From a virus (taxonomy: Duplodnaviria > Caudoviricetes), in IMG/VR virus record IMGVR_UViG_3300023503_000001, positions 1 through 54,472 of that record: a stretch of DNA of 54,472 bases, one strand, 5' to 3'. How positions within the stretch are numbered: position 1 is the first letter of the stretch; each line of letters opens with the position of its first letter. A program made the position numbers and the translations under genes. Under the pieces are notes generated by a model. It had not been told where the DNA came from and searched no databases. It saw nothing but the letters and a program-made list of their open reading frames with translations. Below are positions 1 to 54,472 of the stretch, piece after piece.

Positions 1-178
1 AACTATAACTTCGTGTAAAGCAAATCCAACTACAGATGAAATAAATTGAACTTAAACTTTTTTATCAGAACATGCCTTAAACATTTTAATTGCTCCACAT
101 TACTGAAATTATAGTTCCAAATATAAATCCAGCTATAAACATAGATAGATTCGTAAAAATAAGATCTATTTTTGATTC
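1..178. repeat. Terminal direct repeat, copy 1 (circular-assembly overlap)
   Basis: Identical to 54295-54472 except position 52 (T vs A at 54346). Confidence 0.97.
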
Positions 179-220
179 TTCTTGTTTAGGTTTTTCGACA
201 TAATCTTTAGGTTGTTGCAT
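86..220 (-). CDS. Small membrane protein
   Basis: ATG at 220 with AAGGA RBS (the ORF-track start overlaps a tRNA); C-terminal hydrophobic helix. Confidence 0.6.
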   Translation of the reverse strand: MQQPKDYVEKPKQEESKIDLIFTNLSMFIAGFIFGTIISVMWSN

Positions 221-238
221 CTTATGTTCCTTATCAAC

Positions 239-315
239 TGGCACCCCTGACAGGACTCGAACCTGTAACACCGAGGGTAGAAACCTCGTGTTCTATCCGG
301 TTGAGCTACAGGGGC
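239..315 (-). tRNA. tRNA-Arg (UCU)
   Basis: GCCCCTG acceptor, anticodon arm CGAGG-TTTCTAC-CCTCG, TTCGAGT T-loop, encoded CCA. Confidence 0.95.
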
Positions 316-319
316 AAAA

Positions 320-395
320 TGGTGGGCCCACCAGGATTTGAACCTGGGACCAAGAGATTATGAGTCTCCTGCTCTAACCACTGAGCTATAGGCCC
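320..395 (-). tRNA. tRNA-Ile2 (CAU, lysidine type) rather than Met
   Basis: Cloverleaf with CTCATAA loop; sequence closely resembles ileX-type tRNAs; encoded CCA. Confidence 0.85.
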
Positions 396-524
396 AAAAC
401 TATTATACCTCAAAATCTAAACAGGTACGTGTGTTATTTGTAATTGTTTTTAGTATGATTGGTGCTATCATTGAAGCCATTGTAGATTACTTCGTTTATT
501 GAAAAATGTGATGAATGCTTTAAT

Positions 525-800
525 TCATATTAAATCATGACATTTAGACGCACCATAGCGCTTTATACATTTTCTCTCTTCAATAAGAAGATCTAACCTT
601 TCATTAGCTTCCTGCTCGAGTCGGAGCAGATCTAATGTAGGAATTTTAAATTTTACTTTATGTCCACTTTTCCACCTAACAATTAGGTCTTCAATATAAT
701 CATTAGGCAAACCTACGCTTGGATCAGCTGGCGCTATCTGAGCCTCAACTATTACAGATAATCCACTTTTAATAGTGGATTCAAATTCAAATTTGTACAT
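525..800 (-). CDS. Hypothetical phage protein
   Basis: 91-aa ORF with GAGGA RBS, directly behind a conserved promoter. Confidence 0.8.
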   Translation of the reverse strand: MYKFEFESTIKSGLSVIVEAQIAPADPSVGLPNDYIEDLIVRWKSGHKVKFKIPTLDLLRLEQEANERLDLLIEERKCIKRYGASKCHDLI

Positions 801-826
801 AATTTGTTCCTCTCTATTTTAAAAAT

Positions 827-892
827 ATTTTAACAAATTTGAATTTATTTGTAAAATTAAAATTTTTTATTTAGCTATAAAATATAGCTATA
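827..892 (-). promoter_or_regulatory. Conserved phage promoter, copy 1
   Basis: TATA-N9-TATA box, A-tract, TTTTAC, 18 nt, TAAAAT. Confidence 0.7.
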
Positions 893-919
893 TGAAATAT
901 ATTTAACTATCCATAGTGT

Positions 920-1140
920 TCTAAATATTTTTCAATATTTCTGCGTAGCTCATTTCTTCATCGCCTAACCAAGTTGTGCGCTTTGATTTCAGCCGATGTA
1001 ATTTAGCAAGTGCTTCGCTGAACGCACCTGGACCGTCCACTTGCGTTCGTGTACCCGTCGAAACCCGTCACCTCCGTCATGGTGGAAGTGGGTGGAATCG
1101 AACCCCTGTCCGAACGCCATCACGTTCGCTTCATCCGGCC
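920..1140 (-). ncRNA. ssrA: Circularly permuted (two-piece) tmRNA-like RNA; outer ends uncertain
   Basis: 3' end ...TTCGGACAGGGGTTCGATTCCACCCACTTCCACCA (CCA at 1080-1082), 4-nt linker, then 5' end GGAGGTGACGGGTTTCGACGGG from 1075; acceptor stem GGAGGTG/CACTTCC. Confidence 0.7.
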
Positions 1141-1151
1141 AGTTGCCAACC

Positions 1152-1310
1152 TCACCGGGAGTGAGATTCTTTCGAGGCCGTGAAATAGTCGCGCATCACT
1201 TCTTCCTCATAATCGTCGTCGTCGAGATCAATATCAGGTGGTTCGCTGAAAACAGCGATCACTATTAGGCACATCACACCGACGGCAAACACTGCAAACA
1301 AGGCGTCCAT
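1152..1310 (-). CDS. Small single-pass membrane protein with acidic tail (52 aa, not in ORF track)
   Basis: MDALFAVFAVGVMCLIVIAVFSEPPDIDLDDDDYEEE...; GAGGGG RBS. Confidence 0.65.
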   Translation of the reverse strand: MDALFAVFAVGVMCLIVIAVFSEPPDIDLDDDDYEEEVMRDYFTASKESHSR

Positions 1311-1459
1311 TACATTCCCCTCTATCTACTCAGTTGTCAACTTCACCGGGGGGGTGAAATTCTAAAAATTTTTCGAAGCACAAACAGTCCAAACGCTAAA
1401 AGCAAATACCCAACTGCCAATAGGATTTATGCCGCAAGTATCCATAACAGATCATGCAT

Positions 1460-1756
1460 TCATGCACCTTTCTTCTCATTATGTGCTTGTTGAAAGCCGA
1501 GCTCTATGACAGGACATCCGTTGCGATGTGCTCCGCGTTCTGAGCGGTAAATGCCACATGTACCTCTACGACATTTTGCACGCGCCCACTCTTCTACCTG
1601 GCGCAGGTCGTTGGTCAGCTGCTTCAGTATGTCGGCAACTTCAGGAGCGGCATCCAGATATTTTGCGCCGTAGGGAAAGAGACTCGGCGTTTCTACGAGA
1701 TTGTTGGCAAGGGTTGCCAGCTCGCGGGCGCGTTTGATCAATTCATCGTGATTCAT
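1460..1756 (-). CDS. Hypothetical protein, paralog of 2394-2609
   Basis: MNHDELIKRARE N-terminus; ATGA overlap with upstream gene. Confidence 0.75.
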   Translation of the reverse strand: MNHDELIKRARELATLANNLVETPSLFPYGAKYLDAAPEVADILKQLTNDLRQVEEWARAKCRRGTCGIYRSERGAHRNGCPVIELGFQQAHNEKKGA

Positions 1757-1992
1757 TGCCCTTCCCTCTCCATCTGTGCCAGGTCGCCCGCATCAAATGT
1801 GTTGGCGTACGGGACACCTGTGATTCCCGCGAACTTGCGGCACCGGAACTGCTTGGCGTTCGTCCGGCTCACCCGCATCTGGAGTAGATGCCCGGTGCTC
1901 ATGAAGTTGAACACGGCCACGTAGATCCAGTTCGACCACCAGCGCCAGCGGCCGATCTTCACATTTTCCACGGTCAGCACGTTGACTTTCAT
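1753..1992 (-). CDS. Hypothetical protein
   Basis: 79-aa ORF, AGGAG RBS, coupled to next gene. Confidence 0.7.
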   Translation of the reverse strand: MKVNVLTVENVKIGRWRWWSNWIYVAVFNFMSTGHLLQMRVSRTNAKQFRCRKFAGITGVPYANTFDAGDLAQMEREGQ

Positions 1993-2277
1993 CAGAGCTT
2001 TCTCCTAAGTATTTCTCTCCTTGTCGCAAACCACGAAGGTTTAAATAGTCGGCCTACCCCATGTACGTGTTACGGTAACTTTCACACCAGGGCTATCGGG
2101 ATACCATAGTCTAACCGTCTTTGGACGTAAAACGATGTTGTATAAAGGTACAATCAAGACTTTTATTTTCATAAGTAATTTCTCAACTTAGAAAAAATTT
2201 TTAGGATCGTATAAAATTAAAAGTACTAACACAAAAGCTATTAAAATTAATATTGAATCCATATTAGTCTCTAAATT

Positions 2278-2353
2278 TGGAGCCAGAGACAGGAATCGAA
2301 CCCGCGACATCCTCATTACAAGTGAGGCGCTCTACCTACTGAGCTACTCTGGC
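2278..2353 (-). tRNA. tRNA-Thr (UGU)
   Basis: GCCAGAG acceptor, CCTCA-CTTGTAA-TGAGG anticodon arm, encoded CCA. Confidence 0.95.
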
Positions 2354-2393
2354 ATTATAGCACAAATAAACGGAAGTCGAACCCACACTCTGT

Positions 2394-2609
2394 CTATAAA
2401 TGTAGCTCCTCTTTCTGTTCTGCTATCGCCTCGTGCGCTAATTGCGCGGACATGTCGAGTTTCTCCAGACGATCGGCCATCTGCTCAAGCAAATTTGCCA
2501 CCTCGTCTGCATAAGCTGCCTTGTTCAATACCCCAGTCTCGGTGAGTGGCTGCGATTTGATGTCGTTCGCCACCTCTCTGGCGCGTTTGATCAGTTCGTC
2601 GTTGCTCAT
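2394..2609 (-). CDS. Hypothetical helical protein (true start 2609)
   Basis: MSNDELIKRAREVA, GAGG RBS, ATGA coupling; the longer ORF-track N-terminus overlaps other genes. Confidence 0.7.
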   Translation of the reverse strand: MSNDELIKRAREVANDIKSQPLTETGVLNKAAYADEVANLLEQMADRLEKLDMSAQLAHEAIAEQKEELHL

Positions 2610-2713
2610 TTCAACCTCGCCCACGGTGATGACAGGAGCGCCAGGATCGCGGCGCAGATGACGACTATCAGGATCGCGGCGCAGATGACGACTATCAGGA
2701 TCGGCTCGCTCAC
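2606..2713 (-). CDS. 35-aa hydrophobic peptide (not in ORF track)
   Basis: MSEPILIVVICAAILIVVICAAILALLSSPWARLK; GTGA overlap upstream and ATGA overlap downstream. Confidence 0.65.
   Translation of the reverse strand: MSEPILIVVICAAILIVVICAAILALLSSPWARLK
2642..2703. repeat. 27-bp tandem repeat (2.3 copies)
   Basis: CAGGATCGCGGCGCAGATGACGACTAT at 2642 and 2669, partial copy at 2696. Confidence 0.95.
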
Positions 2714-3156
2714 AGCACCACCTCGCCTCGGTTGAGCTTATCAACAAGCTCCTCAACTTTTTCTCTCGGGCCGTAAGGTATCCAGGGGTTCCTGTATGCC
2801 ACGTCACACGAAGCATCCCACTCCTCAAACTGTACGTCGTATTCAGGAAAGTACGCGGGTAGTCCGGTCTCCGGCACCTCGTAGTCGGGCCAATGCTCCA
2901 GGGCATAGGCGACAAGTCGGTGGTGGACGCGCATGAGGTCGGCTGCCCGTGCTGCCAGGGCTTGGGTTGGGTACTCAAGGCCGAAGCGTCTGCGCATGGA
3001 TGATTCGATGCCCTCGCCTACATCCCCCCAACCGTTCACATAGAACCGCCCGCCCTTCGGCTCCCATTGTTGCGGCTTCGGGGGTTCGATGGTGATGCTC
3101 TCACCGCGTTGTAAAACATCCCACTGCTCATCAGTAAACTGAATTGTCTTGCTCAT
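2710..3156 (-). CDS. Hypothetical phage protein
   Basis: GC-rich ORF, AAGGAG RBS. Confidence 0.8.
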   Translation of the reverse strand: MSKTIQFTDEQWDVLQRGESITIEPPKPQQWEPKGGRFYVNGWGDVGEGIESSMRRRFGLEYPTQALAARAADLMRVHHRLVAYALEHWPDYEVPETGLPAYFPEYDVQFEEWDASCDVAYRNPWIPYGPREKVEELVDKLNRGEVVL

Positions 3157-3364
3157 GATCACACTCCTTATTATGGATCAATCTATTCAATGTCTCTTCT
3201 ATTTGACGTGCTTTTACTCGATGGATGTAAAGTCTTTGCATATTTGGATAATAATTCATCATCCGCAATTTTGGACTAAATGAATTGCGCTTCAATACAA
3301 AGACAAACCAAAACCAATCAAAAAACCCAACGGCTTTAATTTCTTTGATGTATCTTTTTAGCAT
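3131..3364 (-). CDS. Hypothetical protein
   Basis: 77-aa ORF in a tightly packed operon. Confidence 0.6.
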   Translation of the reverse strand: MLKRYIKEIKAVGFFDWFWFVFVLKRNSFSPKLRMMNYYPNMQRLYIHRVKARQIEETLNRLIHNKECDHEQDNSVY

Positions 3365-3707
3365 TGATTAAATCCGTATAAATCTCACAAGAATTTGGTC
3401 GGCATTTATCTGAGTCTAGAGCACAACCACCATCTACAAAGTTGGTACAAGTTTCATAAAGAGATTGTTGCTCGCATATTTTAAAAAGCATGGGATATTG
3501 ATTATCCACGCTAAAATTCATTTCTTTTCCAAGTTGTATGGAAGGCAACAATTTTTGAGCAACATAACGAGCACCTTCTTTTGTTATAGGCTGGGCCATA
3601 TAAACGCAATGAAAAACTGCGTCATTCAGTGTTTTGAATTGGGTGCGCAATGGACGCCAGAAGAAATCTGAGCCCTCTTTTTCTTTTCTAAAAGCTATAT
3701 AGCTCAT
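3336..3707 (-). CDS. Hypothetical protein with C-terminal Cys4 motif
   Basis: GGAGG RBS; CTNFVDGGC...CRPNSC. Confidence 0.75.
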   Translation of the reverse strand: MSYIAFRKEKEGSDFFWRPLRTQFKTLNDAVFHCVYMAQPITKEGARYVAQKLLPSIQLGKEMNFSVDNQYPMLFKICEQQSLYETCTNFVDGGCALDSDKCRPNSCEIYTDLINAKKIHQRN

Positions 3708-4009
3708 AGTATATCCTCCTCTTGCTCGTTTAGCTCTTTTCGTTTTATTTTCCAGTAAAGAGGACCATAACCTCTAAGGGCAAACAATTCTTCAATATTT
3801 ATTGGCTTAGCCCATTCACCCCACTTAATGAGCTTAACAGTTGGCTTATCCTCTCTTACTTTTTTGATGAGTTTAATTATTTTATCGTCCTCCCAAGGCT
3901 GAGCACCATCCCACCCCATCAGATTTTGAAAAGGCGGAATTTGCTCTCCTTTTTCATCAAGGAACGTAGTATTTCCGTTAGTAAATAGTGCTATTTGGGA
4001 GATCTTCAT
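3704..4009 (-). CDS. Hypothetical protein
   Basis: GGAGGT RBS, 101 aa. Confidence 0.8.
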   Translation of the reverse strand: MKISQIALFTNGNTTFLDEKGEQIPPFQNLMGWDGAQPWEDDKIIKLIKKVREDKPTVKLIKWGEWAKPINIEELFALRGYGPLYWKIKRKELNEQEEDIL

Positions 4010-4031
4010 AATTTACCTCCATCATCAATGA

Positions 4032-4119
4032 TGGTGCCCGAGGCCGGACTCGAACCGGCACTGTCTTACGACAGGCAGATTTTAAGTCTGCTGCGTCTAC
4101 CAAATTTCGCCACTCGGGC
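4032..4119 (-). tRNA. tRNA-Leu (UAA)
   Basis: Type II cloverleaf, GCAGA-CTTAAAA-TCTGC arm, long variable arm, encoded CCA. Confidence 0.95.
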
Positions 4120-4121
4120 AA

Positions 4122-4294
4122 TAAAGTTTATTAAAGAACTCCTGTGAGAGTGAGGCCTTTAAACTTAACACCTCATTTGAGATGATGGCTAGCACACCAT
4201 CTCCTTTCTACTCTATTGTAGAATCACTCCTATGGCCACTTGAAGCAGGGTTCTTCAACAACCCCTCTACACAGGAGCTCTTCAATAAACTTTA
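4122..4294 (-). ncRNA. Unidentified structured ncRNA candidate
   Basis: ~29-bp closing stem with two mismatches that are G.U only on the minus strand, enclosing four hairpins; sits between a promoter and tRNA-Leu. Confidence 0.65.
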
Positions 4295-4311
4295 AACATT
4301 TTGTAAAATAA

Positions 4312-4377
4312 ATTATAATTTAATTGAAAGAAAAAGTAAAATTAAACTTTTTTATAGCCTTATAAATTTAATTTATA
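4312..4377 (-). promoter_or_regulatory. Conserved phage promoter, copy 2
   Basis: TATAAATTAAATTTATA box, A-tract, TTTTAC(T), TATAAT. Confidence 0.8.
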
Positions 4378-4396
4378 GGGCACTATCTATTTAACA

Positions 4397-4800
4397 CTAA
4401 AGAAAATGTTGAAAACGAGCCTTCATAGCATCAATTGTCTTCTGTGGCACGTCATGTGCACTTTTATTTCCGTGTAAATTATTGACAGTCAGTACAATTA
4501 CTTCATAATCCTCCTCTTCTGCTTTGTTGAGATATTTTTTGAACTCCCAACACTGTGTGTTTGTACTGTCTACGATAACAGTGGTTTCTCGACGTTCGAG
4601 AGCCTCTCAGAATTGCCGGAAACAGGCGGCGTGGGCTAAGTGCAATTTCTTGCTATCGAAAACATATTCACCATACTCATTAACGAAATAGTTGTCGGCG
4701 GACACGACAACAGTATCACAGGGATTCAAACTGACGAGTAACTCTGCGAAATGTGACTTCCAGAACAAGGCAATCCACGTAAGATAATGCATGTCGACAT
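4397..4800 (-). pseudogene. Disrupted AAA_33 / polynucleotide-kinase-like P-loop kinase
   Basis: MSTCIILRGLPCSG, frameshift near 4760, KSHFA...SADNYF...AHAACFRQF, in-frame TGA at 4607-4609, then EAL...IVDSTNT...HDVP...MKARF. Confidence 0.8.
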
Positions 4801-4802
4801 AA

Positions 4803-5057
4803 TTAATTCCTCGCTTGTTTTACAAATGACACAGCTTCTTTCCACTCAAAGAACTCACCTTGAGTAAAGAGTCGAAAACACTCCTCACCAAACCCTGTCA
4901 TACTAACGACGAGTTCATTATCAGACTCACGTCGCCTGAAAGATATACAACGCAAACGAAACAAGCTCGCAAGTGTCATAAAGTGAAACTGCGGTGCTTT
5001 TCTCTCTTTAATGAAGAGTAATCGCAGACAATGTTTCTGGGATTCAGAAAATTTCAT
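4803..5057 (-). CDS. Hypothetical protein, possibly winged-helix-like
   Basis: GAGGTGA RBS, 84 aa. Confidence 0.7.
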   Translation of the reverse strand: MKFSESQKHCLRLLFIKERKAPQFHFMTLASLFRLRCISFRRRESDNELVVSMTGFGEECFRLFTQGEFFEWKEAVSFVKQARN

Positions 5058-5060
5058 AAG

Positions 5061-5357
5061 TCACCTCACTTGTTTACAGGTGAGGTACACAGTTTCAAAA
5101 GGTGATGACAAAGAAACTTTCGATTTTAATTTAAGTTCCTTAATAAGATCAATAACATTTTCGTTAAGAAGCTGTAATGTTTCTTCATTGATATAAAGCT
5201 CCCTGAAACATTCTTTCAAACTATTTATTATAGGATGAAGAACATCAGACATTATGACGTAGGTCATAGTACATTGTGTAGGATCAAAACCGCGGACTGA
5301 GTCGACGGCGAAATTATTTGTGTAAACAAAAACTTTGCACGGATAGTTATTAGACAT
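5061..5357 (-). CDS. Hypothetical protein (start 5357)
   Basis: AGAGGAG RBS before MSNNYP; the upstream in-frame extension runs through repeats. Confidence 0.7.
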   Translation of the reverse strand: MSNNYPCKVFVYTNNFAVDSVRGFDPTQCTMTYVIMSDVLHPIINSLKECFRELYINEETLQLLNENVIDLIKELKLKSKVSLSSPFETVYLTCKQVR

Positions 5358-5585
5358 GACTATCACTCCTCTATAACTAAGCTGACAAAACAAAGAAAAG
5401 GAAAAAATTTTCACGAAGCAAGACATTTTCCTTACAGAAGAAATTTTGTGTAAATTTTTTGAAAAAATCTCACTTTGTATATGCGAAGTTACGCGAAAAT
5501 AGCAAAAATGCCTTGCGATGTTATGCGAAAGACCACAATCGCACATAATCGCGCACAATCGCGATTTGCGAAACCTTTGTCTCCG

Positions 5586-5903
5586 TCAAATTTCTTCTCT
5601 CTCACGCCCTCGCGGAGTATGTTTCATATAGTAACCTTTCAAATACTCCCAATCTATTAACGCATAACAAATCACAAGAAGTTCTCTAATGAATTCTGCG
5701 TTTGATGCAAACTCTAACTCCTCATTTAGGAGGTTATCTTCCATCAAGAATAGATTAAAATCTGTTGCAAAATCTTCGATGGAAAAGAGTTGATCTGGGT
5801 CGTAAAAATTGATAACAGCCTGCGTTAGGCTCTTTATTTTATCTTCTACTGATGAAGCCACAGCTTGTTGATATTGATGTTGATCTGTAGTATTTTCTTT
5901 CAT
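5586..5903 (-). CDS. Acidic early protein
   Basis: AGGAGGT RBS, behind promoter copy 3. Confidence 0.8.
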   Translation of the reverse strand: MKENTTDQHQYQQAVASSVEDKIKSLTQAVINFYDPDQLFSIEDFATDFNLFLMEDNLLNEELEFASNAEFIRELLVICYALIDWEYLKGYYMKHTPRGREREEI

Positions 5904-5939
5904 AATGAACCTCCTAACAAAATTTCAATTTATACTTAT

Positions 5940-6004
5940 ATTATAGTTTAAATTTTTAAAAAGTACAATTAAACTTTTTTATTTTTGAATAAAATTTATT
6001 TATA
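5940..6004 (-). promoter_or_regulatory. Conserved phage promoter, copy 3
   Basis: TTGTAC-17-TATAAT plus upstream box. Confidence 0.8.
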
Positions 6005-6785
6005 TCATTTTTACAATTTTTATAAAATTATAAATATAGTGCATTTTCGCAAAATGCGAAAAATTTCGCATTTGCGAAAAACATCCAGTAACAATTTATA
6101 AAATTATTACTGCGTTGTTAAACTGTAAAATTGTAATTCTTATAAGTGTTTCGCGCACAATGTACCGGGCAGGCGTCCCTACCTGGGCGAGGGAGCCGAC
6201 CAAGCGAAGTTTGATGAATAATCACCCGAATTCACTATAACAAATTTGCTCTTCGCACGAGTTCGCATACATTCGCAAGCACAACGCAGCGTCGTCCTCA
6301 CCTGGATGACCTAGGGCCTGTCTTGTACTGGCTGGGGAGTCTTAGTTTCGCACAGCGTTGCATAACTTCGTTCAAGTTCGCAAAGTATAAATGAGTCAGG
6401 CCCCCCTGGGTAACTACCTTGAGTTGACTGCGTTGGCCCCCCCCCACTCGGGGCTAAATTGGCATTAAGTAGCGGGCGTGTGAAGAGCCAAAAGGCCTAG
6501 TGTCCAAGAGTGCACACACCCGAACTAGTGCATTTCTATATTCATAAAAAAAAAAAAAATATTATATATACATATATATGTTATTATTCTAGTAATTACA
6601 GACTGCTAGTCTGTAAGCTAGGCCCAGTCGATTTGGCTTGGGCCTAGTGCGTTTTGATGGATGTATGTCCTTGGCGGGCCCGTCATAGGAAGGACCTGGG
6701 CCTGGCTGGGCTCGACCAGGGACAGCGCTGTGTCTCTTTTGTGTGCGAAAATCTTCGCAACTTGCGAAAAAATTTATTAAAAGGT

Positions 6786-6816
6786 AAAAAATGCCTCCCA
6801 CAATTGGGAGGCAAAA
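6786..6816 (-). terminator. Rho-independent terminator
   Basis: TGCCTCCCA-ATTG-TGGGAGGCA followed by a T-run on minus. Confidence 0.85.
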
Positions 6817-6830
6817 CTACCAAGAGAAAG

Positions 6831-7016
6831 TTATGATGTTTTTGGAGGAGGCAAGAGCAATTTAGGCTCTGGCGGGGTTGATTTTTGTTGGACGGTAAAG
6901 GTGGGTGTTTTCTTTGACAGTGTAGTTTGCTTGAAGTAAGCCACACAGTCAACACAACCACAGAAAGGAGCATCAACGCAGATTGTAGGCATACCAACGC
7001 AGATTGTATGATTCAT
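6831..7016 (-). CDS. Small Cys-rich protein with Pro-rich tail
   Basis: AGGAGGT RBS; TICV repeated, CGCVDC; ends before terminator. Confidence 0.65.
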   Translation of the reverse strand: MNHTICVGMPTICVDAPFCGCVDCVAYFKQTTLSKKTPTFTVQQKSTPPEPKLLLPPPKTS

Positions 7017-7048
7017 GACAAATACCTCCTAAAGGAAAGAGGCTAGGA

Positions 7049-7348
7049 TTAAAAGATATACCAGCTATCGAACTCAAATTGAGGACGTTCGCCTTCTGGT
7101 GCTCTGTTGATATTGCGAGCTACGGCGATCTTATAACCAGCGTTATGGAGCGTGAGAGCGGCAGCTGGATGAACTACACCAACAATTGTATTGAGTGGTT
7201 GGCCATTAAGTCTTACTGTGGTTAGTAGTTTTTCCATGTTGAAGGCGTCAACATCACCAACCTCTTTGATTTGGGTCACGCCGAGATTTTTGAGTGCTTC
7301 TATTTGTTTACCATTCAGTGAATGACGGCTAATCCAAAGAAATTTCAT
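7049..7348 (-). CDS. Hypothetical protein, possibly Csx15/Csx16/Csx20-like
   Basis: GGAGG RBS; N-terminal LWISRHSLNGKQIEAL motif. Confidence 0.75.
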   Translation of the reverse strand: MKFLWISRHSLNGKQIEALKNLGVTQIKEVGDVDAFNMEKLLTTVRLNGQPLNTIVGVVHPAAALTLHNAGYKIAVARNINRAPEGERPQFEFDSWYIF

Positions 7349-7566
7349 TTGTGGTTCCTCCAAGTGTGTCCAATTTGGCCAATAACTTTGTCAATCAAGA
7401 GATTTGACAAAAGCACAAAAAAGATATAAGGTGGGCCTATCATACCAAAAATGGCATATGTCTTCAATAGCATCCACCAAAATTCTTCACCTTGTGGGCC
7501 TGAGGGCCATGGTGCCCAAAGCGAAAGGCTTAAGGCTGAGAAAAAAATTGTTATCGCTATTTTCAT
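7345..7566 (-). CDS. Small membrane protein
   Basis: Two hydrophobic segments, coupled overlaps. Confidence 0.7.
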   Translation of the reverse strand: MKIAITIFFSALSLSLWAPWPSGPQGEEFWWMLLKTYAIFGMIGPPYIFFVLLSNLLIDKVIGQIGHTWRNHK

Positions 7567-7871
7567 TGCAATTGCCCCGCCCAGCGCTCAAGATATTGCT
7601 CATACTCGCCTACAATATAGGCGAATAGATACTTTTCCAAAGTAGTAAGGTCTGTGTTTACAAACCGCCACTTCTCGAGCTCCAGAACGTAAGCATTTTG
7701 TTCTGGTGACCACTTAATGGCCCAGTGGTTGTCGTAGAGATAACCAACCCCACCCTCAGGGTAGGCATGAGATACATCACTAGGGACCGCAGATCTTTGC
7801 CATCTTGTAAATGCCAACCACCAAATTGTGGACTTTTCGTTAAATGGATAGACCTCATCAAATTCAAGCAT
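7563..7871 (-). CDS. Hypothetical early protein
   Basis: AGGAGG RBS, 102 aa. Confidence 0.8.
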   Translation of the reverse strand: MLEFDEVYPFNEKSTIWWLAFTRWQRSAVPSDVSHAYPEGGVGYLYDNHWAIKWSPEQNAYVLELEKWRFVNTDLTTLEKYLFAYIVGEYEQYLERWAGQLQ

Positions 7872-7919
7872 TATAGCCTCCTCTATGTCCTGATTAGAGA
7901 TGATTGATTAACCACCTCT

Positions 7920-7946
7920 AAAAAGGACACAGTCAGAAACTGTGTC
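7920..7946 (-). terminator. Terminator-like hairpin
   Basis: GACACAG-N7-CTGTGTC followed by CTTTTT on minus. Confidence 0.6.
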
Positions 7947-7984
7947 AAAGGAGCAAGAGCCCTAGAGAGGAGAGACTAGGACTC

Positions 7985-8134
7985 TCACGTGAACCACCGC
8001 TGAGCTATGATACACCGCCGACCAACAGTCGTTAACCAGCCCCGAAGGGGGTCTGAGCTGAAGTCCACTAGTTTTAGTACTTCATCTTCTGTCCACACCC
8101 AAAATAAGGCCTTGAAATATGGAAAATGTTGCAT
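7985..8134 (-). CDS. Small hypothetical protein
   Basis: GAGGAG RBS before MQHFPYF. Confidence 0.5.
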   Translation of the reverse strand: MQHFPYFKALFWVWTEDEVLKLVDFSSDPLRGWLTTVGRRCIIAQRWFT

Positions 8135-8151
8135 GGAAGTCTCCTCTGTGT

Positions 8152-8185
8152 AAAAAAGAGATGTGACACTTACGTGCCACATCCC
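8152..8185 (-). terminator. Rho-independent terminator
   Basis: GGGATGTGGCAC-GTAA-GTGTCACATCTC-TTTTTT. Confidence 0.85.
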
Positions 8186-8192
8186 TTAGTTG

Positions 8193-8537
8193 TCATGCTT
8201 CTTTTTCTTGCTTGGCCCACTCGAGGGCCATGGCAATGTAGTTATAGGCATGCTGATTTGAGCTGTACTTCTTGCCATTAACTTCACACATGCTTTTGAT
8301 GAGCTCCTTCTTAGGCATTTTACCATAGTTGGCACGAAGGAACTCGACAGTAGGGCCCCAGTCTGAAGAACCACTATGTGCGACTATGCCGAGCTCTTCT
8401 TTGAGCTCTTTGACGGTCTTTTTTGCTTCGTTTGTTGAAAAATCATGAGCGTAGATAAGGAATCCTTCCGCCTTGGCGGAAGTTGCACCAGCTTCCAGGA
8501 GTTCACGAGCTTGATCAATGGGGTTGACGTTTGCCAT
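8193..8537 (-). CDS. Two-repeat helical protein (EWAKQE family)
   Basis: Near-colinear paralog of 10339-10689; own promoter and terminator. Confidence 0.9.
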   Translation of the reverse strand: MANVNPIDQARELLEAGATSAKAEGFLIYAHDFSTNEAKKTVKELKEELGIVAHSGSSDWGPTVEFLRANYGKMPKKELIKSMCEVNGKKYSSNQHAYNYIAMALEWAKQEKEA

Positions 8538-8613
8538 GGTTGTTTACCTCACGGTAATGGTCCTGCTATGGTAGATATGAATAGAGTGGCAGGACATTCG
8601 CTCTATACATATA

Positions 8614-8679
8614 ATTATAGACAAAAAGTTTAAAAAAGTACAATTAAACTCTTTTATCTATGTATAAGTTTTATTTATG
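8614..8679 (-). promoter_or_regulatory. Conserved phage promoter, copy 4
   Basis: TTGTAC-18-TATAAT plus upstream box. Confidence 0.8.
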
Positions 8680-8887
8680 TCATGTTTTCAAAATCATGTA
8701 AACTACAATCTACTTTCTTACCACCTGGCGTTTCAAGTATCCATGCATCTTCATATGATATGTCCATTATATCACAAAACAGATAGAAAAAGTCAAATAT
8801 GGTCATATCATGATGTGGCCACATCTTGACATAGTAGCATTTACTGCTACTAAGATCTTTCAACTTACCATGTCTTAGTTTGCTCAT
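8675..8887 (-). CDS. Hypothetical early protein
   Basis: 70-aa ORF behind promoter copy 5. Confidence 0.75.
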   Translation of the reverse strand: MSKLRHGKLKDLSSSKCYYVKMWPHHDMTIFDFFYLFCDIMDISYEDAWILETPGGKKVDCSLHDFENMT

Positions 8888-8919
8888 GGTTTACTTCCTG
8901 TTGTCCACTTATACTTATA

Positions 8920-8984
8920 ATTATAGGCAAAAAAATTAAAAAATACAATTGAATTTTTCTATGAGCATATAAACTTATTTTATA
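8920..8984 (-). promoter_or_regulatory. Conserved phage promoter, copy 5
   Basis: TTGTAT-17-TATAAT plus upstream box. Confidence 0.8.
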
Positions 8985-9081
8985 ACATGAGGCAAATACC
9001 GCCAGGGGTACCCGCCATATTTAGAATATAGCAACGCCAGAAGATACCATAGGCTTCCTTGCCTATGGTATTTTTGTTATG

Positions 9082-9348
9082 TTATTTTATTTCTATGTTA
9101 AATCTATGCCATTGAGTACCATCAAAATACTCAGCCCCCCATTCTTGCTCTCCATTTATGAAGATCATGTTTAGTAGGGTACTAATTACTGCTATAGGCA
9201 GTGACTCATGGTAAAGACTTGTTATGGCTTCATACAATTCTTCTTCTTCTTTGAATTTTATTGTCTTTGCATATTTTGTATATATTGTATCATTATTTTC
9301 TTGTAGTGGTGTGACAATGATGGTCAACTCAGTTTTGTCTTCAAACAT
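9082..9348 (-). CDS. Acidic early protein (start 9348)
   Basis: GAGGAAG RBS before MFEDK. Confidence 0.75.
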   Translation of the reverse strand: MFEDKTELTIIVTPLQENNDTIYTKYAKTIKFKEEEELYEAITSLYHESLPIAVISTLLNMIFINGEQEWGAEYFDGTQWHRFNIEIK

Positions 9349-9416
9349 GGTATGCTTCCTCTTAGTAAGATATATGATGCACTTTATCAAGAGCTTTTTA
9401 AACTCTTGACATTTAT

Positions 9417-9482
9417 ATTATAGACTAAAAGAATTAAAAAGTACAATTGAATATTCTTTTAAGTCTATAAAATAAATTTATA
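9417..9482 (-). promoter_or_regulatory. Conserved phage promoter, copy 6
   Basis: TTGTAC-18-TATAAT plus upstream box. Confidence 0.8.
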
Positions 9483-9517
9483 TGGTATTGAATACCATAG
9501 TGCACGCAGGATTGTGA

Positions 9518-9556
9518 TAAAAAAATAGCGGCAAGTTAAAAACTTACCGCTATTTA
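9518..9556 (-). terminator. Rho-independent terminator
   Basis: AAATAGCGGTAAGTT...AACTTGCCGCTATTT followed by T-run. Confidence 0.85.
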
Positions 9557-9572
9557 TATGGTAGTTTAATTA

Positions 9573-9911
9573 TCAGCTTTCAAATAGTTCAAGCTGTAAT
9601 TCTGCCATGTCTTTATCTATCACATTCTCATTATGAAAGAATGTGATCATAGGATTCACACCAGGTTTCATATCAAGCTTGAATATGTATGTTTCATTTT
9701 CATACTCAATATGAAACTCTACATGTGAGAGTTCAACTCTGATGTGTTTGATCACACCATAGTTTACAACTCTATATATTAAACTTGCTTGATTAAATGA
9801 TACATCATAAAATTCTGTATCATTTTCACAAAGCATGATAACATCTTCAATATCATGCTCTTTATTATCAATAATCAAGCAACCAGCACTAAAATATGCA
9901 TCTTGACTCAT
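9573..9911 (-). CDS. Acidic early protein
   Basis: 112 aa, own promoter and terminator. Confidence 0.8.
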   Translation of the reverse strand: MSQDAYFSAGCLIIDNKEHDIEDVIMLCENDTEFYDVSFNQASLIYRVVNYGVIKHIRVELSHVEFHIEYENETYIFKLDMKPGVNPMITFFHNENVIDKDMAELQLELFES

Positions 9912-9998
9912 GGTATCTACTCTCTTGGTAAGTTAAAATTTGTATCATATAAAATATGATACAGTTCATATCAAGAATATTACATTCTTGATAATTAT

Positions 9999-10063
9999 AT
10001 TATATTATATAATTTTCTCCTTGTAAAATTGAATTTTTTATTTTTGAATTAGTTTTTCTTATA
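9999..10063 (-). promoter_or_regulatory. Conserved phage promoter, copy 7
   Basis: TTTTAC-18-TATAAT plus degenerate upstream box. Confidence 0.7.
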
Positions 10064-10125
10064 TCATACATAACTCTCACTTAACACCACACTGCATACT
10101 ATATAAGGCACTCTCACACCAGGTC

Positions 10126-10269
10126 TTACGCATGGCACCCTGGATTATGGGTGGCGAAGTATATTAGGTGATATGCATGTTTTCGTGTATAGCCCTTCTC
10201 TATAAGGACTTTTATTGCTTGTTCTCTTCCTCGTGTCCGGAGGTATTTCGCCGTCTCGTTGATGATCAT
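10126..10269 (-). CDS. 47-aa single-repeat member of the EWAKQE family (not in ORF track)
   Basis: GAGGAG RBS; MIINETAKYLRTRGREQAIKVLIEKGYTRKHAYHLIYFATHNPGCHA. Confidence 0.65.
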   Translation of the reverse strand: MIINETAKYLRTRGREQAIKVLIEKGYTRKHAYHLIYFATHNPGCHA

Positions 10270-10338
10270 TAGTTTGTCTCCTCTGTTGATTGGCAGAACA
10301 TATCACTTCCTTGTGATATGTTCTGCTTGGTTACTTAC

Positions 10339-10689
10339 TTACTTCTGAGCTTCGACTTCCTGTTTAGCCCATTCAATCGCCATTGCGATATAATTGTATG
10401 CGTGTTGGTTGGTCTTATAGGTCTTTCCGTTGACCTCACACATACCGTTGATCAACTCCTTTTTGCCAAGCTTGCCGTAATTTTCCCGAAGGAATTTCAC
10501 AGTCTCGGTCCAGCCGGCCTTGCTATAGGCGTTGGTGGAGATTCCGCATTTTTCGAATGCTTTGGCCGCCAAGGTTTTTGCCTCGTTGACCGAGCAATCG
10601 TGCATGTAGATGAGGAACCCCTCAACTTTCGCCTTCGTGGCGCCGCCCTCGACCATCTCGATTGCTTGTTGCATCATTTCATTGCTCAT
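10339..10689 (-). CDS. Two-repeat helical protein (EWAKQE family)
   Basis: AGGAG RBS; first gene of the minus-strand early region. Confidence 0.9.
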   Translation of the reverse strand: MSNEMMQQAIEMVEGGATKAKVEGFLIYMHDCSVNEAKTLAAKAFEKCGISTNAYSKAGWTETVKFLRENYGKLGKKELINGMCEVNGKTYKTNQHAYNYIAMAIEWAKQEVEAQK

Positions 10690-10876
10690 TTTATTTCTCC
10701 TCTAGTTGAGCATTTGACACATCGCTAAGTAATTATTTACTTAGCTCGAATTGCTAATAAACTAAATTGGTAAAAACGTCATTAGTTTATTAGACTTATC
10801 AAATTGTTAAAGAACATAACATATTACATATTTGTAATATGATTTTTATTTATTATTTTTATTTTTCATATTAATA

Positions 10877-10941
10877 ATTATAACATATAAATTTAATAAG
10901 TACAATACTAATTTTCTATATGTATATAAAAAATTTTTATA
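10877..10941 (-). promoter_or_regulatory. Conserved phage promoter, copy 8
   Basis: TTGTAC-17-TATAAT plus near-perfect TATAAAAATTTTTTATA box. Confidence 0.8.
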
Positions 10942-11004
10942 CATAAAAGGGGCTTATAGGGGTATAAATAATTTTGATAGGGCTGGCGGTGTGTCCGTGT
11001 CAGT

Positions 11005-11150
11005 TCCACACACACACACACATACACACACCTCAGTCACTCACGCACTACATACTCACTTACTCGCCTCAGTCTCCCCCCACTCACACACACATACTCA
11101 TACACTCACTCACACACCTTAGTCCCTCACCATCACACTTTACACTCTAT
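11005..11150. repeat. CA-rich, G-poor low-complexity tract
   Basis: (CA)n and CACTCA units with CCTYAGTC three times. Confidence 0.85.
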
Positions 11151-11217
11151 GTACCAGATAGATTGCTAAGCCCCCTATAGCCCTCCAATTTAATTTTCAT
11201 CAACAACGCAGTATATA

Positions 11218-11400
11218 TTTCGCACACGCGAAGAGAGCACCTCGCGCGAAATACTTCGCGTAGCCTCGCACGCCTTCGCATGAGATTCATTTCGCAACGT
11301 GCGAGAAAATATTTGAATTACGAATATTTCTGTGCGAGGCCGCGCGAAGGGGTTTACTTTTTTTTTCTTTGTGCTATAATAGAAAGAAGCGTGCGAAGAG
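11218..11400. repeat. TTCGCR motif cluster upstream of terS (candidate packaging signal)
   Basis: More than ten TCGCA/TCGCG half-sites in both orientations. Confidence 0.7.
11353..11380 (+). promoter_or_regulatory. Promoter of the structural operon
   Basis: TTTACT-16-TATAAT with extended -10 TG. Confidence 0.6.
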
Positions 11401-11416
11401 AGGCGAGGAGTTTTCA

Positions 11417-11863
11417 GTGTCTGAAAATGAAACATCAAGCATAGATTGGGATATGTTATCCGATGAAGACTATGCAAGGGAGATTATCCGTCAATGGGGT
11501 AAGCCTATTCCACGTGAGTGGGACCAGCAATCTTTAACTTTTTTCAAAGCTATCGAGGATAGGTCCTTAATTGAATCGTTAGCCAAAGGCCTGACAATAA
11601 CAGAAGCGTTGAATTACTTTGGTTTGGTGCCAGAGATCTTACCGGAGTACGACGCAGTTTATTTTGTTTCTACCTTTTTGAGAGGCAGGATCAATGCAAA
11701 GCGTCAGGCTGTAGACGCTTTATTCCAAAATATGAATGTTGGGGCTGGCAATTCAGGTGTTCAAGCGTCTGTGACATACCTGAAACAGTTTGCTGATTCA
11801 TTTAAAGATACCAAAGGTATCGATAGTAATGTTAAAGCTATCAAAATAGAAGTTGTCGAATGA
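11417..11863 (+). CDS. terS: Probable terminase small subunit
   Basis: GTG start with GAGGAG RBS; size and position before terL; C-terminal IKIEVVE strand. Confidence 0.7.
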   Translation: MSENETSSIDWDMLSDEDYAREIIRQWGKPIPREWDQQSLTFFKAIEDRSLIESLAKGLTITEALNYFGLVPEILPEYDAVYFVSTFLRGRINAKRQAVDALFQNMNVGAGNSGVQASVTYLKQFADSFKDTKGIDSNVKAIKIEVVE

Positions 11864-13182
11864 GTGTAGCATTAGTACAAAATGCTGGTTTCTTACCTAA
11901 GCGCCGTAAAACAGCGCCGAAGACCAGTAATGGTACACTCAAAATACAAGCTCTTAAACATCAGGCTAAAATGCTTAAGGCCAATAAGAAGTTTATGCTT
12001 CTTGTGGCTGGATATGGTTCTGGTAAGAGTCATACTTTACATTTATGCACAGTAACTGATGTTTTAGCCTATCCTGGGATTAAAATATTAATTCTGGCAC
12101 CGTCTTATGACTTGCTTAAACTTAATAACGTCCCGGGAATAGAAGAACAGCTTAATAATTATGGAATTGATTATAAATTTAATAAGTCTGACTACATTTG
12201 TTATTTGAGCAACGGCTCACAAATAATCTTTCGTAGTATGGATAATCCATCGCGGATTGTTGCATTTGAGGTTGCTCGAACTTATATTGATGAGGCTGAT
12301 GTTTTACCACTAGCCCAAATGGAAATTGCGTGGACTAAGGCATTAGGTCGTACTCGTCAAGTACTTGTAGTTGATGGAAAACAGATTGAAAATAGAGTTT
12401 GGGCATTTTCGACGCCAGAAGGCTTTAAATTCTGTTATAAGAGATGGGTGAAATTAGGTGGAAAAGAGTATGGAATGATCCAAGCTAAAACCACTGATAA
12501 TCCATTCTTGCCTTCCGACTTTGTACAAAGTTTACGAGACACATATCCAGCGCAGTTAATTGACGCCTACCTTGAAGGTAAATTTGTAAATTTAACTTCC
12601 GGTACTGTTTATTATACTTTTGATAGAGAAAAGCATAATTCTACCGAAGAACCACAACCAAAAGAGACGCTGTATATTGGAATGGACTTTAACGTAGGTA
12701 AACAAGCTGTGGTTGTGTATGTTAAAAGAGGAGAAAATTATCATGCGGTTTGGGAATTTAAAGATCTCCTCGATACTCCTCAATCTATTGAACTTATTAA
12801 AAAACGTTTTCCGGATAATACTATTGTCGTTTATCCTGACTCTACTGGGAAGCGCCGTAATACTACTAATGCGTCTACTGGAGTTAGCGACATAAGTTTG
12901 TTGAAAAAAGCTGGTTTTTTAGTTAGAGCATATTCAACAAACCCTCTAGTTAAAGACAGAGTTGCCGCTGTTAATGGTGCATTTGAAAAAGGGCGATTAT
13001 TTGTAAATACTGAGAATTGTCCTGAATTAACTGAGTGTTTAGAGCAACAAGTTTATGATGTCAATGGACGTCCCGACAAAAATTCTGGGCAAGATCACAT
13101 GAATGACGCAGCTGGTTATCCTATATGTCGTCTTTTACCAATTACAGATCGTAAAGCTTATCTTACTGTAGTTAATGTATAA
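11860..13182 (+). CDS. terL: Terminase large subunit
   Basis: Walker A AGYGSGKS, Walker B YIDEAD, GMDFN and DHMNDA nuclease motifs. Confidence 0.95.
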   Translation: MSVALVQNAGFLPKRRKTAPKTSNGTLKIQALKHQAKMLKANKKFMLLVAGYGSGKSHTLHLCTVTDVLAYPGIKILILAPSYDLLKLNNVPGIEEQLNNYGIDYKFNKSDYICYLSNGSQIIFRSMDNPSRIVAFEVARTYIDEADVLPLAQMEIAWTKALGRTRQVLVVDGKQIENRVWAFSTPEGFKFCYKRWVKLGGKEYGMIQAKTTDNPFLPSDFVQSLRDTYPAQLIDAYLEGKFVNLTSGTVYYTFDREKHNSTEEPQPKETLYIGMDFNVGKQAVVVYVKRGENYHAVWEFKDLLDTPQSIELIKKRFPDNTIVVYPDSTGKRRNTTNASTGVSDISLLKKAGFLVRAYSTNPLVKDRVAAVNGAFEKGRLFVNTENCPELTECLEQQVYDVNGRPDKNSGQDHMNDAAGYPICRLLPITDRKAYLTVVNV

Positions 13183-14639
13183 TGGTTCCAGATAAATTAC
13201 AAGATAGTCTTCACAGTAGCTTTACAACAGCAACGCCGAAGTGGCGTACTGTACGTGATGCTTTGGAAGGGGAGGTAGCAATTAAGGCGGCAAATACTCG
13301 TTATTTGCCTATGCCGTCTGCAATGCTAAATGTTAATGCAAAAGCTCCATCAGAGACCATATATGGGGAAAATTTTGCATATAATGATCATGAGAATAAG
13401 CCATACGCAGCTTATAAAGCTCGTGCATTCTTTCCTGAATTAACAGATGCAACATTAAGAGGTATAGTTGGTTTAATTCAGAGAAATCCGTCAGCATATG
13501 CAGAACTTCCCGATTCTGAACTTTTACAAAAAGCTACGCCAGATGGAAAGTCTCTTCAAGAGCTTGAACTTCTGCTTAATACAGAAGTTATGAGTGTTGG
13601 ACGAGTTGGTCTTTTAGTTGATATTTTTGATAACAAATTGAAATTTGTCGTCTATAAGACTGAAGCGATCTTAAATTGGCAAACAGAAGGCACGACTGAA
13701 GACATTAGATTCACTGGCGTATTATTACAAGAAGAATCAACTAAAGCTAATTTTTGGGATCAAAGTGCCTCAAAAGACGTTAAATTACTTCTTTTCTTAG
13801 ATGAAAAAGGTATTTATACAGTAGCTCGTTACGAGGATAACAAGCTTGTTAAGATTATTCAGCCTTCACATTTAGGTAAAACACTTAATTTTATACCTTT
13901 TATAACTATTGGTACTTTAGATTTAACGCCTGATATTGATAACCCTCCTATGTGGCCTCTGGCCAATCTTTCTGTAAAAATTTACCAAGCTTCAGCCGAT
14001 TTGCGCAATGCGCAGTATATGTCATGTAATCCTACATTAACTCTTTCTGGGGTTGATCAAGATCAACTTCCTTCTGCTTTAGGCAGTAACATTGTTTTAG
14101 CTTTACCTGATCCAATGGCTAAAGCGTATTATCCTAAAACAGATACTACTGCCTTAGACCATGTTCGTTTATATATAAAAGATCTGGAACAAGAGGCAAT
14201 TAAGTTAGGAGCTAATTTATTAGGCCATTCTGGTAACTTAGCAGAATCGGGTGAAGCCATCAGACTTCGACAGTCTATGGCTGCTGCTACAGTAGCTTCT
14301 GTCGTAGCTACAACTGGTAAAGGTCTTTTAAGAGGTCTTAAATTTATCGCTGAATGGCTCGGAGCCAATAATGAACCTTCTGTGAAGGTTAATAAAGAAT
14401 TCTCTAGCTTCCAGATGACAGCAAATGAGCAAATTGCTCTTGTACAGTCTTGGCAAGCTGGTGCACTCAGCTCTCTTACTATGCTCGAAAACTTCAGACG
14501 CGCAGGTATGCTTCAAGAAGGTGAAGATCCCACGGTCGAACTTGAACGTTTGCAAAATGATGTTTATCGGGAAAAACTTTTACAAGAGAGATTACAAGGT
14601 AAGGACATAAGTCCTCAATTTGATAAACGTATTAAATAA
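13182..14639 (+). CDS. Portal protein (DUF4055 type)
   Basis: YLPMP, YKARA, GRVGLLVD, ESGEA motifs; follows terL. Confidence 0.9.
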   Translation: MVPDKLQDSLHSSFTTATPKWRTVRDALEGEVAIKAANTRYLPMPSAMLNVNAKAPSETIYGENFAYNDHENKPYAAYKARAFFPELTDATLRGIVGLIQRNPSAYAELPDSELLQKATPDGKSLQELELLLNTEVMSVGRVGLLVDIFDNKLKFVVYKTEAILNWQTEGTTEDIRFTGVLLQEESTKANFWDQSASKDVKLLLFLDEKGIYTVARYEDNKLVKIIQPSHLGKTLNFIPFITIGTLDLTPDIDNPPMWPLANLSVKIYQASADLRNAQYMSCNPTLTLSGVDQDQLPSALGSNIVLALPDPMAKAYYPKTDTTALDHVRLYIKDLEQEAIKLGANLLGHSGNLAESGEAIRLRQSMAAATVASVVATTGKGLLRGLKFIAEWLGANNEPSVKVNKEFSSFQMTANEQIALVQSWQAGALSSLTMLENFRRAGMLQEGEDPTVELERLQNDVYREKLLQERLQGKDISPQFDKRIK

Positions 14640-14655
14640 TCCTGTGGAGAAAGAA

Positions 14656-15444
14656 ATGAAAGTCTGTGACAAAGTAAATTACCGTGTTTATGCTTTTGAT
14701 GGCAATAATGACATCGAAAAGAAGTTAAAAGAATTACAAGAGGCTCAAGCTGCATTACAAGAACGAGACGCAGAAATTGAGCGTTTACGTAATCATTCTC
14801 AAAAAATCCTAGATGAAAAGAAAAAATTACAAAAGCAATATGAAGGTCTTGGTGATCCAGAGCATGTAAAACAAATTCTTGCACAATTTGAGAATGATGA
14901 AGATGCAAAGCTCGTCGCTGAGGGTAAATTTAAGGATGTTCTAAAGAAACATACTGAACGACTTTCTTTAGAATATAAAAGTCAGCTTGACGAATTAAGT
15001 AAACAATTAAAAGAATTAGAAGAGGCAAAAACAAAATTTGAAGGGCTTTATCATGAATCAGAGGCAGGGCATGCCGTTAGCGCAGCCGCTATAAAAGCAG
15101 GTATCCGTGATACCGCTATTGAAGACGTGCTTATGCGTGCAAAAGGCGTGTTCCGTGTCTCTGAGGATGGTAAGCTTGAAGCTCGTGATAAAGAAGGTAA
15201 TTTAGTTACTGTTGAAAATAAACCATTAACTCCTGAGTTATTTGTGCAGCAACTAAAAGAAAAATATCCGCATTATTGGCCTGAAAGCCAAGGTGCTGGT
15301 GCATCCGGAGGTTCCGGCGAAACAGTTAAAGATAATCCTTTTAAGAAAGGTTCATCTTTTAACTTAACTAAGCAAGCATTACTTCGTAAAAATGATCCAG
15401 AACTTGCTAAAAAATTGGAGCAAGAAGCTAATGCTGCCGCTTAA
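14656..15444 (+). CDS. Capsid scaffolding protein
   Basis: Coiled coil, SQGAGASG, NPF..FNLTKQ C-terminus; precedes capsid gene. Confidence 0.85.
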   Translation: MKVCDKVNYRVYAFDGNNDIEKKLKELQEAQAALQERDAEIERLRNHSQKILDEKKKLQKQYEGLGDPEHVKQILAQFENDEDAKLVAEGKFKDVLKKHTERLSLEYKSQLDELSKQLKELEEAKTKFEGLYHESEAGHAVSAAAIKAGIRDTAIEDVLMRAKGVFRVSEDGKLEARDKEGNLVTVENKPLTPELFVQQLKEKYPHYWPESQGAGASGGSGETVKDNPFKKGSSFNLTKQALLRKNDPELAKKLEQEANAAA

Positions 15445-15508
15445 AACTTTAATTTTAAACGCTAGTTGTACTAGTGGTAAATCATAACTTTTAATTAGGA
15501 GAAAAATT

Positions 15509-16519
15509 ATGGCCGTAGTTCAATTGGCTGATATTTACGAACCTATTACATTTAATCAAGGTGTACAAGAGGCCGCCACTGAGCGAAATGTCTTTATTCA
15601 ATCTGGTGTCGTAGTCGATGACCCACGTTTGTCGGCTATGGCAAGCTCGGGTGGCACTACTGGTGACATTCCGTTCTTCTTTGGGCTGACTAATGACGAA
15701 CCAGATTATACGTCTGATGACCCGGCCGTTACGTCTACTCCGGCAAAAATCAGTGGCACCAAACAAATTTGGCGCCTTGCTAATATGCACAAGTCGTGGT
15801 CGACCATGGATTTGGCCCGAGAACTTGCCTTGGCAGATCCGCTGGGTGCTATTATTTCTCGCATTGGTCATTACTGGTCCACTGCTTATCAGCGCCGCGT
15901 TATTCAATCTGCTTTAGGTCTTTTGAACGACAGTGTCGCAAATCATGGGGGTGATTTACTCTTCAGTGTGGCCACAGACGACCCCGCCGCCGTTACGGCA
16001 GCAGAGCGAATTTCCGCAGATGCGGTTATTTCTGCTGCTGCAACGATGGGCGACGCTGCGAGTCAATTAAGTGTTATTGCAATGCATTCTGTTGTATATA
16101 ACACTTTACAACGTAATGACCTTATTACCTTCCGGCCGACCTCTGTTCAAGATATTAAAATTCCTACTTATCTTGGTTATGATGTTATTGTTGATGATGC
16201 CCTGCCGGCTGTGGCTGGAATTAATCGCATTACTTATACTACAATCCTGTTTAGCCGTGGTGTTACCGGGATGGGTAGCGGTAAAGTTATTGTTCCTTCT
16301 GAAATTGAGCGTTCAGCTTCCGCTGGTAATGGCGGCGGCCAAGACATTATTCATACTCGTAAGAGTGTAATTCTTCATCCGGCTGGTTATGCTTGGCAAG
16401 AAGCGGCAGTCGCAGGACAGTCTCCTACCGAGGCTGAACTCGCTAATGCTCTGAACTGGGCCCGAGTTTATCAAGACCGGAAGAATATCGGTATTGCATT
16501 TTTACAAACTAACGGCTAA
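15509..16519 (+). CDS. Major capsid protein
   Basis: FIQSGVV, DPLGAI, MHSVVY..L, GGGQD, LANALNW motifs; strong RBS; raised GC. Confidence 0.92.
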   Translation: MAVVQLADIYEPITFNQGVQEAATERNVFIQSGVVVDDPRLSAMASSGGTTGDIPFFFGLTNDEPDYTSDDPAVTSTPAKISGTKQIWRLANMHKSWSTMDLARELALADPLGAIISRIGHYWSTAYQRRVIQSALGLLNDSVANHGGDLLFSVATDDPAAVTAAERISADAVISAAATMGDAASQLSVIAMHSVVYNTLQRNDLITFRPTSVQDIKIPTYLGYDVIVDDALPAVAGINRITYTTILFSRGVTGMGSGKVIVPSEIERSASAGNGGGQDIIHTRKSVILHPAGYAWQEAAVAGQSPTEAELANALNWARVYQDRKNIGIAFLQTNG

Positions 16520-16528
16520 TTTTCATGG

Positions 16529-16550
16529 TGAGGCCAAGGATGGCCTTTTT
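16529..16550 (+). terminator. Terminator after capsid gene
   Basis: AGGCC-AAGGAT-GGCCT-TTTT. Confidence 0.7.
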
Positions 16551-16561
16551 AGGAGGTTATT

Positions 16562-16861
16562 ATGACAGAGCAACAGAAAAAAGTTACTGAAGCTTCGAAG
16601 GAGCAAACAGAAAAACAAGTTGAGGAACAAAAAACCACGAAAAATGATTATGAAAAAGCAGTAGAAGAAATGAAAAAACTGAAAGCTATTTATGAGGAAG
16701 CAAAACAAAAAGTAGCTAATTTATATGCTTCTTTTGCTCAACCGAAACAGGCATCTCTTCAAGAATGCATTAAAAAAGAACATGCAAATCGGAAAAAGGA
16801 GATTGAGCAGAAATTGAAGCAACAAGAGTTAATTACAAAGGCGTTAGGTTCTAATGACTAA
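16562..16861 (+). CDS. Hypothetical coiled-coil protein
   Basis: AGGAGGT RBS, 99 aa. Confidence 0.75.
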   Translation: MTEQQKKVTEASKEQTEKQVEEQKTTKNDYEKAVEEMKKLKAIYEEAKQKVANLYASFAQPKQASLQECIKKEHANRKKEIEQKLKQQELITKALGSND

Positions 16862-17072
16862 TGAAACAGACTCTAAAAATACTAATCATGTTTTAGGAAC
16901 AAGAATCCTCGAAGTAATTATTGCGGCAGCAATTATTGGTTTAATGAATATGTATGCTTCTTCTTACGCTTTAAACGAGCGTTTTGAAGTAATTAAAGCT
17001 CAGATAGAAGACATAAAAACAACATTAAACCAATTAAAAAATGATTTTTATGTTCCTCGTTTTAGGAAGTAA
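16854..17072 (+). CDS. Small TM plus coiled-coil protein
   Basis: One hydrophobic helix followed by heptads. Confidence 0.65.
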   Translation: MTNETDSKNTNHVLGTRILEVIIAAAIIGLMNMYASSYALNERFEVIKAQIEDIKTTLNQLKNDFYVPRFRK

Positions 17073-17077
17073 ATAAT

Positions 17078-18889
17078 ATGACAGCACAACAAGATCCTAA
17101 TTTAGGTCTTTTCTATGGTTGGGCCTTAATGGAAGATAATTGGAATCAAGGTATGGATTCCAATTTGAAAAAATTAGGTTCTTTAGTACAACTTTCTGTT
17201 AAGTCTCGCCAATTAACTTCTGAACCTGCCTCTCCTGTAGAAGGTGATCGTTATATTGTAGCCTCTCCTGCTTCTGGAGCTTGGACTTCTCAGGAAAATA
17301 ATCTTGCTGTTTACATTAATGGGACTTGGGAGTTTCATACTCCTAAAGTAGGCTGGCACGCAGATGTTCAAGATGAATTGGTAACAATTCGCTATAATGG
17401 GACTTCTTGGCAAGTAGCTTTTGCTACTTATGTGAAAAATAATTTTAGTGCCACAGTAGATCCTACCACAACAAATGATTCTTCACAAGGTTATGCCTTA
17501 AATAGCACATGGGTCAATACCACGACTTCAGAAGTTTTCAGGTGTATTGACGCCACAGTAAATGCGGCTGTTTGGATAAAAACATCCCTCACAATCGATG
17601 AATTAGGCGCAGTTGCGGTAGAAGATGTTGTACCGGTATCTAAAGGTGGTACAGGTTCTACAACGCCGTCAGCAGCAAGAGCGGCTTTAGGAGCTGCTTC
17701 ACTAGACGCGAATGGCGAAGTTGTCGAATTTCCAGCTGTTTTACGTACATTAGCTGGTAATATAAATGATCCACTTGTTCATATTCCTTTTAGACGTGCT
17801 AATGATGAATTACGTTTGTCAGGTATGCAAACGTTTACTAGGGCATCTACCGCGACTTATGTTGACCCAGTAGATGGACTGATAAAGACAGCACAAAATG
17901 ATGCACCACGTTTTGAGAAGATGGCGGATGGTGGTGTTGGGATTCTGCTGGAAGGTTCGAGTACGAATCTGCTTTTGCATAGTGAATCATTTGATGATGC
18001 TACGTGGGCAAAGACTGGTATCGCAGTCACACCGGATGTGGTTGTTGGGCCAGATGGGAATACAACTGCTGACAAGATTAATGCCAATGCGGCGGACAGT
18101 TACATGAATCAGATCGCTACGCTAACACCTGGAGATACAGTGACGTTCTCCGTGTGGCTACGGAGTGTTACTGGTGACATAACACTGAACATCCGAATTG
18201 TAAAGGACGGCGCCGGATTTGTTGCGAATACGGTTACCCTAACAACCGAGTGGCAGAGGGTGAGTGTAACTGGCATTGTGCCCTCTGGCGGAACAACCTA
18301 CGGAGTAAGGATAGGCGGAGGTAACACATTCTCAACTGGCGAAAGCATCTACGCATGGGGCGCCCAACTCGAAGCTCTCCCCTTCGCCTCCTCCTACATC
18401 CCCACCACCACGGCACCGGTGACGCGGGCAGTGGATCACCTAGCAATAGTATTGGCAGGTAACAGACCTGGATATGCTGATGACTACACATTTGTTGTTG
18501 ATTACGACAAGCTAGGAAATCCATCTCTAGGGGATAGTAGCCGATTAATAACACCCGATTTCGCCAGTCAAGCCTCTGTATTTCACACAGGAAACGGTAA
18601 TAATTTATCTACATACTACAACTTCTATCATACGACAACGAGTAGTACTTTCATACCTCATGTTACTCATAGGGTCGTTGTTCGTGTGCGTGGTAAAAAT
18701 GTTAGTATTTGGCGCAATGGAGTAGTAGAGTACTCAGAATCACCTATTGATACAAGTATAACACAGCAAGGCGGCAGCACGATATACATAGGTGCAGATA
18801 GACTTGGCATTCAACCTCTATATGGCCACATCCGTAGCCTACGCATCTACGACCGCGCACTCACTGATGTTGAAATAATGGCAGCATAA
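17078..18889 (+). CDS. Fibre/spike protein: DUF2793 N-terminus, spike domain, carbohydrate-binding and LamG-like domains
   Basis: PNLGLFYGW...GDRYIV...GAW; FTRASTATY; GILLEGSSTNLL; WGAQLE..FASSYIPT; GHIRSLRIYDRAL. Confidence 0.8.
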   Translation: MTAQQDPNLGLFYGWALMEDNWNQGMDSNLKKLGSLVQLSVKSRQLTSEPASPVEGDRYIVASPASGAWTSQENNLAVYINGTWEFHTPKVGWHADVQDELVTIRYNGTSWQVAFATYVKNNFSATVDPTTTNDSSQGYALNSTWVNTTTSEVFRCIDATVNAAVWIKTSLTIDELGAVAVEDVVPVSKGGTGSTTPSAARAALGAASLDANGEVVEFPAVLRTLAGNINDPLVHIPFRRANDELRLSGMQTFTRASTATYVDPVDGLIKTAQNDAPRFEKMADGGVGILLEGSSTNLLLHSESFDDATWAKTGIAVTPDVVVGPDGNTTADKINANAADSYMNQIATLTPGDTVTFSVWLRSVTGDITLNIRIVKDGAGFVANTVTLTTEWQRVSVTGIVPSGGTTYGVRIGGGNTFSTGESIYAWGAQLEALPFASSYIPTTTAPVTRAVDHLAIVLAGNRPGYADDYTFVVDYDKLGNPSLGDSSRLITPDFASQASVFHTGNGNNLSTYYNFYHTTTSSTFIPHVTHRVVVRVRGKNVSIWRNGVVEYSESPIDTSITQQGGSTIYIGADRLGIQPLYGHIRSLRIYDRALTDVEIMAA

Positions 18890-18903
18890 TTAGGGAGATA
18901 ACA

Positions 18904-19290
18904 ATGTATTACGATTTAATTACTTATTGTTCTGATACAACTGCACTACTCACTGAAGTTGAACAACTAGCACCAGATTATCTTATTAAGGATGAAAATG
19001 GTAACTCTATAGGGTTTGCAATTAATAAAACACCTACAATACGTAATAGTACAGAAACTTTAGCTGTTGTTCGTGTTAATGATGATGAATTAGCAGTTAT
19101 AAAATCGTTAACTTCATTAAACGTTTTAGCCGAAGTACCAGCTGGTGGAAACTTATTAGCCTCGATGTTAGCATCAAATAAAGCAATTTATGATAAGGTG
19201 TATCTAAGAACCCCGATTGATATATTCGACGATCAAGGTAATGTAGTTGGGCAACAGACCCCACCAGAATTAATAGGAGCATTTGCATGA
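18904..19290 (+). CDS. Fibre-associated protein, possible chaperone
   Basis: Directly follows the fibre gene. Confidence 0.6.
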   Translation: MYYDLITYCSDTTALLTEVEQLAPDYLIKDENGNSIGFAINKTPTIRNSTETLAVVRVNDDELAVIKSLTSLNVLAEVPAGGNLLASMLASNKAIYDKVYLRTPIDIFDDQGNVVGQQTPPELIGAFA

Positions 19291-19595
19291 TTTGGTTTTT
19301 ATTTGTTTTATTTGTACTATTGCAAATAGCAGACGTAGTTACAACACGTATTATCTTAAATCATGGTGGAAAAGAACTAAACCCAATTATGGCTTATGTT
19401 CTAAATAAGGCAGGATTTAAAGGTCTTATTTTAGTTAAGTTAATCGGTATATTTATTATTTTTATAACGATATATCTTAGTATGACTTATTCTCTTAATA
19501 TTTTATGGTTTTTAAGCTCTATTTGTTTAGTTTATTTTGCTGTTGTTCTTTTTAATTTAATAACTTTATTTAAAAAAATTGATCCAATCTTTTAA
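19287..19595 (+). CDS. DUF5658-like membrane protein
   Basis: AD..TT......GGKELNP motif; three hydrophobic helices. Confidence 0.75.
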   Translation: MIWFLFVLFVLLQIADVVTTRIILNHGGKELNPIMAYVLNKAGFKGLILVKLIGIFIIFITIYLSMTYSLNILWFLSSICLVYFAVVLFNLITLFKKIDPIF

Positions 19596-19610
19596 GTAGA
19601 GAAATTAATT

Positions 19611-20021
19611 ATGGTCGCCCTGACTACAGAACAAGCATATGCGACGGTCACAGATGCAGATCTTTATTTTAGTACAAATAGTGTATGGTCTGCATTGACC
19701 ACTGAGCAAAAAACTGATGCTCTTTTATGGGGGCGCTATTGGATTGATATCACTTACGATTGTAGTGCACTTACAGATACAACTAGAGAATTAGTAATCT
19801 CTAATTGTCTACTTGCTTTAGATTATGTCGAGCAGGGTGACCTATTTTTTGCAAATGATTCAACAATAAAAAAAGAACGAATTAAAGCTGGCTCGGTAGA
19901 GACAGAAACAGAATATTTAAGCGGAGCTAAACAATTACCTAATTCTGCTGTGAAAGTTTTTGCATTACTTTCGTCTATTTGTCCTAAAAAACAAACAATT
20001 AATTTTATAGGTAGAGCATGA
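19611..20021 (+). CDS. Head-tail adaptor (DnaT-like family)
   Basis: YATVTDADLYF, KKERIKAGSVETETEY. Confidence 0.8.
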   Translation: MVALTTEQAYATVTDADLYFSTNSVWSALTTEQKTDALLWGRYWIDITYDCSALTDTTRELVISNCLLALDYVEQGDLFFANDSTIKKERIKAGSVETETEYLSGAKQLPNSAVKVFALLSSICPKKQTINFIGRA

Positions 20022-20374
20022 GTTTACGTACAAAACTTACATCGAAAATAAAAAAAGGTTTCGATAAATTAGACGATATTATATTAAATATAGTTTATAT
20101 TGATGTTAATGAGGTTTTTTCACCTATTACAAATACGGTGAATTTAACTGAAACACCTTATTCAACAAAAGGTATACGTTTAGATAAGCTAGAAAAAGAT
20201 ATTAAAGATCGGCCAGACGCTGATCGATATATCTACTTTTTAATTTTACAGGATGATTTACTTATCAATCCAAAAGAAGGTAGTATACTTAATGTAGAAG
20301 GTATTCGTTACACTATTATTGATATATCTTCAGATCCAGCTAGTATTTCATGGGAATTTAAATGCCAAGAGTAG
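20018..20374 (+). CDS. Head closure protein
   Basis: Position; DPA...W C-terminal motif. Confidence 0.7.
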   Translation: MSLRTKLTSKIKKGFDKLDDIILNIVYIDVNEVFSPITNTVNLTETPYSTKGIRLDKLEKDIKDRPDADRYIYFLILQDDLLINPKEGSILNVEGIRYTIIDISSDPASISWEFKCQE

Positions 20375-20724
20375 ACTCATTTAAAGAAGCTGGTAAATTA
20401 ATTGCTCATTTTGTTGATGTACATACAAAAGATTTTTTATATGATTTATGGTTTGAATTAGTTGAGTTGACCCCCGTTGATACAGGACGAGCTAGAGCTA
20501 GCTGGTATGTAACAGGAGGTGCTCCTAAGCGAGTAGTTTTACCTGATGGACAATATGATTTTCCGAGTCCACCCGATCTAGATAAATATAAAAGAAATTA
20601 TACAAAATGGTTTGTCTCTAATACTGCGCCGTATATTGAGTTTTTAAATGCCGGACATTCTAGACAAGCTCCTTCAGGTTTCATCCAACAAGCAATCGCC
20701 AAAGTAACATTGAGATATAAATAA
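20362..20724 (+). CDS. Neck / tail completion protein (HK97 gp10-like)
   Basis: TPVDTGRARASW, N.APY..LN.GHS.QAP.G. Confidence 0.85.
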   Translation: MPRVDSFKEAGKLIAHFVDVHTKDFLYDLWFELVELTPVDTGRARASWYVTGGAPKRVVLPDGQYDFPSPPDLDKYKRNYTKWFVSNTAPYIEFLNAGHSRQAPSGFIQQAIAKVTLRYK

Positions 20725-21116
20725 TGGCTACATTTAATGAGATAAATAATTCATTTACTCAGCGCATCGCTTCGATGTGGTCAACTACAGCTGTTGCTTG
20801 GGATAATGTTGATTTTGAACCGAATCCAGATCAAGCATGGATTAGATGTACTTTAATATCTACTCCCTCAGAAAATAATGAGTTAGGACTGTCAGTCATT
20901 CATAGAGGTTTATTTTGGATTCAAATTTTTACACCATTAAATAAAGGTACAGGTGAGGCTTATACTATTGTAGATGAACTAACTACATTATTTTCAAATG
21001 TACAATTTGATGGTATTTTTTGCCACGCAGCTGATGTTCAGAGAGTCGGTGACGATGGGCGTGGATGGTTTCAAGTTAATTTTAGAGTGCCGTACTGGTC
21101 ACATCAGAGAGGATAA
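20724..21116 (+). CDS. Tail terminator protein
   Basis: AWDN..F.P, G...IQIF.P...G, W.Q.N motifs. Confidence 0.8.
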   Translation: MATFNEINNSFTQRIASMWSTTAVAWDNVDFEPNPDQAWIRCTLISTPSENNELGLSVIHRGLFWIQIFTPLNKGTGEAYTIVDELTTLFSNVQFDGIFCHAADVQRVGDDGRGWFQVNFRVPYWSHQRG

Positions 21117-21119
21117 ACA

Positions 21120-22289
21120 ATGGCTATTACTTCTACTAATTATGTAAATTTTGCATATGTTGAAGAAACTACCCCGGGTGTAACACCCGCGACACCTTCT
21201 TTTCAACAACTGCCTGTTACGAGCGTAGGGTTAACGGAGCAGCTTGATACAGCTGTTTCTGAAGTTATTCGATCCGACCGCCAAACTGATGATTTGGTTG
21301 TTGTGGGCGCTAAGGTTGAAGGTGATTGTAATTATGAGTTATCTTATGCACCGTTTAAACCTTTAATTCTATCCTTGATGCAGAATACAAGTATTGCTGT
21401 TAATATTGCAGGAGCAGCAGATATTGACGCAAGCGCTACAACTAGTGCTTTTACATCTGCTACAACGGATTTCATCGCAGCAGGTATTTTAGTTGGCCAT
21501 TATATTAAAGTCAGTGGTTTTATTGGTACAGCAAATAATGGTATCTTTAGAGTTACAGCTGTTACAGCGAATCAAATTGATGTAACACCTTCGCCTAATT
21601 CTGATGAATTAAATCCTGGTTCAGTATCGATAGTTGGTGAAAATATAAGAAATGGTGCAAATGAACCTGATTCTTATACTTTTAGAAAGCAATTAAATGC
21701 GCCTGGAGGTACTACATCTATTTTCTATTATCGTGGTTGCCAAGTTAATAGTATGTCCTTTAATTTAGCTTCAGGTTCTATTTTAAATGGAACGATGAAC
21801 TTAATAGGGTTGACTTCTGAAGGAACAGCCACAGCTATCACAGGAGAAACAATTACTGCTCCACCGGCATACGATATTATGAATGCAGTTAGCTCTGTGA
21901 CAAATATATCTGTTACAGGGCTTCCTGGTAACGTTGAATTTAAATCTTTAAATTTGACGATAGACAATCAAATAAATGCCGCTGACGCAATAGGAACTTT
22001 AGGCGCAGTAGATCTTGCACCCTTTAGTTTAGATATTAAGGGTGACCTTGAAATTTATTTTGAAGATACTAGCGTTTATAATATTTATAAAAATTCTTCT
22101 GGTTTCAGTGTATCATTTACACTGACAGATAACAGTGGAAATACAATGGTAATTTATTTACCTTATTGTAAATTTGAGTCTTTAACAGAACCAGTTGACG
22201 GTAAGGATAATTTCTTAATGGAGAGTGGTTCGTTAAAAGCTTTACGTGACCCAGTCACTAATATGATGGCACAAATTACATTTATGTAA
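21120..22289 (+). CDS. Major tail tube protein with inserted beta domain
   Basis: EETTPGVTP, SEVIRSDRQ; insertion containing G..IKVSGF...NNG.F.V. Confidence 0.85.
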   Translation: MAITSTNYVNFAYVEETTPGVTPATPSFQQLPVTSVGLTEQLDTAVSEVIRSDRQTDDLVVVGAKVEGDCNYELSYAPFKPLILSLMQNTSIAVNIAGAADIDASATTSAFTSATTDFIAAGILVGHYIKVSGFIGTANNGIFRVTAVTANQIDVTPSPNSDELNPGSVSIVGENIRNGANEPDSYTFRKQLNAPGGTTSIFYYRGCQVNSMSFNLASGSILNGTMNLIGLTSEGTATAITGETITAPPAYDIMNAVSSVTNISVTGLPGNVEFKSLNLTIDNQINAADAIGTLGAVDLAPFSLDIKGDLEIYFEDTSVYNIYKNSSGFSVSFTLTDNSGNTMVIYLPYCKFESLTEPVDGKDNFLMESGSLKALRDPVTNMMAQITFM

Positions 22290-22359
22290 TTTTAGTATTT
22301 CTGTAAGATTTTCTTAGATAATCTTACTTTTGTTTAATCTATGATGTGAGGTAAGGGCA

Positions 22360-22740
22360 ATGAAATTAACACCGACATCTAAAGAAAAGGAAATTAACGG
22401 CGTTGAAGCATTTTATCATGGCGTAAAATTAATTATTGCGCGAGATACAAATATTCATTATAAAAATGCATTGCGTCGTCTGATGAAACCATATCAGCGT
22501 GAAATTGATAAAGGTACATTAGATGATGCTACGACTGATGAGATTTTATGTACAGCGATCGCCGAAGGTATTTTAGTTGGATGGGATGCCTCAACTTTTC
22601 CTAATGGTATTGAATATACTAAGGAAAAAGCAAAAGAATTAATGTTGGATGATGAAGATTGCCGAAGATTCGTTTTAGAATTCGCTGCTGATTTATCTAA
22701 TTATTTAGAAGCTGAAAAAGAGGCAGTCAAAAAGGAGTAA
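22360..22740 (+). CDS. Tail assembly chaperone (gpG-like)
   Basis: Between tube and tape measure; ILVGWD; ends at slippery C AAA AAG. Confidence 0.85.
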   Translation: MKLTPTSKEKEINGVEAFYHGVKLIIARDTNIHYKNALRRLMKPYQREIDKGTLDDATTDEILCTAIAEGILVGWDASTFPNGIEYTKEKAKELMLDDEDCRRFVLEFAADLSNYLEAEKEAVKKE

Positions 22741-23075
22741 TTAGACTTCTTGAATTCAATTTAGAGCATGGGCCGCATATTGACTTTTATAGACAGTTAA
22801 CTAAACGAAATATTCCAAATCCATTAGAATCTTTTGAACCAACAAAAGATGAATTAGTCTTATGGTTTTTAACTGTCTATAAACGATTAGAAGCTTCAAG
22901 AAGTCCTGAGAGTTTAAGAATTCCTTTTTCCGAAATAATGAGTTATACTGATTATTTTGAATTAATGTGTGATAAGGAATTTTTCTTAGATATAATTAAT
23001 GCAATGGACGAATTTTTTGCTGATTATAGTCTTTCACAACGAAAAAAGAGATTAAAGGCAAAAGAAAATGGCTGA
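22728..23075 (+). CDS. -1 frameshift extension of tail chaperone (gpT-like)
   Basis: -1 frame open from CAAAAAG (22728-22734) to TGA 23073-23075; IPFSEI..Y and I.AMD..F motifs. Confidence 0.8.
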   Translation, partial: QKGVIRLLEFNLEHGPHIDFYRQLTKRNIPNPLESFEPTKDELVLWFLTVYKRLEASRSPESLRIPFSEIMSYTDYFELMCDKEFFLDIINAMDEFFADYSLSQRKKRLKAKENG

Positions 23076-26000
23076 AGAAATTGGCGTTAATATAGAAATA
23101 GATGTTACTAATTCTCAGCGTATTCTGGCTGACCTTAGTCGTCAACTTCTTCGCAATGATGAATTAATTGCTCAGCTCAAGAAAAATGGAGTTTCTTGGG
23201 CAGATTCTTTTTCAGATAAACTTAAAGAATTAAAAGAACGTATTGATATTTTAGGCTTATCTTCATTTAATTATTATAAACAAGGAAAAAATTTATCTCA
23301 AACTCATATTAATAAAATAAAGAAAGAAATAGCAGCAGTTGCTAAATTAACCAAAATGTATCAACAGATGCAAGCTGCTACTTCTCAGTTTAAATTTGGG
23401 AAATCAACTTTATTAGATATTTCAAAAGAGCCTTTTACTGCACATTTACGGGATCCTTTTAAGAAACAAAAAGAAAAGGAGCTTAAAGAGCAAGAAAAAT
23501 TAGCAAAAACTACTGCTAAGTGGGAAAATAAATTTTGGAGTAATATTGATAAGGCTCGTTTAAAAACTCAAAAAGATGATTTAAAAGCATTTCTTACTAC
23601 CTTACAAGAGGTTTCAAAAACACATATAGCTGCTAGTTTAGGCGGAAAAGCTGCTACTAAAGATTTAGAGCGACGTAAAAAAGAGTTAGAAAAATTTGGT
23701 ACTTGGGAAAAGAATTTTTGGTACAATTTAAGCCAAGCGAAAATAAAAGCTCAGCAAGAAGATTTAAAAAGATTTATTAAGTCTTTACAAGATGCCTCAA
23801 AAAGTTATACAACAGCCTCATTAGGAGGACAAGCGGCTGTTAAAGATTTAGAAAAGAGGAAACAAGCCCTTCAAAAGTTTGAAACTTGGGAGAAGAATTT
23901 TTGGCATAATATTGGAAAAGCAAAATTAAAAGCACAAAAGGAAGATTTAAAACGTTTCATAGATTCGTTAAAAGAAACAGGTCGAATTTATAAGAAAATT
24001 AAAGATGACAACTTAAGAGCATTTATTACTTCATTACAAGCTAATGATATTTCAGGGAATAGAGTATTAGCTTCATTAGGTGGTAAACGTGCTCAAAAAG
24101 AGTTAGAAAAATTTAGAAAAGAACAAGAAAGAATTATTCGTCAACAAAATAAAGTTAGAGGCGAGACAGGTCGTTTAGTTGATGGAATCGTCCTAAAAGA
24201 ACGGCGTTTAACCTCTGAATATCTTGCCCAACTAGGTGTGCAAAATAAATTAAAAACGGTAGCTTTATTATTAAAACAAACTTATAAAGAAACAATCTCG
24301 ATAGCTAATATCTTAAATACGGCATTAAAAATTTCAACTTATGCTCTGGTTAATAAAGTAGCCGATTTTGGTACATTCTTACAAGAATCTGCTACAATCG
24401 CTAGTGATTTTATCGGTTATAAAAATGCTTTAGCTATAGCAGCTGGTAGCCAAGAACAAGCTACAAGAAGGATGCAAGACGCTGTCAAAATAGCTATTCA
24501 ATTAAAATTATCAATTACGGCAGTTGTTAAAGAATTTTCTAAATTTATTAATGCTACAACTTTGGCAGGTTTGTCTATAGAAAAAGCCACAAATATATTT
24601 AAAGATTATGCCATCGCAGCTCGAGTTTTAAATTTAAACGAAGAGCGTACTTCAAGTATGTTCTTAGCATTAGAACAAATGGTCTCTAAAGGAACGGTGT
24701 CTATGGAAGAACTTCGTAGACAATTAGGTGACCATTTGCCAGGCGCATTAAATTTAGCAGCCCAAGCAATGGGTTATAGTAAGGATAAGATAGGCGAGTT
24801 TGTTAAGGCTGTTTCTCAAGGTAAGATTAAGTCATTAGAATTAGTTGAAGCTTTAGGTGAATTAGTTAAGAAGAAAACCTCACCTTACTTAACAGCAGCT
24901 TTAGATAAATATACAGCTAAAATACAACATTTACAAAACGCTATAACTTTACTTAAAGAAAAAATTGGTAAAGTATTTGGATGGGTTGTAGGTGGGGGAG
25001 CCGAATTTATTGGTGATGTACTTTTTTGGTTTAATAAATTCTTACCAAATTCAGCGACATTAGGCGCCGCGTTTGATTCAGCTGGTAATGCTATTGTTTC
25101 TGCTGATGGTTATTTACAGGATTGGAATAAAGATTTAATAGCTTCACAGAATGAGACTAAAACAACAGCAGAAAAATTAAAAGATTTTTCTGATCAAATG
25201 AAGATAGCTACCAGTGAATTAAACGTTGCACAAATGTCTGTGCTTGCTTTCACGGGCATAATAGCCACTAATGCTTCTTTCAATGTTTTAAAAATGCTGT
25301 TAAGCCCACTTAATAAAATAAAAGATTTATTCATAGCTATCTTTGGCCTAAAAATTGCTTCAAAATTTAGAATTATAGGTACTGCTTTTGCTTATGGTAT
25401 CGATATAATTAAGAATTTCCCTAAATATATTGGAATTTTAAGATTAGCTTTAGCTGGATTAATGGACCCATTAGGTTGGTTAGCCATAGGATTCACAGCT
25501 ATTAGTTCTGGCTTATTTTACTTCTTAGTTCATTCAAAAAAAGGATCTGTTATTTTAAAAGTTTTTGATAATCATTTAATTGAACTTACAGATTCTTTAT
25601 CAACTTATTCAGAAGAATTAGATAATTATCTTGTAAAAGCATCAAAAGTTCAAAATTTCCAAGCAATAGACCAAATTACACAACAGCAACAAGAATTAGA
25701 AAAAATTCATAATAGAATTGTTCTTTTAGCTAATAAGAAAAAAGCATTAGAGCAATCTCTAGGGACAATCGAGAAATATTTAGCTGAACATGGCTATTAT
25801 ACAGAAAATGCTAAACAAGCTCTTCAGTTTATTCAACTCTTAGACTTAGAAATTCAAGCTTTAACTAATTATGAGAAAACATTAAAAACATCTTTTGAGA
25901 GTACTAAAAATGAAATTGATGATCAAGTTAAGAGCTTAAATGAATTATTAAAAAAATACAAAGAGTGGAGTGATAATTCAGAATCCTATTTACTAGATGT

Positions 26001-27291
26001 AAAAATTAATATTGTTGGATTACCTAAGAGTCAGCAAAAAGAAATTTTAATTCGATACAAGGCAGTTCAAATAGCTCTTCAACGTATAGCAAAAGAGGCT
26101 CAAAACGCTGCCGACATAAATAAAATAATGAGCCAAGAAATGGCCAAGGCAGAAAAACAAATACAGTTAGAACGCCTTCAAAGAAGGATAAAAGATGCAA
26201 ATGACTCAACTAAAAAGTTTGATGATACTTTTAAAAAGCTATTTAAAACAATTTCTGATGGTACTAGGTCTACTAAGCAAGAAAAAGAGCAGATTGGCTT
26301 AAGTTCTTTTGAGATTGAAAGATTAAAAATAAGTTATGAGCAAGAAACATTAGATAAGCAAATTTCTGAATTAGCTACAAAAGCACTTACAAAAGCCCAA
26401 AGAGCACAGATTGAAACTTTAAAGCAAGCGTTAGCTCTTTATGTAAAATTAAGAACAGAGACTTTACAACAAAAAGAAGCAGAGGATAAACGAAAGAAAA
26501 CTCTAGAAGAATTGACGAGACAGCAAGAGGACTTTAATAAGTTAAGACTACAAGGCTTTGACTTAATAAAAGAATTTTTACCGCTTGAGCAGCAATATGC
26601 TTTACAAATCGAAGAAATAGATAAAAAATTAAAAGCATACGGGGCAACGGCAGAACAAATAAAGAAAGTCCACAGAAAAGTATGGAAGGATATTCTCGCA
26701 AATGCGAAAGAGACACAGATAACCTTAGAGGATGTCACGAAACAGCTCGCAGAAAAGATGCAGTCGCATTTTTCCGACTTTTTCTTTGATGTAATGCAAG
26801 GAAAATTCGAAAATATGGCTGATTCTTTCAAGCAAGCTTTAGACCGGATGGTTGCAGATGCAATGGCCGCTAATTTGACGAAATACTTAATGGGTCAAGT
26901 TGCACCGAGTGGTTCGTTTGATGGTATTTTAGGTTCTATTGTATCTGGTTTATTTGGAGTAAATCAAACTGCCACACCTCCTTCCACAGGTATAAGTTTT
27001 ACAACCGCTGCATCTTTTACTGGTGGTGCTTTTCCTCAATTTGCAACTGGAGGTGAATTTAGAGTTGGAGGAACAGGCGGTACAGATTCTCAAATAGTCG
27101 CGTTTAGGGCCTCGCCAAATGAAATTGTTAGTATTAAAACGCCTTCACAACAAAAACAAGAAAATAAAAGCCAAGTAATAAATATTACTATGAATATATC
27201 TACACCTAACGCAGATAGCTTTATGCAAAGTAAAAATCAAATTCTTAACGATATTAAATTACAAATGCAACACGCTGGGCGTTTATCATGA
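23068..27291 (+). CDS. Tape measure protein
   Basis: 1407 aa helical; QMVSKGTVSMEELRRQLGD motif; C-terminal FATGG..G.GGTDS. Confidence 0.93.
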   Translation: MAEEIGVNIEIDVTNSQRILADLSRQLLRNDELIAQLKKNGVSWADSFSDKLKELKERIDILGLSSFNYYKQGKNLSQTHINKIKKEIAAVAKLTKMYQQMQAATSQFKFGKSTLLDISKEPFTAHLRDPFKKQKEKELKEQEKLAKTTAKWENKFWSNIDKARLKTQKDDLKAFLTTLQEVSKTHIAASLGGKAATKDLERRKKELEKFGTWEKNFWYNLSQAKIKAQQEDLKRFIKSLQDASKSYTTASLGGQAAVKDLEKRKQALQKFETWEKNFWHNIGKAKLKAQKEDLKRFIDSLKETGRIYKKIKDDNLRAFITSLQANDISGNRVLASLGGKRAQKELEKFRKEQERIIRQQNKVRGETGRLVDGIVLKERRLTSEYLAQLGVQNKLKTVALLLKQTYKETISIANILNTALKISTYALVNKVADFGTFLQESATIASDFIGYKNALAIAAGSQEQATRRMQDAVKIAIQLKLSITAVVKEFSKFINATTLAGLSIEKATNIFKDYAIAARVLNLNEERTSSMFLALEQMVSKGTVSMEELRRQLGDHLPGALNLAAQAMGYSKDKIGEFVKAVSQGKIKSLELVEALGELVKKKTSPYLTAALDKYTAKIQHLQNAITLLKEKIGKVFGWVVGGGAEFIGDVLFWFNKFLPNSATLGAAFDSAGNAIVSADGYLQDWNKDLIASQNETKTTAEKLKDFSDQMKIATSELNVAQMSVLAFTGIIATNASFNVLKMLLSPLNKIKDLFIAIFGLKIASKFRIIGTAFAYGIDIIKNFPKYIGILRLALAGLMDPLGWLAIGFTAISSGLFYFLVHSKKGSVILKVFDNHLIELTDSLSTYSEELDNYLVKASKVQNFQAIDQITQQQQELEKIHNRIVLLANKKKALEQSLGTIEKYLAEHGYYTENAKQALQFIQLLDLEIQALTNYEKTLKTSFESTKNEIDDQVKSLNELLKKYKEWSDNSESYLLDVKINIVGLPKSQQKEILIRYKAVQIALQRIAKEAQNAADINKIMSQEMAKAEKQIQLERLQRRIKDANDSTKKFDDTFKKLFKTISDGTRSTKQEKEQIGLSSFEIERLKISYEQETLDKQISELATKALTKAQRAQIETLKQALALYVKLRTETLQQKEAEDKRKKTLEELTRQQEDFNKLRLQGFDLIKEFLPLEQQYALQIEEIDKKLKAYGATAEQIKKVHRKVWKDILANAKETQITLEDVTKQLAEKMQSHFSDFFFDVMQGKFENMADSFKQALDRMVADAMAANLTKYLMGQVAPSGSFDGILGSIVSGLFGVNQTATPPSTGISFTTAASFTGGAFPQFATGGEFRVGGTGGTDSQIVAFRASPNEIVSIKTPSQQKQENKSQVINITMNISTPNADSFMQSKNQILNDIKLQMQHAGRLS

Positions 27292-27917
27292 GCTTTGAAG
27301 AAGTCCAATTTCCTAAATCTATTTCATATGGTTCATCTGGCGGACCAGGGTTTTTAACACAAATTAATACAATATCTTCTGGTTTTGAAAAAAGAAATTT
27401 ACGTTGGCCATATCCTAGACATAAATATAATGTAGCTTATGGAGTTAAGACTGCGTCACAATTAGAGGAGTTGATTAATTTTTTCAACGCAATGAACGGT
27501 CGAGCCATAGGCTTTAGATATAATGATCCTTTAGATCATAAAACTTGTTCTTATAAAAATCAACCATCAGCTTTTGATGTTACTAATATTACATCAGCTG
27601 TTGGAGGTGAAACAACTTTTCAATTAGTTAAAAAATATCAAGTAGGTTCAAGAATAATAACTAGACCAATAAAAAAACCGATCCAAGGCACAGTTAAAGT
27701 TGCAGTTAATGGTAATGAATTAACACCTGCTTATTTTACAGTGGATCATACACAAGGATTAGTAACTTTAAACGTTCCTCTAACTGCTGGTGATAGCGTC
27801 ACAAGTGGCTGTGAGTTTGACGTTCCTTGTCGTTTTGATACCGACACTTTGCAAATCAATCTTGTAGCAGATATCGTTGGTAATACAGAAATTCCTGTTG
27901 TTGAGATTAAAGTATGA
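27288..27917 (+). CDS. Distal tail protein (DUF2460, GTA-type)
   Basis: FP..ISYGS.GGP, SGFEKRN, EFDVPCRFDTD. Confidence 0.9.
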   Translation: MSFEEVQFPKSISYGSSGGPGFLTQINTISSGFEKRNLRWPYPRHKYNVAYGVKTASQLEELINFFNAMNGRAIGFRYNDPLDHKTCSYKNQPSAFDVTNITSAVGGETTFQLVKKYQVGSRIITRPIKKPIQGTVKVAVNGNELTPAYFTVDHTQGLVTLNVPLTAGDSVTSGCEFDVPCRFDTDTLQINLVADIVGNTEIPVVEIKV

Positions 27918-28966
27918 AAAATATATCAACACAATTAGTTCAGCATTATCAACAAGAAGTAACTACTGTTTGCTCTTGTTGGCGTTTAGAACTAACAGAT
28001 GGAACTATTTTAGGTTTTACAGATCATGTTGATGATTTAGTAATAGAAGGAGTCACTTATGAAGCAATGACTGGCTTCAATAGGACAGCTATTCGTCAAA
28101 ATAGGAATTTTAAAGTAGATAACCACGACATAACTGGGTTAATTGACTCTTTAACTATTACAGAAAGTGATTTACTTGCTGGACGATATGCTAATGCTAA
28201 ATTATATTATTTTGAAGTAAATTATGAAGATTTAACACAAGGTATTGTTAAATTAGATGTTGGTTATTTAGGCGATATTACTCTTAAAGATGGTATTTTT
28301 ATAGCCTCTTTTAACTCTATAACAAGAAAATTAGACCAAACTATCGGCGAAAAGTATAGCCGCTATTGCCGACATATTTTAGGAGATGCAAATTGTGGTG
28401 TACATATTCCTAAAGATATTTGGCGGCCAAATACAGTTTATAATGTCGGCGATATTGTTTTATCTCCAACATTAGCTACTAATGTTCAATTTATCTGTAT
28501 TACCGCTGGAACATCTAACATTTCTGGTAATGGTTTAGAACCAGCGTGGGATACCACTATAGGCAATACTATCCTAGATACTGACGTAGTTTGGCAAGTA
28601 GAAGCAAGTAACGGCAAGATAGGACAAGTTGTTAGTTTAATTGATGACTATTCATTTAATTCGACAGTAACAGACGCAGATTCTTGGTACCAAAAAGGTA
28701 CTTTAGTTTTTTATTCAGGTGCAAACACTGGATATAGTTTTGACGTTAAACAATCCTTTTCAACAGGTGAAATTCAGCTTTTAACAAAAATTTATAATGA
28801 AATAAATATTGGAGATAAATTTTTTATAACAGTCGGCTGTAATCACATTTTAAAATCCGCAGATGGTACTTATAATGGTGATTGCAAGATAAAATTTAAT
28901 AACGTTTTAAATTTTGGAGGTGAACCAGAAATTCCTGGTAATAATAAAATTCTTGCTGGAGCTTAA
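27914..28966 (+). CDS. Tail hub protein (DUF2163/BR0599) with inserted carbohydrate-binding-like module
   Basis: GFTDH, C...LGD..C, GC...C..KFNN..NFGGEP.IPG. Confidence 0.9.
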   Translation: MKNISTQLVQHYQQEVTTVCSCWRLELTDGTILGFTDHVDDLVIEGVTYEAMTGFNRTAIRQNRNFKVDNHDITGLIDSLTITESDLLAGRYANAKLYYFEVNYEDLTQGIVKLDVGYLGDITLKDGIFIASFNSITRKLDQTIGEKYSRYCRHILGDANCGVHIPKDIWRPNTVYNVGDIVLSPTLATNVQFICITAGTSNISGNGLEPAWDTTIGNTILDTDVVWQVEASNGKIGQVVSLIDDYSFNSTVTDADSWYQKGTLVFYSGANTGYSFDVKQSFSTGEIQLLTKIYNEINIGDKFFITVGCNHILKSADGTYNGDCKIKFNNVLNFGGEPEIPGNNKILAGA

Positions 28967-28967
28967 A

Positions 28968-29390
28968 ATGCGAGATAAAATTATACAGGAAGCAAGAACT
29001 TGGCTTGAGACACCTTTTCAGCATCAAGGTAGAAAGAAAGGAGTAGGCGTTGATTGTGTTGGATTAGTTGAGCAAGTTGGTTTTTCTTTAGGCCTTGCTC
29101 CAGCTGATTATGTACCTGTTTTAAATTATAGTCAAAGTCCTACTGAAATAATGACAAAAATTTTAAATAAATATTTAAAACAAATATCTAAAAACCAAAT
29201 AACACAAGGAAGTATTCTCTTTTTTAAGACTTCACCGAGAGCTCTTTGGGGACAGCATTTAGGGTTTTATACAAGAGATAATACTTTAATCCATGCTTAT
29301 AGTCCTAAAAATAAAGTAGTAGAAGTTACTTTTAGTGCTCTTTGGAAAAAACAACTTATTGCTGCTTATGATTTTATCGGAGTAAATTAA
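28968..29390 (+). CDS. NlpC/P60 tail peptidase
   Basis: TPFQHQGR..GVGVDCVGL, HLG, IHAY. Confidence 0.92.
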   Translation: MRDKIIQEARTWLETPFQHQGRKKGVGVDCVGLVEQVGFSLGLAPADYVPVLNYSQSPTEIMTKILNKYLKQISKNQITQGSILFFKTSPRALWGQHLGFYTRDNTLIHAYSPKNKVVEVTFSALWKKQLIAAYDFIGVN

Positions 29391-29391
29391 A

Positions 29392-32300
29392 ATGGCAGTT
29401 TTAGCATTATCTGTGGCGGGCGCAGCTATTGGCGGAACTTTAGCATCCGAAGCTGTCTTATTTGGGTTAACAGGTGCTCAAATTGGCTGGACATTAGGTG
29501 GTATTGTCGGAAACATGCTGTTTGGGCCTGATGATGTTTCTCAACAAGGGCCTCGTTTAGAAGATACATCGGTTTCATCAGCCGCCGAAGGAGCTGTTAT
29601 ACCTGTTTTATATGGTACAGGGCGATTGGCTGGACAAGTTATCTGGGCAGACGATTTAGTTGAGCATGTTCATGTTCAATCTAGCGGTGGAAAAGGAGGA
29701 GGTCCTTCTGTAACTTCAACATCGTATACTTACACAGCGTCGTTCGCTGTGTCTTTTGGCTTGAATAAAAATACAAAATTATTACGTCTTTGGGCAAATA
29801 AAAAATTAATTTATGACGCAACAAATAATTCTGATCTTGCTTTTAACTTAAATTTAAATTTTGTATTTTATGATGGAACACAAGAAGAACCTGATGCAAC
29901 GATTGAAGCTTCAGTTGGATTAGGCAATTGTCCTGCTTATAAAGGATTAGCTTATATTGTTTTAAATGATTTAGATTTATCTGAACATTTTGGAAATAGA
30001 ATTCCGTCGATAGAGGCGGAGTTAAGTCACGATACATCTATAAGTCATTCAGTAGGTTCTACATGGGCATATCCTTATGAAGCACCTACTCCTGCTAATA
30101 TGCCTACTCCTGCTAATATGCCTCCTCCAAATTATTCAACTATAACAAGGCATCCTTTAACTGGTTTTTTTGATGGTCAATATTATTATATACAAACTAG
30201 AGTAGATTATTCTAGATATAGTTTAGATTATTCTTTTATTTATCGTCAAAATTTAAAAAATGACCAATTAGAAGAAGTCGTCAGACTAAATGATATATTT
30301 AACGTAAAACCTACTTGGATCGGAGATGAATATTTAAGTACAGGTTATTTTTATGCCTCAAGCAATCCTTCTGATATTGATTCTTTTGTTTGTTTAAAAC
30401 AAAATGCTAAAACAGAAGGACTTATTTGTTTTTATAATATAGAAAACAGGCAAAGTAATTATTTTAACTATCAAACACCAGTTGCTATAACAAGTACAAA
30501 TTCTCATTTAATTTTAGGAGAAACTGCTAATACGCTTCTTATATATTGTAAAAATTCTTATTCTACTATTGGTTATTTTGGTAAAATAAATAAACATTTA
30601 CGTGGAGGTTTATTTAATACTCAAACAGTATATTTAGAAGAATGGGATACTTTTTCTACTAATTCTTATAATTATCATCTTATAATAGATTGGGCAACTG
30701 ATAAATATTTTTACATAGATGAAGACACCTCAGGAAAATATTTACAAGAAACAAATACAACATTTTCGTCAAATCCTAAAATTTATTTACAGTATGCTTC
30801 TTCTTATACTGGTCCAGATATTTTAAATGATTTCTGGGCTACTTTAAGATATTTATATGTGTCAATTTATGGCGCTATAAAATGGGGCATATATTGCGCA
30901 GACATAAATGAAACATGGTATATTTTACGTAATTTTACAGATGGCTATCCTTATTTAATACAACTAGAAGCTACAGGCGAATTATTTCACGCGATTAAAT
31001 TACCTACTGACCTTTCAAGCTTTACTTCAAAATTCGAGGCTGCCGGTGGCTTAAGGTATCATGGAGGCTATATTACTTTTGCATATGGCTCAGGCTATAC
31101 TGAAAGACTTATTAAATTTAATCCAGTAACAAAAGAATTAATTGAAATACAAACTAACGCAGGATATTTTCCTGTAGGTATTTACTATCTACCTGAAAAA
31201 TTATCTTATACTGGACTTGTTCACTATTTATCATATCTAGGTCCTAATAATACAAATCAAGTAGACGCACTTAATTTTTTCTTACTTCGAGAGGGCTTAG
31301 CTTCAAATAAAATTTGGTTACAAGATGTAATTTTAGATATTTGTAAAACTGCTGGTTTAAAAGATAATGAATTAGATGTAACAAATATTACGCAACAATT
31401 AACTGGCTATATAAGAACAAGACTTTCAGCGGCTAAAAATGAGCTTCAAAATTTAACAACTTTTGCTCAATTAGATGCTATTATCCATGATTGGAAATTG
31501 ACTTTTGTTTCTAAAAATAGAGATTTTAGTTTAGCATTAGTTGAAAACGATTTTGCACTTGAGTCTGAAACTTCAAATAATCTTTATGACTTTAAGTCTC
31601 CAATTATTACAGACTTACCTAAAAAATTTATTTTAGAGTATAGCTCTTCTGACCAACTTTATGAAATAGCTACTGCACAAAGTATCTGGGCAACAGGAAA
31701 AACAGAACGGGTAGTAAATCTTCAACTGCCTATAATAATGTCAGATCAGGAAGCTTTAGCTTTAGCTGAATTTTTACATCAATTATCTATAAATACTGTT
31801 TCTCTTTCGTTTAATCTTTCAGATGCATATATTCAATTAGAGCCTACTGATATATTAAAAATTACTTTAAATGGTAAAGATTATACTTTAATCATTAATA
31901 GAATAGACTATGGTTTAAATAGACTATTAAAAATAGAAAGTATTTTATATGATAAAAATTATTTAACATCGTATGGGGAAGCAGGCGGTACTTCTGATAG
32001 ATTACCAAATTTAACAGATAATCCATTTTATGAGTGTATAATTTTAGATACACCTTTGTTACGAGATGTGGATTTAGATCAACCTGGCCCTTATTTGGTT
32101 CCTTATAGCTTAACGAATGTCTATAAAACAGCGCATCTTTTTACTTCTCCTGACTCTTTAAATTATTCTCTTGAAAAGTCAGTTTCTGGTGAGCTAACTA
32201 TAGGCTATGTTGAGTTTCAACCTACTGATATTACTTCTTATGGGGAGTATGATTATATTAATACTTTAGTTGTTACTCTATTTTCTGGACAGCTGTCTAG

Positions 32301-35300
32301 TACAACTGAAGCAGCTTTATTAAAAGGTGCAAATGTTTTTGCTTGGGGTCAAGAAGGTCGATGGGAAATTTGTCAATTTGAGTCCGTAGAATTAATTGAT
32401 ACAAATAAATATTTACTTAAAAAGCTGTTAAGAGGCCGCAGAGGCACAAATAAATTCATAAATACACATCAGGTAAATGATAAGTTTATTTTACTTGATA
32501 GTAATAAAATTGTTCGTCAACAATTAGTTTTAAATGATATTGCTTCTACTTATTATTATAAGTTTTTAGCCTCTCAACAAACATTAGCAGATGTAACTGC
32601 TAAATCATTTACTATAAATGATAATGCTTTAAAGCCATTTTCACCAATCAATATTACATATGATGACAATAATGGAGATTTAATTTTCACTTGGACTCGA
32701 CGTACTAGACGAAATGGTTTCTATTATAATTTATATGATAGTGTAGGAGGCTCTTTACAAGAAGACTTTGAAAAATATAAAATAGAACTCTATGACACAA
32801 ATAATATACTAATTCGTTCTGAATTTGTAACAACAGCTACATATACATATACTCTTGTCCAACGGATCCAAGACGCTGTATTTGATAATTTTACAATAAA
32901 AATATATCAACAAAGCGCAGTAGTTGAAGATGGCTTTGATGAGGTATATACATATCTTTCATCCGTTGATGTAGATCTTAATTTATATTTTTCGACTGCT
33001 TTATCTTTTGATTCAGCATATATTCTTCCTATTGTTCAACCTTATTTAAGTGGATATGGTACTAAGTATGGCTTAAATTATGGAGGTGATGCGTTTAATT
33101 ATTATTTCTCGTCTCAAAATAATATTGAAATAAAAGGGCATTCTGTCGTATCAATACAATCAGATGGGACTGATGAATTAGCATATATACGGCCTAAGAT
33201 ATTTCCTTCTTCATATCAATTTTTATTTAAAATAAAAGGTGTACCTACTAGTGGGACTATTCCATTCTTTTTAGAACGTTATAATGATTCTCCAGAAAGT
33301 CCTTTTATTGGTTTAGCTCTTGTAAATGGTAGGTTTAATAGAGCTATAAGATATAATTTTAATAGTGGAATTTCTTACTACTATTCTGGCGTTACTTATA
33401 ATGGTTCAGATTTTTACGTTAAAGTAATTTATTCTCAAAAAAATGAAGAAATTACTTTTTATATGTCATATGATTTAGAAAATTGGACCTTCATAAGTAC
33501 AGAACAAATAGCTTACTTACCCTTGCCTTGTTTATGTGGTAATACTTCTGTTGTAGCAACTTTTGAATTAATTGAATATTCTCCAGAAATAATAGTCTCC
33601 AAAGATTTAAATGCTACTTATGTAGAGATGTGCTCTAAATTAGGCGCAGTTGTACATTGGTCATTTGATGAGCTTTCTGGTCAAACAGCAATTGATAGCA
33701 TTGGTAGTTTAAATGGAACTTATAATAATACTATATTAACCCAGACGCCCTTACAACTCGAATCTGATTATTCTATTAAATTTAACACTGGAGGCTTCAT
33801 TTCAACTCCATTAAATTTAACTAATAATACAGATATTACTATTTCATGTTTCTTTAAAAGCCCTATACAATTACCTTCTACTATGAAAGTAATTTGTAGC
33901 TTAGGAGATACAATAAATGAAACAGATAAAAAAGTATTATATATAAGTCAAGGTTATGTTTATGCTGATGGTTCAAAAAATTTAACAAATCTTTTCATAT
34001 CTTTTGGTGATACATATTTAGACACTAAGGTTGCAATTAATGATGACTTAATTCACCATTTAATTGTGAGCGTTAAAACAAATGAAGTAAAAATTTATTT
34101 AGATAATCAATTACTTACGTATGAGTATAATAATACAATTGGAAATATAGATTTGACAGGAAGTCAACCTTTATTGATTGGAGCTAAAACAACCACTGAT
34201 ACTGCCTTTAATTGGCATGGTTACCTGGATGAATTTAGTGTCTTTACAGAGGTTCTTCCTTATGCTAAAATTAATCAATTATTTAAACGCAGTATTTCTA
34301 CTTATGCTCAATTTATTTATCAATTAAAGCCATATGCTTATTATCCATTAAATGATTTACGTGTAAATGATTTTTCTGGGAATGAATTTAATTTAGTAAC
34401 TAGTAATGCATTAGTTTTAACAAATAGTTTAGTAGCTAATAAAAAAGATTCAGCGTTACAATTTGATGGTACAGCTTATGTGAAAACAAACACACCGGCA
34501 TTAACTAGTGTTGCAACTATTTGTTTATGGGTTACTTTTGATTCTTCTGCCTCAACAGTTAAAAATATTATATACAGTACAGGACAACCTGACTCTACTC
34601 AGGGTGAAAAAATAGAAATAGGCTACATAGATGAATTAGGTACATCTTCTTTAGCTGTCTTCTTCGGAGGTAACTATATAAAAGATAGCTCGCTCAGAAA
34701 CATAAAAGACGACGCAGTACATTTTATCTGTGTAGTTCTTGGTCCAACCATTGATGCAACTGAACTTTATTTGGATGGTATAAAACTTACTACTGTTAAA
34801 AATAATACCACAGTAGAAAAATCAACTATTGATTTAGGTTATACCTATTTAGGTCGTTCTGTTGATGCTGTTTCTAATAACCATAAAGGAAAACTTGACG
34901 AGGTAACTATATTTAATAAAAAGCTTACTCCCGAACAAATCTTAGTATTATATAAAATAGGTAAGCAAACTTATAGTTCTTTAGCTTTAACTAAATCTAC
35001 TTTTGCTTATTTTAAATTTGAGAAAACATTAAATTTAATTGAGATAAAGGATGAATATCTTCAGTTAACTTCTACTGACTTTAATTTAATTTCGCTTGAG
35101 AGTGGTAATTTAATTGAAGAAACTGGTTGTAAATTCATAGCTGAAACAAGTTATGTGAAAATTATTAATTTAAATAATAGTTTAAATACACTAAAAGGAT
35201 TTAATTTTATTACAGCGATTGATTCACAATTAACCGCTAAATCATCAATTATATCCTTTGTTAATCAAACATTAACGCAGGGCTTTATTCTTTCATATAC

Positions 35301-35643
35301 TTTATCTGGTACATTACTATTTGAAACATATGGTAGTAATGGTTTACTTGATTCTATTAATGTGACAATAGATCGTACTCAACAAATGCATATTGCGATT
35401 GAATGGTCGGGTTTAAATATAGGCGATATTCTTACAATTTATGTAAATGGTCAAAAACAAATAGTTTATACATTTACATCTACGTGGTCTTTGCCTACCA
35501 CTGATCTATACTTAGGTCAAAATACTTTAGTATCTTCTTCTGGATGTGTTTGTTGTATTTCACATTTAGTTTTAAATAATGAGCTTATTGGCGAATTTGA
35601 AATTGCGTCTTTAGCAAATTTCATGGAGAAAACAAATGCTTAA
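29392..35643 (+). CDS. Tail tip / host-specificity protein (GTA megatron-like) with C-terminal LamG-like lectin domains
   Basis: GPRL, IP..YGT.RLAG..IW, PAYKGLAY, LLRGRRGT, WTRRTR; G.LDE....L LamG signatures. Confidence 0.9.
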   Translation: MAVLALSVAGAAIGGTLASEAVLFGLTGAQIGWTLGGIVGNMLFGPDDVSQQGPRLEDTSVSSAAEGAVIPVLYGTGRLAGQVIWADDLVEHVHVQSSGGKGGGPSVTSTSYTYTASFAVSFGLNKNTKLLRLWANKKLIYDATNNSDLAFNLNLNFVFYDGTQEEPDATIEASVGLGNCPAYKGLAYIVLNDLDLSEHFGNRIPSIEAELSHDTSISHSVGSTWAYPYEAPTPANMPTPANMPPPNYSTITRHPLTGFFDGQYYYIQTRVDYSRYSLDYSFIYRQNLKNDQLEEVVRLNDIFNVKPTWIGDEYLSTGYFYASSNPSDIDSFVCLKQNAKTEGLICFYNIENRQSNYFNYQTPVAITSTNSHLILGETANTLLIYCKNSYSTIGYFGKINKHLRGGLFNTQTVYLEEWDTFSTNSYNYHLIIDWATDKYFYIDEDTSGKYLQETNTTFSSNPKIYLQYASSYTGPDILNDFWATLRYLYVSIYGAIKWGIYCADINETWYILRNFTDGYPYLIQLEATGELFHAIKLPTDLSSFTSKFEAAGGLRYHGGYITFAYGSGYTERLIKFNPVTKELIEIQTNAGYFPVGIYYLPEKLSYTGLVHYLSYLGPNNTNQVDALNFFLLREGLASNKIWLQDVILDICKTAGLKDNELDVTNITQQLTGYIRTRLSAAKNELQNLTTFAQLDAIIHDWKLTFVSKNRDFSLALVENDFALESETSNNLYDFKSPIITDLPKKFILEYSSSDQLYEIATAQSIWATGKTERVVNLQLPIIMSDQEALALAEFLHQLSINTVSLSFNLSDAYIQLEPTDILKITLNGKDYTLIINRIDYGLNRLLKIESILYDKNYLTSYGEAGGTSDRLPNLTDNPFYECIILDTPLLRDVDLDQPGPYLVPYSLTNVYKTAHLFTSPDSLNYSLEKSVSGELTIGYVEFQPTDITSYGEYDYINTLVVTLFSGQLSSTTEAALLKGANVFAWGQEGRWEICQFESVELIDTNKYLLKKLLRGRRGTNKFINTHQVNDKFILLDSNKIVRQQLVLNDIASTYYYKFLASQQTLADVTAKSFTINDNALKPFSPINITYDDNNGDLIFTWTRRTRRNGFYYNLYDSVGGSLQEDFEKYKIELYDTNNILIRSEFVTTATYTYTLVQRIQDAVFDNFTIKIYQQSAVVEDGFDEVYTYLSSVDVDLNLYFSTALSFDSAYILPIVQPYLSGYGTKYGLNYGGDAFNYYFSSQNNIEIKGHSVVSIQSDGTDELAYIRPKIFPSSYQFLFKIKGVPTSGTIPFFLERYNDSPESPFIGLALVNGRFNRAIRYNFNSGISYYYSGVTYNGSDFYVKVIYSQKNEEITFYMSYDLENWTFISTEQIAYLPLPCLCGNTSVVATFELIEYSPEIIVSKDLNATYVEMCSKLGAVVHWSFDELSGQTAIDSIGSLNGTYNNTILTQTPLQLESDYSIKFNTGGFISTPLNLTNNTDITISCFFKSPIQLPSTMKVICSLGDTINETDKKVLYISQGYVYADGSKNLTNLFISFGDTYLDTKVAINDDLIHHLIVSVKTNEVKIYLDNQLLTYEYNNTIGNIDLTGSQPLLIGAKTTTDTAFNWHGYLDEFSVFTEVLPYAKINQLFKRSISTYAQFIYQLKPYAYYPLNDLRVNDFSGNEFNLVTSNALVLTNSLVANKKDSALQFDGTAYVKTNTPALTSVATICLWVTFDSSASTVKNIIYSTGQPDSTQGEKIEIGYIDELGTSSLAVFFGGNYIKDSSLRNIKDDAVHFICVVLGPTIDATELYLDGIKLTTVKNNTTVEKSTIDLGYTYLGRSVDAVSNNHKGKLDEVTIFNKKLTPEQILVLYKIGKQTYSSLALTKSTFAYFKFEKTLNLIEIKDEYLQLTSTDFNLISLESGNLIEETGCKFIAETSYVKIINLNNSLNTLKGFNFITAIDSQLTAKSSIISFVNQTLTQGFILSYTLSGTLLFETYGSNGLLDSINVTIDRTQQMHIAIEWSGLNIGDILTIYVNGQKQIVYTFTSTWSLPTTDLYLGQNTLVSSSGCVCCISHLVLNNELIGEFEIASLANFMEKTNA
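30085..30123. repeat. 18-bp tandem duplication (PTPANM x2)
   Basis: CCTACTCCTGCTAATATG twice, in frame. Confidence 0.9.
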
Positions 35644-35866
35644 TAAAATTACTTATTTATTTGAAGAGCTAAAGTTAAGTCGTAGAATAACTTTATATTT
35701 TACGCTCTATCTTACATACTTTAGTGTGCACGAAAGTTTCGCATTTGCGAAAGATGCTTCAGATTTAACAGGTACCGCTGCTATTATCAGTGCAATAATG
35801 ATACCTGTTTCTGGCTTACAAGGTTTTGTGTTTAAACATTATCAAATAGGTCGTAACAATGGATAA
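35636..35866 (+). CDS. Holin-like membrane protein
   Basis: Two TM helices, in lysis cassette. Confidence 0.6.
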   Translation: MLNKITYLFEELKLSRRITLYFTLYLTYFSVHESFAFAKDASDLTGTAAIISAIMIPVSGLQGFVFKHYQIGRNNG

Positions 35867-36386
35867 TATTTTAGATATATTAGGTGTAGGAGCCTCTGTC
35901 GCTAGTGGCGGACTCTTTGGATTGTTAGGTTCTGTATTTTCTTGGTGGTCAAAACAAAAAGAAAGAAAATTACGTCTTGAAGAAAAAAGAGAAGAATGGC
36001 GGCAGCAAAAAGAGTTAATTCAATTACAACAACAAAGTAGTATGCAACAAGGTAGTTGGCAGGGTTTAGCTGTATCTCTTCAAGATGAAGCAACCTTAAA
36101 CTCACAACCCAATTATAGATGGGTAATTGCTGTAAAATCTTTATTTAGACCATTTATAACTACCTTTTTATGGGTTATGGTAGGTTTTGAAGCCTATATG
36201 CTCTTAACAGGAAGAATAGACTCGACTATTCGTGCAATAAGTGAAGGAACTGTTTTATTTGATTTTAATATGCTACAAGTTTTAGTTAAATACATTATAT
36301 ATAGTACAGTCTTCTGTGCAGTAGCAGCTACTTTGTGGTGGTTTGGTGAACGCGCAGTTTTACCTCCTGAACTAAAAAATAGGTGA
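35859..36386 (+). CDS. Holin-like protein (3TM GTA-holin-like)
   Basis: W......RP..T and WWFGER motifs; precedes endolysin. Confidence 0.65.
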   Translation: MDNILDILGVGASVASGGLFGLLGSVFSWWSKQKERKLRLEEKREEWRQQKELIQLQQQSSMQQGSWQGLAVSLQDEATLNSQPNYRWVIAVKSLFRPFITTFLWVMVGFEAYMLLTGRIDSTIRAISEGTVLFDFNMLQVLVKYIIYSTVFCAVAATLWWFGERAVLPPELKNR

Positions 36387-36390
36387 TAAT

Positions 36391-36765
36391 ATGGGTGATT
36401 TAACAAAAAATTTTAGCACACATGAATTTGCCTGTCCTTGTTGTGGACAAGCTTTTATGGATAAAGGTTTTATGTTTAGGCTACAAAGATTACGAGAAGA
36501 GTATGGTAAATCTTTTAGTCCAGTAAAAGGAGGAGGTTATCGTTGTGTTAATTATGCTAAGTCTAAATGTACAGCGCACAGAGAAGGGAAAGCTATAGAT
36601 CCGGATATACCTAAAGAAGATTATTTTATTTTTATAAAATTAGCCATGAAGCATGGCTTTACAGGAATAGGTGTAAAAAATAAAAAAGGGCATTATCAAT
36701 TACATATTGATGATGCCCTAGAAATTAAAGGAATAAGACCTAGACCATATTTCTGGTCTTACTAA
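36391..36765 (+). CDS. Endolysin, peptidase M15 family
   Basis: NFS..EFACPCCG, GYRC, H..GKA.D, GIG, HID. Confidence 0.9.
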   Translation: MGDLTKNFSTHEFACPCCGQAFMDKGFMFRLQRLREEYGKSFSPVKGGGYRCVNYAKSKCTAHREGKAIDPDIPKEDYFIFIKLAMKHGFTGIGVKNKKGHYQLHIDDALEIKGIRPRPYFWSY

Positions 36766-36981
36766 TTGCCCCGCCTCTTCGCGCCCTTTATTGGGCGCGC
36801 TTTTTACTTTATTGACTAAATAAAGTATACCAATAGATTCTTTTATTGCTAAGTTTAGCTTTTTAGTTGCTTTTTTATATTTAGCCACTGATTCGGCTTG
36901 ATATGCCTCAATTAAAAGCTTCCTAACAAGGTCTGCTTTTATAATCGCATCATTTAATTTCAGGTCATACATTTTTCTCAT
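36718..36981 (-). CDS. Hypothetical protein
   Basis: 87-aa ORF at end of the replication operon. Confidence 0.5.
   Translation of the reverse strand: MRKMYDLKLNDAIIKADLVRKLLIEAYQAESVAKYKKATKKLNLAIKESIGILYLVNKVKSAPNKGREEAGQLVRPEIWSRSYSFNF
36781..36810 (+). terminator. Terminator of late operon
   Basis: GCGCCC-TTTATT-GGGCGC followed by GCTTTTTACTTT. Confidence 0.6.
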
Positions 36982-38047
36982 TCTCCCAACATTTAGCTAC
37001 AGCGTGAAATGGCAGATTTTCTGTCGTCCATTGACTGAATTGTATAACTAATTTTTGACCAATATATTTTTCTTTATTAGACAAATAGAAAAACTTATCA
37101 TCAAAAGTTCCTGGTAAAACTACGTCAAAAAACTTTCCTTCTTTTGTGACACATTTAGCCATAGGATGATTTTTCTCGGAGAGAAAAATATCAACTACTT
37201 CAAACTCATCATCCTCAAAATGTTTAATCTTAATTAAGCTTTTTGATCTTTTTCCTATTTCATAAGGAATGCCAGGCAGACGTAGTATAATTCCTTCATA
37301 ACCTTCACCTCTAGAGATAGCCATCGCAGCTGAGATAGAAAAACCACTCTCTTCTGTAATCGCAAAAGTAGGAACTAATTTAGCATTATCACCTAATTTT
37401 AATGTATTTAATAATTGCCACCTAAATTTAAAAGACATTGTTTCTACGCAGTCAAAGACTCGTAATTTTATTTTCTTTGTTCCTTCTTGTGGAACAGTTA
37501 GCCATGATCTCAGAATATTTAAGGGCGTTCCATGGTGATAGAGCTCGCCGTCTATAGTTAGACCTTCTGGGAGCTCCATCCCTTCTAAAATATGATCTAT
37601 AGTTGTTATTCTTTTTCCATTTCTTGAATATGCGATTAATTCACCATCTTTGTTTGTAATTAAGCATCTATTGCCATCATATTTAAATTGCCACCAAGCC
37701 CCTAAGAAATCAATATTTTTAACACGATGCCATGGTTGAGCTAACATAGGCTTATGGAAACCTAATACATTTGTACGTCCTTTTTTTGCTTCTTTAATTG
37801 TTTCTTTATATCCTTTTAATTTTTGTTTATTAATTCGGCTTTCAACTCTAGACTTTATCTGCTGGTATACAGAACGTCCGCCTTTACCGACAGTTACTTC
37901 TTCAAATGTATCTTGTAAAGCACCTCCTAAATGCCCATGTGAGATTTTAATAGTATTATTATTTAATACAGAAATTCGCCACACACGCAGTTTATTGTCT
38001 GCACCAAGATAATAAAGTTTTGTAGGCTGAATGCTAAAAAGATTCAT
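36965..38047 (-). CDS. ATP-dependent DNA ligase
   Basis: PMLA, KYDGNR, DGELY, EGIILR, KRS..L.K.K. Confidence 0.93.
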   Translation of the reverse strand: MNLFSIQPTKLYYLGADNKLRVWRISVLNNNTIKISHGHLGGALQDTFEEVTVGKGGRSVYQQIKSRVESRINKQKLKGYKETIKEAKKGRTNVLGFHKPMLAQPWHRVKNIDFLGAWWQFKYDGNRCLITNKDGELIAYSRNGKRITTIDHILEGMELPEGLTIDGELYHHGTPLNILRSWLTVPQEGTKKIKLRVFDCVETMSFKFRWQLLNTLKLGDNAKLVPTFAITEESGFSISAAMAISRGEGYEGIILRLPGIPYEIGKRSKSLIKIKHFEDDEFEVVDIFLSEKNHPMAKCVTKEGKFFDVVLPGTFDDKFFYLSNKEKYIGQKLVIQFSQWTTENLPFHAVAKCWENEKNV

Positions 38048-38050
38048 TGA

Positions 38051-38551
38051 TTAGTCCTCATAAACGGCCAATAAAACTGCGTCAGCGCGGTCTACATCTT
38101 TCTTTCTGGTTAAGTATCTAGCAGTCTCAGGAAACATTTTTAAAACATATTGCCTCGCTGCATCTTTTTCAGTAGCTTGTAAGAAAAAATGACGTTTCCA
38201 TTTTTGAGGCGTAATTAATTTATATTCAATATCTAAAGCAACACAAAGAGCCTCAGGCCAACATGCTGCGTAGCCAAAATTGAAGCTAGCAATTGCACTT
38301 TGTTTTGTAAACGCTTGAACCTTTTCTATATGGACAATTAATTTTCTGTCACTAGCAAAAGCCATATTTTTCCAAGCTTCTAAAATTTCAAATAAATATT
38401 TACCGTTTATTGATTTTTTCTTTTTCTTTGTGGTTAAAATTTGTTCAGTCATAGGCATATCAATTATGCCTACAATTTCATTAGCTTGTTTATCATAAAC
38501 AGCAAGGGCTCCAGTTGCCCCTGGATCGATACCTATAATTATTGGTTCCAC
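38051..38551 (-). CDS. RuvC-like Holliday junction resolvase
   Basis: IGIDPG..GA, IEKV, PQKWK, D.ADAVL. Confidence 0.88.
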   Translation of the reverse strand: MEPIIIGIDPGATGALAVYDKQANEIVGIIDMPMTEQILTTKKKKKSINGKYLFEILEAWKNMAFASDRKLIVHIEKVQAFTKQSAIASFNFGYAACWPEALCVALDIEYKLITPQKWKRHFFLQATEKDAARQYVLKMFPETARYLTRKKDVDRADAVLLAVYED

Positions 38552-40563
38552 CAGTGTCTTTCTCCTATGTCAATTTTTTCTTTAGCTTCTGCCCATGAAG
38601 GACCTTTTTCCATCTCCATAATAATAGGAACATTAAACTCTATAGCTGTTTCCATAATCTCTGCTAATTGTACAAATTCATTATGGAGATCAGGATGATA
38701 CCCTAAATCCAATTCATCATGTACTTGTCCATAAATTGGTATTCTATTAAATAGACCTTCTTTATAAGCTAAAACCATTCCTTTCTTAATGAGATCCGCC
38801 GCCGATCCTTGTAGCCTATAATTTAAAGCTTTATATGTTTCTGCGCGGCGGATTGCTTTACCATAACGAGAAACAGCTGCTTCATACGGCAAAGGATAAC
38901 CTTTACCTCTAATTGGCTCCCATTTATCAAATGTAGTTCGTCTATTTAAGATAGTTCTAATTTCACCTTGTCGCTGTGCTATTTGAGAGCATTCTTCCAG
39001 CAAGCGTTTAGCTATAGGGAATTTTTTATGATAATGTGTTATAAATAAATTAGCTAATTGCTCTACTGGTTTAGATAGAACATTAACTCCAAAACTTTTA
39101 ATTAGGTCATAAATTTCCTCCATTGTGAAAATCATGCCCATTTGTGATGTTATTGTTGCCTTGCCACCACCGTACACTAATGAAAAATTCATTGTTTTGA
39201 CGGCGATTCTTGGTAATTTACCACCAAGCTCTTTTCCTACATAAGCATGATAATCAGTAAATGGATCATCTCTATATTGTTGTATCAAATCTTTATCATT
39301 CGAGAAATGAGCTAACATCCGTAGCTCAATCGAACTATAGTCAGCTTTTACCCATTCATATCCTTCTTCTGGAAGAAAGCAAGACCTAATTAAAGGTCCT
39401 ATTTCTTTATCTCTTGATGGAATTTGTTGAACAGCTGGTTGACTCGCAGCAAAACGACCTGTTACCGTTCCTCCTGAATCTGATCTTAAAGGATGAAATG
39501 AAGGATGCACACGTCCATTTGTATGTTTTTCTAAAATAGCCCCTTTTAGGAAGGTATCTCTAGCTTTTGTATATTTTCTAATATCAATAATTAATTTTGA
39601 AGCTTCATCATATTGGCGCTCTAACCATGCTTTCTTGAAACTAGGATTACCTTTTTCTGTATATTCATATTTAATCCCAGCTTTATCATAAAGATATTGT
39701 AAATCATTTGTAGAATCTACATTAATTTCTCTACCTGCGAGTTCATTTAATCGTTGCTGTTTTTCATTTATTAATTTTGTTACTTTTTGACTTGAAAAAT
39801 ATGCACGCTCCTCTGAAATTGGGATGCCTCTTAACCTCATCTGTATAAGTAAGTCAATTAGATCACACTCTAACCTAAAAACATCAAGTAAGTTTAGAAT
39901 ATCTAATTGACTCCATTGTTTCTTAAGAATTTGAAAAGGCAAACGAGCGTCTGCTTCAGCGTAGGGGCCAACTAACGCAGGAGGTGCCCTCCAAATATTT
40001 TTTCTCTGAGAGCCATCTGGTTTTCCACCATAAGCCCTAGAACACCATTCATAGAGCTCATTACTACTCTTGCCTTCTCCTAAATATTTTTTTGCAATAT
40101 TATCTAGTGCATAAGAATACGCATTACCATCTAAAACAGCCTCAGCGAATTGTACATCATATTTACGACCACCTACATAAATATTTTCCGTAGTTAACCA
40201 ACCTACATCATATAAAGCATTCGCAAAAACTTTATCTTTATTATCTTGTAAAAGATCTCGCAAATACGAAAAAACATTGTCAGGATTTAAATTATCTTGA
40301 GAATCTATTTTATGTCTAACAGGAAAATACCACGCAGCATCTACTGTCGCGATAGAAACTCCAACTATATGGCCTACTCCCCTTCCCCATCCAGGACCTA
40401 TTGTCAATAGCTCTGGGTCATATGTTTCTGTATCGATTGCAATTGACTTCGCAGATGATAAATTAGGAAAATCTTTTGGTGGTGTCCATTTTTTTGAATA
40501 AGCAGGCAAAGAAACTCTTGTTTCTTTTTTTACATCTTTAAAAGGCTTTATATCAAACAGCAC
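38539..40563 (-). CDS. polA: Family A DNA polymerase with 3'-5' exonuclease
   Basis: IDTET exo I; DYSSIELR (A), KTMNFSLVYG (B, Phe at the 762-equivalent site), VHDEL (C). Confidence 0.96.
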   Translation of the reverse strand: MLFDIKPFKDVKKETRVSLPAYSKKWTPPKDFPNLSSAKSIAIDTETYDPELLTIGPGWGRGVGHIVGVSIATVDAAWYFPVRHKIDSQDNLNPDNVFSYLRDLLQDNKDKVFANALYDVGWLTTENIYVGGRKYDVQFAEAVLDGNAYSYALDNIAKKYLGEGKSSNELYEWCSRAYGGKPDGSQRKNIWRAPPALVGPYAEADARLPFQILKKQWSQLDILNLLDVFRLECDLIDLLIQMRLRGIPISEERAYFSSQKVTKLINEKQQRLNELAGREINVDSTNDLQYLYDKAGIKYEYTEKGNPSFKKAWLERQYDEASKLIIDIRKYTKARDTFLKGAILEKHTNGRVHPSFHPLRSDSGGTVTGRFAASQPAVQQIPSRDKEIGPLIRSCFLPEEGYEWVKADYSSIELRMLAHFSNDKDLIQQYRDDPFTDYHAYVGKELGGKLPRIAVKTMNFSLVYGGGKATITSQMGMIFTMEEIYDLIKSFGVNVLSKPVEQLANLFITHYHKKFPIAKRLLEECSQIAQRQGEIRTILNRRTTFDKWEPIRGKGYPLPYEAAVSRYGKAIRRAETYKALNYRLQGSAADLIKKGMVLAYKEGLFNRIPIYGQVHDELDLGYHPDLHNEFVQLAEIMETAIEFNVPIIMEMEKGPSWAEAKEKIDIGERHWWNQ

Positions 40564-41410
40564 TTGCTAATACTCCTTGAAAATTTACGCCTTTGAAATA
40601 AACTTTATGCTGATCAAAATAATAATAAGCGCTATTTTCTATAAATCTTTTAAATTTTCTTGTGTCATATTTTCCTTGTCCAATAATACCCTCTATTAAA
40701 GAAGTAGCTCTTTCATTTTTAATAAAATGAGCGCCATCAGTTTTAAACTGGATATAATCTGCGGCGTCTATTAAATTATTTCTTAGTTTATCTGGAATTA
40801 GTTGCCAATCTAAACTAACTTCGAAAAAAGCATCAGTAGAGGGAAAATCTAGCTCTAAACCAGAAACAATAATATAAAAGTTAGGTCCTTTAAACCACAA
40901 TCTATTATTTAATATAGCATATTCTTCTATGCCTGAAGGAAGTTTACAATTTACAAAGATTCCTTCTTCTTTGTATCTATAATTCAAATACAGCCTAAAA
41001 ATATGCTGGCTAGATAATACTTCAATAAATGATCCTGCCATTCGTATGCCAGGATATTCATTATCTATAAATGAATTAGCGAAATTCCAAGCTTTGACAA
41101 TTTCTTTATCTGTCCAAAAATGAACAGATTGTGGTACCTTAGGAATTTTTTCTTTTGCTAATTTATTAAATACAATTTGTTGGGTTTCATCAAATAGGGT
41201 TAATGTTTCTTCTGTTTCATCAATGAAAAAGTTAGTATCTAACTTTTTCATAGCTTGGACAAATATTTTAGCGTCTACAGCTGTATTTACCTTTTTAAAT
41301 CGTTTATCTATTACTAAATAACCAATAGACCCTTTTAAGGCGAATAGAAGACCATTACTAATGGTAATAACATCACATGTTTTAAATTGAGACAATAATT
41401 TCATTGTCAA
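40553..41410 (-). CDS. Possible sliding-clamp-like processivity factor
   Basis: 285-aa alpha/beta pattern adjacent to polA; weak resemblance only. Confidence 0.45.
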   Translation of the reverse strand: MTMKLLSQFKTCDVITISNGLLFALKGSIGYLVIDKRFKKVNTAVDAKIFVQAMKKLDTNFFIDETEETLTLFDETQQIVFNKLAKEKIPKVPQSVHFWTDKEIVKAWNFANSFIDNEYPGIRMAGSFIEVLSSQHIFRLYLNYRYKEEGIFVNCKLPSGIEEYAILNNRLWFKGPNFYIIVSGLELDFPSTDAFFEVSLDWQLIPDKLRNNLIDAADYIQFKTDGAHFIKNERATSLIEGIIGQGKYDTRKFKRFIENSAYYYFDQHKVYFKGVNFQGVLASAV

Positions 41411-41816
41411 GATCTACCTTAAATGTGTTTCCAGTCCAAAGCTCTTTAGATTTTGGCCAAGAGTGATGAAATTCAAAAATAAATAAATTTTGAATATTTG
41501 TAGCCATAATTGCTTGCATACATGATACACAAGGACTCAACGTGCTATAAATATTATAAGCATCCTGGATTGCACGACACGCAGTTATTGCACTTATTTC
41601 TGCGTGGGCAGCTACACAACTTTTTCCCGGTAAATGTCCTCCACAAGGGACCTCTTGGCAAGCTGGTAACTTTCTAGGTGGGCTATTATAACCTATAGAC
41701 AATACTCTATTATTTTTATCGGTTAAAATAGCTCCAACCTGTCTATCAATGCAGCCAGAACGTTTGCTTGCGAGCAACGCCATTTGCATATAATATATAT
41801 TAATATTAACCCTCAT
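41382..41816 (-). CDS. dCMP deaminase
   Basis: RS.C..RQVGA, GYN, HAE, PCVSC. Confidence 0.92.
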   Translation of the reverse strand: MRVNINIYYMQMALLASKRSGCIDRQVGAILTDKNNRVLSIGYNSPPRKLPACQEVPCGGHLPGKSCVAAHAEISAITACRAIQDAYNIYSTLSPCVSCMQAIMATNIQNLFIFEFHHSWPKSKELWTGNTFKVDLDNEIIVSI

Positions 41817-42067
41817 TAAAACGCTTCTCTATAAAAACCTTTATTTGTTTCATAACCAAATATGATTGGTTCTTTTTGCTCTTCATCTACAAAAATTATA
41901 CATCCATTTATACGTTTACCTGTATAACCTTTTGCCGAGGTGAGTCTTAATGACTTACATTCTATTACTAATTCTTTATGAGCTTCTTTACTTAAAGACA
42001 CAGCTGTAGGATACTCACCAAATTCATAAATAAAACGTTCTTTAGCTTTAATCAACTCTTTTAACAT
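41816..42067 (-). CDS. Hypothetical protein
   Basis: 83-aa coupled ORF. Confidence 0.7.
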   Translation of the reverse strand: MLKELIKAKERFIYEFGEYPTAVSLSKEAHKELVIECKSLRLTSAKGYTGKRINGCIIFVDEEQKEPIIFGYETNKGFYREAF

Positions 42068-42876
42068 TACAAAGCCATCTCTGCTTCTATTGCTGGATAA
42101 TGTTTATAATTAATTAATGATGCGTCTTCTGGTTTAAAAGAAAAGACTGAACAATCATTAGAGAGACTTAATCGTGGAGATCTATATGGTGTTCTCCATA
42201 ATTGTTCGTTAACTTGTTCTAAATGATTTAAATAAATATGTGTATCACCAAGATATACTTTTAATTGACCAGCTTTTAAGCCTACTGTTTTGGCAATTAA
42301 ATGTGTGAGTAAAGCATAAGATGCTATATCAAAAGGTAAGCCTAAAAATACATCACAACTGCGCATATAAAAAGATAAATCTAAAAAAGATTGTCTTCGT
42401 ACATATACTTGCCAGAAAATATGACAAGCTGGTAAGCATTGACGTTTTTCAGCTGGGTCCCACGCTGACACAACCATACGTCTATCAGTTGGATTATTTT
42501 TTATAGTTTCAATTAAATTAGTTAATTGATCAACTCCGTTAAAATCTCTCCATTTTGCTCCGTAAATTAATCCCATATCGTCAGGACCACGACAATATTC
42601 AGATTCTTGCCATGAAGGTGCATTTGCGTTTGCGTCCCATATTTTAGTGCCAAGTTCCCTCATTTCAGCTGCAGAAGTTACTCCACGTAAAAATCCAGCT
42701 AATTCAGCGCAGACTGAATTAAAATATAATTTTTTTGTTGTCACGACTGGAAAACCTCGTAAGAGGTTAAACTGCAGAGTGCATCCAAAAACTGAAAGAG
42801 TGCCTACGCCTGTGCGATCTTGACGTTTTTCGCCATTTCGCATAACATCGCTCAGAAGATTTAAGTAATTTTTCAT
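42067..42876 (-). CDS. thyA: Thymidylate synthase
   Basis: DRTGVGT, TTKK, LPACH, RSCD.FLGLPFD, HIY.NH. Confidence 0.96.
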   Translation of the reverse strand: MKNYLNLLSDVMRNGEKRQDRTGVGTLSVFGCTLQFNLLRGFPVVTTKKLYFNSVCAELAGFLRGVTSAAEMRELGTKIWDANANAPSWQESEYCRGPDDMGLIYGAKWRDFNGVDQLTNLIETIKNNPTDRRMVVSAWDPAEKRQCLPACHIFWQVYVRRQSFLDLSFYMRSCDVFLGLPFDIASYALLTHLIAKTVGLKAGQLKVYLGDTHIYLNHLEQVNEQLWRTPYRSPRLSLSNDCSVFSFKPEDASLINYKHYPAIEAEMAL

Positions 42877-43589
42877 ATTTTTTCACCTGTGAGAGTATAG
42901 AAGGCTTCCCTAAGAAGATTTTCATCAACTCCTTCTTTTTTCGCTTCAAAATATGCTACAGTTAGATCAACTTTTAGAATGTCTAATGCCTCAATTACAG
43001 ACATTTTTTTCTTTGTTTTCTTTTTTGGTTGTTTTTCTTCAACTAATTCAGCGTCTAATTTATTTCCTTCTTCGTCTTTAACATCTACTTTAAAAGGATT
43101 ATCTTCTTCGTCGCTATCCTCTTGCTCGATATTAGATATGTTTTCAGTAATCTTTTTCGATTTTTCTTTTTTCTTAGTTTGTTGCTTTTCTTCTTTTATC
43201 GTTTCTTTAATTGCTTGTATATCCTTAACTGTTGACGCAGGCGTAATATCTCCAAGATTAACAAATTCATCTAATTTATCATAAGGTAATTGAGTCAATT
43301 CATAAAGACTACGCGAACTAGCGGGAAGACTAGAACTATATTTAATCAATTTTTCAGCGTTGCGGCCTATTTTAGCAAATTGACTAGCACTAGAATTACT
43401 TAAGCCCCACTTTTCTAGTGCTAATTCTTGAAAATCATATTCAGGTGAACCTTCACACCTGTCTTTCAAAGTATATACAATTTTAGCGAAGACTAAAAGA
43501 CTTTCTACAGTTTTTTTCTGAAACTGAATACCAAGATCAATTAGATCGTCAATTGTAGCTGCTGCGTTTATTGTCTCTTGTAAATTCAT
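42873..43589 (-). CDS. DUF3102-like DNA-binding protein
   Basis: Helical N-domain with LP.S...LYEL; charged linker. Confidence 0.55.
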   Translation of the reverse strand: MNLQETINAAATIDDLIDLGIQFQKKTVESLLVFAKIVYTLKDRCEGSPEYDFQELALEKWGLSNSSASQFAKIGRNAEKLIKYSSSLPASSRSLYELTQLPYDKLDEFVNLGDITPASTVKDIQAIKETIKEEKQQTKKKEKSKKITENISNIEQEDSDEEDNPFKVDVKDEEGNKLDAELVEEKQPKKKTKKKMSVIEALDILKVDLTVAYFEAKKEGVDENLLREAFYTLTGEKI

Positions 43590-43771
43590 TATTCTGCTTC
43601 CTCAAAAGTGTCACAAAAAGTTACATCGTCTTCCATACAATACCCAGTCATATCTACATTTGATGGTAGATGTTCTATATCAAAATTTAATGCATCTTCA
43701 TCGGCCTTCTTACATTTACCTTCTTCAGTACAATATTTACAACTTATCGCCATCTTGCTATAAACTCCCAA
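43589..43771 (-). CDS. Small Cys4 protein
   Basis: CKYC...C...C...C. Confidence 0.6.
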   Translation of the reverse strand: MGVYSKMAISCKYCTEEGKCKKADEDALNFDIEHLPSNVDMTGYCMEDDVTFCDTFEEAE

Positions 43772-44016
43772 GTTTCTTTATCAAATTGCTTTTGTAAAAC
43801 AGAAATAAGCTTAATAATTTCTTTTTCAGATAAAGCATTCCAAATTGCTATAGCATTTTGAACTGTTTTAGTACTCTCAGGATGACGCTCTAAAAGAGTT
43901 CTTATTAAAATAGCTTTCTGAGCTTCAGATGCTGACGAAATATATCTCACACATTTCCGTAAAAATGCATTGGCTTCTTTTTCGTCAATTTCTTTATTTT
44001 CCATAACGTTCAACAT
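43744..44016 (-). CDS. Hypothetical protein
   Basis: Packed ORF. Confidence 0.6.
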   Translation of the reverse strand: MLNVMENKEIDEKEANAFLRKCVRYISSASEAQKAILIRTLLERHPESTKTVQNAIAIWNALSEKEIIKLISVLQKQFDKETWEFIARWR

Positions 44017-44347
44017 TCACAAGTTGTTTCTCTCGAATCTTTAATAAAAAATGAGATGATGTAAATTCAAGTTCATTTAGTATGTTAAAAATAAATAATT
44101 GACAATCGACAAGCTCTTCAACCAAAGCATCTATATTTACATCTTTAGGCTGTTTCCAAGGTCTCCAATTTGTTTCATTTAAAACTTCATTTGCTTCACA
44201 AACTAATGCAATTGCATTATTTGCTAAACGTTTATCTTTTGTTTGGCCCATTGATAGTCTAAGAATAGATTGAATTTCTTGTTGTAAGGCCATCGCTGTC
44301 GCTAATTGATCAGAAGGTAAAGTATGTAATTTTTGGATAACGTCCAC
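43994..44347 (-). CDS. All-alpha NTP pyrophosphatase (dimeric dUTPase / MazG-like)
   Basis: E..E, WRPWK, EELVD. Confidence 0.85.
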   Translation of the reverse strand: MDVIQKLHTLPSDQLATAMALQQEIQSILRLSMGQTKDKRLANNAIALVCEANEVLNETNWRPWKQPKDVNIDALVEELVDCQLFIFNILNELEFTSSHFLLKIREKQLVNVERYGK

Positions 44348-45956
44348 TAAAGTCTACCTCTAATTGTTTAGGTTGTTTCAATTCGCAAATGCGAGAGAGA
44401 GCTTCCTCTACAGAGGAGGGCACAGCTGAATCAGACCGCTGTTTCCACCAAAAAGATGAAATTGAATAAATAGAACTTTTAGGATCAAACGTTAAAAATT
44501 GAGTTATAGTTTTTAAATCTTCACATGAATAAGTGACCTTTAATAGGTCATTTCCTTTTTTTGACATGTAAGAAGTATAATATACATTTTTAACAGTTAA
44601 AAGTTTTCTTTTTGACTCTTCTTTAGAAATTACAGGTGCTTCAGATGCTGTTTTCAACAGCTTAGGCAAAGGCTTCCATTCAAAACCGCAATCAGGACAT
44701 ATTTTAACCTGTAAAGGTACAACTTCATCACACTCAGGACAAACTTTTGTTAATTGACGCCCTTTTCCCTTTTTATCTTTTTGGATTTGATCAAGCTCTA
44801 ATTTATCAATAGGCCCTAACCGTTTTAAATTCCCTGCGAAGTCTAAAACTAGACAATCAGGCTTCTCTGACTCTGCTATTGCTTTTAACCTATGCTTTTT
44901 ATTGTGTATGTCAAAATTATCTACCGCGTTTTTATTATAGATGACCCTTGAGCCTCTACCTATCATTTGCACATGTAAAACTGGTGACTTTGTTGGCCGC
45001 ATTAATACAACCATATCTATTCCTGGATAGTCAAACCCAGTGGTATATTTTTCAACGTTAACTAATGCTTGATATTCTCCCTGTTTAAATTTTTCAATTA
45101 TTCGTTTATTTAAGGAAGAAGGTAATTTAGAGTGAGCAAACGCAGTTTTTACACCAAATCGTTCTAAAATATCAGCTATTTTTTCAGCATGGTTAATACT
45201 GATTGCGAATATTAACCAATGCTTTCTTGTATCTTTATATCTAATTAAATCTTTACAGATTTGTTCTGTAATATCTGTGGAGGTACAATTTTGTTCCAAA
45301 GATTTAACAGAATAATCACCTGCAACTACTTTGACATGGCTCAAGTCCATTTGTATTTTTGCTTGCTTTGTTGAGAAGGAACAAAGAAAACCTTCCTGAA
45401 TAAGTCTTTTAATACTTATTTCAAAGATTATTTTATGAAAAATCTCATTTGGTCCGACAATAGATCCTTTACCTAACCGAAAAGGAGTAGCTGTTAAACC
45501 TAACACAAAGGTAGGATTAATTTCGCTAAGTAATTTACGATATTGACTTGTCTCTTTATCTGGTATTTTATGTGCTTCATCAATTATCACTAATTGATAA
45601 TCTTTAAAAAGACTTCCTGAATTATAAACAGACTGAATTGATGCTACAGTTATATCTTCGACCTCACGCTGAGAAAGCGACGCTGAATTTATACCTATTT
45701 TCAGATGAGGTATATATGCCCGTAACTTTTCGGCATTCTGCTGAATTATATCAACGGTGTGAGATAAAATTAAAACTTTTACATTAGGATATAACTCTTT
45801 AACTTTGGAACAAATTAAAGCAATTATATGACTTTTGCCAGCGCCTGTTGGCGCTACAATTAAAGGATTCTTTCCTTTATTATTTGAATCCTTTATAAAG
45901 TAATAAAAATTTTTCCAAGCTTGTTCTTGGTAATAAAAAGGCTTAAACATCGTCAT
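44310..45956 (-). CDS. SF2 DEAH helicase (RadD/YejH-like) with zinc ribbon
   Basis: PTGAGKS, DEAH, TATP, QMIGRGSR, CPEC..CPDC. Confidence 0.95.
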   Translation of the reverse strand: MTMFKPFYYQEQAWKNFYYFIKDSNNKGKNPLIVAPTGAGKSHIIALICSKVKELYPNVKVLILSHTVDIIQQNAEKLRAYIPHLKIGINSASLSQREVEDITVASIQSVYNSGSLFKDYQLVIIDEAHKIPDKETSQYRKLLSEINPTFVLGLTATPFRLGKGSIVGPNEIFHKIIFEISIKRLIQEGFLCSFSTKQAKIQMDLSHVKVVAGDYSVKSLEQNCTSTDITEQICKDLIRYKDTRKHWLIFAISINHAEKIADILERFGVKTAFAHSKLPSSLNKRIIEKFKQGEYQALVNVEKYTTGFDYPGIDMVVLMRPTKSPVLHVQMIGRGSRVIYNKNAVDNFDIHNKKHRLKAIAESEKPDCLVLDFAGNLKRLGPIDKLELDQIQKDKKGKGRQLTKVCPECDEVVPLQVKICPDCGFEWKPLPKLLKTASEAPVISKEESKRKLLTVKNVYYTSYMSKKGNDLLKVTYSCEDLKTITQFLTFDPKSSIYSISSFWWKQRSDSAVPSSVEEALSRICELKQPKQLEVDFSGRYPKITYFTF

Positions 45957-46774
45957 GCTTTAATGCTATCATATTTATCACACGCAGCTTCTTGATCTGC
46001 TAAAGATAATTCATGTTTATTTACTTTGGGATTAGTACAAATCCATTTGCCTTCATCACAAGGCTCAGAAGAACTACATGTTCTACATGTTTTTTCATAA
46101 TTTTCATGCAAATGGCAAACATTAAACAGGTCACACCATGTGCATCTAAAGTAGGTAGGATCTTCAGACAAACGTTTCATTGGAACAGGTGATAAAATTA
46201 TATCATCTGCTTTAGTTAATAAAATTTCTGCGGTTTGTTCGTCTTTCTTGACCAACTCAAAATGGAGTTCATCCGTATTTTTATTTAAGAATATATGCAA
46301 ACAATTTTTTAATTTATATCTAGATTTTTGCATATAGGTCATAATTTGACCATAATATTCTTCACTGTATTCTTTTAGTGATTTTTTTGCTCGCTGCTTC
46401 CAATACTTTTCTTGTGCTGTTTTATATTCTATTAAAGCTACTTCATTTTCATCTAATCCTGGGATATTAGTCCCTAAATTATCTATATGCCCTTTTGAAT
46501 GTCCCCAAGAATGACTAAATTCTTCTTTATCGTCTAAAATATTTATTCCTAAATGTTTTAAATAAGCACGAAGTCTTTCTTCTTCACTATGTCCTCTGCT
46601 AAACGTAGCTTCTTTTTTGGGGGTCATTGTAACCTTAGAAGCCCATCTAAAATAAAACCAAAGATAAGCTTTACAAGGATGACCTATTTGGCTTAGACCT
46701 AAATAAGGTCTAGGTAAAACTTTCCATGAAATGGATTTTAATTTTTTATTTAAAACATTATTTATGATATTCAT
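45953..46774 (-). CDS. Cas4-like PD-(D/E)XK exonuclease
   Basis: LG.SQIG.PC, GH.D, EYKT, Q..TYM, C.WC...C. Confidence 0.88.
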   Translation of the reverse strand: MNIINNVLNKKLKSISWKVLPRPYLGLSQIGHPCKAYLWFYFRWASKVTMTPKKEATFSRGHSEEERLRAYLKHLGINILDDKEEFSHSWGHSKGHIDNLGTNIPGLDENEVALIEYKTAQEKYWKQRAKKSLKEYSEEYYGQIMTYMQKSRYKLKNCLHIFLNKNTDELHFELVKKDEQTAEILLTKADDIILSPVPMKRLSEDPTYFRCTWCDLFNVCHLHENYEKTCRTCSSSEPCDEGKWICTNPKVNKHELSLADQEAACDKYDSIKA

Positions 46775-47025
46775 TTGACTTTATGTTGGAAAGGTAAAGC
46801 GAAAGGATAACCATAGTGTAGCCAAGCTACATTGACGTCTAATTCAGAAGCTATTCTAAATAGAACAGCTTCTTCAGCTATACTCTCACATTCAATTCTA
46901 GAGAGTGTTGGTTGTGATATAAATACTTTCGAGGCAAGAGCCTTTTGAGTATATCGTCGTTTCCGTCGAATATACCTGACTCTTGCCCCGACAGTATTTA
47001 GTTTAATTAAAAGTTCTTTATTCAA
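46771..47025 (-). CDS. XRE-family HTH regulator
   Basis: TQKALA....ISQPTLSRIE...WL..G. Confidence 0.88.
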   Translation of the reverse strand: MNKELLIKLNTVGARVRYIRRKRRYTQKALASKVFISQPTLSRIECESIAEEAVLFRIASELDVNVAWLHYGYPFALPFQHKVK

Positions 47026-47480
47026 AAGAGTCCGCTATCAGACTCCCCGTCAGAACCTCCATGAAGTTCATTGACGGGCAAGAACTTTTTAACTACATTT
47101 GAATCCTCGTATCCATCCTTACCTTTTTGGATACCTACAACAATACCAAAAGGCTCACCATGAAGCTGCGCTGTGTCTGTTAACTCATCAATTCCCAAAA
47201 TTGTACAGAGTCGTTTCAATTGGCCTTTACCAATTCTTACGGCCATTTCACTTGGATTAACGATATTAAAGTTATGCCAAAGCTTCTTGCCATTAAATTT
47301 ACCATCACCTCCATCATCCAATACTTCCATAGTGATTTTGATGTACTCACCAGTACCGGCGGAGGTCGGTTTTACGTCACTCTCTTTTACAACAACAATA
47401 CATTTAGAACCAGTGGGGATCAGTTCAAAACCAGCGTCTTCTTCATTCTCGGGCACAAAAGTATTATTCAGCAGAACCAT
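47022..47480 (-). CDS. Single-stranded DNA-binding protein (DUF669-like)
   Basis: F.LIP.G, acidic tail ending in F; next to Sak4. Confidence 0.8.
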   Translation of the reverse strand: MVLLNNTFVPENEEDAGFELIPTGSKCIVVVKESDVKPTSAGTGEYIKITMEVLDDGGDGKFNGKKLWHNFNIVNPSEMAVRIGKGQLKRLCTILGIDELTDTAQLHGEPFGIVVGIQKGKDGYEDSNVVKKFLPVNELHGGSDGESDSGLF

Positions 47481-48165
47481 TATCGGTTTCTCCTTTCAGA
47501 TTAGCTTGGATTTTATCAAAGATAGCAGATAGATTTGGACGTTCTTTTGCAGATAGAATCCCAGATCGATCTTTAGCTTCATATTGAATATCGGGGAAAG
47601 TTTGAAGGTAACGATATTCTTTACCTTCATGTTTTCCGATACGCATTGCAAAGACCATATCAACAAGATATGGCATATTTGCAGGAAGAACTTTACCTGG
47701 AAAAGCAGGACCAAACATCTGTTTTCCAGTTAGTTCGTCTTCTATTCGAGTTTGTTTTGCAATAAATACTACATGCATAGGTAAACTTTTAAATTTTCTT
47801 ACGACAGCAACTAGATTTTCTGCCATATCACCATATGCACGGCGGGGATCACGTTCTTCTTTTTTTCTAGCAGCAAGAACAACTTCTGCTACTTCTGATA
47901 ATGAATCAAAATAAACTGTTTGGTAGTCATGGTCTCCTTTCGCTAATTCTTCATAAACTTTAGCGAGGTCATTAATTGAGCGTATTTCAACATAATCTAT
48001 GTTGAAATTTGCCAGTGAGAGCAAACCATCTTCCGCAGCGAGGACCAACGGTTTTGGTGCTGTACTAGCTAAAAAGGTCTTACCTACACCAGACTGTCCA
48101 TATATAACACAATTAATATATGGATTATTTAAGTAAGAACTTGTTTTTTTGATTGGTAATGCCAC
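47464..48165 (-). CDS. Sak4-like AAA_24 ssDNA annealing ATPase
   Basis: YGQSGVGKT, DSLSE, AKDRSG. Confidence 0.88.
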   Translation of the reverse strand: MALPIKKTSSYLNNPYINCVIYGQSGVGKTFLASTAPKPLVLAAEDGLLSLANFNIDYVEIRSINDLAKVYEELAKGDHDYQTVYFDSLSEVAEVVLAARKKEERDPRRAYGDMAENLVAVVRKFKSLPMHVVFIAKQTRIEDELTGKQMFGPAFPGKVLPANMPYLVDMVFAMRIGKHEGKEYRYLQTFPDIQYEAKDRSGILSAKERPNLSAIFDKIQANLKGETDNGSAE

Positions 48166-48215
48166 AGGCACCTCCAGTTTCCCACCTCCCACCCGCCAAA
48201 AGGCTCAATTAAAAT

Positions 48216-48794
48216 TTACTGCCCGAGTTCTTGCTTAGCCCACTCCTTAGCCATGGGCATATAGGTATAGAAAGCGCCGCAGGTACTCGGAGCATAACCG
48301 AGTTCTTCACTCATTTTAGCCACAAATTCTTGCTTCTTCAGATCAGCATTGGCACGCATGAAGCGTACGACTTCCTCCATGGGAAGTTTAGCCGAAACGC
48401 CCACACCTTCGCCGATAAGACCAAGTTTTTTGGCTTGAGTCGAATAAGTAGATGCGGCGGATTTCTTGGTGTAGCCAAATTTATCAACCATGGCCTCAAT
48501 AATTTCAGCACGAGACTTTCCTGCATCTGCTTCTTGTTTAATGAATTCTCGTACCTCCTCGGACTTATGGCCTTTATGTGCAGTCAGACCTGCCTCCGAC
48601 TTCAGCTTACGGAAACGGGCAACCGCGCTCGAAAGCGTCAGATCATGCTCTTCATGGAGTTTCATGATGATGTCGTCATCTTCCATCCCTTCCTCTTTCC
48701 ATTGCAGAAAGAGTGGCAGCAGAGCATCTTGCTTCTTTGCTTCAGTAGCAACTTCATTAGTTTCAGTAACTTCTTGATTCATGTCTTCAGACAT
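48216..48794 (-). CDS. Three-repeat helical protein (EWAKQE family)
   Basis: Ends FYTYMPMAKEWAKQE like 8193 and 10339; AGGAG RBS; own promoter. Confidence 0.88.
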   Translation of the reverse strand: MSEDMNQEVTETNEVATEAKKQDALLPLFLQWKEEGMEDDDIIMKLHEEHDLTLSSAVARFRKLKSEAGLTAHKGHKSEEVREFIKQEADAGKSRAEIIEAMVDKFGYTKKSAASTYSTQAKKLGLIGEGVGVSAKLPMEEVVRFMRANADLKKQEFVAKMSEELGYAPSTCGAFYTYMPMAKEWAKQELGQ

Positions 48795-48859
48795 TTTTAT
48801 CTCCTAACGTTAAGTGAAATAAACCTACAGTTAATTTTATTTTTTTAACTGTAAGAATA

Positions 48860-48925
48860 ATTATAACAAGAAAAAGAAAAAAGTACAATCAAACTTTTTT
48901 ATACTACCTATAAAATTATTTTATA
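48860..48925 (-). promoter_or_regulatory. Conserved phage promoter, copy 9
   Basis: TTGTAC-17-TATAAT plus TATAAAATAATTTTATA box. Confidence 0.85.
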
Positions 48926-48934
48926 TGGTAAAAA

Positions 48935-51661
48935 TTAAAGACGACCTTGTGCTGTCAATCTTACAACATTTTTTAAAGGTCTGTTTGAAATTCTAATATC
49001 AACTTGCTTGAGTTTGACGAATTCAATAAAACCAAGATCAGACAGAGCAGCACATATAGCCATACCTTCTTTTGTTTGAACCGCGGTATCTTTAGACAAA
49101 TATCGCAGAACACCGGATAAAGGCATAAAATGTTCTTTTGCAAAAAGATTTAAATAAGCCTGCTCGAAAGGTGTATTACGTATAACTTTTTGCCACCTTG
49201 ATGGTTTAGCATCTGCTGCCTTAATTGCATCTAACATCGCTTGATGTTTTTCATCTAAGCCTTTATCTCTAGCGATAAGTGTCCAAATTCTATTTGCTCT
49301 TACTTCATATTGATAGTCTCCTAAGCTAATTGCAAGATCAATTAAATCTGGGGTAGTTACAGGTTGTGTTGCAAAAGGATCTTTTCCTGTTTGATGACAT
49401 TCCCATAGATGTTGCATAAAAGTTAAGACAGTAAGATAACGCTCACTGCTCATTGCAACGCGATCGATAAATGTTCTAAATTCAATATCTTCGGAATAGA
49501 ATTCTAATCTTTTTTCTTTATCCCAATCAACATGCTTTTGTCGATTTGGGCCATTTTTATTTGGATCTACCCAATTTTCATCGTAATGAATCGGAACGTT
49601 TCGTGATATTTCATCAAAAGGGCCTTTTGATGTACTCGTTACATGTGCACTACAAACTGTTAAAACATATTTAATAAAGTCTAATGTTTCAAGTGAAAAA
49701 TTATAATCTCTAGTTACTTCTGCATCCAAAAAAGACACAATTTCATTACTTTCTGGTTTATCTGGAATGTAGTAATCAAATCGACCAATTACACCTTTAT
49801 ATAAAAGGCGAGGATTCATATAACGTTTAATTGACGCAGGTTGAGTTGCAAATAATAAATTATAACTTTCAAATAATGGCGCATCTAAATTTTCTTTTTC
49901 TTTTCCTGCCTTTGTCACAGGTGGGATAGGAATACCATCTTGTATGTTAATTACTACTTCAGCTAGATTTGATACTGAAGTATTTTCATCACTCATTTTT
50001 GCTATAATTGAAGTACATTCTGTGTTACGCCAAATAGCCCCATATTTATGATGATTACTAGTCGCCCATTTATGAAAAGCACTTAAGCTCGTTATTTCAG
50101 CATTACCAGAAATTAATGAATACACAATTTCTAACGATCTAATATCAGCTGATGCTAGATAGCCTCCTTGAAGTAAGTGATGTGCTAAAGCCCTTATAGG
50201 ACCTGAAATATTCAGGTCTTTACCTCCAGCTGATCTAGCTAACATTAAATGACAACCATTAGGTTTTCTTGTTTTTAATACTGGCATTACTGGTATATTT
50301 TGGCTTAGTAATGCAAATAATGAAATTATTGTTGCAAAATTAAATGACCTAATTGGGTTAGGTGACATTGACGTAAAATCTTCCATTAACAATGTTAATG
50401 GTTCACAACCTTTAGTTAAGGTTGGAAAATCTACAATCCAATCAGCGTCATGAATTGTTACATCATTATTTATTCTAATATTAGTGCTTTCAACTTTTGT
50501 TGCGAGAGCTAATTCATCAATTTTATGAGATACAGCTGCTTTAGCACTTCGTTTTATGTCGTTAAATCTTTTTTGCCACCTATTATCTCTATTAGATTCT
50601 GGTACCCTACACATTAAACTTTGTACAATATCTGTGACATACTTCGTATCTTGTACAAAATTTGCAAAATGCATACATAAAGCATGTAAATTTTGATGAT
50701 AATTTTCTGATGTAATTACTTCTTCCATTGCTTTGACTGGATCAAAGATGGAAATTAAATCTGATTCAACTTCCTCATTTAAAGAATGATCTTCTGTTAA
50801 ATTTTCACCAAAAGCATTTAATATTTCTTCCCAATCGTAGCGTTTTACCTTATCACAAAGGTCAGGTGTAAACGCATAAATTTCTTTCCCTCCTGCTTCC
50901 AATGAATATTTTATGAAATCTTCTGAAGGAACTGCTTCTATTGAAGTAAAATCTTCTCCTGTAAGGTGAACTATTCTTGTTGCAAATCGTGCTTTTTTCT
51001 TATGCCAAAATCCTGGAACCCTTAAAGCTCTGTTTCGGCCATTTGCACCAGGATCTGACCCATAAATTTTTGTCATAACTTGAACTTGGATTTTTTCCCA
51101 AGTTTCAAGATCTTCAGAATATGTTAGCCAATAATAATGATATTTTAACCTTGACGTTTCAACTACAAACGAATAAGGTAAAGGAAATTCTGACGGGGCT
51201 CTTGGTCCTTTACTCTGCTTTTCATCATCTTCTATCCAAATGGCCCTCGCAGCTATTACATTATCTTTTGTGCGCCGTGACCCCTCTATTTCATTAATCG
51301 CAACATAAATTCCGCAAGCTTTTGCATTTAAGAAAAATAAATGACTTTTATGCTCAAAAATAGAGCCGTAAAAGGAGCGCGCGCAGTAATCATTATGCAC
51401 CCATTCCTCATCTATTTTATCTCCTTGATCATCATTTGTTTGCCAATGAAACTTAACAGATGATTCTTCGACAAAAAATGACTCTGGCTTAGTCCCTGCT
51501 AAGGTATGAGTGGCGACAGCACTACTTATTTCTTCTGCGTATTCTTGAGATAATAATCCCAAAAATAATTCTATATGTTCTAGATAAGGCTGTGTTTTAG
51601 TATATAATTGACGCTTATTAAAAAGCTCTTTTGCTTGTTTAAAATCATTTTCTATAGTCAT
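48935..51661 (-). CDS. RepB'-type (AEP) primase fused to a C-terminal P-loop-like region
   Basis: RAIWIEDD, VVETS..KYHYYW, R.LRVPGF.H.K; degenerate ARSAGGKD. Confidence 0.8.
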   Translation of the reverse strand: MTIENDFKQAKELFNKRQLYTKTQPYLEHIELFLGLLSQEYAEEISSAVATHTLAGTKPESFFVEESSVKFHWQTNDDQGDKIDEEWVHNDYCARSFYGSIFEHKSHLFFLNAKACGIYVAINEIEGSRRTKDNVIAARAIWIEDDEKQSKGPRAPSEFPLPYSFVVETSRLKYHYYWLTYSEDLETWEKIQVQVMTKIYGSDPGANGRNRALRVPGFWHKKKARFATRIVHLTGEDFTSIEAVPSEDFIKYSLEAGGKEIYAFTPDLCDKVKRYDWEEILNAFGENLTEDHSLNEEVESDLISIFDPVKAMEEVITSENYHQNLHALCMHFANFVQDTKYVTDIVQSLMCRVPESNRDNRWQKRFNDIKRSAKAAVSHKIDELALATKVESTNIRINNDVTIHDADWIVDFPTLTKGCEPLTLLMEDFTSMSPNPIRSFNFATIISLFALLSQNIPVMPVLKTRKPNGCHLMLARSAGGKDLNISGPIRALAHHLLQGGYLASADIRSLEIVYSLISGNAEITSLSAFHKWATSNHHKYGAIWRNTECTSIIAKMSDENTSVSNLAEVVINIQDGIPIPPVTKAGKEKENLDAPLFESYNLLFATQPASIKRYMNPRLLYKGVIGRFDYYIPDKPESNEIVSFLDAEVTRDYNFSLETLDFIKYVLTVCSAHVTSTSKGPFDEISRNVPIHYDENWVDPNKNGPNRQKHVDWDKEKRLEFYSEDIEFRTFIDRVAMSSERYLTVLTFMQHLWECHQTGKDPFATQPVTTPDLIDLAISLGDYQYEVRANRIWTLIARDKGLDEKHQAMLDAIKAADAKPSRWQKVIRNTPFEQAYLNLFAKEHFMPLSGVLRYLSKDTAVQTKEGMAICAALSDLGFIEFVKLKQVDIRISNRPLKNVVRLTAQGRL

Positions 51662-51815
51662 TTATCTTCTACATTAAATTTTATACAATCTTTTTTTATT
51701 TTTTCAATTAATTCTGTAAAAAATGACCGATTCACAATTATTATACTAGAAGTTTTTCCTTCTAATAATTGTTTTATTAATTGAATAGAAGATAATTGCT
51801 TGTTTGTTTTCATGG

Positions 51816-52088
51816 TTAATGTTGCTGATCTTTAACATAAGGAATATTTATTAATGGGTCAGGATCAGAAAAAGCTGAAATTATTTGATTAAATTTATCA
51901 TCTAAGACTAGATTTAAATTCCAATTATCATCTGCTGCAATGGTTCCTGGAAAAGGCATTGAAATAATGCTTTCGCCTAAAAACCTAACGCCGTATTCAT
52001 GAACAGCATATAATCGCGATTTAAAATTTTCGTCTACAGGAATAAATACTGTTTTTGATTTTGGGCAGAAAAATGCAGCTGATTCCAT
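51816..52088 (-). CDS. Hypothetical protein
   Basis: GGAG RBS, coupled. Confidence 0.7.
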   Translation of the reverse strand: MESAAFFCPKSKTVFIPVDENFKSRLYAVHEYGVRFLGESIISMPFPGTIAADDNWNLNLVLDDKFNQIISAFSDPDPLINIPYVKDQQH

Positions 52089-52405
52089 TAATTTACTCCA
52101 ATTAACTTTAATAAGTTATAAATACCGCGTCCTTTAATAGGAGTGTGTCTAACTTTATATAACCCTGTAGAAGGCCAAAAATCAATAATAACTATTGATT
52201 CAGTTTCCTTAAATATATTCGTGTAATAATTATAAATTAATCCATTTGAATTATCACACGATAATACTAAATGGAAACCATTATTATGACTTGAAAATGA
52301 TATACCCTTTTCAACCAAAAGGTTTGTAGAAAATTCTTTATTCTTACGTCGCTTATATTTAGATGCTTCTTTCATGGCTTTAAAATCTTTAACTTTATGC
52401 TCCAT
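52088..52405 (-). CDS. Conserved phage hypothetical protein
   Basis: N.G.HL, DFWPSTG, GRG..NL. Confidence 0.75.
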   Translation of the reverse strand: MEHKVKDFKAMKEASKYKRRKNKEFSTNLLVEKGISFSSHNNGFHLVLSCDNSNGLIYNYYTNIFKETESIVIIDFWPSTGLYKVRHTPIKGRGIYNLLKLIGVN

Positions 52406-52820
52406 ATCGCTGCCTCATTTTTCTAGCTTTCTCACGACAACTACCACTGCAATAAAGTTTATTTGCTACATCTTTTAAAAAAGTATTATTACAATTAATA
52501 TAAGCACATTCAACTACTTCTGGCACAAAGTTAGAATCAATATTCATGCCGGGAGATGCTTTTGCTAACAACGCCGCTGCTCTTCTTAAATTTTCAAAGG
52601 TTCGAAATTTTTCAAGGCGTAAATCATTTAATTCACGTTCATATTCTTTTAAGATGTTTAAAAGTTCATCTAATGTACTTTCTTCTTCTACTTCTAATAC
52701 TGATTCAACATAATCTTTGAATGTATCAGATTTAACCCAATCAGCTAGTTGGTCTAAAGCTGTGACTTCTTCTACCATAGATAGAATTAAAAATTTAACT
52801 TGTTCTAAAGTTATTTTCAT
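52395..52820 (-). CDS. Coiled-coil protein with C-terminal zinc finger
   Basis: C....C...F.......YCS..CR. Confidence 0.7.
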   Translation of the reverse strand: MKITLEQVKFLILSMVEEVTALDQLADWVKSDTFKDYVESVLEVEEESTLDELLNILKEYERELNDLRLEKFRTFENLRRAAALLAKASPGMNIDSNFVPEVVECAYINCNNTFLKDVANKLYCSGSCREKARKMRQRYGA

Positions 52821-53251
52821 AGCGGAAAATTGTCTCCATAGCTTGAATCGACAATTAGCCATAGATATTCCATGGCATTATAAACTTGAGTCATTGACTC
52901 AATGCCGAAGGGATAGTCTAGTGGATCATAAATAATGGGTTTATTTTGGCGATAATCTATTACAATACTATGATATTGATTTTCAATAGATTTAACTATT
53001 ACAAAATAAACTCCTAAAACATCAAAATCCTGAAGTCTTTGTGGAAAAACTCCTCGCTCTGTAAGCATTAGCAATGCATTTTGTATTGTCTCAGGCCTAC
53101 GACAACTAAAAGTTTCGTCATTAAAAATTGTTTTTAATGATGCTTCAATGCAACCATTTGGTTGCGCTGAATATCTTTTCAGCTTAAGTGGTAGTACTAT
53201 TCGAGTAGATGTTTGAGATCCAAAGTCTAGAAATAGTTGATTTGAGTTCAA
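52817..53251 (-). CDS. Papain-fold / peptidase C39-like protein
   Basis: Q.NGC..ASL, H.IVID, IYDP. Confidence 0.6.
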   Translation of the reverse strand: MNSNQLFLDFGSQTSTRIVLPLKLKRYSAQPNGCIEASLKTIFNDETFSCRRPETIQNALLMLTERGVFPQRLQDFDVLGVYFVIVKSIENQYHSIVIDYRQNKPIIYDPLDYPFGIESMTQVYNAMEYLWLIVDSSYGDNFPL

Positions 53252-53374
53252 TTCCTTTCACCTTTTTATTTTTTATGAATTTAGTGGGTACGTATTTAGG
53301 CTCTTTACCGTATAATTCTTTATATTTTTGCCTATAATCGTCGCCAAGTAAATAACTATCATATTCAAACATTT

Positions 53375-53440
53375 ATTTTAACCTAATAATATTCTTTTGT
53401 AAAATCAATCTTTTTTATGCCTACATAAGCAATTTTTATT
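53375..53440 (-). promoter_or_regulatory. Conserved phage promoter, copy 10
   Basis: TTTTAC-18-TAAAAT plus degenerate upstream box. Confidence 0.6.
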
Positions 53441-53728
53441 AACTTTAATAGTCAACAATGTATTATAAATTAAGCAACTAGATGGTTTACAATCACCTCC
53501 TTTTTTACATTTTGATTTAAGATTAAATTTACACTCTAAATATAACGGCGTAACCACTCTATTTTTGTCCTTTTGGAGCCTTTCTATATTGACGCATAAA
53601 ACGATAATGATTTCTTCTTTTTGTATAATTTTTTATACCAAAAGAATTTTTGAATCTTGGCCACCTATATTTTTTTTGGTGTAAGCCACCTAGGAAGAGG
53701 TCCAAATGTTTCGTCTAACCAGTCCATA

Positions 53729-54055
53729 TTAGTTATTCATTAAGGCTTTTTCAAGTTCAGTTAAATCTTGATTTGATAATCCTTCATTTTCCTTATTATC
53801 TTCTAAAATATTTGCTACTAAAGTAGCATATCCTGCTATATCGTTCCAATGATCGATATGGTTAGGATCCCCTGCTATTATTCTTGCCATTTTATGGCAA
53901 ATCATTTCCAATGATTCTTTTTGAGCAGCTGTTAATATTGTCTCTATTTCATCCTGGCAAAAAAGGCAATTTTTCAATTTTTGTGAAATTCTAGAATGAA
54001 TCTCAAAATCACCATGTTGACATTTTCTTTCTTTTAAAAGATTCTCTAAAGACAT
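53729..54055 (-). CDS. DUF6378-like protein
   Basis: L.ER...HGDF, HKMARI..GDP...DHW.DIAGYA.L. Confidence 0.85.
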   Translation of the reverse strand: MSLENLLKERKCQHGDFEIHSRISQKLKNCLFCQDEIETILTAAQKESLEMICHKMARIIAGDPNHIDHWNDIAGYATLVANILEDNKENEGLSNQDLTELEKALMNN

Positions 54056-54378
54056 TACCTTCTCCTAATATCTCTAAGATATTTATAAAATGTATCCGAA
54101 CTTTCTAAAGAATGAATAATAAAATTATGAATGATATCTGCGTGACGTTCAATTACCTCCCTATAATAATTAATCTGGTTTACGGTTAAACCATTATTTA
54201 AAGCTACATCTATATCATAATTAGAAATACAAATATAATCAATGAAATTTTCTTCATTGAAGATATTTGGTGGCTCGAAGGTATAATCCGCTGTAACTAT
54301 AACTTCGTGTAAAGCAAATCCAACTACAGATGAAATAAATTGAACATAAACTTTTTTATCAGAACATGCCTTAAACAT
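54055..54378 (-). CDS. Hypothetical protein
   Basis: 107-aa ORF with GGAG RBS; start lies inside the terminal repeat. Confidence 0.7.
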   Translation of the reverse strand: MFKACSDKKVYVQFISSVVGFALHEVIVTADYTFEPPNIFNEENFIDYICISNYDIDVALNNGLTVNQINYYREVIERHADIIHNFIIHSLESSDTFYKYLRDIRRR

Positions 54379-54472
54379 TTTAATTGCTCCACATTACTGA
54401 AATTATAGTTCCAAATATAAATCCAGCTATAAACATAGATAGATTCGTAAAAATAAGATCTATTTTTGATTC
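54295..54472. repeat. Terminal direct repeat, copy 2
   Basis: Matches 1-178. Confidence 0.97.

Follow-up and report, generated by a model that had tools for sequence, protein, structure and literature searches.

The window, that is, the whole stretch of DNA analysed here, is a linear IMG/VR virus record of 54,472 nt with a CheckV completeness estimate of 55 %, and the runs that contain this phage record are labelled hydrothermal vent metagenome. The plus strand carries the terminase, the portal, the tape-measure and other tail genes, and the minus strand carries the genes of a family-A DNA polymerase, an ATP-dependent ligase, a thymidylate synthase, a helicase and a primase, with the replication module being of the lytic type. 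The first 11 kb, a region of early type, are made up of small ORFs on the minus strand together with four tRNA genes (for Arg, Met, Thr and Leu), and between these genes there are seven copies of a promoter-like, AT-rich repeat (family D1). The GC content of this early region is a mosaic, with cassettes at ~930-2100 and 2390-3160 having 55-66 % GC in a background of 13-40 %. The element considered in this work, a tmRNA-like gene, is located at the end of the GC-rich accessory cassette at ~930-2100, the rest of the phage having 30-35 % GC. The ORFs of the cassette have no match in the phage collection and belong to no Pfam or PHROG family, and when the small proteins neighbouring the tmRNA-like gene were used as queries, no relatives were found. 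The plus-strand ORFs at 976-1164 and 1041-1268 and a 39-aa minus-strand frame, which lie over the element, also have no family match and were taken as spurious.

Architecture of the tmRNA-like gene

The minus strand from 1140 to ~920 is a circularly permuted tmRNA-like gene of the phage, along which one meets in order the P2 3' strand, the T arm, the acceptor 3' strand, the ACCA end, the linker, the acceptor 5' strand, the D-loop analogue and the P2 5' strand. The acceptor-piece-like segment (1080..1140, aligned to positions 1-62 of the RF04321 model) begins with the P2 3'-side strand GGCCG (1140-1136) and later contains GCGUUCG, followed by GGAC (1111-1108), the T arm composed of the 5' strand AGGGG (1107-1103), the loop UUCGAUU (1102-1096) and the 3' strand CCACC (1095-1091), the acceptor 3' strand CACUUCC (1090-1084), the discriminator A (1083) and CCA (1082-1080). 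A linker of only 4 nt, UGAC (1079-1076), then leads from the CCA to the 5' part of the coding-piece-like segment (1031..1075, model positions 87-133), which consists of the acceptor 5' strand GGAGGUG (1075-1069, with A3 at 1073 and G4 at 1072), the D-loop analogue GGUUUCGAC, which together with P2a makes up ACGGGUUUCGACGGG (1068-1054), and the 5'-side strand of P2, which has CGGUC at its end (1035-1031).

The acceptor stem is paired at 7/7 positions, with A3(1073)-U70(1086) and G4(1072).U69(1087) standing where G3.U70 is expected, and both A73 and the G1-C72/G2-C71 pairs are kept. In the T stem only three of the five pairs are formed, with the mismatches A1107.C1091 and G1105.A1093 breaking pairs 49-65 and 51-63, and the RF04321 alignment of this segment also marks T-stem pairs as non-canonical. 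The calculated stability of the T-arm hairpin is ~-2.3 kcal/mol, in a wrong register, compared with -6.3 to -8.8 kcal/mol in all 29 of the 29 comparators evaluated. Helix P2 is present, where in the Infernal alignment GGCCG pairs with CGGUC in the distal part, CGUG with CACG and GCG with CGC in the middle part, and P2a lies next to the tRNA-like domain; the P2 duplex has -21.3 kcal/mol, the 9th best of 30, with a z-score versus shuffles of only -1.5. Thus the parts that are intact in the element are the T loop, the D-loop analogue, GGAC, the ACCA end, the acceptor complementarity and helix P2.

P2 is followed by a hairpin of 6 bp (AGGUGC / GCACUU, 1008..1029) that has a loop of 10 nt and that, in a positional alignment with relatives, occupies the hairpin/PK1 position of the phage loci L004, L008, L017, L039 and L036, and its loop bases UUCAGC (1022-1017) could pair with GCUGAA (993-988). 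Alternative to this hairpin is the pairing of GCAAGUG (1044-1038) with the complementary CACUUGC (1012-1006), and it is the latter 7-bp helix that is preferred in the minimum-free-energy fold of the element. It is noted that an earlier, sequence-only reading of this locus had described the permuted order on the minus strand with the 4-nt linker, the replacement of G3.U70 by A3-U70 and G4.U69 in a fully paired acceptor stem, the two T-stem mismatches and the GCAAGTG/CACTTGC helix; on re-reading, every one of these sequence statements was found to be correct. That reading had also called the element miniature, which does not hold, because the element covers 183-220 nt between P2 and the stop of the tag, within the range of 178-262 nt in the comparators. 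The linker is not unusual either, as one of exactly 4 nt is present in 7 of the 43 canonical viral comparators with short linkers.

Candidate tag frames and flanks of the unit

Past the hairpin at 1029-1008 there is an A-rich spacer, which is followed by the first candidate tag frame (958..993, minus strand), composed of a GCU resume codon, the sequence AEIKAHNLVRR and a UGA stop. This frame starts 14 nt past the hairpin, carries, like the closest subfamily, an A at -4 and, in a MAFFT alignment, is aligned with the resume region of the same five loci that share the hairpin position. The second candidate, (G)DEEMSYAEILKNI with a UAG stop (921..965, minus strand), was recognised in a by-eye comparison with the tag regions of L009 and L019, where UACGCAG and the codon spacing are as in their ANDxxYA-type tags, AT-rich sequence following thereafter. 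The sequence-only reading had listed both, the second as a frame ...SYAEILKNI* that ends at 921, and had remarked that neither ends in Ala-Ala; both frames are indeed present with these ends. In addition, there is a third short frame, GCG AUG AAG AAA UGA (964-950). With the resume codons inferred here, the candidate frames would end in RR, NI or KK, none of them in Ala-Ala. AEIKAHNLVRR and (G)DEEMSYAEILKNI are thus both possible tag frames, giving two putative in-frame alignments of the tag. Two further ideas on this region were dropped, namely a frameshifted tag, since two in-frame alignments are possible, and a missing 3' domain, since ARAGORN always sets the 3' end 88 nt downstream of the stop codon.

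Downstream of the frames, an AT-only 8-bp hairpin with an A/U-rich run (872..890, minus strand) is present in both the minimum-free-energy and the centroid folds and may act as a weak terminator of the tmRNA-like unit; the terminator scan did not call it, the hairpin having no G-C pairs. One of the seven copies of the family D1 repeat is located at 838..904 (minus strand), where TTTACA-17-TAAAAT with TG is found at 855-827. This promoter-like copy serves the next gene (800-525), with the tmRNA-like unit ending before it. Directly upstream of the tmRNA-like unit no promoter-like site was found; what lies there is a small hairpin, CUCAC/GUGAG together with GUUGGCAACUG (1140..1165, minus strand). 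As a side observation, a second copy of this hairpin with GUUGGCAACUG is present at 1358-1331, and GUUGGCAA is found ahead of the tmRNA genes in L008 and L017 as well.

Comparison with canonical permuted tmRNA genes of phages

In an Infernal search of 901 nt, the element was matched with E-values of 1.8e-8 by RF01850 (local) and 1.1e-5 by RF04321, and over the whole record the E-value is 2.0e-7. Moreover, a single occurrence of the permuted tRNA-like-domain motif was found in the window and none in 100 shuffles. Because of these shuffles and E-values the element is not a chance match, and on this evidence we regard it as a true tmRNA homolog. The match is, nevertheless, a partial one: the RF04321 score of 36.9 bits is below the gathering cut-off of 47 (RF01850 gives 33 bits), the alignment covers only model positions 1-133 of 213, i.e. 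the tRNA-like domain plus P2, and ARAGORN run on the record gave the four tRNAs with no tmRNA call. Thus, of the detection by Infernal and ARAGORN that the sequence-only reading had put forward as a check, the significance of the two Infernal matches stood, and neither a score above the gathering cut-off nor an ARAGORN call was obtained. The best match in the phage collection, and the only one in its 50,697 records, is over 62 nt with 80.6 % identity to Stenotrophomonas phage vB_Sm_QDWS359, where a full permuted tmRNA scoring 108.7 bits and having the tag ANDSVYAQAIAA lies at the match. With BLAST against the comparators, no similarity was found past the tRNA-like domain, the region after P2 being unaligned. 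Phage tmRNAs normally depend on the SmpB of the host, and no SmpB match was obtained in the whole record, in agreement with the sequence-only reading, which had seen no smpB.

The comparators were collected by scanning IMG/VR for the permuted tRNA-like-domain motif, with positions 3-5 and 68-70 and the outer T-stem pairs left unconstrained. The scan yielded 43 contigs with linkers of 0-30 nt, some of which are duplicates so that there are ~35 distinct tag regions, and 57 contigs with linkers of 31-60 nt, one of which is cut by the contig end. G3.U70, a T stem with 5/5 pairs and an acceptor stem with 7/7 pairs are found together in 44/44 of the first set (the 43 short-linker loci plus the Stenotrophomonas phage gene) and in 56/56 evaluable loci of the second; all 100 evaluable viral-contig comparators and the Stenotrophomonas phage gene are canonical. 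Since the motif requires canonical loops, other degenerate copies are missed by the scan, and the 100/100 is a measure of constraint among recognisable genes and not of the rarity of relics. A tmRNA* call was made by ARAGORN at 43/43 short-linker loci and at the Stenotrophomonas phage gene, a count that refers to the short-linker set only. The RF04321 score is 85.3-162.8 bits over the full model in all 16 of the 43 short-linker loci that were scanned. The tags vary widely in sequence among the phage comparators, and 41 of 44 end in Ala-Ala (40 of the 43 when the short-linker loci are taken alone), with the other three ending in Val-Ala or Leu-Ala. The presence of G3.U70 and perfect stems throughout these comparators and in the named phage argues that phage permuted tmRNAs are charged and used.

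Compared with phage genes of the RF04321/RF01850 type (vB_Sm_QDWS359, L008, L009, L019 and L031), the element has the same gene order, T loop, D-loop analogue and P2. It shares with the short-linker phage permuted tmRNA genes the position among phage tRNA genes and an identity of 80-82 % over ~60 nt of the tRNA-like domain, but it differs from them in having no G3.U70, two mismatches in the T stem and a tag end that is not Ala. It is noted that two-piece tmRNA genes in phages have been described in the literature, including that of the OM43 phage Melnitz and 53 ARAGORN-called ones in isolates, mostly marine (PMC9004378), and that the tmRNA database is described as containing 79 phage sequences (PMC11915505).

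With these comparisons we can consider the proposal, made in the sequence-only reading, of a tmRNA that rescues stalled ribosomes without marking the products for degradation. In such a scheme the element would be a working two-piece tmRNA of altered identity, charged via G4.U69 or by another synthetase, that adds a tag not ending in Ala-Ala (AEIKAHNLVRR or DEEMSYAEILKNI) and so rescues ribosomes without degradation of the ClpXP type. It would be consistent with the complete pairing of the acceptor stem with A73 and the first two G-C pairs kept, with the intact P2, with the GCU-initiated frame of 11 codons at the expected distance and having A at -4, and with the wide variation of tags among the comparators. 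However, G3.U70 is described as the single dominant determinant for AlaRS, and charging of RNAs with G4:U69 is, in the same source, reported only for eukaryotic AlaRS, not for the bacterial one (PMC8583063). Since G3.U70 is absent and bacterial AlaRS ignores G4:U69, alanylation of the RNA from this locus is not to be expected in bacteria, and this RNA should therefore not start trans-translation. Moreover, the canonical G3.U70 and T stem of the comparators, the Ala at the end of all 44 comparator tags and the stop of the Infernal alignment at P2 all stand against a working gene. With G3.U70 lost and the T stem broken, the proposal is thus unsupported, and we consider both the altered charging and the rescue without degradation to be very improbable.

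Near-relative, lineage and proposed decay of the element

In an independent assembly of a public run, the letters are identical to those of the window over 716-2334 except two at 2219-2220, and run X2 contains only 764-1054 of the region. In runs X1 and X3 there is, in addition, a contig (depth ~50) that matches 1027-1072 with 2 differences. In X3, from which the phage itself is absent, this near-relative contig is 315 nt long at depth 50. Upstream, its acceptor 3' strand is canonical (C69), its T-stem strand is without a break, its linker has 5 nt and its position 3 is G, and downstream it has a hairpin different from that of the element. Relative to this canonical near-relative, the element has the changes G3>A, C69>U and C63>A, and a fourth change, G49>A, would be added if the 5' T-stem strand of the near-relative matches its 3' strand. 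Three to four changes in invariant pairs, mostly from GC to AT in an AT-rich genome, would fit a relaxed constraint, the numbers being small. The near-relative itself had 0 matches in the metagenome contigs and in the genome contigs, each searched with two motifs.

The element might be not a gene remnant but an attachment-site or recombination scar of an element that integrated into a permuted ssrA, or it might be an assembler chimera across the block of ~40 nt shared with the canonical relative. The public-run contigs do break at 1036-1056, inside the block, the depths on the two sides differ (12 vs 34), and ssrA fragments in prophages are known (PMC9004378). On the other hand, an attachment-site fragment would consist of the 3' part of the gene only and lie beside an integrase, while here both gene halves are present, the two strands of P2 and the 5' region of the acceptor piece occurring besides the 3' gene end; a tyrosine integrase or serine recombinase (Phage_integrase, Resolvase) has 0 matches in the whole record, where the replication module is of the lytic type as described above. 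As regards the chimera, the depth difference tracks the GC content, and the two flanks of the relative are found on one and the same contig in X3, in the absence of the phage; since the flanks of the relative share one contig, those of the window would, by elimination, belong together. A scar or a chimera is therefore, in our estimation, the least credible account, with only a slight chance of being true.

Phage relatives were recovered by terminase alignment, and the closest one, G002 (55,089 nt, 93 % complete), has a terminase 69 % identical to that of the window, with which it also has several small genes, the promoter repeats and the gene for tRNA-Leu in common. No RF04321 match at E <= 1 was obtained in G002, nor was one obtained in three further, fragmentary relatives (0/4 related records in all); a weak match of 16.6 bits in the relative G001 was dropped after cmscan did not reproduce it. 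Motif searches for orthologs of the element in viral, metagenome and genome contigs, collections from which records very close to the window may be missing, gave 0 matches. Because it is absent from G002 and from the three fragmentary relatives, the element is probably accessory cargo in a variable region of the phage.

Taken with the comparisons above, we propose that the element probably descends from the short-linker permuted tmRNA genes, which in many phages are found next to the tRNA genes, and that it has degenerated and is most likely without function. What would have been lost is the G3.U70 needed by bacterial AlaRS, two of the five T-stem pairs and the Ala-Ala end of the tag. Any transcript of the element may still be cut by the tRNA-processing enzymes, and a transcript having no G3.U70 would not be alanylated and so would not enter trans-translation, with the gene presumably drifting towards loss, mostly by GC-to-AT changes. 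Homology combined with the absence of features that functional relatives always have is, as judged from sequence, what characterises a pseudogene or relic, and it is noted that tmRNA curators are reported to reject calls with poor AlaRS determinants (PMC4131195). The sequence-only reading had kept a decaying relic as its fallback and had held that this copy would be a pseudogene if G3.U70 and perfect stems were present in every homolog; they are indeed present in the 100 evaluable comparators and in the Stenotrophomonas phage gene, and the fallback is now the best-supported reading.

Similar cases are known in bacteria, where tmRNA pseudogenes are a recognised class (PMC4131195). The tmRNA pseudogenes and degraded duplicate ssrA calls described by Hudson, Lau and Williams (2014, PMC4131195), including the eroded ssrA of Carsonella strain PC, also retain a recognisable homology and, as in the element, have lost the AlaRS determinants and the conservation of the tag. 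They differ from the element in that those of PMC4131195 are bacterial and mostly of the one-piece type, whereas the element is phage-borne, permuted and only lightly eroded. In a literature search covering article texts, no degenerate permuted tmRNA copy in a phage was found.

Several points stand against a relic. The decay is mild, with the loops, the ACCA end, the acceptor complementarity and P2 intact, and both of the acceptor changes preserve pairing. Moreover, the two open frames are of typical tag length, and one of them, the putative GCU-initiated one, begins at the expected distance from the hairpin. With ~4 known lesions, neutral drift and selection for a new role cannot be separated statistically.

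An alternative is a decoy, i.e. that the uncharged tRNA-like domain binds the SmpB of the host, and perhaps EF-Tu or ribosomes, and thereby dampens the trans-translation of the host during infection. We regard this as rather unlikely; the decayed mRNA-like part would then be irrelevant. What suggests it is that the parts contacting SmpB or shaping the elbow (the T loop, the D-loop analogue, GGAC and P2a) are intact, with P2 also kept, and that the change G3>A would abolish charging and keeps the helix. There is also a published precedent, as the tmRNA gene of the mycobacteriophage DS6A is described as little more than a tRNA-like domain (PMC4131195). As with that gene and with the engineered inhibitors made of the tRNA-like domain (Mao et al. 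2009, cited in PMC4131195), the tRNA-like domain would perhaps be the sole functional part of the element. In the account of Mao et al. given in PMC4131195, chargeability is reported to be unnecessary for the inhibition by the tRNA-like domain. [quoted passage not shown] The loops and P2a of the element are intact and its T stem is weakened, and the breaking of two of the five T-stem pairs should weaken the very fold that a decoy requires. It is also unfavourable to a decoy that no relative of the same form was found (0 matches in viral, metagenome and genome contigs), that the nearest phage relative has no such element at all and that there is no promoter-like site directly upstream. In a stronger form, the element would be an unchargeable tmRNA mimic kept on purpose, where the processed two-piece RNA soaks up the SmpB of the host or occupies stalled ribosomes and so stops host trans-translation early in infection, which we hold to be doubtful. 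If true, such a mimic would be the natural, permuted equivalent of the DS6A tRNA-like domain and of the engineered inhibitors, and a natural viral inhibitor of ribosome rescue, once shown, would be of real interest.

Returning to the relic, which we prefer, its consequence would be little: phage tmRNA genes would be accessory cargo that is gained with a cassette and then decays. The element can also serve as a negative control for annotation, as a sub-cut-off match to the permuted tRNA-like domain that has no G3.U70 should not be called a tmRNA. On the side of annotation it is also observed that, in the record of the Stenotrophomonas phage vB_Sm_QDWS359, the annotation given to the tmRNA region is that of a hypothetical protein encoded by the other strand.

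The GC-rich cassettes and the sequence flanking the tmRNA-like unit

It is noted that the window contains two cassettes with 55-66 % GC, at ~930-2100 and 2390-3160, while the phage otherwise has 30-35 % GC. The cassettes carry paralogous ORFs (1756-1460 and ~2610-2394) that share the N-terminus M(N/S)(H/N)DELIKRARE, and a perfect 27-nt tandem duplication is present at 2642-2695. No relatives of the cassette ORFs were found in Pfam, PHROG or the phage database. Because other abundant contigs of the same runs match window 1496-1576 and 2022-2142 at ~81-84 %, the sequence comparison suggests that the cassettes were recently acquired from a GC-rich member of the community.

Two minus-strand sites, 1331-1358 and 1140-1165, each have a small GC hairpin with GUUGRCAACUG after it. 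One copy precedes the 52-aa ORF (1310-1152), and the other overlaps the stop codon of this ORF and adjoins the tmRNA-like unit. The tmRNA genes of two viral contigs with canonical permuted tmRNA, L008 and L017, are likewise preceded by GUUGGCAA.

Canonical permuted tmRNAs in the vent samples and in other phages

In the hydrothermal vent runs X1 and X3, abundant contigs (depth ~50-70) contain a canonical short-linker permuted tmRNA that is near-identical to the window over the block 1027-1072. It is present in X3, a run from which the phage of the window is absent. Its owner could be the host or another phage. Searches of the metagenome, genome and viral collections did not recover this canonical tmRNA.

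A complete permuted tmRNA is also present in Stenotrophomonas phage vB_Sm_QDWS359, at 2970-3387 of locus L004 (~34,700-35,120 of GenBank ON331942.1), where it is detected both by the Rfam permuted tmRNA model RF04321, with 108.7 bits, and by ARAGORN, which gives the tag ANDSVYAQAIAA. It is directly preceded by genes for tRNA-fMet and tRNA-Ile. The annotation of ON331942.1 at this position has an opposite-strand 'hypothetical protein', vBSmQDWS359_42, and no tmRNA. In three viral contigs (L007 672-1059, L032 11745-12132 and L037 3274-3347), ARAGORN places CTA-anticodon tRNAs, which it labels Pyl and which are amber suppressors, beside the permuted tmRNA genes; judged from these anticodons, stop codons may be reassigned in the three phages.

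Promoter-like repeats, paralogous small genes and genome completeness

A 67-nt AT-rich repeat occurs in seven copies in the window (838-904, 4323-4389, 5950-6016, 8625-8691, 8930-8996, 9428-9494 and 10009-10075), each with a minus-strand small gene or tRNA just downstream, and the copy at 855-827 has the sequence TTTACA-17-TAAAAT with an extended -10 TG. The seven copies are probably the early promoters of the phage.

The minus strand carries a pair of small paralogous genes, one of 114 aa at 8193-8537 and one of 116 aa at 10339-10689, the first having no family match. The closest near-complete relative, G002, also has two copies (~7384-7720 and 8655-8999 of locus L052). CheckV rates the 54.5-kb record of the window as 55 % complete, versus 93 % for the 55.1-kb G002. 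Since this relative is of similar size and has gene content in common with the window over the 13 kb compared, the window may be nearer to complete than the label of 55 % suggests.

Follow-up and report, generated by a model that had tools for sequence, protein, structure and literature searches.

The window analyzed here, that is, the whole stretch of DNA under study, is an entire IMG/VR virus record of 54,472 bases, which is classed as "linear" with a CheckV completeness of 55. Because its first 178 bases recur at its end (a direct repeat of 178 nt, window 1-178 versus 54295-54472, with 99% identity; repeat family D2), the record probably represents a complete genome, with either a terminal repeat or an assembly or circular overlap. 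The phage encodes a large terminase, a portal, a major head protein, a Pol I-type polymerase, and a helicase, together with a Sak4-like annealing protein, an SSB, a Cas4-domain exonuclease, a thymidylate synthase, and a dCMP deaminase. Its large terminase (TerL) is ~50% identical to those of Jersey-like siphoviruses, and the 54-kb genome is siphovirus-like. The only public sequencing run listed with the phage stretch is a DNA metagenome from a hydrothermal vent, possibly the source sample; RNA runs with the stretch are absent from the public sequencing runs listed.

The early region (window 1-10,100) is transcribed from the minus strand and holds small orphan open reading frames (ORFs) and four tRNA genes (Arg, Met, Thr, and Leu). 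Between the tRNA genes lie two GC-rich islands (window ~1200-2000 and ~2400-3200; 46-57% GC versus 35% for the genome), which look like foreign inserts and contain paralogous orphan ORFs (repeat D7) as well as an exact 27-nt tandem duplication (2642-2695). The element that is the subject of this analysis, a stretch of 173 nt on the minus strand (window 4294-4122; position p of the element corresponds to window coordinate 4295 - p), is located in the early region directly before the tRNA-Leu gene. In the order of transcription, the locus comprises the following features:

4341..4355, minus strand: A-rich upstream part of the promoter (ATAAAAAAGTTTAAT), common to other promoter copies (repeat family D1; aligned by eye)
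4312..4340, minus strand: sigma-70-type promoter, TTTACT-17 nt-TATAAT, with 10/12 matches and predicted activity
4295..4304, minus strand: predicted 10-nt 5' leader (ACAAAAUGUU), unpaired in the fold of the longer transcript
4122..4294, minus strand: the element
4120..4121, minus strand: UU linker between the stem of the element and tRNA position +1, with a putative RNase P site at its 3' side
4032..4119, minus strand: tRNA-Leu (anticodon UAA) with an encoded CCA end (ARAGORN; 58.2 bits with the Rfam tRNA model)
4007..4034, minus strand: small hairpin CCAUCA/UGAUGG overlapping the CCA end, then GGAGG and ATG

The predicted start, A4304, was placed according to the usual spacing of 7 to 8 nt after the -10 hexamer. 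An initial annotation of this DNA had positioned the element ~10 nt after the predicted start and 2 nt before tRNA-Leu, and both distances match the coordinates. The promoter motif AAAAARTTYAATTGTAC-17-TATAAT is present in at least 9 copies, all of them on the minus strand and before early genes (spanning window 838-10920 and 48856-48903), which point the same way as the neighboring genes and are often preceded by a palindrome resembling TATAAATAAATTTTAT. Since the GGAGG and ATG of a 101-amino-acid (aa) ORF (3704-4009), the first early ORF downstream, directly follow tRNA-Leu, the unit continues into mRNA. Between the promoter and the tRNA, no terminator-like sites were found on the minus strand other than a call on a small inner hairpin (4184-4169), and when the 346-nt transcript is folded, the cloverleaf of the tRNA and the element form separate domains. 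Judging from its position in the unit and from the predicted promoter, the element is almost certainly transcribed together with tRNA-Leu; because it sits within a transcription unit, its RNA is expected to be made.

An independent assembly of one public run matches window 3600-4267 with 0 differences, and the run contigs contain no variants in the part of the element that they cover, window 4268-5000 being without cover. Within this uncovered part, the gene upstream of the promoter (4399-4800, minus strand), an AAA_33/phrog_2071 ATPase, is broken by a frameshift in its P-loop (between GLPCSG and KS) and by an in-frame TGA, and it is possible that this breakage is an assembly error. Recoding of TGA, which the in-frame TGA had suggested, was ruled out, as the large genes are intact under table 11. 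TATAAT is also found 6 nt before tRNA-Met and 0 nt before tRNA-Thr (window 396-420 and 2354-2370, minus strand); if these were promoters, transcription would begin at or within the tRNA, which would be odd.

The ends of the element pair with each other. In the minus-strand fold, positions 1-25 pair with 149-173, U26 is bulged, and AGAG (27-30) pairs with CUCU (145-148), the resulting stem of 25+4 pairs enclosing an interior of 114 nt. From the 5' end to the 3' end, the predicted parts are as follows:

4265..4294, minus strand: 5' strand of the closing stem (positions 1-25, U26 bulge at 4269, AGAG 27-30)
4248..4264, minus strand: hairpin 1, GGGUU-GUUGAAG-AACCC, positions 31-47 (MFE fold)
4224..4247, minus strand: weakly structured central strand, positions 48-71, where the MFE and centroid folds disagree
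4206..4223, minus strand: hairpin 3, UUCUAC-AAUAGA-GUAGAA, positions 72-89, with 6 Watson-Crick pairs
4179..4203, minus strand: hairpin 4, a 9-bp stem GAGAUGGUG/CAUCAUCUC, positions 92-116
4151..4175, minus strand: hairpin 5, UGAGGU...GCCUCA, positions 120-144
4122..4150, minus strand: 3' strand of the closing stem (CUCU 145-148 and positions 149-173)

The stem of ~29 bp that the initial annotation had assigned to the minus-strand ends is thus made up of 25 bp, a one-base bulge, and 4 further pairs. Its 25-nt arms are 92% complementary. Both mismatches had been described as G.U pairs on the transcribed strand only, and this is what we find: the two non-Watson-Crick positions are G12.U162 and G17.U157 in the minus-strand RNA, whereas on the plus strand the same positions are A/C mismatches, which open the stem. 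The minus strand folds with an MFE of -76.2 kcal/mol, compared with -41.1 ± 3.95 kcal/mol in shuffled sequences (z = -8.89; 0 of 200 as good), while the plus strand reaches -56.4 kcal/mol (z = -6.10). Among 1248 windows of 173 nt taken from both strands, the element is the strongest GC-corrected outlier (-5.47 standard deviations [sd]). The real genome contains one inverted repeat in which at least 23 of 25 positions are complementary within 400 nt, namely the element itself, and none appears in any of 30 first-order Markov resamplings. The observed stem is far beyond chance and is the only inverted repeat of such quality in the 54-kb genome. In base composition, the element has a GC content of 40.5% (43.9% in the interior), as opposed to 16% in the adjacent noncoding promoter region and 35% genome-wide.

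The interior is a different matter. Folded alone (positions 31-144), it reaches -34.1 kcal/mol with a z-score of -2.39 (equaled or surpassed by 8 of 200 shuffles) on the minus strand; the z-score on the plus strand is -1.76. The interior fold is at best modestly better than random, and it is the long stem that carries the statistics; a plain inverted repeat would yield most of the fold signal. The "multibranch" part of the structure is therefore backed by much weaker evidence than the stem. Of the hairpins proposed initially, UUCUAC/GUAGAA (72-77/84-89), GAUGG/CCAUC, and UGAGG/CCUCA recur in the MFE fold, but UUGAAG/CUUCAA (37-42/50-55) does not, its place being taken by GGGUU/AACCC (31-35/43-47). 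The loop of hairpin 1 contains UUGAAG, which is complementary to CUUCAA at positions 50-55 and would allow an alternative hairpin or a pseudoknot; as plain hairpins the two pairings are mutually exclusive, and from the sequence they would be compatible only as a putative tight pseudoknot. The central strand carries a small CAU-AGGA-GUG hairpin (positions 61-70). Hairpin 4 is formed by the helix 92-100/108-116, with a G98.U110 pair and the loop UGCUAGC, and hairpin 5 is formed by 6 pairs (120-125/139-144), including U125.G139, around a large AU-rich loop.

The asymmetry between the strands extends beyond the stem. The minus-sense fold has 6 G.U pairs among 63, of which 4 lie in robust helices, versus 0 G.U pairs among 53 in the plus-sense fold, and a bias of 4 versus 0 corresponds to a p of ~0.06 under a neutral 50:50 expectation. 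This asymmetry, which is suggestive only given the few sites, speaks for selection on the transcribed strand, or at least for folding of it.

Known RNA families do not account for the element. In the comparison with Rfam that had been proposed at the outset, no family matched at gathering thresholds: over the whole window, the four tRNAs were the only hits at or above threshold in Rfam 15. Searches at E ≤ 10 with 601 nt and 177 nt gave no family match either, the best non-tRNA scores, SraG with 21.1 bits (threshold, 50), MIR868 with 17.8 (200), skipping-rope with 13.8 (36.7), and T-box with 10.6 (93), all being at chance level. A 6S RNA was rejected for the lack of an Rfam match, and a retron msr-msd RNA was rejected as the reverse transcriptase domain PF00078 had 0 matches in the phage record while the positive controls matched. 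Y RNAs and YrlA, which occur in phages near tRNA genes, have a long stem of both ends and a branched module, and the element is alike in both respects; this candidate was likewise rejected, with no Rfam match, no tRNA-like module (ARAGORN), and no PF05731 (TROVE/Ro) in the phage, where control genomes match. The packaging RNA of phi29 measures 174 nt, has paired ends, and is made from an early promoter, so that it resembles the element in its near-identical length, its paired ends, and its early promoter. It was rejected as well: the element has no Rfam match to it, and the phage has a large terminase, a portal, a Pol I-type polymerase, and a genome of 54 kb.

The initial annotation had also drawn a parallel to RNAs C and D of phage T4, and this parallel is a loose one. 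The T4 tRNA region encodes small RNAs whose role is described as unexplained (PMC3014915); the T4 annotation gives rnaC (species 1) a length of 139 nt and rnaD (species 2) a length of 119 nt. Like the element, these are small phage RNAs in a tRNA cluster that are cotranscribed with tRNAs. However, they sit 3' of tRNA-Arg whereas the element sits 5' of a tRNA, rnaC ends in a tRNA-like T arm (as read from its sequence), and neither has a 29-bp closing stem. Homology was rejected, since position and architecture differ and a covariance model built from the single element sequence (R1) scored 4.2 bits (E = 1) on rnaC.

A second precedent is the 3' external transcribed spacer (3'ETS) of glyW-cysT-leuZ in Escherichia coli, a functional RNA derived from the processing of a tRNA precursor (10.1101/2021.04.25.441314). 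The element would likewise be a spacer by-product of a tRNA precursor, and its anatomy fits a spacer RNA; the 3'ETS differs in being a 3' spacer that is released by RNase E and pairs with small RNAs (sRNAs), whereas the element lies on the 5' side of its tRNA and contains a long duplex. Complementarity between the element and the rest of the phage amounted to 7 shared 11-mers, all AT-rich, where ~4 were expected, and revealed no antisense target.

Relatives of the element were sought along several routes. With a 421-nt query, blastn (word size 11) against GenBank phages returned tRNA-Leu genes only, and the element alone returned nothing from GenBank phages and nothing from PLSDB plasmids. In IMG/VR, which was searched with exact patterns only, such that relatives below ~90 to 95% identity would be missed, the two stem halves separated by a gap gave 0 matches, and the 18-mer of hairpin 1 gave 6 loci that have this 18-mer alone in common. 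The metagenome collection was searched with TerL instead of the element itself: a TerL alignment gave 80 metagenome loci at 40 to 48% identity, and it gave none in the species-genome contigs. TerL has one relative in IMG/VR, with 69% identity, whose 39.5-kb contig begins at TerL; when the entire record of this relative was searched at the DNA level with window 4032-4420, nothing was found. Over 82 TerL-linked sources (804,764 bases), R1 recovered the window itself only.

Anchoring on the flanks of the element led to the same outcome. A 20-mer of tRNA-Leu identified 41 IMG/VR loci, among which the best R1 score was 9.7 bits (E = 0.95) and no comparable stem appeared when the 185 nt upstream of the tRNA were folded. 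In six of the IMG/VR loci (L099, L105, L111, L116, L117, and L129), tRNA-Leu(UAA) diverges right after the anticodon, presumably as expected for the known tRNA-Leu(UAA) group I intron. An 18-mer of the promoter gave 41 single, chance-like matches, with a best R1 score of 13 bits for a partial match. A 28-mer covering the T arm and acceptor end of tRNA-Leu matched more than 120 bacterial loci, of which 80 were searched with R1 and gave 0 hits at E ≤ 1; the identity of the tRNA-Leu to bacterial loci allowed no host call, and a 28-mer of the tRNA 5' half had 0 matches. Altogether, R1 was applied to ~2.1 Mb of loci (TerL, tRNA-Leu, and promoter anchors) and to 156 bacterial genomes, and nothing was found.

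The initial annotation had spoken of a new phage noncoding RNA (ncRNA) class. A class needs more than one member, and with no second member found in any of the collections and locus sets searched, this designation is unsupported. The transcribed element is real and unique, with strong self-complementarity, and it is a plausible RNA but a singleton. The protein encoded by the neighboring 101-aa ORF has no relative in IMG/VR and finds only itself among 5.8 billion proteins; because this neighbor is itself an orphan, the early region as a whole is unsampled, and the missing relatives therefore say little about the function of the element.

Our best reading, which we favor tentatively and at somewhat less than an even chance, is that the element is a cotranscribed structured 5' spacer RNA of the tRNA-Leu early transcript. 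In this proposal, the unit would consist of the promoter, the 10-nt leader, the 173-nt hairpin-closed domain, UU, tRNA-Leu(UAA), and the early ORFs. Host RNA polymerase would start ~10 nt upstream of the element, and the nascent RNA would fold into an autonomous domain closed by the 25+4 pairs, as it does in silico, also within the 346-nt transcript. Going by the general mechanism of RNase P, the enzyme would cut at the 5' end of the tRNA, and since production of the tRNA requires a cut at this point, 2 nt past the stem, the element would thereby acquire a defined 3' end. RNA duplexes such as this one, 29 bp long and nearly perfect, are generic substrates of bacterial RNase III; the stem would therefore probably be cut as well where the host has this enzyme. 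Such a cut would separate the tRNA and the downstream mRNA from the 5' leader and from upstream read-through RNA, and it would leave a hairpin-capped RNA of ~145 to 173 nt. The main role of the element would be exerted in cis, through maturation and insulation of the tRNA-Leu/early-gene transcript. RNase P normally contacts the single-stranded leader of a tRNA precursor; because the stem reaches tRNA position -3 and would cover this leader, the element could gate the maturation of tRNA-Leu.

Comparable arrangements are the RNase III processing stalks of rRNA precursors and of T7 early RNA, in which a long duplex flanks a structured RNA in a polycistronic precursor. The element is similar in that flanking sequences form a long duplex in a polycistronic precursor next to a tRNA. 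It is different in that rRNA precursors enclose rRNA, whereas the element encloses 114 nt of orphan sequence and its cleavage is only predicted. Among the points against the cis-acting spacer is that none of the other three tRNA genes of the phage (Arg, Met, and Thr) has such an element upstream. If the RNA is made and processed as proposed, a phage tRNA gene would serve as a built-in 3'-end-forming signal for the structured RNA upstream of it, and the element could reveal in what way tRNA maturation is controlled by a long duplex lying next to the tRNA. In bacteria, tRNA spacers are a source of functional RNAs, and in eukaryotic cells cleavage takes place upstream of tRNA-like structures; to our knowledge, phage cases beyond the unexplained RNAs C and D of T4 are little documented.

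As the main alternative, the element could be a neutral or selfish palindromic insertion into a preexisting promoter-tRNA unit that is transcribed passively. We consider this unlikely, yet far from negligible. It might have arisen as a miniature inverted-repeat transposable element (MITE)-like insertion, which would have terminal inverted repeats of 25 to 29 bp, a length of 173 bp, and a TA or TTTA duplication, or as an inverted duplication by template switching. Its size and its terminal repeats fit the MITE format, with no ORF of at least 40 aa inside. The element ends in TA...TA within the flanks TT...TT, and a TA duplication is possible; because the TA ends are palindromic and extend the stem, a TA (or TTTA) duplication is indistinguishable from the stem itself. 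Deletion of 4122-4294 leaves TATAAT, ~17 nt, and the tRNA, an ordinary unit like those of tRNA-Met and tRNA-Thr. An insertion would also agree with an interior that is barely better folded than chance and with an orphan located in an early region that contains foreign-looking GC-rich inserts.

The closest model for such an insertion is the Correia repeat-enclosed element. Correia elements create a TA duplication. Those of Neisseria are described as transcribed hairpins that RNase III can bind or cut (PMC2649163), and the likeness to the phage element comprises a size of 100 to 200 bp, terminal inverted repeats of ~26 bp, and hairpins that would be accessible to RNase III. Correia elements occur in many copies per genome, whereas the phage element is present in a single copy and no second copy was found in the collections searched. 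Of the features by which a MITE is recognized, terminal repeats and a small size without a transposase are present, but multiple dispersed copies were absent from the genomes searched.

Several further observations argue against an insertion. The 21-nt consensus of the arms has 0 exact matches in 185,579 species genomes and 0 exact matches in IMG/VR, in line with the empty blastn searches of GenBank phages and plasmids. R1 gave no full-length match in 5 chosen genomes and 151 genomes of the order around a Sulfurovum metagenome-assembled genome (MAG; G002), its best partial matches (11.9 and 16.9 bits) being at chance level; these genomes are a sample. In the source community, the contigs of three runs contained only the phage's own sequence over 4117-4257 at a likeness of at least 80%, although repeats may go unseen in contigs. 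Every mismatch is a G.U pair when read in the transcribed sense. Finally, the phage has no reverse transcriptase, and no transposase was found among the 28 distinct protein stretches scanned.

A rather improbable alternative, which builds on the decoy idea of the initial annotation, assigns the same anatomy to a stable trans-acting ncRNA, released by RNase P, that acts as a decoy or sponge for a host factor in defense, RNA processing, or translation. The long terminal helix would shield both ends from exonucleases, and the transcribed sense carries three AGGAG motifs, with one AGGA in the loop of the hairpin at positions 61-70. The small RNAs of the T4 tRNA region offer a precedent (PMC3014915). 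However, no partner, target, or homolog was found, complementarity to the phage does not exceed chance, and the interior has a weak fold; the phage also lacks a Ro/TROVE gene, and the element has no Rfam match to Y RNA, 6S RNA, or any other family. It is more doubtful still that the element represents the first example of a novel type of phage RNA, namely, an early, hairpin-capped RNA of ~150 to 170 nt with a 3' end made by RNase P that acts in trans, for example, as a decoy for an RNA-processing enzyme or an RNA-sensing defense of the host. Its orphan status would then arise only because vent phages have barely been sampled. For the present, its value is that of a candidate from one hydrothermal-vent virus contig rather than an established new class.

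A function at the level of DNA, either as a protein-binding inverted repeat or as a structure of single-stranded minus-strand DNA of the origin or primosome-site type, appears very improbable. With DNA parameters, too, the minus strand gives a good fold (-35.1 kcal/mol; z = -6.7), and folding of the same strand as single-stranded DNA would likewise fit the G.U bias, as G.T wobbles give the same strand bias as G.U pairs in RNA. Against this, the element sits within a transcription unit, 10 nt from a start site, no iterons are found in or beside it, and a better origin-like candidate exists elsewhere in the phage. This is window ~6100-6860, a stretch of ~750 nt with no credible ORF, many TTCGCA/TGCGAA words, and a run of ~15 T; it contains very stable folds (6558-6817, plus strand, -4.2 sd) and may represent an origin, an operator region, or a further RNA.

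That the element encodes a small protein is hardly credible: the initial annotation had held that no ORF explains it, and indeed the frames inside it measure only 23 to 37 aa, none reaching 40 aa, and although one frame of 32 aa (4195-4097, minus strand) has a GUG start 5 nt after AAGGAG, it starts within hairpin 4, crosses the 3' arm, runs 22 nt into the tRNA gene, and is too short for any family or relative to be sought.

Strong folding alone is not the mark of an RNA gene in this phage, because other parts of the genome, coding sequence included, are hairpin-rich. The stretch 9500-9870, which is mostly a 112-aa orphan ORF (9573-9911, minus strand), has a z-score of -9.8 over 371 nt; the ORF is dense in near-perfect hairpins of 10 to 15 bp, which is unusual for coding sequence, and directly after it comes a strong terminator-like hairpin that has a U run (~9523-9555). 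Between the genes for the SSB and the Cas4-domain exonuclease (46780-47022, minus strand), the intergenic sequence forms a stem of ~22 bp and further hairpins (z = -5.9). Repeats of another type, CA-rich and imperfect (CCACACACACACACACATACACACAC and variants; D6), occupy window 11006-11111, just upstream of the packaging genes.
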